Below are positions 1-64,000 of a stretch of DNA of 64,000 nt, piece by piece. Numbering within the stretch: the first letter of the stretch is position 1; every line of letters starts with the position of its first letter. The DNA lies in the NCBI RefSeq assembly GCF_009914755.1, contig NC_060935.1, one strand, 5' to 3'. The position numbers and the translations under genes were made by a program. The notes under the pieces were generated by a model that worked only from the letters and a program-made list of their open reading frames with translations, did no database searches and was not told the origin of the DNA. This DNA comes from the human T2T-CHM13v2.0 reference genome, Homo sapiens.

Positions 1-98
1 TCATTTATGAATGGAGCATAATACTTTATACCCATAAGACAAAGTATTTTAAATAATATAGAAACTTCTAGCACTTTATACAAGACATTTCAACAAGG

Positions 99-103
<5 letters not shown>

Positions 104-142
<39 letters not shown>

Positions 143-143
143 A
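104..143. repeat. (CA)n microsatellite
   Basis: Long run of CA dinucleotides visible directly. Confidence 0.95.
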
Positions 144-1734
144 TGCACAAAGATAAGATTCTGTGTAAGTACCTTGTTTCCGATTAATTTTTCTGGCTCA
201 GTATTTAAGAAATTGTGTTAGTCCATTTTCACATTGCTATAAAGAACTACCTGATATGGTTTAGGTTTGTGTTCCCACCCAAATCTCATCTCAAATTGTA
301 ATCCCAACATGTCGAGGGAGGTACATAGTGGGAGGTGATTGGATCATCAGGGTGCTTTCTCCCATGCTGTTCTCATGGTAGTGAGGCAGTTCTCACCAGA
401 TCTGATGATTTTAAAAGTGGCAGTTTCCCCTGCATTCTCACTCTTTTCTGCTACCATGTAAAATGTGCCTTGCTTCCTCTTCACTTTCCACCATGATTGT
501 AAGTTTCCTGAGGCCTGCCAAGCCACGTGAAACTGTGAGTCAATTAAATTTCTTTTCTTTATAAATTAGTCTCAGGGCAGTGTCTGTACAGCAGTGTCAG
601 AATGGACTAATGCAGACAATTGGTACCAGGAATGCAGCACTACTATAAAGATAACCTGGAGATGTGGAACTTGGTAACACACAGAGATTGGAACAGTTTG
701 GAGGGCTCAGAAGAAGACAGGAAGATGTGGGAAAGTTTGTAACTTCCTACAGACTTGTTTAATGGTTTTGAACAAAATGTTGATAGTGATATGGAAGTTC
801 AGGCTGAGGTGGTCTCAGACAGAGATAAGAAACTTATTGGGAACTGGAGCATAGGTCACTCTTGCTATGCTTTAGCAAAGAGATTGGCAGCATTTTGCCT
901 CTGCCTTAGAGATCTTTGGAAATTTGAACTTGAGAGAGCTGATTTAGGGTATCTGGCAGAAGAAATTTCTAAGCAGCAAAGCATTCAAGATGTGTCCTGC
1001 TTTTTCCTGAAAACATACAGTTATATGAGCTTACAAAGAGATGGATTGAAAGTGGAACTTATTTTTAAAGGGCAAGCAGAGCATAACAGTTTGGAAAATA
1101 TTCAGCCTAACTATGTGGTAGAAAAGAAAAACCCATTTCCTGAGAGAGGAATTAAAGCCAGATGCATACATTTGCATAAATAATGAAAAGCCAAATGTTA
1201 ATCAACCAGACAATGGGGAAAATGGCTCCAAGGCATTTCAGAGATCTTCAAGGCATCTTCTCATATCACAGGCCCAGAGGCCTAGAGGAGAAAAATTGTT
1301 TTGTGGGCCAGGCCCAGAGCTCAGCTGCTTTGTGTAGTCTCAGGACTGGGTGTCCTGCATCCCAGCAGCTCCAGCTCTAGCCATGGCTAAAAGGGGCAAC
1401 ATACAGCTCACGTTGATGCTTCAGAGGGTGCAAATCCTAAGCCTTGGCAACTTCCATGTAGTGTTGGGCCTGCAGGTGCACAGAAGGTAAGAGTTGAGCT
1501 TTGGGAGCCTCCACCTAAATTTCAGAGGATGTATATAAATGCCTAAATAAGCAGGCAGAAGTCTACTGCAGAGGCAAAGGCCTCATGGAAAACCTTTGCT
1601 AAGGTAATGCAGAGGGAAATGTAGGGTTCCAGCCCTGACAGAGGGCCCCCATAGTGAGAGGTGAAGCCAGCTGGCCTTCTGAGGCAGGTGGGGACTTCGA
1701 GAACTTTTCTGTCTAGCAAAAGGATTGTAAATGC

Positions 1735-1938
1735 ACCAATCATCTCTCTGTGTTTAGCTAAAGGATTGTAAATGCACCAATCAGCACTCTGTAAAATGGA
1801 CCAATCAGCACTCTGTAAAATGGACAAATCAGCACTCTGCAAAATGGACCAATCAGCACTCTGTAAAATGGACAAATCAGCACTCTGCAAAATGGACCAA
1901 TCAGCAGGATGTGGGTGGGGCCAAATAACAGAATAAAA
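1735..1938 (+). promoter_or_regulatory. LTR12 U3 CCAAT-box (NF-Y) repeat array with AATAAA TATA-like box
   Basis: ~24-nt repeats containing CCAAT/CAAAT-CAGC, then GGGTGGGG and GAATAAAAG (1931-1939); established ERV9 promoter layout. Activity not shown. Confidence 0.65.
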
Positions 1939-2017
1939 GCTGGCCACCTGAGCCAGCAGCAGCAACCTGCTTGGGTCCCTTTCCATGCTGTGGAAGCTTT
2001 GTTCTTTCGCTCTCCAC

Positions 2018-2023
2018 AATAAA
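2018..2023 (+). terminator. LTR R-region poly(A) signal (equivalent site at ~7590 in the 3' LTR)
   Basis: CAATAAATCTTGCTGCTGCTCACTCTTTGG, the typical ERV9 R/U5 context. Confidence 0.6.
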
Positions 2024-2217
2024 TCTTGCTGCTGCTCACTCTTTGGGTCTGCACTACCTTTATGAGCTATAACACTCACTGAGAGGGTCTGCAGCTTCAT
2101 TCCTGAAGTCAGTGAGACCACGAACCCACTGGAAGGAAGAAACTCCAGACATATCTGAAAATCGGAAGGAACAAACTCCAGACACACCATCTTTAAGAGC
2201 TGTAACACTCACCGTGA

Positions 2218-2419
<202 letters not shown>

Positions 2420-2566
2420 CTCCAGACACATATTAACATCTGAAGGAACAAACTCCAGACACACCATCTTTAAGAGCTGTAACACTCACCACAAGCGTGC
2501 GTGGCTTCATTCTTGAAGTCAGCGAGACCAAGAACCCACCAGAAGGAATAAATTCTGGACACATTT

Positions 2567-2584
2567 TGGCAACCACGAAGGGAC
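2567..2584 (+). other. Primer binding site complementary to tRNA-Arg 3' end
   Basis: TGGCAACCACGAAGGGAC, 18 nt, 3 nt after the LTR; reverse complement GTCCCTTCGTGGTTGCCA; ERV9 uses tRNA-Arg. Confidence 0.85.
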
Positions 2585-3441
2585 TATCACCTATTGCCAA
2601 GTGGTGAGTACCATTGGATCCCTTTCACTTGCTATTCTGTCTTATTTTTCCTTAGAATTCGGGGCTATATACCGGGCCCCTGTCAGCCAGTTAAAAGTGA
2701 CTAGCATGGCTGCCGCACTAGACACAGGTGTCAGGTTTTCTGGGAAAGGGCTCTCTAACAACCCCTGACTCTTTGCATTTGGGAGTGTTGGTTTGCCTGG
2801 AACCAGGTTTTTCCTGTACTTCTGGGCTGAGCCGAGGGTCGACAGAGAGGAAAGCCATGCAGCTCCAGGGTCCTGACAACAAGTTGGTTCACCCTGCGGC
2901 CATGAGTGGAACTCTCAAAGTCATGTCGCCCAAGTGAGACTTGCCCATCTATCCTATCTATCCTGACCCTTGCCTCCTGGGTCCTAATGCTTGTCAGACA
3001 ATCTTCCTCTCATTTCTCTTCTCCGAGAGTGCTTCCAAAAACCACTCCTTGTCTCTGGTGCTTTTCTAGTTACTCCTATAAGAATGATTTCTAGTGTAAA
3101 CTTCAGGACTCTGCTCCCTTCTTTAGGCACCCGGGCTCACCAATCAGAAAGACATAATTTTTGCCTAAAGCCCCATCAGCAGGGGGACTATCTTATCTGG
3201 AATTTTAGGATCCCTCCTCAGACTAGCAGGCCTAACAAAAGCTATTCCTGAAGCTAGGATATGGGGAGCCTCAGGAATGTTATCCTTCCTACTTAAGAGA
3301 GGACAAAAGGCATCACTCTTCCAACCCTGGAGATCGCTTCTCTCACTCAGGGTATGGCCCTCTACTTAATTTTTGGGGCATAACATCTTTATAGGATGGG
3401 GTAAAGTCCCAATACTAACAGGAGAATGCTTAGGACTCTAA

Positions 3442-3760
3442 CAGGTTTTCGAGAATGCATCGGTAAAGGCCACTAAATCCAATTTTTCTCGGTCCTTTTT
3501 GTGGTCTAGGAGGACAGGCAAGTGTGCAGGTTTTTGAGAATGCATCAGTAAGGGCCACTAAATCTGACCTTCCTTGGTCCTCCTTGTAGTCTAGGAGGAA
3601 AACTACTGTTTCTGCTGCTGCTTCAATGAGCGCAACTATTCTGATCAGCAGGGTCCAGGGACCACTGCAGGTTCTTGGGGAAGAGGTGTTTCTGCTGCTG
3701 TGTCAGTGAGTGCAACTATTCTGATCAGCAGGGTCTATGGACCATTGTGGGTTCTTGGGC
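3442..3760 (+). repeat. ERV leader tandem repeats (two ~85-nt copies, then two ~80-nt copies)
   Basis: CAGGTTTT..GAGAATGCATC..CCACTAAATC occurs twice; TGTTTCTGCTGCTG..GCAACTATTCTGATCAGCAGGGTC occurs twice. Confidence 0.75.
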
Positions 3761-3812
3761 GGGGAGTGGGGGAAACAAACAAACCAAAACCCCAGGTGGT
3801 TTTGTCTTTCAG

Positions 3813-5269
3813 ATGGGAAACACTCAGACACCAACAGGCTCACCCTTGAAATGCATCCTAAGCCATTGGGACCAATTTGACCCGCAAACCCTGAAAAAGG
3901 GGCGGCTCCTTTTTTTCTGCACTTACGGCCCCAATATTCTGTCTCTGATGGGGAAAAATGGCCACCTGAGGGAAGTATAAATTACAATACTATCCTGCAG
4001 TTTGACCTTTTCTGTAAGAGGGAAGGCAAATGGAGTGAAATCCCTTATGTCCAAGGTTTCTTTTCATTGAAGGAGAATACACAACTATGCAAAGCTTGCA
4101 ATTTACATCCCACAGGAGGACCTCTCAGCTTACCTCCATATCCTAGCCTCCCTATAGCTTCCCTTCCTATTAATGATAAGCCTACTCTAATCTCCCCCAC
4201 CCAGAAGGAAACAAGCAAAGAAATCTCCAAAGGACCATAAAAACCCCCGGGCTATCGGTTATGTTCCCTTCAACCTATAGGGGGAGGGGAATTTGGCTCA
4301 ACCCAGGTACATGTCCCCTTCTCCCTCTCTGATTCAAAGCAGATCAAGGCAGACCTGGGGAAGCTTTCAGATGATCCTGATAGGTGTATAGATATCCTAC
4401 AGGGTCTAGGGCAAACCTTCTATCTCACTTGGAGAGATGTCATGCTATTGTTAGATCAAACCCTGGCCTTTAATGAAAAGAATGTGGCTTTAGTTGCAGC
4501 CTGAAAGTTTGGAGACACCTGGTATCTTAGTCAAGTAAATGATAGAATGACAGCTGAAGAAGGGGACAAATTCCCTACTGGTCAGCAAGCCGTCCCCATT
4601 ATGGATCCCCACTGGGACCTCAATTCAGATCATGGGGACTGGAGTCGCAAACATCTGTTGACCTGTGTTCTAGAAGAACTAAGGAGAATTAGGAAAAAGA
4701 CCATGAATTATTCAATGTTGTCCACCATGACTCAGGGAAAGGAAGATAATCCTTCTGCCTTCCTCGAGCAGTTATGGGAGGCCTTAAGAAAATATACTCC
4801 CTTGTCACCCGACTCACTTGAGGGTCAGTTGATCCAAAAAGACAAGTTTGTTACCCAATCAGCCACAGATATTGGGAGAAACTTCCAAAAGTGAGCCCTG
4901 GGCCCTGAACAAAATCTGGAGGCATTATTAAACCTGGAAACGTTAGTGTTTTGTAATAGGGACCAAGAGCAACAGGCCCAAATGGAAAAGTGAGATCAGA
5001 GAAAGGCTGCAGCCTTAGTCCTGGCCCTCAGACAAACAAACCTTGGTGGTTCAGAGAGGACAGAAAATGGAGCAGGCCAATCACCCAGTAGGGCTTGTTA
5101 TCAGTGTGGTTTACAAGGACACTTTAAAAAAGATTGTCCAAGAAGAAACAAGCTGCCCCCTCACCCATGTCCACTATGCTGAGGCAATCACTGGAAGGTG
5201 CACTGCCCCAGAGGGCAAAGGTTGTCTGGGCCAGAAGCACCCAACCAGATGATCCAACAACAGGACTGA
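3813..5269 (+). pseudogene. gag: ERV9 gag, disrupted by stops and frameshifts
   Basis: MGNTQTPTGSPLKCILSHWDQFDPQTLKK (MA), DPHWDLNSDHGDW and QGKEDNPSAFLEQL (CA), CYQCGLQGHFKKDC zinc knuckle, ends QQQD-TGA. Confidence 0.9.
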
Positions 5270-5494
5270 GGGTGCCTGGGGCAAGGACCCTCATCATCCT
5301 CATTGAGCCCCAGGTACATTTAACCATTGAGGGCCAGGAAATTGATTTCCTCCTGGACACTGGCATGGCTTTCTCAGTGTCAATCTCCTGTCCCAGAGAG
5401 CTGTCCTCAAGGTCTGTTACGATCTGAGGAATCCTGGGACAGCCTGTAACCAGGTATTTCTACCACCGCCTCAGTTGTAATTGGGAGACTTTGC
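5270..5494 (+). pseudogene. pro: ERV9 protease remnant, truncated
   Basis: IEPQVHLTIEGQEIDFLLDTGMAFSV with the aspartic protease DTG motif. Confidence 0.88.
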
Positions 5495-5669
5495 TACAGA
5501 TAGTAAGTATGCTTATCTAATCCTACATGCCCATGCTGCAATATAGAAAGAAAGGGAGTTCTTAACCTCTGAGGAACCCCTATTAAATGTCTTGAGGAAA
5601 CCATGGAGTTATTGCATGCAGTGCAAAAACCCAAGGAGGTGGCAGTCTTACACTGCTGAAGCCATCAAA
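5495..5669 (+). pseudogene. pol: ERV9-type RNase H C-terminal remnant after a large pol deletion
   Basis: TDSKYAYLILHAHAAI*KEREFLT...ELLHAVQKPKEVAVLHC directly abuts the protease. Confidence 0.8.
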
Positions 5670-5886
5670 AGGGGAAGGAGAGGGGAGAAGAGCAGCATAA
5701 GCAGCTGGCAGAGGCGGCAGAAAGGAAAGAGAGAGACAGAAAGTCAGAGAAAGGGAGAGAGAGGAAGAAACAGAAAGACAAAGAGGAGACAGAGAGAGGA
5801 AGACACAGACAAAGAAGGAGTCAGAAAGAGCGACAAAGAAGAAGTCAAAGAGAAAGAAAGAGAGATGGAAGGAGTAAAGAAAAAAC
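5670..5886. repeat. GA-rich low-complexity tract within the provirus
   Basis: Purine-rich GAGA/GAAA run. Confidence 0.85.
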
Positions 5887-6480
5887 AGTGTACCCTATTC
5901 CTTTAAAAGCCAGGGTAAATTTAAAACCTGTAATTGATAATTGAAGGTCTTCTCTGTGACCCTGTAACACTCCAATACCACCTGTTGTCAGTGTAAACAA
6001 GGGCATAGCCTGAAAGCACTGAGGCCACTGACAACCCGTAGCCTTCCTATCAAAAATCCTTAACCCAGCCGGTTTCCTAACAGGGGATCTAAATCTTAAT
6101 TACCATACAAAGATCTGACCAGACCTAGGAGGAACTCCCTTCAGGACAGGACGATAGATGGTTCCTCCTGGCAATTAAGGAAAAAAGACACAATGGGTAT
6201 TGAGTAGGTGATAAGGAAACTCTTGTAGAAGCAGAGTTAGGAAAATTGCCTGATAATAGGTCTGCTCAAACTTGCAAGCTGTTTGCACTCAGCCAAACCT
6301 TAAAGTACTTACAGAATAAGGAAGGAGCCATCTATACCAATTCTAAGTTAATATGAACTGAGCAAGGTCTTATTAATAGCAAAGAATAATTAAAATCCCA
6401 AACGTACAAGGTTTTCAATGAAAGTAAAGTTTGCTAAAAGTTAACAGTATAACATGAATTATTCTAACTTCTAATCTTGA
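5887..6480 (+). pseudogene. pol: Second, heavily deleted pol remnant of a different class I ERV lineage (HERV-I/HERVIP10-like)
   Basis: Collinear snippets YPIPLKARVNLKPVID, PCNTPI, VNKGIA, QPVAFLSKILNP, PAGFLTGD, YHTKI*PDLGGTPFRTG, DGSS, KRHNGY, SAQTCKLFALSQTLKYLQ, IYTNSK. Confidence 0.7.
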
Positions 6481-6519
6481 GGAAATCAGACCCTATCAGT
6501 AGCCCTCAAAGCTTAAGTC

Positions 6520-7210
6520 CATCAGCACAGAGCCGTATAACTAATACCCCTACTTATAGGGTTAGGAATGGCTACTGCTACAGGAACTGGAATAGCCAGT
6601 TTATCTACTTCATTATCCTACTACCACACACTCTCAAAGGATTTATCAGACTGTTTGCAAGAAATAACAAAATCTATCCTTACACTACAATCCCAAATAG
6701 ACTCTTTGGCAGCAGTGACTGTCCAAAACTGCCAAGGCCTAAACCTCCCCACTGCTGAGAAAGGAGGACTCTGCACCTTCTTAGGGGAAGAGTGTTGTTT
6801 TTACACTAACCAGTCAGGGATAGTATGAGATGCTGCCCAGCATTTACAGGAAAAGGCTTCTGAAATCAGACGCCTTTCAAACTCTTATACCAATCTCTGG
6901 AGTTTGGCAACATGGCTTCTACCCTTTCTAGGTCCTGTGGCAGCCATCTTGCTATTACTCACCTTTGGGCCCTGTATTTTTAACCTCCTTGTCAAATTTC
7001 TTTCCTCTAGGATCAAGGCCAGTAAGCTACAGATGGTCTTACAAATGGAACCTCAAATGAGCTTAACTAACAACTTCTACTGAGGACCCCTGGACTGACC
7101 CACTGGCCCTTTCACTGGCCTAAAGAGTTCCCCTCTGGAGGACACTACAACTGCAGGGCCCCTTCATCATCCCTATCCAGCAGGAAGTAGCTAGAGTGGT
7201 CATCACCCAA
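6520..7210 (+). pseudogene. env: env transmembrane-subunit remnant (SU deleted)
   Basis: Fusion peptide LIPLLIGLGMATATGTGIA, degenerate ISD VQNCQGLNLPTAEKGGL, CX6CC (CTFLGEECC); stop at 6826-6828. Confidence 0.9.
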
Positions 7211-7239
7211 TTCCCAACAGCAGTTGGGGTGTCCTGTTT

Positions 7240-7249
7240 AGAGGGGGGA
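7240..7249 (+). other. Polypurine tract
   Basis: AGAGGGGGGA immediately before the 3' LTR. Confidence 0.85.
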
Positions 7250-7250
7250 T

Positions 7251-8136
7251 TGAAAGGTGAAGCCAGCTGGGCTTCTATGTCGGGTGGAGACTTGGAGAAC
7301 TTTTCTGTCTAGCTAAAGGATTGTAAATGCATCAATCATTGCTCTGTGTCTAGCTAAAGGATTGTAAATGCACCAATCAGCACTATGTAAAAACGCACCA
7401 ATCAGCACTATGTAAAATGGACCAATCAGCACTCTTAAAATGGACCAATCAGCAATCTTTAAAATGGACCAACCAGTAGGATGTGGGTGGAGCCAAATAA
7501 GGGAATAAAGGCTGGCCACCCAAGCCAGCAGCGGCAACCCACTCGGGTCCCCTTCCATGCTGTGGAAGCTTTGTTCCTTCGCTCTTCACAATAAATCTTG
7601 CTGCTGCTCACTCTTTGGGTCCGCACTACCTTTATGAGCTGTAACACTCATCGCAAGGGTCTGCGGCTTCATTCCTGAAGTCAGCGAGACCACAAACCCA
7701 CTGGAAGGAAGAAACTCCAGACACATCTGAACATCAGAAGGAACAAACTCCGGACACACCATCTTTAAGAGCTGTAACACTCACTGCGAGGGTCCGCGGC
7801 TTCATTCTTGAAGTCAGCGAGACCAAGAACCAATGTTTATACAAAAGATAGAGCTTCTAAATGTAAAATTTCAGCCCTGGATCTTCTTATTAAGCATTAC
7901 AGACATCTTTAGTTTTTTTCCAGAGATTTTGTTTTGCTTGTATTTGTCGAAGTCACTCAACAGTATTGAATTTCATTAATGCAGAGAAGAAACTCCAGAT
8001 GCATCTTAACATCTGACAGAACAAACTCTGTACACACCATCTTTAAGAACTGTAACACTCACCACAAGCGTCTGTGGCTTCATTCTTGAAGTCAGCAAGA
8101 CCAAGAATCCACCAGAAGGAATAAATTCCAGACACA
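7251..8136 (+). mobile_element. 3' LTR (LTR12F-like) of the ERV9 provirus
   Basis: Direct repeat of 1655-2563, including the U5 insert. Confidence 0.92.
7829..7992 (+). pseudogene. PRKDC: Second copy of the PRKDC scrambled-exon fragment, in 3' LTR U5
   Basis: TNVYTKDRASKCKISALDLLIK, then CATTACAGACATCTTTAGTT...CCAGAGATTT...AAGTCACTCAACAGTATTGAA, then TTTCATTAATGCAGAGAAGAAA; junction at 7894/7895. Confidence 0.9.
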
Positions 8137-9721
8137 CTAGGGCACTGCCTAGTGAAGCTGTGAGAAGAGCTTCTCCAGACCCCAGAAAGGTAGATCCACT
8201 GACAGCACCATGCACCTGGAGAAGCTGCATGCACTCAATGCCAACCTCTGAAAGCAGCTGGGAGGGGGGCTGTACCCTGCAAAGCCATAGGAATGGAGTT
8301 GCCCAAGGCCATGTGAGCCCACCTCTTGCATCAGCGTGACCTAGATGTGAGACATGGAGTTAAAGATCATTTTGGAGCTTTAAGATTTAATCTCAAAATT
8401 TAACGCTGGTTTCAGACTTGTGTGGGGAATGTGGCCCCTTTGTTTTGGCCAATTTCTCCCATTTGGGATGGGAACATTTACCCAATGCCTGTATCCCCAT
8501 TGTATCTTCAAAGTAACTCACTTGCTCAGGCTCACAGGCAGAAGGAACTTGCTTTGTCTCAGATGAGACTATGGACTTTGACTTTTGGGTTGATGCTGGA
8601 ATGAGTTAAGTTTTGGGGGACTGTTGAGAAGGCATGATTGGTTTTGAAATGTGAAAAGAACGTGAGATTTGGGAGGCGCCAGGGCAGAATGATACGGTTT
8701 GGCTTTGTGTCCCAACCACATCTTATATCAAGTTTTAATCCCCACGTGTTGAGGGAGGGACATGGTGGGAGGTGATTGGATCATGGAGGCTTTTCCTCCC
8801 ATGCTGTTCTCATGATAGTGAGAAAGTTCTCATGAGATCTGATGGTTTTAAAAGTGGCAGTTTCCTTTACACTCTCCCTCTCTCCTGCCACCATGTACAT
8901 AAGACAAGCCTTGATTCCCATTGACATTCTGCCATGACTGTAAGTTTCCTGAGGCCTACCCAGCCACACAGAACTGTAAGTCAATTAAACCTCTTCTTTA
9001 TAAATTACCCAGTCTCCGGGAGTATCTTTATAGCAGTGTGAGAACAAACTAATACACTACCTGAGACTGGGTAATTTATGAAGAAAAGAGGTTTAAACCA
9101 TCAGATCTCATAAAAACTCACTGTCATGAGAACAGCATGTGGGAAACCTACCTTCATGATCCAACAACTTCCCACTAGGTCCCTCCCCTGACATGTGGGG
9201 ATTACAATTCAACATGAGATTTGGGTGGGGGCATAGAGCAAAACCATATTAGAAATCTTGCCTAATATTTTAATCATTACACACATCTAACACTTTGCCT
9301 CTGGTTTCTGAGGCACACAGTCAGTATAAGGTATACTTCTTTGAAACTCAGGTGTAATTAAAATTTTCTACTATCAATAATAAAGTATAATTCTATCTTT
9401 TCACTTTACTGATTAAAATTGAGACTTAAAAGTGAATTTAAAATCACTATTAAACTTCTTTCATAAAGTAAAAGAAAATTTAGAATTATATTGAAATTAT
9501 AACATCTTTACCAACAATTAACTGGTGTGATATTTAGCTAAATATACAAGTTCAAACAGAACATGAATAGAGTAAAATTAACTCAAAAATATGAATAAAA
9601 AGGAAGAATATGCAAATCTTGTGATGATATAATTTATTATTAAAATAATGTTAGATGAATTTAGCAAGTACAATTTATTCAAACTTGTGAAAAAGTTAGT
9701 GAGGTTAACAGTAAATCTTTA

Positions 9722-10010
9722 GACCAGGCATGGTGGCACACACCTGTAATCCCAGCACTTAGGGAGGCTGAGGCAGGTGGATTGCTTGTGCTTAAGAGTT
9801 TGAGACCAGCCTGGGCAATATGGTGAAACCCCATCTCTACTAAAAATACAAAAATTAGCCTTGCATGGTGGCACACATCTATAGTCCCAGCTACTTGGGA
9901 GGCTCAGGTGGGAGGATTGCTTGAAACTGGGAGGTCAAGGCTACGGTGAGCTGAGACTGCACCACTGCACTCCAGCCTGGGTGAAATAACAAAACTCTGT
10001 CTCAAAAAAA
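9722..10010 (+). mobile_element. Alu (AluJ-like)
   Basis: Dimeric Alu with GGATTGCTTG and CTGGGCAA diagnostics, short A tail. Confidence 0.9.
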
Positions 10011-13000
10011 TACCATATCTTTAAAAACATTGCTTAAATCAAAACAATGATAAATAAATACAAAAAGGCATAAGATGAAGTTTTCATATGTATAGATAAG
10101 AACTAAACAATCATAAATGAAAATCAAGTAAATAAAATCAGGAAAAAAAATATTGTAAAGTAATATTAGCAGAACCAGGGCCTTAGAAAATCAAATTGAA
10201 AACAATAAAATGATGGGAAATGAATAACAAGGGTAATTGAATTCAAGATAACAGGAAATAAAAGAAGACAATTATAATTGGACACACAATGACAAGTGCT
10301 TGCTTCAAAAATGATATGACTTGGATTTGAGATGATGAAAATGTAAACCATAATGACCAAAATGAAGTGAAAGATAATATAAAATGATGTTGTAGTATCA
10401 TAAGTGAATGGAAATAATATGCACTAAGATCAAGACACAGAAATGAAATAATTTGGGCAATGGACCAATGCAGGAGGCTGCACAAAAAAGGCTGGAATAG
10501 GTTTGAGCAAAATGAAGAAGGATGAATCCATATTGAAGTAACATAAATGGATCATATATCCTAAGAATTAAATCTATATATGATATGGCATATCTAAATA
10601 ATGAGAAATAAGATGCCAAAACTTTAAGTGCCTGATGCCAATAAAAGCAGAATAAATACTGTTTAAACCATAGTAAACAATTCTCTCAGTTACATTGTTA
10701 AATATAAGATGTGATTAACCAAACAGGAAAACAAAACATTCTAGCTAAAACTATATTTGGTGACGTACTCAAAACTTCAAAGCCTCGTATGACTTAAATA
10801 TAGTAAATTGCATGGGGAAAATATGAGTCATTAAGATATCTACATAAAGCAATTTAGTAAAATAAAGAAAATTATGGTGAATCACAGAAAGTAATGTTTC
10901 AGTAGTATAAAGAAATATGGTGCAGCTATAATGTACATATTCTGTTAATCAAGCAGGTATACATATTTTTGGTTGTTTATCTGGATTAGTTTTGAATTTA
11001 CAATATTTTTAGTTTTTCTTTACAGTGTAAATCAAAATATTAAAAAAGAAATAAAGAGAAAAAGGGAAGGGGTGAAACAGAGAGGAATAAAATAAAAGGA
11101 AGGAAAGAAGAAAGAAAGGAATTAAGATAGTTTATTAAAATAAAATGTGTACATTGAGCTCTGCTGTGTGAATCTTATAGAGCTCTGTTAAATGCAGATC
11201 AACACATTTTCTACACTGTCAAGTCTGTTAGAATATTATATTATACATTTAAATAACCTCCTCCAACAGAGATATCTTTTCTAGGTTTTTCTGACCAATT
11301 TCTAGACCTTTCATTCTGCCACATTGTTGAGACTCTGTTTAGCCTCTATTCTAGAAAATAGTCCTTTACTCTAAGGGATGTCTTGGTTTTGGGCCATGCT
11401 AATTTATATTCCTTAGTGTTTTGTCTTTTTTGGAGGGAGAATATCCTTTAGCACATTCTGAGTACATCTACATGAGAAATAATTTTTGATATTTTTAAGG
11501 CTTACTTTTGAAATATCAAATCCTCTCATAAATTATTTTTGCTTTCATGAACTAATCTCACATTAAGTCTGCATATTGAGTAATAAATTACTGGGCATTT
11601 TAAGAATTCTTTCATTTTGAATACCCTTTTAATCACAGGCTGTCTGGACTGCTAAAGCACTTAGAATTCTCATGGTAATATTCTTAACAGTTAAAAAAAC
11701 AAACATTAGCTTTGAAAATGCTCTAATTATGTCTATAAGCTAATTGCTAAATAAGATGCAAGTACAATATTGATAATAATATGCATTAACTTTTATTGAG
11801 TGATATAATGTGATAGGCATAGACATTTTGTATTCTCTATATGACTTCCTTTGTATCACTCTGCCTCCCTTTAAATAATTGCACCAAGTGATTCTAAGCA
11901 ACTTGTTAAAGTGACTCACTATCACCAAAAGCAACCTTAAATTTGGCTAAACTGGGAGAGGAGTTGTGATCAGGAGTGGAGGGTCCAGTTAACATCAGTG
12001 TAAAGGTAAAGTAAATATTGCTGCAGGGACGCGAGAAATGTTCAATATCAAGCCAATGGTCATCAGAGAAGGTTTAGGATAGCTACAGGAATATGGCTCC
12101 AGCTTTAAAATAAAAAGCAAAATGAGGATCTTACACACAATTTCATTTAAAAACATAGGTAGATAAATTTAGTGTAACATTGGTCTTGAACAAACATGTG
12201 TTTGAATCTTGTGTAACTGAATAAACAACTTAAGTTTTATAAGGTCCAAATCTAGTTTCTCCAACTGAAAAATGAAGGTAACATACATCTGTTCCTAGCA
12301 CCATGGAGATTCCCAGCACATGTTACTCCTTATTTGACTGATCTCTTATTCTTTATACCTTGATTTCTTGCAATTAGATGCTATAATTATGACTTTAATC
12401 TATGATTCAAATTTCATTTAAGTGTTGCCTCTACATTCAGAATACCAAATTTATGCTATCCAAAGTATGAAAAAAGGGTCCTCAGCAATCACAATTTTAA
12501 AGCCATTTAAATCTTACTTAATATTATACAAGTTATTTAGATGGATATTAAGTTTTAATTTTATAATTCACAGTGGTTTTATGAATTATCTATGAAAATG
12601 AAAATGCTTCATTCATTAGTTAATATGTAAAAATTCCTTGTTCTTCCAAGTCATATGGTGAATATATATATTTTTCACACACATACATATATATATCAAT
12701 ATATGTGCATATATTTATAAATAAATGTTTAATCTATAAATGATATCAATAATAAAGAACACAGGCTAGTTTTTACTGGTATATTATTTATGAATAAGTG
12801 ATTCTTAATTAAGTTGTATAACTCCAATAATAAAAAAATCTATTAAGAAAGAAAATATGCTTTCTTAATTATTTGCAAATATTTTAGAGAAAAGAAATTA
12901 TTATAAAAGAAATTACCTATTCAAATAAGTGGTTTGCAAATTTGCTATTAGGCACTTCCTTAACTTGCTTGAAATTACTTTATATCATGAGCAATACAGT

Positions 13001-13904
13001 ATCTTTGCACTATGGGTTCTACACTTCAGCATTTTTGCTAAATGCTCAAGAGCTTTTTATTTTCCTAAAAAATCTAAATGGTGAGTTAATTAATGCTAAA
13101 AATTTAGATATCTAGAAGCTCTTCCAAAGCCCGTAATCCTTAGAAGTACAAAATACAAAATCACGTGTTCTTAGGATATTTGTCTGATGTAGCAGTACTT
13201 GGGCAAAATGCAATAAGACACAACCATCTTCCACCTAGTTGTCACGTGTTTTATACCATTGTGGTATATCGTCATCCTACCCTCCTGCTATCATAATAAC
13301 CCATGGTTATCAGGCAAGGGTCAGCCTATGAAAGGCCCTCGTCTTCCAAATCAGAGGTGTGTACCGGGGAAGATTATTGCTATTTTTTTCACTTTGAGCT
13401 TTTGCCATCTAGCAACATTCTGTGTGAGAGTTTTCTATTTTAGTATTCTTTAATGACCATTATCAAAATATCAGACAAATGTTTATAAGTTGTACACATC
13501 TAAAAATGCAATTAGGATAATAGAAATATATGTGAAGACAATGAAATATATGCATGTTACCTTTGTGACGCTTTTTATGGTGGTTTTAAAATATATTTTC
13601 AAATCCTTTAGCATTCTTCTCTTTGAATGTTGGTCTAATTCCTTTCCTCTTGCATATGGGAGTCTAATTCCTCTCCTCTTACAATTTTCAATGCCTAGCA
13701 TCTAATGAATAGAATGATTCAAAAATGACACTTCATTATTTTCAGGGTTAAATAATAATAACAAGCCACTGTTGTTGTATGCCACTAAGTTCAGGGTGGT
13801 TTTTATTTGTTTGTTTAATTCATTAGTAGATAATTCAATCACTGTTCAAAAGATATAAAATGTAGGCAATGTAGTACATCTGCACTATGGGATCTAATAT
13901 CCTG

Positions 13905-15150
13905 TATCAAATGTTAAGTGAGATAGACCAGTCATAAAATAGAAATCTTGTGTAATTTCACTTATATGAGGTTACTAAAGTAGTCAAATTCATTGAAACA
14001 AACAGTAGAATGGGAGTTTCAAGCGATGAGAGTGGGTGCAGGAAATGGAGAGTTGTTGCTTACCGGATGTAGAATTTCAGTTTTGTTAAATAAAACATTA
14101 TGGAGATTGGTTGCATGACATGTAAATACATTAACACTGATGATGCAGGATTTTTTCTTGACCCCTTCATGGGACTCGTAACAGAGGTGCAGGGGTGCCT
14201 TGTTTACTCAGCCCACCCCTGTCTATTTCTCGCAGGAGGGAGCATGCGAGCAAACAAGTACAGGAACCGGAGAAAGCTCTTTGGGCATTGGCAGGAACAA
14301 ACTCCATTTACTCTGCTCACCACTCTCAACCCCTTGTAGCAGGGAGCGCATAGGCAAGTGAGTATGAGATCCAGCCAGTCTCTTTTGGGCACTGGCAGGA
14401 GCGAACTCCATAGGGGCCCTGCAGCGTCCAGGTAGGACTGCCTGTGATCCCCGAAGCCCCAGAGAGCATGCTACAATGCTCTTTCAGCTCTGCTGTCCAC
14501 GGATGACTTAAGTGTTAATAGCTCAGTAAGCCCTTTGCCTCGTCATGTAGGGCGGCTGTCTTCTTCCAGTGAGGGCAAAGAGCCAGTGTGACAGCCTTTT
14601 AGGGTACCTGAAACCGGTGCATTTCAAACTCCTGTCCAGTGCCCAAGAGGAATGAGATCACACAGATGAATTGAAGGATGGTGAATACTGAGAAATTTAT
14701 TGAATAAGGAAAGCAGCTCTTAGCAGAGAGGAGAGTTAGAAAGGGGATGGGAAGGGCAGTTCGCTCTCTCCTGAAGTCAAACTCCCTCTCTGCCTCTCTC
14801 TTCCAAAGTCAAGTTGCCTCTCCCTGACATCCAGCCACGTCTTCCTGACATCCAACTGCTTTTTCTCTCTGCTGCGGTCTTTATAGGCACAAGATGGGGG
14901 ACAAGGTGGGCCATGGGTAGTTTAGGAAAAGGCAACATTCAAGCAGAAAAAGGACAGAAGTTCTCACTTTGGGCCGTGGGTTTCAGGCTTTTGGCTGGAA
15001 GGTGGGGTTTTGCCAGGGACCCACCCCTGTCTGCATAGAATATCTTTGCCTCCTCCCTCTATCATTGTATCACTACTAAACTGTATACTTAATCATGGTT
15101 AAGAGGGTAAGTTTTATGATATGTGTATATTACCACAATTAAGAATAATA
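13905..15150 (+). mobile_element. L1MB-like 3' end, interrupted by an LTR at 14141-15064
   Basis: CACTTATATGAGG..AAAGTAGTCAAATTCATTGAAAC..GTAGAATG, resuming ACTAAACTGTATACTT..ATGGTTAAGA. Confidence 0.7.
14141..15064 (-). mobile_element. MER50/MER52-family ERV1 solo LTR
   Basis: Minus strand starts TGATAGAGGGAGGAGGCA..AAAACCCCACC..GCCCAAAGTGAGAAC and ends AAAATCCTGCATCA. Confidence 0.7.
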
Positions 15151-18100
15151 ATACTTTTTAAAGAGGTTTTTGATATTACTTAATCCAAAAGTATAATGGT
15201 ATAGAATTAACAATAACCTGCCAGATTCTGATGGATTCATCTATTAGAATTTGGTATTTAAGTAAAATTAAAGAAAAATCTATATAGAGTCTTAGCATGT
15301 TAGAACTGGAAGGGACTCTAGAGACTGAACTCCCATTTTCTGTATTTAAGAAAAATAAAATACAGATTAAGTTACAAAAACTTAATAGAGATGAAGACCA
15401 ACCCCAAGGTTGATTATGGTTTTCAGTAAATATTAACAGGGAACAACACATCGATTGATATACCTAATAGGCAGCTTTTATCAATAAATGCAAACTAATG
15501 AATGTTATTTAGAAGAGCAAACAACCCCAACGATATATTTTTCTGTCCTTTATGTATGTGAGATTGTGAAACTGTTTATTTTGAATTATGTTGTGCTGTT
15601 GCTTTCCCCCATGATACAGCAAAGCAGCCAGACCATATTTCAGCAGAAAGACTATGGAAGAAATGAAAAATAAACCTTGATGAATTTGTTGACATGGATG
15701 TCTTCTTTCCCACTCTATTGGAATAATTCCACCTGCTTCTAACTCTAGTGAAATGAAACCTTCAATCCTAGGCTTTACTGAGACTCTTAACAAAATATTG
15801 CTACAAGATAAAAAAGAATGAAAATGACTGTAAGAGTCTCAGACCATGTGGTTACAACCTGGATTTATCATTGTGGAAAACTCACACAGTTATTCCTTCC
15901 TGCACTTATTAGCAGATGTTTAAATATGTGGATATACTATAGAAAACAATGAACAAAATTAATCACTTTAGTAACTCTTGGCACGTCAATTATCTCAGAG
16001 TTCCCTGACTCTGATAAGATGCTACCTTTCTTAATTAGATAAACAAGTTTCTCTTTTCCTTTTGCAAAATATTAAATGAACTCTCTAAAAGGACTTGGGG
16101 AGTTACATTTCAATGTGTCATTAACTTTGCTGCTTTGCCTAATTTCTAATAAAATATGTCCAATTAAGAAGTAATTTACTTTCAAATATGTTTCCAAATG
16201 CATAGAGATTGTTTGCCAAAATATTATTGGAAGTCCTCTTTGGATTAACAACTGTTTAATTTAGAATGCTCTTTTACCTGCATGTGCCTGCAATTAGGGA
16301 ATCTTCCAGCAGATAGATTTCCAAGTTCTATAGATGGGTAAGTCTCTTGGTGTAGATATTGATACGTGAGGAGATAAGATTAACATTTAAAAATGCCTGT
16401 CTACTAGTTGTTTCAAAATATGTATATAATACAATATATATTCAAATAAATGCTCATCTTAATATGTTGTGTAGAAAATCACAATTATATCAATTCAAAG
16501 CATGTATTTATAATGGAATATTTCCCCATTATTTTGAAATGACTATGACTAAATGCTATAATACTATTTGCCTAATATCAACTAGTATCTCTCTTTCTTT
16601 AGGGCACTTTGCTGTCTTTAATGTTTATCAAGAGCATCTGGAATATGCATTAAAGAATGAGCTTCCCTAGTTTAAAGTGTTGTGATTATAAATACACGAT
16701 ATTCGCAAGAATTACTTGTAAATCAGAAGAAAAAGTTCAGAGAAATATAACATCTGACTTGTAATCAGAAAACTTGAATATAAACTCACCTCTGATGTTT
16801 ATTTGTTACCTTTTGTTCATTAAGGATACAAACTTCTTTTAGCCTCAATAACTTTGCTTATAAAATATGGGTAACCATTCTACCTTGAATGCTTGTAATA
16901 AAGACGGTGTCTGTAAATATCCACTTAACTCATAAAAACATGCCACAAAAATGTAAGTATCATTAATATAGAGCAAGTGCCAAGGATTTCCTTTCTTATT
17001 ACATGGCTTTATTGAGAGCATAGTAGACCTATCTCTAAGAGTTTTTCTTTTTAGAAGTGACCACTACTTCTGCAAGCTATTATTATAGTTTATCTTAACT
17101 GCACAGGAAAATACTATCTGTGATATGTCTGAAGTTACCTCTATTAGCTGCTGTAAAATCATAGAAAATCTAAAATGTTGTTAGGTATGTGACTGCTTCA
17201 GTCACCTTGTGTGTCTACTATCGCCTCATATGACTGTTTTCACTTTCTTACACTTTTGATATTTTTACACATTTGGTAGTAACTTTGCTGTCAGTAGTGG
17301 TCTCTAAACAGCAGCCTTTTCTAATGCAACAGTTGTTCAAACTGTCATCTTTTTATTAACCATTAAATATTCAAACTTTAAAGAAAAACTATGAAGATTT
17401 TTGTTATTTAGTATTTTAACAAAATAACTAATTATTTTTCCTATGCAACTTTAGTAATTATGAACATTTTGGGAAACACCTCTGATACAGTTTCAAGCCC
17501 TGACTTTGGTTTTGTTATATTAATTTATTCATTCAATACATATTTATGGGGCTCCTAATATGCACCGGTGTTGTTATGGGCTCTCGAAACTGAGCAGTGA
17601 ATTGAGCAATTCCATACAGTTTGGAATATTTGTTCTAAGCTCCAAGGTATGAATATGAATAATGTATAAATATTACTAAAAATTTTTGAAAAATGTAAGA
17701 ATGTAGACAATATAGCACTCCTATATACCTTTTTAAAATTAGAAAAAAACAAAAGAGTTCTGGACAAAATCCAGACAAAAGTATATGGACAACAAAGATA
17801 CCAGAGATAAAGCCATTAAGGTAAAAGAACAGCTATTGAGCATTTTATCCATATAAATGTAGAATTGAAACAACTGGGAAATTATTGTTACAAGAGCCCC
17901 CACAAATAAAACCTACTAACGTTATGGAAATGGATGGTTTGGGAAAATGGAGTATGAGGAATATGTGTTAATTTCTTAAATACTGGTGGTATCTAAATTC
18001 TAAGTGTATAGTTTAAAATCCATGATGACAACTGCATATTTCAGAAAATTTCCAAGAATCTCAGATTTCATTCAAATTCATAAGATTGTCTTTATCTTTG

Positions 18101-18409
18101 GTTAAATTCACATCTATTCAAATTTAATATTTTATAAAATGTATTATGTAGTAGGATTCAAATTCTCTAAAATTATTTCAGTGGTATTTATATACATATA
18201 TATACAAGCACATATATGTTTTCCTATATGTATGTTTGTATGTATGCATGTATCTAACTATCTAACTCTTATGCCCATAGGTAGGTGACTCAGAGAATAT
18301 TAGTTATTTTCATTTTCATGATTAGACTTTCTCTAGAATAAATTAGTGGTTGTAGGTAATCTGAGAGCATATGTGAGGTTGATAATTATGAATTTATAGT
18401 AACACCAGT

Positions 18410-19375
18410 TTTACTAGGCTATTCTTGCGTTGATATAAAGAAATACCTGACACTGGGTAATTTACGAAGAAAGGAGGTTCAATTGGCTCAGAGTTCTGCA
18501 GGCTGTACAAGAAACATAGCATCGACATCTGTTTCTTCAATGGCCTCAGGAAGCTTTCAATCATGGTAGAGGGTAAAGGGAGTGCAGGCGCCTCACATGA
18601 CGGGAGTGAGAGAAAGATAGAGAGTGGGAGGAGGATAGAGGTGCCACACTTTCTTTTTTTTTTTTTTTTTATTATACTTTAAGTTTTAGGGTACATGTGC
18701 ACATTGTGCAGGTTACATACATATGTATACATGTGCCATGCTGGTGCGCTGCACCCACTAACTCGTCATCTAGCATTAGGTATATCTCCCAATGCTATCC
18801 CTCCCCCCTCCCCCCACCCCACAACAGTCCCCAGAGTGTGATATTCCCCTTCCTGTGTCCATGTGATCTCATTGTTCAATTCCCACCTATGAGTGAGAAT
18901 ATGCGGTGTTTGGTTTTTTGTTCTTGCGATAGTTTACTGAGAATGATGATTTCCAATTTCATCCATGTCCCTACAAAGGACATGAACTCATCATTTTTTA
19001 TGGCTGCATAGTATTCCATGGTGTATGTGTGCCACATTTTCTTAATCCAGTCTATCATTGTTGGACATCTGGGTTGGTTCCAAGTCTTTGCTATTGTGAA
19101 TAATGCCGCAATAAACATACGTGTGCATGTGTCTTTATAGCAGCATGATTTATAGTCATTTGGGTATATACCCAGTAATGGGATGGCTGGGTCAAATGGA
19201 GGTGCCACACTTTCTAACAACCAGATCTTACAAGCATTCACTCACTAACGTGAGGACAGGACCAAGCCATGAGTGATCTGCCCCCATGATCCAAACACCT
19301 CCCACCATGACCCACCTCTCACACTGGGGAATACATATCAACACAAAATTTGGAGGGGACATCAACACTATATCG
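18410..19375 (-). mobile_element. MST-type MaLR solo LTR interrupted by a young L1
   Basis: ATAAAGAAATACCTGACACTGGGTAATTTA...CCAGATCTT...TGGAGGGGAC; TSD CCAGT / CTAGT. Confidence 0.8.
18655..19198 (-). mobile_element. 5'-truncated L1PA2-like insertion (~0.55 kb)
   Basis: Poly-T, L1 3' UTR with the GAG (non-Ta) diagnostic CTAACTCGTCATCTAG; perfect 17-bp TSD GAGGTGCCACACTTTCT at 18638-18654 and 19199-19215. Confidence 0.92.
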
Positions 19376-20701
19376 CTAGTGTACTCTACTCTGTAATTTT
19401 GTTTCAGTAGACCCTGCTATCATAATATATACACAAAGCAAGAATATAGAATACTTGAATCTTGGTTTGGAACTTCACTAGATGAACACAATAAGAAAAA
19501 TAACATGATTTACAGAACTGGAAAAATGTCAAAATAATAAGCTAGAAGATCTTAGCTGAAAAATATGAAAGTAAAGAAAGACGAAAGATCTTGGAATATA
19601 AGAAAGTAGAAATTTCAAGAGACTGAATTATGTAGATATAAATAAACAGTCAAATTAAGGTGGAAGAAATACAGTTTCTGGTAAAAAAGTTAGGTTACTT
19701 ACCACTGATTATAGAAGTTTTTTTTTTTTTTTTTACAAAAGGATAAACACAAGAATCAGGACAAATGAAAGCTATCTAATCTGTAGTGACAAGGAAATCA
19801 ATTGCTTGTGATGAGGGAGTGAAGAAGTAGAATACTGTTTGAGATATCTGTATCAGATGATGGAGTCATTGAGGATGATAAGACGACTTGAAGTGGAAAG
19901 AGAATTAAAGTGGTAGAGTGGTAAATAAAATATCACTGTGAAGAAGTTAGAGAAGGTATTATTTTCATCTCTAATTTGCAGAAATGCAACCTGAGATTCA
20001 AAGGAGTTATGTAACTTATACTTGATGACTTAATCTAGCTTCTACTTCCTCATTTTCTTTTATGATCTTATATATCATAAAGCTCTCTGAACTTGGAATT
20101 TTAGTATTTTCTTATACTTGAATTGGTTATCTTGGAAAAAGTTTGTTACATAGTTAAAAAATTAATTATACATGTGAACTATAAGGGGCTGTCACTCAGA
20201 CAGTGATTCATGGGACTGAATGAACTCCATGAATAAATATAGTGTATTGCCCTAACTTTGGCTCTTCATATCTCACCAGCATACAATATAAGAATGAATT
20301 TAAAGTGAACTTCATAAAACAATGCATTTTCAATGTACTGACTAATGAATGAGGGCTACTTAATATTACAATATAATCTCATGCATAACAACAGAAGTCT
20401 GAAGGATGAGCCCACAGAACAAGAACACTGAATGCATGTGTCTCCCTTATAGTTGAAGTTGAGCATTGAAAGTGTTTATGAATTGTAGTACCAATGCATT
20501 ATTGTAACTTTTGCAGATGCAGATGCCCAAAGACAACCTTCAGGCTTTGAAGAGCTATGCACAGATGTCAAAATGATCTCAGACTATAGTGGGCCAATTG
20601 TATATTCCTTGATCACTATAAATTCTGTAAGCAACTAACAGACAAAAAGATAACGAGTTAAAGAAACAAAGAATTAAGGTTTATCAAAAAAAAACCATAA
20701 A

Positions 20702-21060
20702 AGCTAACATTTATTGAGCCTTTACAATGTGTAGGAAACAATTCTAACTACTTCATCAGTTATTATCTTGCTTAATCTTCAGTCATTATAAAATGTAGTT
20801 ATTATCCCACAGATAAGAAAACTGAAGCTTACAAAGTTAAAGAGCTTGCCCCAAACACATAGTAAGAGTCAGAATTAGACCATCAGACTCCATGTGTGCA
20901 CTACTGTATACTGAGTTCTCCTATGTACTAAATACTTTATACCATATATAATATGACTCATCTTCTTCAACTCCCTACAAGCTAAATATTATGATCTTCA
21001 TTTTACATATGAATAAATGGAGACTCACAAAACTAATAACAGCTTGAATCAGAATTCAAC
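20702..21060 (-). mobile_element. Two adjacent MIR fragments
   Basis: GCTAACATTTATTGAGC...CAGATAAGAAAACTGAAGCTT; a second core CATTTTACATATGAATAAATGGAGACTCA. Confidence 0.6.
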
Positions 21061-23018
21061 ACTGACAGCAGGTGGCATTTTTGACCCCATTTTTGATTCA
21101 TAAAATTTTGTCTTCATTCACAGAAATTAAGCATAGTGATAAATCAGAAAATTATTTTATCACATTCTTCTGGATTGCAATGTAATTTGCATTATAAAAA
21201 TACTATTGTCAGTTCTAATAGAATCTCCAACAGTGTTCTGAATGCTGTATGCTTACACTTAGCTTGACAGTATACATTGAAGGTATTGTTAGGTAAATGG
21301 TCTGAAGGGATTACTTTATTATGTGACATATAAAAGCCCAGAGTAATGACAGGATGATGTAGACTATCACAGGAAGAATCTCACTCATCACTTCCAGAAT
21401 TATAAAAATACATCTGCTGAGTCAAGAAAAAAAACACCCTCAGTGTTTTAATTATGTCTAGGTTTATACAGTGTATGCTTTTAAAACAAGGAAAAGGTGA
21501 GCATAATTCAGTGCTATGTAATTAACTGAATAACTGGCCTAGTACATTGCTCAGATTAACTAAAGGATTGGAGCAAACGTTAATAACAGACTTGGCTTTT
21601 AGAATTGATAAAATTTTTTTCCTTTGATTTTGGAATTTCAGCTGAGAGATTTCACCAAAGTAAAGGGGGATATATTTTCCCTTTTCTTCTCCTTAAAAGG
21701 ATTCAACTAGGCTTCCAAAACAGCAGAGGGTCGGGTTAATCTGCAGCTTCCTGGAGTGTTTAGAATGAAAGGTCAGAAGTACAATGTCTGAGCATATTAG
21801 ACTTTCCAAGGAAATAAATATCACTTTCAGAAATAGCCCCACAACTCTAAGGACAGTTGTTTATTTTTTAACATATGTTATCATCGCTCAGCTCCATCAA
21901 CACAACTGTTACATCCCTAATTTATTTCCATGCCACTTCTGCCAAACATATTTGTTCTTTATTTTCCTTATTTTTTTACTTTATTTTCTTTATTTTTAAC
22001 AACAGAAACTCAAAAAACAATGCCCTTCATTGTAATCTGTGTAAAAAGAAACACCTACCTTTTAAATCATTTTTTATTGATTTTATTTAAATTAACACTC
22101 CACAGTCTCAGATGATAGTTTATAGAGGGTTTGGGGGCACGGTCTGTACTTCTTTTAGAACTTCCAAGAGAGTAAGAAACATAAAATTGGCACTTACAAG
22201 AGAGAGTAGATTCTGCAGCTAAAGCATTTCCCAATTATGATGGCTATAGCCACATTTGTCTATGTAAAAGCAAACTATCTAATTCATCACATCTGGTCCC
22301 TATTTATCTTTAAGTCACATCTGCTGACTTTACCAGCAAAAACATACTGTTGTGCTATATTTTGTTCCTTGCAGTTGGCATAGCAGAGCTGATACAGATG
22401 AGGCAGACTCTGAAGCCATTGCTGTTTCTCTTCCCTCCCTCATTCTCAGCAACATCCTCACATAAAGCCAAATACAATTCTTTATCATGAGGGGCCAGGA
22501 AGGCAGAAGAAGAAACTACATTTAAATTGTATTCCATGTGGAAGAATGATTTTTATAAAGAAATCCCAATCAATTAATGGATATGTCCAATCTCATGTAG
22601 GTGCATCAATTAATGTGTGCATTTTTGGCATATGAAATATACCTTAATAAAGCTAATTTTAAAGAAGAAATTACCATTATCTTTGAAATTTCTGAGAAAG
22701 TCACAATTACATATGTAGTATCATAACTAAGGGCACAACTTGCCTTTCAGCTTGTCGAACATGTAAAATAAATGTCAAATTAAAGAGAACATTATTCTGC
22801 AGGCTCTTCTTAGATGGTTCCTCTGAGATTAAAAAACAACGACAACAACATAAATACATATATGAGTTTTTTTGTATACACTTCCTCCAAACAGTTGCTA
22901 AAATACTTCTCAAGCAAAACTGGAGAAAATGGTGTATTTATGAAAATTCCTGTTTTAAAAATATTTTTATTTCTACCATTATTCATTCAATTATTGGAAA
23001 ATTAATATTTCATTTTTA

Positions 23019-23344
<326 letters not shown>

Positions 23345-23501
23345 TTATACAGGCACATATAAATAGTTTTAATTAAATTGTCAAAACAATATTGAAAGGT
23401 GACTATTATCTACCTGGTTCATTGTGGAAAAATATCAAACTTAGAAAGGTAAGGTATATAGGCCAAGATTACATAGTTAGTGTCAGAGCTGGCTTTTTCC
23501 C

Positions 23502-25358
23502 ATCAATGTGCAAAAGTCACAAGCATGTCTATACACCAATAACAGACAAGCAGAGAGCCAAATCATGAGTGAAGTACCATTCACATTTGCTACAAAGAAA
23601 ATAAAATACCTAGGAATAAACTTACAAGGGAGGTGAAGGACCTTGTCAAGGAGAATTACAAACCACTGCTAAAGGAAATAAGAGAGGACACAAACAAATG
23701 GAAAAAAATTCCATGCTCATGGATAGGAAGAATCAATATTGTGAAAATGGCCATATTGCCCAAAATAATTTATAGATTCAATGCTATTCCCATCAAACTA
23801 CCATTGACTTTCTTCACAGAACTAGAAAAAACTATGTTAAATTTCATATGGAACCAAAAAAGAGCCTGTATAGCAAAGACAATCCTAAGCAACAAGAGCA
23901 AAGCTGGAGGCATCACGCCACCTGACTTCAAACTTACACTACAATGCTACATTAACCAAAACAGCAAGGTAATGGTACCAAAACAGATATATAGATCAAT
24001 GGAACAGAACAGAGGCCTCAGAAATAACACCACACATCTACAACCATCTGATCTTCAACAAACCTGACAAAATAAGGAATGGGGAAATTATTCCCTATTT
24101 AATAAATGCTGCTGGGACCTGGTAGCCATATGCACAAAACAAAAACTAAACCCCTTCCTTACACCTTATACAAAAATTAACTCAAGATGGATTAAAGACT
24201 TAAATATAAACCTGAAACAATACAAATCCTAGAAGAAAACCTAGGCAATACCATTCAGGACACAGGCATGGGCAAAGACTTCATGACTAAAACAGCAAAA
24301 GCAACTTCAACAAAAGCCAAAATTGACAAAGCGTATCTAACTAAACTAAGGAGATTCTTCTCAACAAAAGAAACTATCATCAGAGTGAACAGGCAACCTA
24401 CAGAATGGGAGAAAAATTTTGCAATGGATCCATCTGACAAAGGTCTAATATTCAGAATCTATAAGGAATTTAAACAGATTTACAAGAAAAAAAACAACTC
24501 ATCAAAAAGTGGGCAAAGGATATGAACAAACACTTCTCAAAAGAGGACATTTATGTGGCCAATAAACACATGAAAAAAAGCTCATCATCACTGGTCATTA
24601 GAGAAATGCAAATCAAAAACCACAATGAGATACCATCTCACACCAGTTAGAATGGCAATCACTAAAAATTCTGGAAACAACAGATGCTGGTGAGGATGCG
24701 GAAAATAGGAATGCTTTTACACTGTTGATAGGAGTGTAAATTAGTGCAACCATTGTGGAAGACAGTGTGGCAATTCCTCAAGGACCCAGAACCAAAAATA
24801 CCATTTGACCCAGCAATCCTACTACTGGGTATATACCCAAAGGATTGTAAATTATTCTACTATAAAGACACATGCATGTGTATGTTTACTGCGGCACTAT
24901 TTACAATAGCAAAGATTTGGAACCAACCCGAATGCCCGTCAATGATAGACTGGATAAAGAAAATGTGACACATAAACACAATGGAATACTATGCAGTGAT
25001 AAAAAAGAATGAGTTCATGTCCTTTTCAGGGACATGGATGAAGCTGGAAACCATCATCCTCAGCAAAGTAACACAGAAAGACAAAACCAAACCCGCATGT
25101 TCTCACTCATAAGTGGGAGTTGAACAATGAAAACACATGGACACAGGGAGGGGAACATGACACACCGGGGCCTGTCGGGGGATTGTGGGGAAAGGGGAGG
25201 GAGAGCATTAGGACAAATACCTAATCCACATGGGGCTTTAAAACCTAGATGATGGGTTGATAGGTTCAGCAAACCACCATGACAAATGTGTACCTATGTA
25301 ACAAATCCACATGTTCAGCACATGTATACCAGAACTCAAATAAAACAAACAAACAAAA
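23502..25358 (+). mobile_element. 5'-truncated L1PA7/8-like element inserted in a MIR
   Basis: ORF2 C-terminal peptides ([22 protein letters not shown]), 3' UTR and A-rich tail; TSD core CTGGCTTTTT at 23489-23498 and 25360-25369. Confidence 0.9.
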
Positions 25359-25837
25359 ACTGGCTTTTTATCTCAGAATCTAAGTCAGTGTTCTTTGTCT
25401 TACTTTGTCTTTGCCATAGTTTCTCAGCTTTAATTTTTATTGTTACTTTGTTTGCCCAATATTTTAAAATAGTGGCCCAAAGTGAAAATACAATGGCACT
25501 TTCTTCCTTCTGTTACAAAAGAATATTTCAAGTTGAAAATTTAATTTAGGAAAATAAAATTTAAAGTATCTTTAAATAATGATATAAACCTAACATATTT
25601 TTACTTTGGGAATTTGGTGATTATGGCACAACTGTAGATGAAATAAAAATTATATCAAACAGAATGTGATGCAGCAATAACTGTGGGTAAAGTCCACAGC
25701 TACTTTCACAAGAAATGGGAAACCTTTACATTACAGGCTTTCTTATTACCTCCTGGTTTTTATTTCATCAACGAATATTTTTAATATATCTGTAGAGCCT
25801 AAATGGGCAACATTATAGACTAAAGAACTGATAATAC

Positions 25838-26140
25838 AGCCGGGCAAGGTGGCTCACGCCTGTAATCCCACACTTTGGGAGGCCAAGTTGGGCAGATCAC
25901 CTGAGCTCAGGAGTTCGAGACCAGCCTGGCCAACATAGTGAAACCCCGTCTCTACTAAAAAAAAAATGCAAAAATTAGTCAGGCATGGTGGCGGTCACCT
26001 GTAATCCCAGCCACTCAGGAGGCTGAGGCTGGTGAATTGCTTGAAGCCAGGAGGCAGGGGTTGCAGTGAGTTGAGATCATGCCACTACACTCAAGCCTGG
26101 GTGACAAAAGCAAAACTCCATCTCAAAAAAAAAAAAAAAA
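25838..26140 (+). mobile_element. Alu (AluS-like)
   Basis: Full Alu, A tail, TSD-like AAGAACTGATAA on both sides. Confidence 0.92.
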
Positions 26141-27159
26141 GATAAAACGAAGAACTGATAACACTATAGACTAAAGAACTGATAATACTACATAGACATA
26201 ATGAATATGAGTAAAACCAACTAATCACTAATTCCATTTTGTTTCATTACCACACAAACACATGTACATACACACACACACAAGCTGTGTATTTCATGCT
26301 ACTTATGTTTCATATCTAGGCTAATAAACTTTCTCTATCACCTGCCATTTGTTTTAATCCAGAACATTTTCATCTGATGAGTAAACACATTCTAAACAAA
26401 TAGCAGTACGTAGACCCTTTATTTCAAAGGAAACTTGCTCCTGTACCTGGCATTTTTTCTCTTTTTTTAAACAAAATATAGTATTTTACATATTTTGACA
26501 AATAATGTATCACTTAATTTTTTATATTTTAAAAGTGAATGAACAAATATATAAATTTGAATTAGAAACATGGCTAGAGTGTAGAAACCTGATTCGTAGT
26601 TTATAAGAGGTTGATTTGTTCTTTTGGATAAATGCTTAACATGGAGGAGATAAAAAGACTTTCACAAAAGTCCACTATTGGGATAAATGGCCTATTGGTG
26701 TTTATTTAATTGTAAATGTTGGCGTTGTATTTAACTATTTAAATAATTAGTGTTGTATTTAATTATATAAAAAAGAACTCAAAATAGATATAATTCAAAA
26801 TTTGACTCAAAACATTATCATCGACCAATATCTAGGGTGACCATACAATTTATTATCTAAACCTGGGCATTTCTGAGAGTAAAGGTTCATTCTTTAAATA
26901 AGTAAATGAATATAATTTTTGAAAAATCCATTTATCAAACAACAACTTATTTTTACTACGTTGAAATTTACTATTCTCTTTAAAAAGTATTTTCCAAAAT
27001 ATTTGGATGAAAAAATATGTATACTGTGTATTTATACATATATATACAAAATAGAACATAACAAACATCAAAATGAATTGATTACCTCAATGTTTAAAAT
27101 AAGTAAAATGTTGTTCTAATTATCATTCTTATTATTAAAAATAGGTTCAATGAGACTGA

Positions 27160-30100
27160 CATTCCTAAGATGGCAGAGTAAAAGTTTCCAATCCTCATGT
27201 ACCCACAAAAATAGCAATTTTAACAATGACCTGTGGACAAGAATACCTTTGTAGAAGGCTCAGATTCTGGCTAATAGGTTCCAGTAGCCCAGTAATACAA
27301 AATACCTGAAAGTGAACTCATTGCAGGGAGTGAGAATAGCAGTTTCACTTTTCCTGCATCACCCCTACCCCAAAGTAGCACAACTTGGTACCAAGAGAGG
27401 TCAGCTAGTCCCTCCACTCTGCCAGTCTACAGTTTTCTCCCACAGAGGAAACTGAAAGCAAAGTCAACGCCCAAATTCCCGAACCTTTTAGGATGCTGCC
27501 CAGAGGGCCCACCTCTGTCTCACTCCACTCAGAACACTGATGGCACTGACATGACCGAATTATCTGGGAGTATCTTGTAGCAAGGAAAAGAAGTGAGAGT
27601 GCATAGCCACTGGCTCTTGGTTATCAACAGCCAGCCATTGATCTGCTAATCAGCTCATGAACTCCACAAAGGAGCCTAACAATAAACCCCAACTTGTCTG
27701 CAGAATCCCTGCCAAGCAACATGCACCCCACACTTCCCTACTCATGGATGAGACTTTGCATGTCTCTGCGCATTGATGTCATGGACTCCCGCAGATAGCA
27801 CATAAGCACAACAGCAGGTGTGGATTATAGCAGCGAGTTTGATTTTGCTAGTGTAGAAGAAAGCGCCCCTGGAGAAAACATTTGGGAGATGTCAGCACAA
27901 GGACTTGTTTTCCATGATCTATAGAAAACACTCAATTCTGAGACATTCTGCATAAGAGGGAACAAAAGGAGGAGAGTATTAACATCCCTAAAAACGACTG
28001 GAAAAACCCTCGGTATCTTTAGCTAGTTTCACTGGGGAAAGCCTTCCCAAAGCCGCTTAGTAAAAATAGGAGAAATTGGCTCTTCTTCATAAGTGAAAAC
28101 AGCATAACAAGGCATCAAAAACACACAGAGTCAAAGAAATATGATAATTCCAACGGAACAAAATAAAGCTCCCATGGCTTACCCCCTCAAAAATAGATAT
28201 CTATGAGATGTCTGAAAAAAATCCAAAATAATCAAAGAATAATCAAGGAAACTCAATGAGCTATAAGAGCACGCAGACAACTAAATAAAATAATAATAAT
28301 AATAAAAACGTAGCCAGGAGTGGTGGTGCACACCTGTAGTCCCAGTTATTCGGAAGGCTGAGACAGGAGAATCACTTGAACCCACGAGGCAGAGGTTGCC
28401 AGAGGATTGCACCACTGCACTCCAGCCTGGGTGATAGCATGAGACTCCATCTCAAAAAAAAAAAAAAAAAAAAAAGATACAGAAACCATGAAAAATGAAG
28501 CAAAAATAAATCCTGGAGCTATTGAGTATGATGGCTGAAGTAAAGAAAAAAAATTACAATAGAGAGCTTTAATAGCAGACTTAATCAATCAGGTAAAGAA
28601 TCAGTAAACTTAGAGACAGATAATTTGATTGCCCATTTAGAGGAACAAAAGAGAAAATGTATAAAAAAAAAGAGAGGAAATACTTCAGGATGTATGGGAC
28701 ACCATCAAACAAGCCAATATACATATTATGGGAATCTCAGAAGGAACAGAGAGAGAAAGAGATAAAAGTATAAAGATCATTTGAAGAAGTAACACAAAAC
28801 TTTCCAAAACCAAAGAAATGAACATACAGATCTATGTAGCTCAAAAATCTCCAAATAGATTGAGGGCATGACAAAAAAATTATAGGTCAATATTCCTGTT
28901 GAACATAGTTGTGAAATCCTCAACAAAATACTAACAAACTGATTCAATAGCAAACTGAAAGGTTTATAAACCTTGATCAAGTGGGATTTATCCCTGAGAT
29001 GCAAGGATGGTTTAACATAAACAAATCTATCAATGTAATACACCATATTAACAGAATGACTGAGAAAAATCATATAGTAAACTCAATAATCATAAAAATA
29101 TATTTAACAAAATTCAATGCCTTTTTGTAATAAAAGCTGTCAACAAATTAGATATAAAAGGAATATATCTTACCATTATAAAGGTCATATGTAATAAGCC
29201 CACAACAAACATTATACAATAATGAAAACCTGTAAGGTTTTCCTCTATGATGAGGAGCAAGATAAGGATACCTACTCTCACCACTTCTATTCAACATAGT
29301 ATTGGACGTCCTAGCCAGAATAATTAGAAAATAAAAAAAGAAATAAAAGGCATTCAAATTCAAGAAAGAAAATAAATTTTTATGCACCCTTGACATAATC
29401 TTATATATTGAAAACACTAAAGACTCTACCAAAATCTTAAAACTAATAAATACAGTAAAGTTGTAAGATACAAAATCAACCTACAAAAATTGGTAGCATC
29501 TTTCTACATGAAAACAAATTACCCTAAAAAGAAATCAAGAAAACAATCCCACTTATAATAGCCTCAAAAAGAATAAAATACTTAGGTATATATTTGACCA
29601 AGCAGATGAAAAATATGTGCACTTAAAGTTATAAAATATTGATTAAAAAATATACTAGACCCCCGAAAATGGAAAGATATCGATGTGGTGGAAGAATTGA
29701 CAATAGCTAAATTGTACATTATAAAATATTGATTAAAATATTGATTTTAATTTTATAAAATATTATTTTAAAATTATAAAATATTGATTAAAAAATATAC
29801 TAGACCCCCCAAAATGGAAAGATATCTGATGTGGTGGAAGAATTGATAATAGCTAAATTGTACATACTACTCAAAGTGACTTACAGATTCAATGCAATCT
29901 CCATCATAATTCAAATAGCATTTTTTACAGAAATAAAAAAATCATAAAATTAATTTGAAACCCTCTACTCTCTCTCAAACAAAAGCAAATAGTCAAAGCA
30001 ATGTTGAGCAAGAGCAAAGCTGGAGGTATCACACATCCTTATCTCAGGAATTTTAGGATTTTTAAAAAATTTCTGTGTTAAATACTGTTGGAATTACGAT

Positions 30101-31785
30101 AGGGATTGCATTGAATCTGTAGATCACTTGGGTATTGTGGACATTTTAACAATTGTCAATTCTTCCAATACACTGGATAGCTTCCCATTTATTTGGGGCT
30201 TTTTTCTTTTGTTCCTCTGAATGGGTAATCAAAACAGTATAGTTCTGGCACAAAAGTATACACATAGACCAATGGAACAGAATAAAGTGATCAGAACCAA
30301 ACCTACACATATATAGCCAACTATTTTTCAACAATGGTTTGACGCACACACAACTTGGAAAGGATAGTGTTTTCAATATGTGGTCCTGGGAAAACTGTAT
30401 ATCCGCATGCAAAATGATAAAAATCAACCCTTATATTTAATCATGCACAAAAATAAACTCAAAATGGATTAAAGACATAAATATAGGTTTTAAATGATTA
30501 AAACTCATAGAAGAAAACATAGGGAAAATGCTCCTTTATATTTGTCTTTGCAGTAATAGTTTGTTAATGACACCAAAAGCAAGCACAAACAACAAAAGCA
30601 AAAATAAACAAGTGGAATTACAGCAAACCAAAAACTTTCTTCCCAGCAAAGGAAACAATCAACATAGTAAAATGCAACAAGTGGAATGTGAAACAATATT
30701 TTCAAACCTTTTATTCATTAAGGAGCATATGTCCAAAATATACACGGATTTTGTACAAGAAAATAGCAAAAATACAAATAACCTAATTTTTTAAATGGGC
30801 AAAAAAACTTGAATAAACGTTTATCAAAAGAAAACATAGAAAAGGCTACTTGATATACGAAAAGGTACTCAACATCACTAATCATCAGATAAATGCATAT
30901 CAAAACCATAATGAATATTACCTGACATCTGTTAGGTTGGCTATTAAAAAACAGTTTTGGTGGCGATGATGTGAAGAAAAGGTAATCCTCTGACACATTG
31001 TGTGGGAAAGTAAATTGGTATAGCCATCATGGAAAACAGTATGGAGATTAATAGAACTACAATTTGATCCAGCAATCCCATTTTGGGTTATATATCCAAG
31101 GGAATTGAATCAGGATCTTGAAGAGATATGTGCACTTTTATGTTCATTGCAGCATTATTCACACAAGACATGGAAAAACACAAATGCTTATCAATTGAGA
31201 AATGAACAAAGAAGAGGTATTATATACATACAATGGAATATTATTCAACCTTGAAAGAAAATAAGATTCTTCCATTTACAACAAGATGAATGGACCTGAA
31301 GGAGAGTATGCTAAGACACAAAAAGAGAAATACTATATAATCTCACTTACATGAAGAATCTAAAATAGTCAAACTCATAGAAGCAGAGAGTAGAATGGTG
31401 ATTGTCAGGGTTTGTTGGAGAGGGTGGTGGACAGAAGAGTGATCATTAAATATATTATACAAATGTTCATGTATTCAAGATTAAGTAAATTTAGTAGATT
31501 TACTATACAATATAGTGCCTATAGCTAACGACAGGGTACTGTATACTTAACCTACACGTTAAAAAGAGGATAGATCTTACCTTAAAGGTTCTTACCACAA
31601 ATAAGTTCTAAAATATAATAATGATACTAATAAAGGGGTTTGAGGAAATGTTGGGAGGTGATGGCCTTGATGGAAGTGATGGTTTCTTGGGCGTATGCTT
31701 ATCTTGAAACTCATCATGATGTATATATTAAATATGTATATATTTTTTATATGTCAACCATACCTCCAAATATGGGTTTAAAATA
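27160..31785 (+). mobile_element. Old L1 (L1MA/L1MB-like) with 5' UTR, partial ORF1, internal deletion, ORF2 3' half and 3' UTR
   Basis: AAGATGGC 5' start, ORF1-like GGGACACCATCAA, jump near 28870 to ATCCTCAACAAAATACTA (RT), L1M 3' UTR; approximate ends. Confidence 0.75.
28308..28475 (+). mobile_element. Alu right monomer (5'-truncated)
   Basis: TAGCCAGG..TGTAGTCCCAG..GAGACTCCATCTC plus poly-A. Confidence 0.85.
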
Positions 31786-32959
31786 TGGTTATTACTTCTC
31801 CATTCTTATTATTTTTAATCTTTCTCCTCTAGTACTGAATCACAAGAATTTTTCTCAAGAATATTTTTCAGTTTCTATTAGTTAATTTTTTAATTTGCTT
31901 CAAAATATTATGGTTTACAGTTAACAAATTTGAAGTGCTTGACACTGAATTGCCTCTTCTTTTTGGAAAATAATATTTTGACTTGAAGCAATACTTTATC
32001 CTCAGATACTGTGGTTTTTGCTATACTCATAACCAAAATGCGAATATAGAATGTATTTATTCCATTTTATTTTCATTGTAGATATACACACATATTATAC
32101 ACACACATATATGATTATACACACATATATAGTGGTAAATGCCTTCAGCTACCACTATTATGTGAACTGGAATAAATTGTAGCATCCAGTTACAATATTA
32201 TTTTGGCTTGGCTTACTGATATGTTCTACTGATGAAGCAGAAGGAGAAGGTTGTGTGTGTGTGTGGGGGGGGGGTGTACATCTGTGTGTGTATGATTTCC
32301 AGTATTTCTTAAAAAGGGAGATGTCAAGATTCTTCATCCCTTTATTCTTCTCGTCTGTATTGTATTTTATTTTCAGTCAAGTATTGAAGTATCAGTTCAA
32401 AAGCCATATTTAACCATGAGGTGGCTTCCAGGCTAGCAGTTCACGATAGTAAAAAGAAATGTACTCATTGATACTGTTGAGCTATTATACCAACCCTTGA
32501 TTGTCTATTACCTATGAGAAAGAAATGAAATTTTGTTGTGTTTATTTTGGAGTTTCTTAATACAAATAGCCAAACAATTTTCATTTACATATGGGTACAC
32601 ATTCAATCAATAAATACATAAATTTCTTTCTTAAATAAAATAATGTTAAATTAACAAAGCAAGCATACACAAAGGAATAAAATGCTATCAAAGAGAAGGG
32701 AAGTAGATCTTTTGTTTCAAACTTTCATAAAAATTTTAATATTGGAAAGAACAGCAGTAGCAGAAAGGAACAGAGACATTGATGTCAGATTGGCAAATAA
32801 TAATCAGTCTTATTCCAATAGCTGGACATATTTGAAAAAGCCAAGTACAATCTCAGCTGCCAGATCTACCAGGTTCAGTCTACTGCACAGAATGGTAACT
32901 ATAATAAATATATTTAAAATGAAGAAAAATAAATAAAAACAGGAAAAATTAAAATAAAT

Positions 32960-34250
32960 CTATTTAAAAGTAAAAGAACAGTTTTACAGGAGCAAGAATG
33001 ATAATTACAACAAATTTCTTACCTGAAAATATGCCAGCAAAAAGACAGTGGAGTAAAATGTTTAACGATGAAGAAAAAATTACAATATGAATTTGTAATT
33101 CTATGTTCAATGAAATTATCCTTTGAAGTAAAAGAGAATAAACTTATTATCAGACTAAGACTAAAGGGAGTTATTGGTAGCTGACCTCATATGCAGAAAT
33201 GTTAAAAGATTTTCTTCAGAAAAAAGGAAAGGAAAGTTATATAGGTCAAAACCTGTATCTACATAAAGAAAGGAAGCCTGTTAAAGAGACAAAATACTAT
33301 CTTTTAATTTTCTTATTTTCTTTAACTGCTATAAAATGTAACTGTTTTCTTAAAGCAATAATTATAGTAACAATGTATTTGGTGCTTACAGCATATGGAG
33401 AAATGAAAAAGAAATGTCACAGAGATTGGAGAGAGGAATTATAAATCCCCTCTCTAAGTAGCCTCTCTCTGAAAGCTACCTACACTACGTGGGAAATAGA
33501 ATACTATTAATGGTGGTGAACTTAGAGTAATTAAAAATGCATATTGTAAACTTAAGGCAATTACCAATAAAAAGAGAAGAAAATAATTATGTTGATATAA
33601 TAAGAAATAAAAATGAAATCATGTAAAATGCTCAAATAAAAATAGTGAATGCAGATAATGGAGCCTCTGACAAACATGCAAACATGGGTGATATCAATTC
33701 AAATATTTCAATAATTATTTTATATATGAATGATCTAAATACACTAATTAAAAGACAGAAATTGACAAAGTGGATAAAAAACAAATTTCCACGTACTATC
33801 TACAACTCGACATATTGTCTACAGGAAACCCAATTACATATGAGGCCACTGAGAGGTTAAAGTTAAAAGGATAAAGACAAGTATGCCACGCTAACATTAA
33901 TCAAAAGAAAGTTGTAGTAGCTATAATAATTCCAGACAAAGTGGATTTCAGAAGAAAAAATATTAGGACCAAAGAGGAGTACCATATCATGCTAAACGGA
34001 ATAATTCCCCAAGAAGAAAGAATATTAAATGTCTATGTACCTTACTACAGAATGTCAAAACAATATATGGCAAAAACTGATAGAACAAAAAGGAAACATT
34101 AGTGTGAACTCATGTGAACTTAATATAGATACATATGTTACACATAGAAATATGTATATTTATGTGGATACATACAGGTTATTGTATACACATAGATCTC
34201 CTTGCTCTGTAACTGAGAAGGCCTAGGAGGAACAAGCACACCCAACATAT
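32960..34250 (+). mobile_element. Ancient L1M fragments (ORF1 end, ORF2 start, L1MC/MD-type 3' UTR); continues at ~40105-41180
   Basis: LNTLIKRQKLTKWIK..YCLQETQL endonuclease-like peptide; 3' UTR motifs resume after the nested L1. Confidence 0.6.
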
Positions 34251-37200
34251 ACACACACACACACAGAATTATTTTAATTTATAATGAATTCTCAGGTGGT
34301 AAATAGGCCGATTTTTACATGGATATATAGCATGATGCTAAGGTTTGGAATAGGCATCCTATCACCCAGGTAGTGAGCATAGTACCCAATAGGTACTTTT
34401 TAAACCATTTCCCTCTCCCTACTTTCCTTCTCTAGTAGTCCTTATTGTCTACTGTCCCCATCTTTATTTTCATTTGTACTCAAATGTTTAGCTCCCACTT
34501 ATAAGTGAGAACAAGTGATGTTTGGTTTTCTCTTCCTGTGTTAATTTGCGAGGAATAATGGTCTCTAGCTGCATCTATATTGCTGCAAAGGACATTATTT
34601 TCTTCTTTTTCATGGCTGCATAGCATTCCATGCTATATATATACCACAGTTTATTTATCCAGTCCACCATTGACAGGCAATTTGATTGATTCCCTGCCAT
34701 TGCTATTGTGAATAGTATTGCAATGAACATAGACGTGCATGTGTCTTTTTGGTAAAACAATTTATTTTCCTTTGGGTATATACTGAGTAATGGGATTGCT
34801 GTGTTGAATGATAGCTCGGTTTTAATTATTTGAAAAACCCCAAAACTGCTTTGCATAGTGGTTGAAATAATTTACATTTCCAGCAGCAGTGCATAAGTGT
34901 TCTCTTTTTTTTCCCAAAGCCTCACCAGCATCTGTTATTAATTTATTTATTTTTACCTTTTACTATTAGCCATTTAACTGGTGTGAGATGTTATCTCATT
35001 GTGGTTTTGATTTGCATTTCTCTGATAATTAATTATTATGACCACTTTTTATATGTTTTTGGCCAATTGTATGTCTTTTTTGAAAAGTGTCTTTGCCCAT
35101 TTTTTAAACGGGGTTATTTACTTTTTGCTTGTTAATTTAAGTTCCTTATAGATTCTAAATATCAGACCATTTTTGTATGCATAGATTGCAAATATTTTCT
35201 CCCATTCTGTAGATTGTCTGTTTACTTCTTCTTTGATAGTTTCTCTTGCTGTCAGAGGCTCTTTAATTTAATTAGGTCCTACTTATCAATTTTTGTAGTT
35301 GTTGCAATTGTTTTGGGGACTTGGCCAAAAATTCTTTGCCAAGGCCAGTATTGAAAATAATATTTCCTAGGTTTTCTTCTAGGATTGTTACAATTTGAAG
35401 TATTACATTTACATCTTTAATCCATACTGAGTTAAATTTAATGTATGGTAAAAGATATAGGTCTAGTTTCATTCTTCTGCATATAGATAGCTAGTTATCC
35501 CAGCATCATTACTGAATAAGAAGTCATTTCCTCATTGCTTGTTTTTGTTGGCTTTGTCAAAGATCAGATAGCTGTACATATTAGACATTATTTCTGGATT
35601 CTCTATTCTGGAATATTGGTTTAAGTATCTGTTTTTGTACCTGTACCATGCAGTTTTGCTTATTGTAGCCAAATAGTATATAGTTTGAAATCAGGCAGTG
35701 TTATGCCTCCAGCTTTGTTCTTTTTGTTTAGGATGGCTTTGGCTATTCAAGCTGTTGTTTTGTTTCCTATGAATTTTAGAATAGTTTTTTTCTCATTCTG
35801 TGAAAAATGATATTGGTAGTTTAATAGGAATAGCATTGAATCTGTAAAGTGCTTTGGGCAGTATGGCCATTTTAAGGATATTAATTCTTCCAATTCAAGA
35901 GCCTGAAATTTTTTTTCATTCATTTGTATTGTCTCTGATTTTTTAAGCAGTGTGTTTTAGTTCTTCTTGTAGAGATCTTTCACCTCCCTGGTTAGCTGTA
36001 TTTCTAAAATATTTCATTTTTGTGGCTATTATAAATGGGATTGTGCTTTAATTTTGACTCAGTTTGAATGTTATTGCTATATATAAATACTACTGATTTT
36101 TGTACATTATTTTGTATTCTTAATACTTTGCTTGGATGTTTGCATTTCAGTTTTGTTCAATTCTTTTCTAATTGTACTTATTTATATTTCTTTTCTTCTA
36201 TTAGCCTTGCAGTGGTTTGTTTTCTTTTTCTAGTTTCTCTGGGTGCAATTTCTTAATTGGAGATCTTTCTAATTTCTTGATGAAGGTGTTTAACACTATA
36301 CACTTTTCTTTTAATACTGCTTTACCTACAACCCAAAGATTTTGGTAAGTTGTGTTTGTATTTTCATTCATTTAAAACAGTTTTTGATTTTTGTCCTAAT
36401 TTCAATGTTCAATCAGGATTTATTCAGAAGCCAGTTCTTTCATTTCCATGTATTCATGTAATTTTGAGAGATTTTCTTGATAATGATTTATATTTTTAAT
36501 TAGAGTTTGCTTGGTATGATTTCAGTTCTTTTAATGTATTGAGATTTGCTTTGTAACTGGGCATGTGGTCAATCTTAGAATATGTTCCATGTACACATGA
36601 GAATATATATTCTGTGATTGTTGGGTATTCTGTAGATGTCTATCAGGTCCACTTGGTTAAGTGTTGAGTTTATGTCTAGCATTTCTTTTTTAGTGTTCTG
36701 CCTCAATAATCTGTCTAACACTGTTAGTGGGTATTGAAACCTCTCCCTAATATTGTGGGACTGTTTGTTTTTGTAAGTCACGAGGGACTTGTTTAATGAA
36801 TATGAGTGCTCCAGTGTTGGGTGTATATTTATTCAGGATAGTTAAATCTTCTTGTTGAGTTGGACTCTTTTTCATTATGTAGTGCCCTTCTTTTTCCTTC
36901 TTAATTGTTGGTGGTTTAAAGTCTGTTTTATCTGATATAATATTGAATCCTCCTCTTTTTTTCTTTTTTGTTTACATGGTAAATCTTTCCCCATCCATTT
37001 ACTTTGATCCTGTGGGTCTCGTTAAATATGAGATGGGTCTCTTGAAAACAGAAGATGGTTGGGTCTTACTTGTTTTTTACTCACTTTGCCACTCTATTCC
37101 TTTTAGGTGGGGTGTTTAGACCATTTACATTTAGGATTAGTATTAATAAGTGAGAATTTGATTTTGTTATCATGTTGTTAGCTGGTGGTTTAGTAGACCT

Positions 37201-37625
37201 AATTGTGTATTTTCATAGTATCTTTGGGTTATGTGTTTATGCTTTTGTGATAGCAGGTGTTGTTCTTTTGTTTCTAGGTTTAGCACTCCCTTAAGGACCT
37301 CTTGTAAGGCTGGTCTAGTTGTAACAAATTTCCTCAGCATTTGCTTGTCCAAAAAGGATTTTATTTCTTCTTTTCTTATGAAGCCTAATTTAACAGGATA
37401 TGCAATTCTTAGTTAGATTTTCTTTTCTTTATAGACACTGAAAATACCTTCCCAGCCTCTTCTGGCTTGGAAGCTTTCTCCTGGGAGGTCCACTGCAATC
37501 CTGATGGCATTCCCTTCTTAAGTGAGCTGACTTTTTCTCTAGCTGCTTTATGATTTGATTCTTTCACATTGACTTTAGTGAATCTGATAACTGCATAGTT
37601 ATTCATCTCCTTGGGGAGATACAGT

Positions 37626-37642
37626 ACATGTATGTATATATA

Positions 37643-37680
<38 letters not shown>

Positions 37681-37773
37681 GCGTGTGTGTATATATATAT
37701 AGTATGTGTGTGTATATATATAGTGTGTGTATATATATATATATATATACATACATGCGGTGTGTATATATAT

Positions 37774-37817
<44 letters not shown>
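37626..37817. repeat. Compound (TA)n/(TG)n microsatellite inside L1 ORF1
   Basis: Alternating TA and TG tracts seen directly. Confidence 0.95.
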
Positions 37818-38526
37818 GTATCTTGCCAGGGTTCCCTTTATTTCTTGAATTGCATGTTAACCTCTCTAGCAAGATTGGGGAATTTTTTTATGGACTATAT
37901 ACTCAAATATGTTTCCAAGTTGCTTACTCTCTCCTCTCTCAGAAATGCCAGAAAGTCATATGTTTGGTCTCTTTACTTAATCCCATATTTATCTGAGGTT
38001 TTGCTAATTTTATACAACTATTTTTTTCTTTATTTTTATCTGAGCTGATTTTTCTTTATTTTTGTCTGAGTTGATTTAAAGAACCGAATTCTTGAGCTTG
38101 AAGATTTTTTTCCTTAGCTTATCTATTCTGCTGTTAATACTTTCAATTGTATTATAAAATTATTGCAGTGAATTTTTCAGTTCCAGAAGTTTAGTTTGAC
38201 TCTTTCTTAAAATGTGCATTTCATCTTTCAGCTCTTGGATCATTTTACTGAATTCCTTGGATATCTTGGACTGGGTTTCAACATTTTTTGGAATCAATGA
38301 GCTTTCTTGCCATCCAGATTCTGACTTCTATATCTGTCATTTCAGTTTGGTTAAGAACCATTGCTAGAGAGTTAGTGGGCTTGTTTGGAGGTAATGGGTT
38401 GCAATGGCTTTTTGCATTGCCAGAGATCTTTCACAAATTCTTTCTCATCAGAGAGGATTAGCGTTCCTTTAACTGTGTTGTAACTTGACTATCATAATTT
38501 GGCTTCATTTTTTGGTTGCTTTTTGA

Positions 38527-38889
<363 letters not shown>

Positions 38890-40104
38890 TCATTGGTATT
38901 TAATTGGCAGAATGTTTTTGGTGTTGCAATTATCCACGGCAATCCAGTGGACAGTGCTTAAGAGTAATCGCTGACACATAGGTTTGTACTCGACCATGCT
39001 GTACTCAATCATTTTGTACTTCCACACATTCACAGCTGTAATCTGCGGGTGTGAATTAAGAGATTGTCTTCCACTAGTTTGCTCCTGGGCCTTGGGAGAG
39101 CTTCTCTGATCACTGGCGCTATGACTGTATTTCTTTTTCATGTGTTCCTGGCTGCAGGGCCCCTTTGAGCACAGGACTTGGTTGGGAGATAGGTCACACT
39201 CTTCCCGGGCCAGCCCTGTGAAGGGAGGTATGCCACACTCCAACACCAGCCCACAAATTTATGCATCTCACCATTCTCAGTATTCTAAGAATGGAGGTTT
39301 CTCTTCAACTTGAGTGCCAGCTGAAGAACTCTGCTCAGTACTCCCAAGACACACATTGCAGCCCTGGGGTGCCAGGTCCAGCCGGCAGCTCTGTCCTCTG
39401 GAACCTCAGGACTAGTCACTGGCTGTGCTAGAGGATCTGAAGTACTTCCAGGCCACTGAGAAAATATTCAGCTGGAGGTGATGGCAAAGTACCCAGGCTG
39501 GACAACAGAGGCTGCACTATGTGCTTGCTCCTATGGGGCAGCTAGGCAAGAGCCCTGGGAAGGGTTGGAGGGAAGGAAGGCCTATAGAACAGACATATCC
39601 TAGTCCCAGGAGAAGCCAAACCTGCCCTCACTTGGCCCAGTGGCCAGCTGAGGCTAGAGATACTCAGAGAGAGATAGACAGCCTTGGAAGATGTGCACTT
39701 ATGGCTACATTCCACCGCAGCTGCCCTCTGTGCAAAGACCCTGGGTTTCATGCATGCTGGAACCTTATCTATGTCTACTCTCTGGACAGATCCCTCTGCC
39801 ACTCCAAAGATCTGAGGGAGTGTGGAATCTCTTGTTACTTGGATCCCAAAGGTCTGCAGTGAGAGTAGGCTGTCCCTTTGTCCCCTCATTCACTCTTTCC
39901 CTAGGAACCATTCCAGGCCTAGAACTAGCTCTAGTATTTGGCAATCCCATGCAGGTTTCCCAGCTTCTTCCCACTTCAGCTTCATTGTCTATGTCACCTA
40001 TCAATTCTTGGTATTTTCTCACCAGCGAGCTGCTCAAAGTATGTTGGTCTCTCTTGGTGAGGGTGGCACTTCCTGGCTGTGTCTAGTCAGTCTTTTTGTC
40101 CCCT

Positions 40105-41180
40105 TCAGAACTTGGTTTTTAATACTGTCCTCTAAAAAAATCATGAAGGATTCTTACAGAAATGACAGATTCTAGGGCTAGAGCAGAAAATCTACAGGTA
40201 AGCTTGGCGCTTGTTGTAGTGTGAGAAAATAAGGTCTTAAAAAAATAAAAAAGCAATACCTTCACATCGATTAGGGTACATTAAATGCACACCAGAGCCA
40301 ACAGAAAGGGCTCCTGATGGCCACTGTCAGCAAGACAATACATTAAATTCTGTGGTATTTTAACCCAAAATATAAAATAAATGTCAATGAGTTTTGTACT
40401 AACATCATTAATTAAATGAATAAATATATAGGGAAGAACACACAAATCTCCTGTTCAGAATTCCAAATAATTTATGCACATATCCTTACTCCAAGGATAT
40501 GGGATATACCTGTTCACTCCTTAAGTGCGGGCTATGCCTTGTGCCTTCCTTTCTAAGAGTACAGTATGGAAATGAGGGAAAAGGAGAAATATCTTTTCAG
40601 TAGAGAATCCTCTCCAGGCAAGGGATTTCAATTAATAGCAACAGAGATAAGTCATATTAACAGTACGTATCATTGAATTAATGTCAGGAGAATAGCACTT
40701 TATCTCTGTGGTCTAACTTCCAGGAACACATTAGCCCAATCAAATCATGAGGAAAATATCAGTCAACTCCCAATTGATGGACATTTTACAAAATACCTAA
40801 TTTCTCAAAACTGTTCAAACAAGGAAATTGTAGAAAACTATCTCAATAAAGAGGAACCTAAGGAGATATGACTACTAAATGTAATGTGGCATTCTTTATG
40901 GAATGCTGAATTAGAATATATATGCACATATGTGCACATATATAATAATTCCAATTTTAATGTGTATTATATATACATACATACATATATGTACATATGT
41001 ATATATACACGTACATACATACATATATGTACATATGTATATATACACGTACATACATACATAAATGAGGAAAACTGAAAATCTAAATAAAGTGTAGAGT
41101 TTAGTTAATAATGCCCCAATATTGGCTCACTAGTTGTGACAAACATGCCATATTAATATGTCATTAATAATAGTGAATAC
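40105..41180 (+). mobile_element. L1MC/MD-type 3' UTR containing a (TACA/TA)n tract at ~40915-41062
   Basis: GATTCTAGGGCT..., CCTAAGGAGATATGACTACTAAATGTAATGTGG; homologous to 51440-52580. Confidence 0.65.
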
Positions 41181-41414
41181 TGGATGTACCAGAATGGTTA
41201 AAATTAGAAAGAATTACAAAGCCAACAGTTGGTGAGGCTACACATCAAAAACCAACCAAACAAAAAATAAAAATAAAACTCTCATTCATTGCTGCATGTA
41301 CAGTAAAGGGTTACATTCACTTATATTAAGGGCGAAAACAAAGCAATTTTTACAGGACTAGGAGGCAGTACTGTGTTTTCTTTAGCAAGAAGAGAGGATT
41401 GAGTTATTAGAAGG

Positions 41415-41832
41415 TCATATGGTATGGATCTGTGTCTGCACCCAAGTTTCATGCCAAATTGTAATCCCCAATGTGGGAGGAGAAGCCTCGTGGGAGGTGA
41501 TCGGATAATGAGGTCAGAGTTCTCATAAATGGTTTAGCGTCATCCCTACTGGGTAATGTTACTGGGTAATGTATAGTGAGTGAGTTCTCATGAGGCATGG
41601 TTGTTTAAAAACGTGTAGCATCTCTCCCCTCCCCTCCTCCTGCTCCTACCACGTAAGACGTTGCCTTCTGCTTTGCCTTCCGCCCTGAGTAAAAGCTCCC
41701 TGAGGTCTCCACAGAAGCAGATGCTGACATGTTTTTGTATATCCTGCAGAACTATGAATCAATTAAACCTTTTCTTTATAAATTACCCAGTCTCAGGTAT
41801 TTCTTTATAGCAATGCGAGAATGAACAAATAG
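41415..41832 (+). mobile_element. MSTA-like solo LTR
   Basis: ATATGGTATGGATCTGTGTC...AATTAAACC..ATAAATTACCCAGTCTCAGGTATTTCTTTATAGCAATGC. Confidence 0.85.
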
Positions 41833-42782
41833 GAGGACATACAAGGCCTACTTCTAGAGTGCTAGTAATTATGTTCTATTTCTTGACTTGGGTGGTAGTT
41901 GTATGGCTGTATTCATTTTTTAGTGATGTATGGAGATGTATAATTGTTATATTTTCTTGAATGCACAATGTACCACCACAGAAAAGTATACTAAGATATT
42001 TTCTTATCATCACTATATCCTTATTTACAAATATGTAGAATGACATTTTTTAACTTTGTATTTGGAAATAATTTTAGATTTGACAGAATCTTATAGATGA
42101 TTACAAAATTATATAGACAATCCTTATATATAATTCTCTGAGCATTTGTAATGTGTGTGTGTTCAAGTGTGTGTATATATAACCATAATGCAGTTATTAA
42201 AACACACATTAATAAAATCAGTATTTTCACAATAGTATCAATTAAATTATAGCTTCTATTCACATTATACTAGGCTTTTCTACTTAGGCACTTTATGTTT
42301 TCAGAATTTATTTCCGGTTCCTACCTTGCATTTAATTGTCATTTCCTTTGTTTTCTATAATCTATGATGGATTCTCAATTTGTTCACTACTGTCACAGTT
42401 TTAAATATTGCTCGTCAAGTATTTTGTAGAATGTGGGTTTTTCTGATTTCTTCACGGTTATGTTGAATATCATAGAAGTAATACGCCCTTCTTAGTGCAT
42501 CATATCCTGGAGTACCTAATCTCTACATATCTTACTATTGCTGAGGCACATGGTAATCAATTAATTAAAGTGGTGATTGTTGGCTTTCTTTATGGCACGG
42601 TTGTCATTTTTATTTGTCTAATTAATATGTATCTTGAAGGAGATACTATGAGAGTATGCAAGTACTATGTTTCTCTGGGAACTTTCACCCACTGATTTGA
42701 GCTTCTATTAATCAATCAATCTTGCCTGCAACAATTATTACCATAGTGTTTGTCTAATGGTGTTTTGAATTTCCCTTATTAT

Positions 42783-43559
42783 GATAGGGCAAAGAATATA
42801 TATTGGGGGAGGGACATGTTTTTCAATAAATTATCCTGGAAAAAATGAATATCAATTGGCTGAGGAATGAAATTGGATCCCTCTCACCATATACAAAAAT
42901 CACCTCAGGATGAACTAAAGACTTAAATATCAGATCTCAAACTATAAAACTAGTAGAAGAAAACATACAAAAACACTTTAGAACATTGGTCTACACAAAG
43001 ATTTTATGACTAAGACCTCAAAAGCACAGAAAATAAAAACAAAAAAGGACAAATAAGACTTAGTCAAATTTAAAATCGTCTGCATAACAAAGGAAGCAAT
43101 CAACAGATTGGATAGACAACCTTAAATGGAGAAAATATTTTCAAACTATTACTCCAATAAAGGAGTAATATTCAAAATATACAAGGAGCTCAATAACTCA
43201 ACAGTAAAAAACAAAGAAAAACTCATTAAAAAGTGGGCAAAGCACATGAGTACACATTTCTCAAATGAAGACATACAAATGGCCAATACATAGGTAAGAA
43301 AAAATCCTCAACATCACTAGTCACCAGGGAAATGTAAATCAACATCACTAGTCACCAAGGAAATGTAAATCAAAACCACAGTGACATCTCATCTTCCCTT
43401 AGTTAGAATGGATACTATTAAAAAGACAAAAACAAAAACAGATGTTAGCAAGGATACAGAGAAGAGAGAATGTAAATTAATGCAGACACTATGGAAAACA
43501 ATAGCAAAGATGTGGAAGAAACCTGAGTGCCCATCAACAGGTGAATGAATAAAGAAAAT

Positions 43560-43606
<47 letters not shown>

Positions 43607-44110
43607 AGGATACTATTCAGCTATTAAAAAAATAATGTCATTTGCAGCAACATGAATGAAATTAAAGTTATTATGTTAAGACACAGAAAGATAAATTTCC
43701 CATATTCTCACGACTCATTATATGGGAGCTTAAAAAGTTGATATCATGGAGGTAGAGAGTAGAATGATAAATACCAGAGTCTGAGTAATTTACATGGGTG
43801 GGAGGAAGGGAAGGATGAAGAGAAGCTGGTTAATTAGTACAAACATGCAGTTAGATAGGAAGTATGAGTTCTACTGTTTCATAGCAGCATGCAGTGGCAA
43901 TACTTAATAATCATGTATTGCGTATTTCAGAATAGCTGGAAGACCTGAAATGTTCCCAACACATAGAAACAATTAATATTCAAGGTGATGGACACTCCAA
44001 ATACCCTGACTTGATCATTACATATTCTATGCATGCAACAAAATATTATACATACTCCACAGATATGTAAAACACTATATATCAATAAAAATAAATGAAT
44101 AAAAATAAAA
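42783..44110 (+). mobile_element. L1MA-like 3' portion with (CA)n at 43564-43604
   Basis: ORF2 3' end, L1MA 3' UTR ACCCTGACTTGATCATTACA, AATAAA and A-rich tail. Confidence 0.8.
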
Positions 44111-45354
44111 AAATGGGTTGGTTTTTTCTTGAAAATATACAATTCATATAGTCCTGACTTTACTAACCTATGAATTCAGAATATAGTGTTTATTTTCAGA
44201 CCTTCTGTCCTTTTTTATGCTATGGACTCTACTGGACTAATCATTGGAAACAAATTACCTCAAAGGGATTCATTAATATTTCACAGGATTCCAAGGCATG
44301 TTACTAAATGTGTGCCAAAGGACAAGCCATATATTCTTTTTTCTAGTGTCTATATCTTTATATCTTGCTACCCAGCTGTCTCAATTGATTATGAGCCTCA
44401 TGAAGTTTTCTTTCATTTGAACACATCTGTTTTTAGATTTTGATGTCCACTGATAAATTCATTCCAGAATTGGACTACGCCTTCAAAAATATGGGAAAGG
44501 AATTTCAACTTCTATTAGATACTGAAATCAAAGAAAGTGAACAGACTGTCATGATTGTATCTTAAGTAGTTTTGTGGCCAAAGAGCCACAAAACGCCTAA
44601 ATGCCTGTAAGATGCAAAGCAATTTATTTTGATTTTGAAACACCTTGGGATATAAAGAGATGAGATAATCTTTGTGGTAAGAAAATGCAGTAAAATGCTT
44701 GGTTTACTGTATGTTAGTGTTACTTGGTGGCAGGCTTTCCCCTTGAATATCTGTGGGGCTTTGTGGTGGGTCTTTAAAGGAGTGAGAAAAGAAAGTGAAA
44801 GGGTGAATAAAGGACTGACTCAAGGTTATTTCTGTTCTGAACCCTCTCAATTCTTATCAGCATGCAATATTTTCTAACAAGAGTTTCAATCTGTTGATAA
44901 ATGTAAGACAATGAATAGAGGGCAGTGCAAACCTACTCTCATATAAATTTTAATGTATCTCTTAAAACTATAAGTAGATTCCTTGTTTTCAAATCCAATA
45001 CAGGAACTTGTAGACTCAGTCGTTTTTAATAATAAGTTTATTTAAGTGGAATGTAAAGTATTTGTAAGAAATAAAAACTCCTATCATGCCTTAATCTTAT
45101 ATATATTTAGTCAGAGTAACAAATGATGTAAAAATGTATGTGACTAAATTCTTCTTTAACAAAAGGAGAAACCTCAGGTGCTGAGGCCACTACTAGTTAG
45201 AATTTGCCCTGCTGGAAACCTCAGTCAGACAGGGACTTAGGATATTACTAGTCCATGAGTTGCAAAGCAAAAAATAAAGATATAAAGAGGGCAATCATCC
45301 AAATTACATGTCAGTAAAAATAGCCTGAACAAGAATGCTCCTTGAGAGTAGAGA

Positions 45355-45400
45355 ATAAAATAAAATAAAATAAATAAAATAAAATAAAATAAATGAAATA
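45355..45400. repeat. (TAAAA)n simple repeat
   Basis: Seen directly. Confidence 0.85.
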
Positions 45401-47309
45401 GTTAAAAACGTTTGCCTCTGAGGAACAAAACTGCATGAAGTGAATACAGAGACTGGTGTTTGTTAAGACTTTTTAGTGTATTTTGATATTTTTAACCTTG
45501 ACTTTAAATATTTTGCTATTTTCACAATTAACTTGTTGAAAAATATCAATATGTGTTTGTTCACATGGACACAAATACTACTAATCAATAAAGACTTAAG
45601 TGTGTTATTTTATGTGAATTATCAGAAGAGAGTTCACTCTTGGAATAAATAAATGAAATAGAATACAATAGTATGAGCTCTGAACTCAAAGGACTCAGGT
45701 TCAAGTTCAAATCCTGTCATTGACCACTCTAGATAAATATTTTTCTTCTAAAAATGGTGATAATAAAAGGCTGCTAACCTGTCACTGGAAAACATTATCG
45801 TTGTGTGGATCAAATGTGATATTGCAGATTTTCCTTTGGGAATTGTAAAATCTACTATGAATTATTATTCTTACCAAAACCATAAAAATTTAAGATATGC
45901 AAATGTTATATTATGATGGCAACCATTGTTGGGTGTCATTACCTGGACTATATCTTGCTAAGCTCATACATGTTGTGTACATAATTGATTTCCAGATTGT
46001 CCTTTCTTTGAATAAGACTATTATTTCTATGCTACTTAATACTTAAGGCTCTTTTTGTCTCAGAATAATACCATACTATCTTGCAATATATTGTTTGCCA
46101 TCGGTTTTCTTCAGATATTTATGACTATATATATGTTAATACATTTTGGTCAGTCTCTTTTAATTTGCAAATGACTCCTGTTATCTTTGGTCTCTGGAAA
46201 ACTTTTCTAACATGGTGACCCAAAACATAGAGTCTTTTTTTCATTACATGTTTAAAAGTCCCGTAAAGTACTTATAATGATGGGCTACAATTTACCTTCC
46301 AAAAAATTCTCCTCTCTGTCTTTGAAGTGGTCCACTGCCTTCATAGAAAATGTGATTTGCTAATCCATGATTTGGTGTGCACATCCAGGTTTGCAGACTT
46401 AGCTCATATCCCTCACCTATCAAAACTTACATGAAAGTAGCATATTGATAAGTGTGAAATCTCAATCTTACACATTACTAACTATAGCACACATAAAATT
46501 TTCACAGAGTGGAATAGCACACCCTGGATACTATGAAGAAAAATTAGCAGGAAATAAATTTCCATAAATATATGGTTCATTTACTGACTTTGTCATGATT
46601 TATAGGCATTTGACAAAAATAAGAGGAAGCTGCTCAATAACTCAGTAAGTTAAAAATCAACACACCGCAAGGCAGTATACTTTAAATGTTCTTAGGAACT
46701 CTAGTCCTGAATAGTTAAGTCAATGGGTCAAAACTATAATGAACATTCTTATGATTCTTCCTTTTTTCTAATTCCCATAGTTTTCTGGAAAAGGACAAGA
46801 AGGCAGTCCTTTGAAATGAGTCTTTGAAATGAGAAAGGAAAAGATAATTTATTGTAGAAAAGTATGACTGACCTGTCTTGAGAATTAAAAAACAAAGTAA
46901 AATAACCTTAAAGAACTAGTCTTTCATATTTACATTGATAGCTATCTAGATCAATGCTACCAAATTCTGCTAACCTATATTTCCTTTGGATTTGAGAATA
47001 TGTTTTAATCATCATCATATAAAATTTAAAACTTTGGTTAGACAGACCCTCCGGTACTAGAGTAAGTTATTATTTATAAGATAATAGCACAAGTATGTGG
47101 AGTTAATTAAAACCTATTAGTTGGGCTTTATATCTGCTCATAGCTAGTTGTATATTTTGCACAAATCAATTTACTTGCCATTTTCTTCCTGTCTAAAATG
47201 AGGAAGTTGGTCAGGCCCAGTCGGGCTTTATATCTGCTCATAACTAGTTGTATATCTTTGCACAAGTCAATTTACTTGCCATTTTCAACCTGTCTAAAAT
47301 GAGGAAGTT

Positions 47310-47618
<309 letters not shown>

Positions 47619-48651
47619 TTAAGATAACTCTCAGCATCAATAGCTGCTGTGGCTTGGGCAAAAAATATGTTTACTTTATTATGATTATGGTATAAGCAAT
47701 AAATATCTTAACCTTACCCTATCAATCTTTGAAACTAAGTAGTATCTCCTTAGCAACTGAGAACGATAAAGGAAGTCACATGAAAGGCATATTGATTGAC
47801 AAAATAGATGTCTCAAAAATTCTACTACAAACTACATGCTGTGGGCATATATATATGAACAATTAAATTCAGAATTTATGTAACACGATACAGACAATAA
47901 TTTTAAGATTGATAATCTGCTTTGTATGTGAAAACCAGATTAAAAGAAACAATTGATCATGTAGAGAAAAAAACTAAAATAGGCAGGTGCATTCATTAAG
48001 CAGACAGAAGTAATAGCATGTAATGAAAGAAAAGGCAAGAAAAAAACAAAAAGTAGACACAAGGAAACAGAACACAGTGAACACAGAGATAATCAGCATA
48101 TTAAGAGAAAAAGGGCTTCACAAAAGACTGGAAAATAAAATAAGTGTATTAATTAAGTTCAAAATTAAGAAAACAGGAAAATGATTAATACCTGTTAGCA
48201 ATTTTATACAAAATGGTTGAACTTTTAAAATTTATGCTAACTGATTTGAAATCACAGAATTAAGTACTTTCTAAATGTATAAAATGGATGCAGAATTTTC
48301 CACTATAATTATGAAGATACTTTGGCTGAAAAAGATTATATATATTTCCAAAGTTCACAGAAGCGGTAAGCAGAAGTAGGGTTTGTACTTGTTTCTCTCT
48401 CATTTTAAAATATGGGTATTCAGAAAAGTCACCAATCATGATTCAAAAAGCAGAGAACATGCAGATTATTGAAAAAAATTTGCAGAAAAAAAAAACTCCC
48501 CTAAATTTTGACAGCTGAAATTATGTAAACATTTAAATATTTACAACAGTGTAATACTATAGAATGGAAAACTCATTAATATGTCTCTGCAAGTTTAAAT
48601 ATGAAATTGTGCCTATGGTTTATGAATCTTACATGATCCCAGCCATTTTCT

Positions 48652-49096
48652 TATTATGGACTGAATTGTGCTGCTCTTTCCTCCTCAATTCCTATGCTGA
48701 AGTCCTAACCCCCAATGTAACTGTATTTGGAATAGGGTCTTTAAGGTGGTAATTAAGGTTAAATGAGATCATAAATGTGGGGCCCTAATCATGTATTTCT
48801 GGTGTTCTTATAAGAAGAGGAAAAGATCACAGATATCTCTCTCTCTCTCTCTCTCTCTGTCTCTCGCTCCCTCTCTTTCTCTCTCTCTTGCTCCACACAC
48901 ACAGACAAAAAGCCATGTGAAGACATAGCTAGAATGAGTCTTTCTGCAAGCCAGGAGGAGTGCCCTTACCAGAGACCAAACCTACTCGACCTTCATCTTG
49001 AACTTCAGTCATTTACAATTGCAAAAATAGAAATTTCTGTTGTTTAAGCCACCCACTCTGTGGTATTTTGTTGTGGAAGCCCAAGCAGATGAATAT
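48652..49096 (+). mobile_element. MLT1A/B-like MaLR LTR containing (TC)n
   Basis: TATGGACTGAATTGTG..GAAGTCCTAACCCCCAATGT...TGTTGTTTAAGCCACCC..GTGGTATTTTGTT. Confidence 0.8.
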
Positions 49097-49099
49097 ATT

Positions 49100-49590
49100 C
49101 CCAATTTCAAGTTGTGTGATACTTCCCTTTGACCCTGGTGCACTAGCTACAGTGGGTTCCTTTCAATTCTTCAAAAACATTAAATTTTTCCCACTTCACT
49201 TGTGCATCCTTATTCCTCTACCTACCTGTAAAGCTATGACTCCCCCAGTCTTTAATTTATCCCTATCTTCCTTCACGTTTTATTTTAATGGCACTGTTTC
49301 AGAGACATTGTCCCTAACCCACAAATTAACTATAATTTTACATGTCCTCTTTCATAACACAAGTCTTTCCAAACCAGCATGTATCACAACTTGTAATTAT
49401 GAACTTACACCTATACACTTCATTGTGTGTTTCTCTCCCCTCTTACATATTATAAGCTACACTAGAGCCAATTTGTTCCGCTCTGTCTTCCTGTATTCTC
49501 ACATTATTTATTACAATGTTAGTGCTTAACAATATGTGTTGAATAAAACAATAAATGACAACAGATGTGAATAAATGATTGAATAAAATA
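49100..49590 (+). mobile_element. L2 3' fragment
   Basis: Ends GTGCTTAACAATATGTGTTGAATAAA..TGAATAAATGATTGAATA. Confidence 0.55.
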
Positions 49591-50017
49591 GTCAGAAAAT
49601 TAAGAACTGTAAATGTTTATTAGAGAAAAAAAAAAAGAAATCTAACACTAAAAAGCTCTTCGTAACAGAGAATCTTCCAGGTATATTCTGAGAGAAAAGA
49701 GTAACAGTTAAAATGCTTATTGAGGTTAGGGTCTGCCCAAAAGCTGAGAGAGAATGATGTCTGTCGGAAAATTCCCTCTCACATTTGTTGGGAGCTTTCA
49801 CAGCTGAGCAGACAGAAGCACAGGCTGGACTCTGGCCTTACAAATCAACACCACTCAGCTTACAAGGAGTTGGTTAGCATCTGACCAAGAAATTACAATT
49901 TTGAGTCAGAGTACAAGAACCTTATATTTGGTAAAGAATGGAGAGATGGCATATATTCAGTAATTGAAGATTTTTAAAGAATTTGAACATAGCAAGGAGT
50001 ATGTCTTGGATATGGTT

Positions 50018-50422
50018 TAACATGGTTTCAATCTGTGTTCCCACACAAATTTCAAGTTGAATTATTATCCCCAGTGTTGGAGGTGGGGCCTGGTGGGAGG
50101 TGCCTGAATCATGAGTGGATTTCTTATGAATGGCTTAGCACCATTCCTCTTGGTACTGTCCTTGAGTGAGTTTTCATAAGATCTGGTCATTTAAAAGTGA
50201 GTAGCACCTTCTCACCTGCCCTCTTGCTCCTGCTCTTGCCATGTAAGACACCTGCTCCCCCTTTGACTTCCACCATGATTGGAAACTTCCTAAGGCTACC
50301 CCAGAAGCAGAAGCTGCTATGCTTCCTATACAACCTGCAGAACCATGTGCCAATTAAACCTCTTTTCTCTATAAATTACACAGTTTCAGGTATTTACAGA
50401 AATGCAAAAATGGACTAATACA
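50018..50422 (+). mobile_element. MSTA-like solo LTR
   Basis: CCCCAGTGTTGGAGGTGGGGCCTGGTGGGAGG...GGACTAATACA; TSD TGGTT at 50013-50017 and 50423-50427. Confidence 0.88.
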
Positions 50423-51039
50423 TGGTTCTTACTCATCATCAGCCCCAATCAGGCTGCAGAGAGAGCTAGTCCTGCCCAATAGACTTTCCAAAAAAGAGAG
50501 TAAAGGAAGGGAGTAAACCAGAAATAAATGGGACATGAGACATTTATTAAAATAAAAGTGCTGTAAAGAAAACCTGTGAGTATATTCAGACCAGTCACAG
50601 AGCAAAGTGCATAGTTAGTAGAGATCTTACAATAAATGACTTATTGAATTAAACTATCATTTTGTTCCACTTATCTCCCTATGTAATCTCAGTAATGCTT
50701 TTAAGAGTCCTGTTATATAACTATCTTTTAGCTCTTTTCTTCAGAAAAATTATCAGGATAGAAAATTTTAATAATTTTCACAAAAATTACTCCTTGCTGG
50801 ATTTTGATAAAATATTAATATATGTTTTAATCCAAAATTCATTTTTTCCTTAATAATCACTGATTATTAAAATGAAGCTATGCTCACACCAATAGAACAG
50901 TGACTCCTATGACACAGATATGTGGCTAACTTTCATGTATGTGCATTTCAATATGTTTTCATGTAATAACGTAAAAGCATGATTTGACATAATAAGATTT
51001 TAATATAGTATGAATTATGGACAATGGATTAGAGGACCA

Positions 51040-51255
51040 TATGTGATGCCCTTTTACATATGATTGAGTTTATAACCCTCACACATAACTCTGTAGATTA
51101 AGTATTATTATCATCCTCATTCCACAAGTGAGGTAACTGAAGAACAGAGACATTAAGCAATTTGCATGAGGTCACACAGCTAGTAATTGGCAGAGACAGT
51201 ATTCAAATACAGGTACAGCAGTTTCAGAGTCTCTGCTCTTAAGTACTAGGTGATA
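51040..51255 (-). mobile_element. MIR
   Basis: CATTCCACAAGTGAGGTAACTGAAG..GGTCACACAGCTAGTAATTGGCAGAG. Confidence 0.7.
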
Positions 51256-51439
51256 CTGACTCATATGTAAGCAGCATGATATCAACCATGCATAATGTTA
51301 AGTAATATGTTTCCTCATACTTATTATTATGTAGGTTCCCTTTAGGTGTTAACCCTAAACCTTTATTGAGTGAACCATGTGGTACTGGATTAAAATGGAG
51401 GCATCATTATAACTTGCATTTAGCTTAATAGATCCTGAT

Positions 51440-52580
51440 GAAAATACATAGAAAATATACAGGTATAATTATTTGTGCAAATACATATTTCCTAGCTCTG
51501 CCTGCTGAGATATCATTCATTTAACATTGGGTACATCTAGCACACAGATCTTGGTTTCAGATAGGATTCTTCAATAAAGGAGCCAGGGCTCTTTAGAGAA
51601 ATAGCTGATTCTAGGGTTGGGGAGAATAATATGCAAGATGAGACCAGAGTATCTTATAGTTTCAGAAAATAAAGAAGTGCTCAATATGATGGGGATATAA
51701 CAAAGGGACACAGAAGCCAACTAAATGAACTCCAAATGGTCAACTATAGAATGTCTTGAGCAATAAAATAATGTAGCATTAAATGATAATTTATGGTATA
51801 AAATAAATATGCATCAGTCCATATTGATATAAATGAATGATTGAATTAATAAATTAATTGAGGGTAGGATGAGACAAATCTTCCATGCATGCAGAAAAAT
51901 TCCAAATAACTAATATAGATTCTGTTCTCAGGGATGCGGGGCATAACTTTCAACCCTTTAAGTGTGAGCTATACATAATAACTTCCTTCCAAAATGTATG
52001 GTATGGAAAGGGAAAAAATAAGCAACTTTACAATAGAGAAAACTGACAAAAACTGCCTTTTACTAGGTGATTAAAGTTAACATCATTAGTGATAAGTCAA
52101 GCTGATAAAGGGAACTTTTGCTTTGTTGGTCTGAAAATGGCACTTAACCTCCATGGTCATCTTTCTAGAAACACATAACCACAGTGTAATTATGAGAAAA
52201 GCAATAGACAAATCTCAAATAATAAACATTCTACAAAATACCTAACAAGTTTTTTTTCCACAATTGTCAAGTTTATCACAATCAAGAAAATATCTGATAA
52301 ATTATCAAAGTCAAAAATAACCTAAGGAGACATGATGACTAAAAAGTAATGTGGTATCCTGGAGCAAAAACAACAACAAAAAAGTTAGGAAAAAACTAAG
52401 AAAAACTGAATAAAGTATATGGTTTAGTTTATTATAACCTGCCAATATTACTTTACTAGTTGTGACAGAGGCACTATAGTGATGTAACATGATAACAAGA
52501 GTGGATACTAGGCATGGGGTAAATGTGAAACCACTGTACTATATTTTCAGATTGTCTAAAATTAAAAGTTTATTGAAAAA
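51440..52580 (+). mobile_element. L1MC/MD-type 3' UTR
   Basis: GAGAAATAGCTGATTCTAGGG..., CCTAAGGAGACATGATGACTAAAA..ATGTGGTATCCTGGA. Confidence 0.7.
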
Positions 52581-54599
52581 TTATTCAGTAGCTTAGAGGG
52601 GCCACCCAAATGACACTGCTGAGAAAACAAACATCTTACAGCAAATTAACGTGTTTTCATCACAAATGGAAATATTCAGTTGAATATGTACAGCAAATAA
52701 AAATTAGTGCACATATGGGCAAAAATAAAAACACACAAAAAAAAACAAAAGCAAAAACTCAGTTTTCATGTATCTCTTGCTCTTACTCCTCAAACAGTTG
52801 CTTTTGTAGAAAACCCGATAAATGATTTTGGGGTTGCAAAACTTTACATTCTAATATAATTCCGGTTTAAAAACCAGATTTGGAACATACATGAATTGCC
52901 AGACTATGCCAGCCTCAGGTTCAGTTATAATCTCAGTGGGTGAAGAAGTGTTAGTGAGGGAATTAAAAACAGTTTAGAGGCTGATGGTTTACCAGTGTCT
53001 ACTCTCTATGAATCCCTAGGGATGGTGGTGAGAAGAAACCAATAATAGGTTTGGGGATCTGAGGGCAGAGGAGATGTGGGTCAGCACCGAATTACATAAT
53101 ACATTGTGAAAAAGCCACATGATCCCAGAGTAGACAGGGCTATCTAGTGAACATTTTAGGGGGTATTTTTGGGAGTGTTGCAACAGATAATATTCATCAG
53201 TGGGAGACCCATCTTTGTCACCCAATCAGTGGAACTTAAGTGGCATTTAAGTAATTGGTGACAGGTAGGGAGCAGGAGCATTCAGGAGAAGTCTAAACGA
53301 ACCAATTAGTAAAGGCAAGATATAACAAGAATGTCTCAGCCAATGACAATTTTTCTCTTCCTAAAACCCATCACACCTTCACCCTCACCCTTCTACTCCT
53401 GTTCTACCCAGTATCAATGAGTAAGCCATTGTAACCTGTTTGTGATTCAGGAAATGAATAGAGAAGGTCAATTGACCAAGACTGAATTTTACATAACTCT
53501 TAGAATTGGGACTCATAACAAATAATAAAAATTACAAAAAATTAACACAAGATGGATTAAAGACTTAAATGTAAGAACTGAAACTATAGAAATCCTAGAA
53601 GAAAACCTAGGAAAAACTCTTCCGGACATTGGCCTAGGCAAATCATTTACGACTAAGACCTCAACGGCAAATGCAACAAAACCAAAAATAGACAAATGTG
53701 ACTTAATTAAACTAAAATGCTTCTGCATAACAAAAGAAATAATCAACAAATAGACAACCTAAAGAATGGGATAAAATATTTGCAAACTACACACCCAACA
53801 AAGGACTAATATCCAATATCTACAAGAAACTCAAACAACTCAGTAAGAAAAAAACACACAACTCCATCAAAAAGTGGGCAAAAGATATGAACATATACTT
53901 TTCAAAAGAAGACATACAAGTGGCCAAGAAACATAGGAAAAAAATGCTCAACATCACTAATCATCAGAGAAACACAGATTAAAACCACAATAAGATACAA
54001 TATCACACCAGTTAGAGTGGGTATTACACAAAAAAAATTAGAAAACAGGAGATGTTGGCAAGCATGTGAAGAAAATGAAGGCTTATACGCAGTGGGAATG
54101 TAAATTAGCACAACCCCTATCAAAAGCAATATGGAGATTTCTCAAAGAGCTAAAAATAGAACTACCATTTGATCCAGCAATCCCACTACTTGGTATCTAC
54201 CAAAAGGAAAAGAAATCATTAAGAAAAAAAGACACCTGAGCTCATATGTTTATTGCAGCACTTTGCACAATAGCAATGTTATGAAATCAACCTAAGTGTC
54301 CATCAACAGATGACTGGATAAAGAAAATGTGATATATACATACCCAGAATACTACTCAGCCATAAAAAGAATGAAATTATGTCATTTTCAGCAACATGGA
54401 TGCAACTGAAGGCCATTATCCTAAGTGAAATAAATCACAAACAGAAAGTCAAATACTACATGCTCTCACTTGCAAAGGTGAGCTCAGCAATGGATACACA
54501 TGAACATACATAATGGAATAATAGACATTAGAGATGTAAAGGTGGGAGGCTAGGAAGGGGGTAAGGGATGAAAATTACTCATTAGGTACAATGTTTACT

Positions 54600-58054
<3,455 letters not shown>

Positions 58055-58649
58055 CAGTGTTTACTATTTGGATGATGGGTATACTAAAAACCCAGACTTG
58101 AGCACTGTGCAATATATCCATGTAACAAAACTGCACTCGTACCTCTAAATCTATAAAAATAAAACATAAATAAAATTTCAAAGGAATTTAAAAAATAAAT
58201 ACAATCAATTATAGAAAAAATGTAATCCTTGCACATCTGATTTCTGTACTGTGATTTTATCCAAAGTTGCTCCTAATATCTGCAATTTTAAAAATCTTAG
58301 GGCCATGTGTGCAGTGGAGATGACTGATTTTTTGCTTCTCTAAACCCTATATTCTTAACCTCAGACTTACAGTGTCAAAGAAGAAGTTACGCAAAACCTA
58401 GGAGGAATGACATCTAGTGCAGTTGAAGAAAGTAAAACTGCATTTGGATTTGCCTCTTCCCCTAAGATGATCCTATATTCTTAAACTCTGAAGAGACCTC
58501 CCATAGACTTTAAGATATATTTTACTTTATAGAAAGTATTATAGCTCCAATTAAGCAGCTATTTTGCCAAAAGCCGAACAGACTCAGTAGGAACTCATTG
58601 ATGCACTAGCTAGTCATCAGATATTTATGTGTGCTGGGTCAAATTAGGT

Positions 58650-58800
58650 TGTATGATACTGTGGCCCCAATCTGAAAATTTGAGTTCAAGTTCCACATTT
58701 GCCACTAATGAGCTATGTGACCTTGAGAAATCAACTTAACCTTTGAGAACTTCAATTTCTTTTTCTGTAAAATTGAGACTGGATGGAGAGTAAAGTTCTT
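58650..58800 (+). mobile_element. MIR
   Basis: TTTGCCACTAATGAGCTATGTGACCTTGAGAAATCAACTTAACC..CTGTAAAATTG. Confidence 0.7.
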
Positions 58801-59649
58801 TTTATCTGTGAAAACACCCTGATTCTATTTTTTCCCCAAACACAACTACCATATTCAGTCAAAATCTGTTATAACACATTGATCTCCTAAAAAGGCTGGC
58901 TTCTTCTGCTTATCTGGCTGGAACATCCTTACCTCAAGCACCAGCATTATAAAGGGATTTATATACAGTATTATTCCTGAGAAGTGTGTCTTTGGCAGAG
59001 GCAAATAGAAATTGCAAAGCAAAATTAGGTTTGTGCATATTTTGCTGGAGAAAAAAAAAAAACAACCTCTCTTCCTCTGTGGCCTAGCTTTTAAAATTTC
59101 AATTTTTGCCTCCACTAGCCAAAAGAAACTGAACGTTGTGCAGTTATTCAGTGAAAATGCAAGTGTTGAATAGAAAAATCTGGGCAGCTCCAAGATTTCA
59201 TAAACTATGAAGGTTTTTTTTTTCTCAAAGAAATATGGTTTTAAACTTAGGATGCTGTCTATAGTATTTCAACAGCAATAAAAGACAAACAGCTAAATTA
59301 AAGACTCTATATATGGAGAGCGTCTACACACACACACAATTCTCTGTCATATGTACCTGGATAAATCAAAAAGGGATAGGATTTAAACTGCTTTCAAGCA
59401 CTTAACATTGAGTTGCTCAGAATACAATCATGTGCTTTTTTTCTTTTTCTCCTTCTTCTCAAGGGAATCTCTTTCATTCTAGAGATAAATAACCTTTTTA
59501 GCTGATGCTACTCTATTAACTTACATCTGAATAACAAAAATATGCATCAGTGCTTGACTATTTTAGATGATTCTGAGTTATCTCAAACTTAATTTAACTA
59601 TAAAATGACTTTGATTTCCACTGCCTCTGCTTTAGGCATTCCTACCATA

Positions 59650-60545
59650 GAAAATGAAGCCACCACATTACAAATACTCATACCTGAAGTCTAGATGTGA
59701 ATGCCAACTACATGCTTTTCCTCATTTCTACATCTCATCCTTCAGCATATTTTATCAGTTCAGTTTGCAAATCAGGTCTCGACTGGGTCCTGCTCTCCAC
59801 ACCCATTCCACACTGTTCTATCATTATCCAGGCCAGTATTTTCTCACTCTTGAATACTCTCAGTCAGCGCCCATTGTAATCCATTTATAATTAAATAGTA
59901 AGAATTAGTTCCTTTAAAATCTAAAGGTAAGTCTGTTGCTTCCTATTTAAATATTTCAATGGTCAGCCAATGGATAAAAATAAGCCTGGAACTTCACTCC
60001 TAAACCTTCAATAAGCCAGCTCTTTATTATATGACTCATTGTTTATTCACGTCTATGTTGCATAACTTCCATCTTTACTCATAGACTGTCACCTTTTTGA
60101 TCTTATTTTTTTTTAGATTTTGAAGCATACTTAGCTCTTTGCAGCTCAGAGATTGTTGACCTGATGTTACTTCTGTTTGAAAGATTCCCCTCCTCCTCTC
60201 CCATTTGCTTGTTTTATTTCTTAATGTTTTAGCCTAAATGTTATGTTTAACAGAACTTTTAGGGTGTTTAACAGACACCCTTCCTAAAATAAATCTCGCC
60301 CACCTCATACTATTAACTTTTTCTACACCAGCACTTTGTTTTCTTCTTTATAATATTGTTATAACATTGTTATAAGTGATTATATAAGATATGTAAACAC
60401 TATATCAATAGTTTATTCACTTGTCATTTATTTTTGCATCTAGAATGCAAACTCCATATGGTTAGATTATACCTGTACTAAACTCATTTCCTAGCTGGAA
60501 GTAGCTGCAAATAAGCATTTTCTTTTTTTGAATATTGAATAAAAG
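59650..60545 (+). mobile_element. L2 3' fragment
   Basis: Degenerate L2 3' motifs (CTAGAATGCAAACTCCAT..., GAATATTGAATAAA). Confidence 0.5.
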
Positions 60546-60749
60546 AATTATCTTGCAAAGAGTGTGGAGTTTTCATCCTGAAGTGAAGCAACTGTGATGT
60601 TTGTATCTGACTATGTGGGATTCAGTGTTGGATGTGTAACCTAAGGGCTGCTGTTTGCCACCCCAGAAGACAAGGGATAGATGGTAACTTAAAATACCAT
60701 CAAGCTTTCTTCAGGCCCAGTGTCTATAGGCTACTTAAAACATAAACTT

Positions 60750-61232
<483 letters not shown>

Positions 61233-62394
61233 CATGAACTTGATCATTACACATACTACACATGTAACAAGTACTCATATGTACCACATATATATATATA
61301 AAATATTTTTTATTAATGAAGCAAAAAAAATAAACTGACTTCTCCTATAAAACATTCCAACAACCACTATGATTTTTCACACTGTGCTTTCAAAATTGGA
61401 TGCCCGTAATAACAACAGAGGGAAGGAAATAACAAAACAGACACATCAGTTTCCTCATCAGAATAAACAGACTAAAATTATTTACTGTTTGTAGTGTTAG
61501 AACAAATTTCCTCATAAGTTTCCATTTGCACATTTCAACTGACAGCAGAACAATATCAACATTATTTCCACTAGGAGTGGAAAATGAAAGTGGATATTAG
61601 ACACACAAGGCATTTGGAATTGAGAAAATAAACTGGTTTGTGGAATTGATGGCTATCAACAGTTCACATGCCCTTTGGAGAGGATTCAGTCTATGAAAAG
61701 AGGTTTATCTAGAATGCAGAATCTTTTATACTATTCCCAGGAAATGAAAGTGTTTGACCACTCCCTGTGTAGATCTTTACCTCTTTCTTCCAGACATTCT
61801 CAGTGCTCACCCCTGTGAATAAAAGAATGTCATGACATTTACAGAGTCTAGAACTGTGAGATGTTTTACATTTTGAGAGTGTCTACTATACAACCTACCT
61901 ATACAGTGGATTGAGGGTTTTTAGTCTAGCTACAGACCAATTAGAATTTAGCTAATTTATCTCCACTCCTGATAAAGGCTGCACTTTTTCCCCTAGCTTG
62001 ACTTGGAAAGCTGTAAATAGAAGCTCAGATTCCTGTGTGTATGTGTGGGCCTGTGTGTTTCAATATACAGAGGAGCTGTAAAAGAAAACAAAACTGATCA
62101 AGTACATTTTATATGCATTATTTCCCTTTTACCCATTAAGTGACCCTAAGAAGTAGGTATCATCTTTTTAGGAAATGAAGGATAAAGAAGGACGTTATAT
62201 AACTCATTTACACAATAAAACATTTTTACTCTTACTTGACATTTTATATAGATTGTATATATGTTTTAAAGAAAGCAGTGTTCACTATAACCAACTTTTA
62301 TTTCCAGTTTGACTGTTTCATCTTCTAGAACACTATGCATATTGGTTTCTTTAATTATGTAGGTGGGATTTAAGATATTTGCCAATCTCTTAAA

Positions 62395-64000
62395 ATCAAA
62401 GTGATTTTTTACAATCTTCGCTCTGTAGGGGAAGAATGAATGACAATATTCATTTTTCCATGACCTAATAAAGAATATCTCAGTTGATTCCATTTTGGGG
62501 CAATTATGAATAAAACTGCTATTAACTTTTGTACACAGGATCTTGTGTAGATGTAAGTTTTCACTTCCTCTGGGTAAATATCAAGCAACGTTATTATTGG
62601 ATCATTTAGTCAGAAAAAATATGTTCAGTTTTTTAAGAAACTGACGAACTGCCTTCCAATGTGACTGAGCCATTCAGCATTTCTACCAGCAATAAATAAG
62701 TATTGTCAGTGTTGAATTTCAGCAATTATAACAAGGGTGTAATGATCTCTCATTGCTGTTTTTATTTGAAATTTTTTAATGATATATGATGTTAAATATA
62801 TTTACATATACTTATTTGCCATCTGTATTTTCATTAGTGAAGTGTCTGTTAAGGTCTTCCGCCCCCTCACTTTTTTTTTTTTTTTTTTTTTTTTTTGACA
62901 GTCTCGCTCAGTTGCCGAGGCCAGAATGCAGTGGCTGGATCACAGTTTACTGCAGCCTCAAACTCCCAGGCTCAAGCGATCCTCCCACTTCAGCCTCCTG
63001 CGTTAGCTGTTTGGCCCATTTTTTAATTGGGTTGTTTTCTTAGCGTTGAATTTTAAGAGTACTTTTTATATTCTGAATACCAGTCCTTTATCAGACATGT
63101 GTTTTGCAAAAATTTTATGTGGCTTCCTTGTCCTCTCTTAATTGTGACTCTCACAGACGACGCATCTCTAATTATAATGAAGTTCAACTTAGCAATTTTT
63201 TTTCATGGCTTACATTCTTGATATATCTAAACACTCTCTGTCCAACCAAAGTTCAGTCAGATTTTCTCTTATTTTATCTTCTAGAAGTTTTATCTTTTTG
63301 TGTTTGGCACTTAGATCTGTGTTCTATCTTGAGTAAATTTTTGTAAAAGGTGTAAGATCAGGGTATAGATTCACTTCCTTTGCATGTGAACTTTCATTTG
63401 TTCCAACACCATTTGTTGAGAAGACTATCTTTGCTGTATTGCACTGCTTTTGCTCCTTTGTCAAAGATCAATTGACTATATTTGTGTGAGCTATTTCTAG
63501 GCTATTTTGTTCTATTGATTTATTTGTCCAATCTTACACTGATATCACACTGGCATTATTACTGTAGCTTTACAGTAAGTCTTGAAATCGAATAGTATCA
63601 GTCTTGTGACCTTGTTCTGATTCTTCAATATTGTGTTGACTATCCTGGATCTTTTGCCTTTCACATAAATTTTAAAATCCATTTGTTGATACCCTCAAAG
63701 TAATTTGCTGCATTTTTTTATTTAAACAATATGAATGTATAGATCAAGTTGAGAAAAACTGACATTTTAAGAATATTATTTTCCTATCAATAAATATGAA
63801 CTATCTCTTAATTGAATTAGTTATTTGATTCCTTTAATCAGAGTTATAGTTTTTCTCATATAGATCTTATACATATTTTGTTATATTTTTATCTAAATAT
63901 TTCGATTTTGAGAGTGTTATGGTAAACAGAATGTATTTTTTCCTTTAATTTCAAATTTCAATTGTCCATTGTTGGCATATAGGAAAGTAATTGACTTTTG
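62395..64000 (-). mobile_element. Old L1M ORF2 3' region, running off the window, with a partial minus-strand AluJ at 62871-63008
   Basis: TTGTTCCAACACCATTTGTTGAGAAGAC, CCTTTGTCAAAGATCA; poly-T plus Alu right-arm fragment. Confidence 0.75.

What the first reader, a model, noticed from the sequence alone, without database searches (positions are those of the whole stretch)
7829..7992. The same PRKDC circle fragment is in both LTRs, so it travelled through the retroviral replication cycle
Seen: the 3' LTR has the insert at the same position with the same junctions. The copies differ at 5 of 66 nt in the first segment and each keeps ancestral states the other lost (3' has TKD and CCAGAGAT; 5' has AAKCKIP). 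Both have TAA where the Glu of FREC is expected. Knowledge: U5 of both LTRs is copied from one RNA template at reverse transcription. Inference: capture occurred at or before formation of this provirus, and the shared derived change hints at an earlier progenitor. That predicts a small LTR12 subfamily dispersing a circRNA junction, which could also create false circPRKDC reads.
Basis: partly seen in the sequence, partly recalled or inferred. Interest (0 to 1): 0.85.

Follow-up and report, generated by a model that had tools for sequence, protein, structure and literature searches.

The report
PRKDC circular-RNA piece in HERV9 LTRs
A retrovirus fossil on human chromosome 11 carries, in both of its end repeats, a 155-base copy of a circular RNA from the DNA-repair gene PRKDC, apparently picked up when the viral copying enzyme hopped onto the circle; the pseudogene itself seems to be in print already.

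Summary
An internally deleted class-I provirus (5' LTR 1655-2563, 3' LTR 7251-8136) has the same insert at the same place in both LTRs (2260-2412 and 7832-7985).

The insert is PRKDC (chr8) in the order: last 63 nt of exon 4, all of exon 2, first 15 nt of exon 3. The exon 4 to exon 2 join sits exactly on the splice boundaries, so it is a back-splice junction of a 245-nt circle.

Both LTR/insert joins lie in microhomology (3 nt and 7 nt). There is no poly(A), and the insert is in sense orientation. This fits template switching by reverse transcriptase while it copied U5, which puts the insert into both LTRs automatically.

The insert copies differ by 7.9% and the LTRs proper by 9.6%, so there is no sign of recent gene conversion.

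The predicted LTR12 subfamily does not exist in this genome. The insert and its junctions occur only in these two LTRs.

Dong et al. 2016 already name a human "circPRKDC-derived pseudogene", very probably this locus; I could not open their supplements. The proviral U5 context and the resolved mechanism may be unpublished.

This is a well-documented case of known kinds, of moderate interest.

The parts
1655..2563 (+). 5' LTR (909 nt) of an LTR12/HERV9-type provirus. It starts TG and ends CA. AATAAA lies at 2018, so the insert is in U5.
   Evidence: The family name LTR12 is recalled, not tested with a repeat library. The family is large: 2575 and 3234 first-look candidates.
2136..2259 (+). U5 unit 'B' (124 nt), directly upstream of the 5' insert. 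Its last 3 nt (ACC, 2257-2259) are the left microhomology with PRKDC exon 4.
2260..2322 (+). 5' copy, segment 1: the last 63 nt of the 75-nt PRKDC exon 4. It ends on the exon's last base.
2323..2397 (+). 5' copy, segment 2: the whole 77-nt PRKDC exon 2 (75 nt here after a 2-nt deletion). It begins on the exon's first base, so the 2322/2323 join is the back-splice junction.
2398..2412 (+). 5' copy, segment 3: the first 15 nt of PRKDC exon 3, joined to exon 2 by the normal splice. It holds the shared GAA-to-TAA change.
2413..2536 (+). U5 unit B' (124 nt), a second copy of B directly downstream of the insert. Its first 7 nt (GAAGAAA, 2413-2419) are the right microhomology with PRKDC exon 3.
2567..2584 (+). 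Primer-binding site, 3 nt after the 5' LTR.
   Evidence: read from the sequence. The matching tRNA was not tested.
4505..4891 (+). gag fragment (Pfam Gag_p30, E 7.6e-15).
6541..7080 (+). env transmembrane part in two frame pieces (Pfam TLV_coat, E 2.1e-29 and 1.4e-09).
7251..8136 (+). 3' LTR (886 nt), preceded by a purine-rich tract.
7708..7831 (+). Unit B of the 3' LTR. ACC microhomology at 7829-7831.
7832..7985 (+). 3' copy of the insert: exon 4 part 7832-7894, exon 2 7895-7970, exon 3 part 7971-7985.
7986..8109 (+). Unit B' of the 3' LTR. GAAGAAA microhomology at 7986-7992.

Best explanation
A HERV9-type particle held a 245-nt circular RNA made of PRKDC exons 2, 3 and 4.

Reverse transcriptase was making minus-strand strong-stop DNA, starting from the primer-binding site and moving through U5. 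At a 7-nt match (GAAGAAA) it switched from the viral RNA to exon 3 of the circle. It then copied 155 nt towards the RNA's 5' end: the start of exon 3, all of exon 2, across the back-splice junction, and the last 63 nt of exon 4. At a 3-nt match (ACC) it switched back to viral U5.

Both LTRs of a provirus take their U5 from this one DNA, so the insert landed in both. The provirus integrated on chr11, roughly 10-22 Myr ago, and the two copies then decayed independently.

Shown here: the anatomy, the source exons, the exact splice boundaries, the microhomologies, the equal divergence, and the uniqueness in the genome.

Inferred: packaging of the circle, the stage of reverse transcription, and the date.

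Open: whether the capture happened in the cycle that made this provirus or in an unfixed predecessor.
For: 1. Source and order. The whole-genome search gave only the two LTR copies and two chr8 exons, in reversed order on the gene strand. The chr8 gene is PRKDC: exon 1 is residues 1-51 and the 93-nt exon is residues 78-108 of DNA-PKcs, both at 100%. The three exons are therefore exons 2, 3 and 4 (77, 93 and 75 nt).

2. Back-splice. Segment 1 ends on the last base of exon 4, before GT. Segment 2 starts on the first base of exon 2, after AG. Exon 2 is then joined to exon 3 by the normal splice across a 91-nt intron.

3. Template switching. The joins have 3-nt and 7-nt microhomology. In a simulation with random switch points, P(7 or more)=0.001, P(3 or more)=0.058 and P(sum of 10 or more)=0.0003. 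There is no poly(A) and no target-site duplication around the insert. The insert is in sense orientation, as expected if minus-strand DNA was copied from the RNA.

4. Both LTRs from the start. The joins are identical. The copies differ at 12/151 (7.9%) and the LTRs proper at 70/732 (9.6%), p=0.64; without CpG sites the figures are 6.2% and 7.5%. At all 12 sites where the copies differ, one copy equals human PRKDC.

5. It is a provirus. It has two LTRs in the same orientation, a primer-binding site, a purine tract, and gag and env Pfam hits.

6. The circle is plausible. Inverted repeats of about 300 nt at 91% identity lie in intron 1 and intron 4, close to exons 2 and 4.

7. The mechanism is established in the literature: LTR-mediated retroposition by microsimilarity-dependent template switches (PMC5131818, abstract and passages).
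Against: - The insert is flanked by two 124-nt U5 units, B and B'. They carry 5 differences that are fixed in both LTRs. That is more than the 1.6 expected if the units arose in the capture event and aged together with the insert (P=0.025). So either the B-B' duplication predates the capture, or two different viral RNAs served as templates. The simple one-template picture is incomplete.
- The provirus's target-site duplication is only 3 of 4 bases (atag/ctag).
- Divergence alone excludes LTR-LTR gene conversion only for the later part of the provirus's life. The 95% interval of the insert divergence is 0.43-1.45 times the LTR value.
- One shared G-to-T change is unexplained.
- No orthologous or empty site in another primate could be examined.
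- The U5 assignment rests on the position of AATAAA and on recalled ERV9 LTR organisation.
Confidence: 0.85

Rival explanations
1. The capture was retroviral, but the scrambled exon 4-exon 2 junction did not come from a circle. It came from a linear RNA made by trans-splicing or exon repetition, from a now-lost tandem duplication of exons 2-4, or from reverse transcriptase jumping between the ends of a structured linear RNA.
For: Sequence alone cannot separate a circle from a linear exon-repetition RNA. Dong et al. state this caveat for non-colinear pseudogenes (PMC4897178, main text).
Against: Both sides of the junction fall exactly on splice boundaries. That excludes a random jump. The human genome has single copies of these exons. 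Inverted repeats flank exons 2-4 as in typical circle-forming loci. Dong et al. started their pipeline from expressed circRNA junctions (figure legend).
Confidence: 0.07
2. A cDNA piece of the circle was inserted into one LTR of the already integrated provirus, for example during repair of a DNA break using microhomology. Early LTR-LTR gene conversion then copied it to the other LTR.
For: Microhomology at both joins also fits end-joining repair. Divergence allows a conversion in roughly the first half of the provirus's life.
Against: It needs two rare events. There is no dip in divergence next to the insert: B differs at 8/124 and B' at 13/124 between the LTRs. The sense orientation and the U5 location are what the reverse-transcription route predicts without further assumptions.
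Confidence: 0.05
3. One reading: the capture happened in an earlier germline progenitor and founded a small LTR12 subfamily that spread the junction.
For: There is one shared derived change in both copies. B and B' were already different when the provirus formed.
Against: - Apart from the two LTR copies, the only matches to the insert are its two PRKDC source exons on chr8 (4 of 4 candidates scored).
- The back-splice 25-mer gave 2 matches, against 1 for the reversed control.
- The left-junction 22-mer gave 30 matches with up to 3 mismatches, against 29 for the control. The only near match elsewhere (chr8:89.7 Mb) has no PRKDC sequence beyond it.
- The right-junction 20-mer gave 20 matches, against 29 for the control. 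The 18 matches outside the provirus were not inspected.
Confidence: 0.03

Closest known systems
circRNA-derived pseudogenes, including the human 'circPRKDC-derived pseudogene' (Dong et al. 2016, Cell Res, PMC4897178; whole main text read, supplements not seen)
   Same: A non-colinear exon-exon junction in genomic DNA, sequence confined to the circle's exons, and no poly(A). The paper reports the human circPRKDC-derived pseudogene in chimp and gorilla but not rhesus. That agrees with the LTR divergence here.
   Different: The main text gives no coordinates, no exons and no LTR context for the human case, and calls the mechanism 'mysterious'. Here the fragment is shown twice, in U5 of both LTRs of one provirus, with microhomology joins. 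Identity of the two loci is likely but unproven.
Mouse circRFWD2-derived pseudogenes associated with MMERVK10C LTR elements (same paper)
   Same: A circRNA junction embedded in or next to LTR-retroelement sequence.
   Different: The mouse case has at least 33 dispersed copies. Here there is a single provirus and no dispersal in the human genome.
LTR-mediated retroposition by microsimilarity-dependent template switching (Tan et al. 2016, PMC5131818, abstract and passages). That paper also cites HERV-K capture of FAM8A1 (Jamain 2001), which I did not read.
   Same: Cellular RNA flanked by LTR-element sequence, microsimilarity at both fusion points, partial copy of the parent RNA, no L1 hallmarks, and both LTRs present.
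   Different: In those cases the insert usually replaces internal ORF sequence and derives from linear mRNA. Here it lies inside U5, is therefore present twice, and derives from a circle.
Retroviral transduction of host sequences by copy-choice recombination (recalled; cited within PMC5131818)
   Same: Reverse transcriptase switches between co-packaged RNAs at short homologies.
   Different: There is no read-through chimeric transcript and no coding capacity. The piece is short and non-coding and sits in the LTR.

Membership tests
circRNA-derived pseudogene | Exon-exon junction in reversed (non-colinear) order, exactly at the annotated splice boundaries | tested here: met
   The last base of exon 4 is joined to the first base of exon 2. 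GT and AG flank these points in the gene.
circRNA-derived pseudogene | Sequence confined to the exons of the circle, with no sequence from outside it | tested here: met
   Only parts of exons 2, 3 and 4 are present: 155 nt, or 165 with the microhomologies, of a 245-nt circle.
circRNA-derived pseudogene | No poly(A) tail | tested here: met
   The insert ends inside exon 3, at a 7-nt match with the LTR.
circRNA-derived pseudogene | The parent circRNA exists | not testable with these tools
   No RNA data were available. Indirect support: inverted repeats of about 300 nt in introns 1 and 4, and Dong et al. built their junction set from expressed circRNAs.
LTR-mediated retroposition (template switch) | Microsimilarity at both fusion points beyond chance | tested here: met
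   The joins have 3 nt and 7 nt. P(sum of 10 or more)=0.0003 in 200,000 random switch pairs.
LTR-mediated retroposition (template switch) | Flanked by LTR-element sequence that is discontinuous, not a simple insertion with target-site duplication | tested here: inconclusive
   There is no short target-site duplication. The flanks are two 124-nt U5 units, B and B'. This reads either as a 9-nt replacement in a pre-existing B-B' tandem or as a re-copied unit. A B-B tandem without insert exists in 1 of 16 inspected LTRs. It exists in 0 of the 13 closest relatives.
LTR-mediated retroposition (template switch) | No L1 hallmarks | tested here: met
   No poly(A) and no target-site duplication at the insert.
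HERV9 / LTR12 provirus | Two LTRs in the same orientation, primer-binding site after the 5' LTR, purine tract before the 3' LTR, retroviral genes between them | tested here: met
   Of the 16 plus-strand ORF pieces I submitted (out of 47 ORFs of 50 aa or more on both strands), 3 hit Pfam: Gag_p30 once and TLV_coat twice. None hit a pol domain.
HERV9 / LTR12 provirus | Match to the curated LTR12 / HERV9 repeat models | not testable with these tools
No repeat library was available. The family has thousands of copies.
HERV9 / LTR12 provirus | Target-site duplication flanking the provirus | tested here: inconclusive
   atag against ctag, 3 of 4 bases.

The most novel reading that the evidence does not exclude
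This provirus is a mechanistically resolved fossil of circRNA retrotransposition in primates. A HERV9 particle packaged a 245-nt PRKDC circle. During strong-stop DNA synthesis its reverse transcriptase copied 63% of the circle, including the back-splice junction, and wrote it into U5 and so into both LTRs.

That would answer, for at least one route, the question Dong et al. left open, which they called 'mysterious'. It would also show that PRKDC exon 2-4 back-splicing already existed some 10-20 Myr ago. The proviral, two-copy U5 context may not have been described in print.
Probability: 0.5. Interest if true: 0.55.

Novelty: already known. Interest (0 to 1): 0.35.

Why it matters
- It is a clean natural example of how a circular RNA can re-enter the germline: through retroviral template switching rather than the L1 machinery. 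The circle's junction, the entry point and the exit point are all preserved.
- It gives a minimum age for a specific back-splicing event.
- It has a practical side. The 5' copy matches the true exon 4 to exon 2 junction perfectly over 64 nt and the 3' copy over 36 nt. Transcripts that start in these LTRs could therefore be scored as circPRKDC(2-4) reads by pipelines that do not first map reads linearly to the genome.
- It does not affect hsa_circ_0136666 (exons 68-70).

Tried and rejected
- **Further copies.** A 1-mismatch hit of the left k-mer at chr8:89.7 Mb was fetched. It shows no PRKDC sequence beyond the 22-mer and only vague likeness before it, so I treat it as chance.
- **Recent gene conversion of the insert.** Rejected, because divergence equals that of the flanks.
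- **Duplication of U5 unit B created in the capture from one template.** Doubtful, because of 5 fixed B/B' differences. It was not resolved.
- **Closest 'empty' relatives.** In 11 of 11 inspected best matches to the upstream flank, the LTR simply ends after the point where the insert sits here. These matches align to the terminal unit and do not show a true empty site.
- **Literature searches.**
  - 'circPRKDC-derived' found 1 paper.
  - PRKDC + LTR12 + circRNA found 1 paper, a congress abstract book that I did not open.
  - circRNA + pseudogene + endogenous retrovirus + template switching found 2 reviews.
  - A search on false-positive junctions from retrotransposed copies found 6 papers. None of their titles or abstracts in the listing concerns this locus.
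  - None of these searches turned up a description of the LTR context of the human locus.
- **Exon 1.** It was not within 1.5 kb of exon 2. It was found 2.5 kb upstream after fetching more sequence.

Full report
**What is there.** The window is human chr11.
- Between 1655 and 8136 lies a provirus with two LTRs in the same orientation: the 5' LTR at 1655-2563 and the 3' LTR at 7251-8136.
- A primer-binding site sits 3 nt after the 5' LTR, and a purine-rich tract sits before the 3' LTR.
- I submitted 16 plus-strand ORF pieces, out of 47 ORFs of 50 aa or more on both strands. Three of them hit Pfam: Gag_p30 (4505-4891) and TLV_coat twice (6541-7080). None hit a pol domain.
- So this is a class-I, gammaretrovirus-like provirus with much of its interior missing.
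- The LTRs carry 24-nt U3 repeats and belong to a family with thousands of copies (2575 and 3234 first-look candidates).
- The name LTR12/HERV9 is recalled from these hallmarks. No repeat library was available to test it.

**The insert.** Both LTRs carry a foreign stretch at the same alignment column with the same joins.
- A search of the whole assembly with the 161-nt 5' copy gave 4 matches out of 4 candidates. Two are the LTR copies. The other two are exons on the minus strand of chr8, matched in reversed order: the first part of the insert matches the downstream exon and the second part matches the upstream exon.
- The chr8 gene is PRKDC. Its first coding exon translates to DNA-PKcs residues 1-51, and the 93-nt exon to residues 78-108, both 100% identical to solved structures. 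The exons involved are therefore exons 2 (77 nt), 3 (93 nt) and 4 (75 nt), which together read as one open frame.
- The insert consists of three pieces in this order:

| Piece | Length | Detail |
|---|---|---|
| End of exon 4 | 63 nt | runs up to the base before the intron's GT |
| Exon 2 | whole exon | starts from the base after the intron's AG |
| Start of exon 3 | 15 nt | joined to exon 2 by the normal splice across a 91-nt intron |

- An exon 4 to exon 2 join exactly on splice boundaries is the signature of a back-splice. The circle would be 245 nt, of which 155 nt were copied (165 nt if the ambiguous bases are counted).
- In the present human gene, inverted repeats of about 300 nt at 91% identity lie in intron 1 and intron 4, close to exons 2 and 4. 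This is the usual arrangement at circle-forming loci.

**The joins.**
- On the left, the LTR and exon 4 share ACC. On the right, exon 3 and the LTR share GAAGAAA.
- With random switch points between this U5 and the circle, 7 nt or more occurs with P=0.001, 3 nt or more with P=0.058, and a sum of 10 or more with P=0.0003.
- There is no poly(A) and no short target-site duplication, and the insert is in sense orientation.
- AATAAA lies at 2018 and 7590, about 240 nt upstream of the insert, so the insert is in U5. This is inferred from that signal and from recalled ERV9 LTR organisation.
- These features fit microsimilarity-dependent template switching by reverse transcriptase, as described for LTR-mediated retroposition (PMC5131818, abstract and passages; review PMC5408686, passages).
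- U5 RNA is copied only once, into minus-strand strong-stop DNA, and both LTRs inherit that copy (established retrovirology). A switch at that stage therefore explains both the sense orientation and the presence in both LTRs.

**Age, and the test for conversion.**

| Region | Differences between the LTRs | Without CpG sites |
|---|---|---|
| LTRs proper | 70 of 732 (9.6%) | 7.5% |
| Insert copies | 12 of 151 (7.9%) | 6.2% |
| Fisher p | 0.64 | 0.73 |

(All.)
- Against human PRKDC the 5' copy has 5 substitutions and 1 indel, and the 3' copy has 9 substitutions and 2 indels.
- At each of the 12 sites where the copies differ, one copy equals PRKDC.
- Only one change is shared: G to T, which turns the Glu codon of FREC into TAA.
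- The two copies therefore decayed independently from one sequence that differed from today's exons by a single base.
- With K2P of about 0.10 and recalled rates of 2.3-5 x 10^-9 per site per year, the provirus is roughly 10-22 Myr old.
- Divergence alone excludes conversion only for the later part of that time. The 95% interval is 0.43-1.45 times the LTR value.

**A complication: the flanking duplication.**
- The insert sits between two 124-nt U5 units: B at 2136-2259 and 7708-7831, and B' at 2413-2536 and 7986-8109.
- The 13 closest relatives I inspected have this unit once: 0 of 13 have two.
- Among 16 LTRs with an exact match to a hypothetical uninterrupted B-B' join (out of 855 matches with up to 1 mismatch), 1 has a tandem B-B without any insert. 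It is L047, and it belongs to a different branch of the family.
- B and B' differ at 5 positions that are fixed in both LTRs. Only 1.6 would be expected if they had arisen in the capture and aged with the insert (P=0.025).
- So one of two things happened. Either the progenitor already had a B-B' tandem and the enzyme returned 9 nt from where it left, or it returned to a second, different co-packaged viral RNA. I could not decide between these.

- No subfamily exists in this assembly.
  - The back-splice 25-mer with up to 3 mismatches occurs twice, both times here. The reversed control gave 1 match.
  - The left-junction k-mer gave 30 matches with up to 3 mismatches, against 29 for the control. 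The single 1-mismatch hit elsewhere has no PRKDC sequence after it.
  - The right-junction k-mer gave 20 matches, against 29 for the control. I did not inspect the 18 that lie outside the provirus.
- The single shared change is weak evidence for an earlier progenitor. A parallel hit has a rough chance of 0.07. Errors close to a switch point are another possibility, which I infer rather than show.
- False junction reads are possible for the exon 4 to exon 2 junction. The perfect match to the true junction spans 64 nt in the 5' copy and 36 nt in the 3' copy.
- The circle usually called circPRKDC, hsa_circ_0136666, is made of exons 68-70 and is a different molecule (PMC10718020, passages).

**What is known.**
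- Dong et al. 2016 (PMC4897178, whole main text read) defined circRNA-derived pseudogenes by the reversed exon junction.
- They name a human circPRKDC-derived pseudogene that is present in chimp and gorilla but not rhesus.
- They note LTR enrichment around the mouse circRFWD2 copies, warn about confusion of reads, and call the mechanism mysterious.
- Their coordinates are in PDF supplements that I could not open.
- This assembly holds the PRKDC exon 4-exon 2 junction only here, and the age fits. The published pseudogene is therefore very probably this locus, but a circle of other PRKDC exons elsewhere is not excluded.
- In four searches I found no text that places the human case in the U5 of both LTRs of a provirus or describes its joins.

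**Verdict.**
- The subfamily prediction fails in this genome.
- The entity is an instance of two known kinds and is probably already listed in print.
- What may be new is the resolved anatomy and mechanism.

Noticed in passing
window 1746-1954 and 7367-7502: The 24-nt U3 repeats differ in number between the two LTRs. The 3' LTR lacks 23 nt, one unit, relative to the 5' LTR.
   Followed up: no
window 273-561 and 8710-9002: Direct repeats of 79-83% identity lie on either side of the provirus, about 1.1 kb upstream and 0.6 kb downstream. They are probably two members of an older interspersed repeat and not part of the provirus.
   Followed up: no
window 3442-3759: Two pairs of adjacent direct repeats of about 73 nt (84-88% identity, spacing 80-85 nt) lie in the proviral region upstream of gag. 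They overlap the RefSeq 'enhancer' 3542-4180.
   Followed up: no
window 1264-2463: The RefSeq 'enhancer' feature covers the 5' flank, U3, R and U5 of the 5' LTR, and the whole 5' PRKDC insert.
   Followed up: no
L047 (G000:C23:117585592-117588622, minus strand): An LTR of the same large family on chrX has a tandem duplication of the roughly 131-nt U5 unit without any foreign insert. This shows that the U5 unit number varies in the family.
   Followed up: partly
L007/L003/L004 (G000:C8:48330623-48345181): PRKDC intron 1 holds three Alu-sized repeats, and the first 1.5 kb of intron 4 holds two. Several pairs are in inverted orientation. The best pair is 304 nt at 91% identity; its intron 1 arm lies about 80 nt upstream of exon 2 and its intron 4 arm about 390 nt downstream of exon 4.
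   Followed up: partly
L054 (G000:C8:89714600-89715100): A 22-mer that differs by 1 base from the left LTR/insert junction lies at the end of what looks like another LTR-like element. There is no PRKDC sequence after it.
   Followed up: yes
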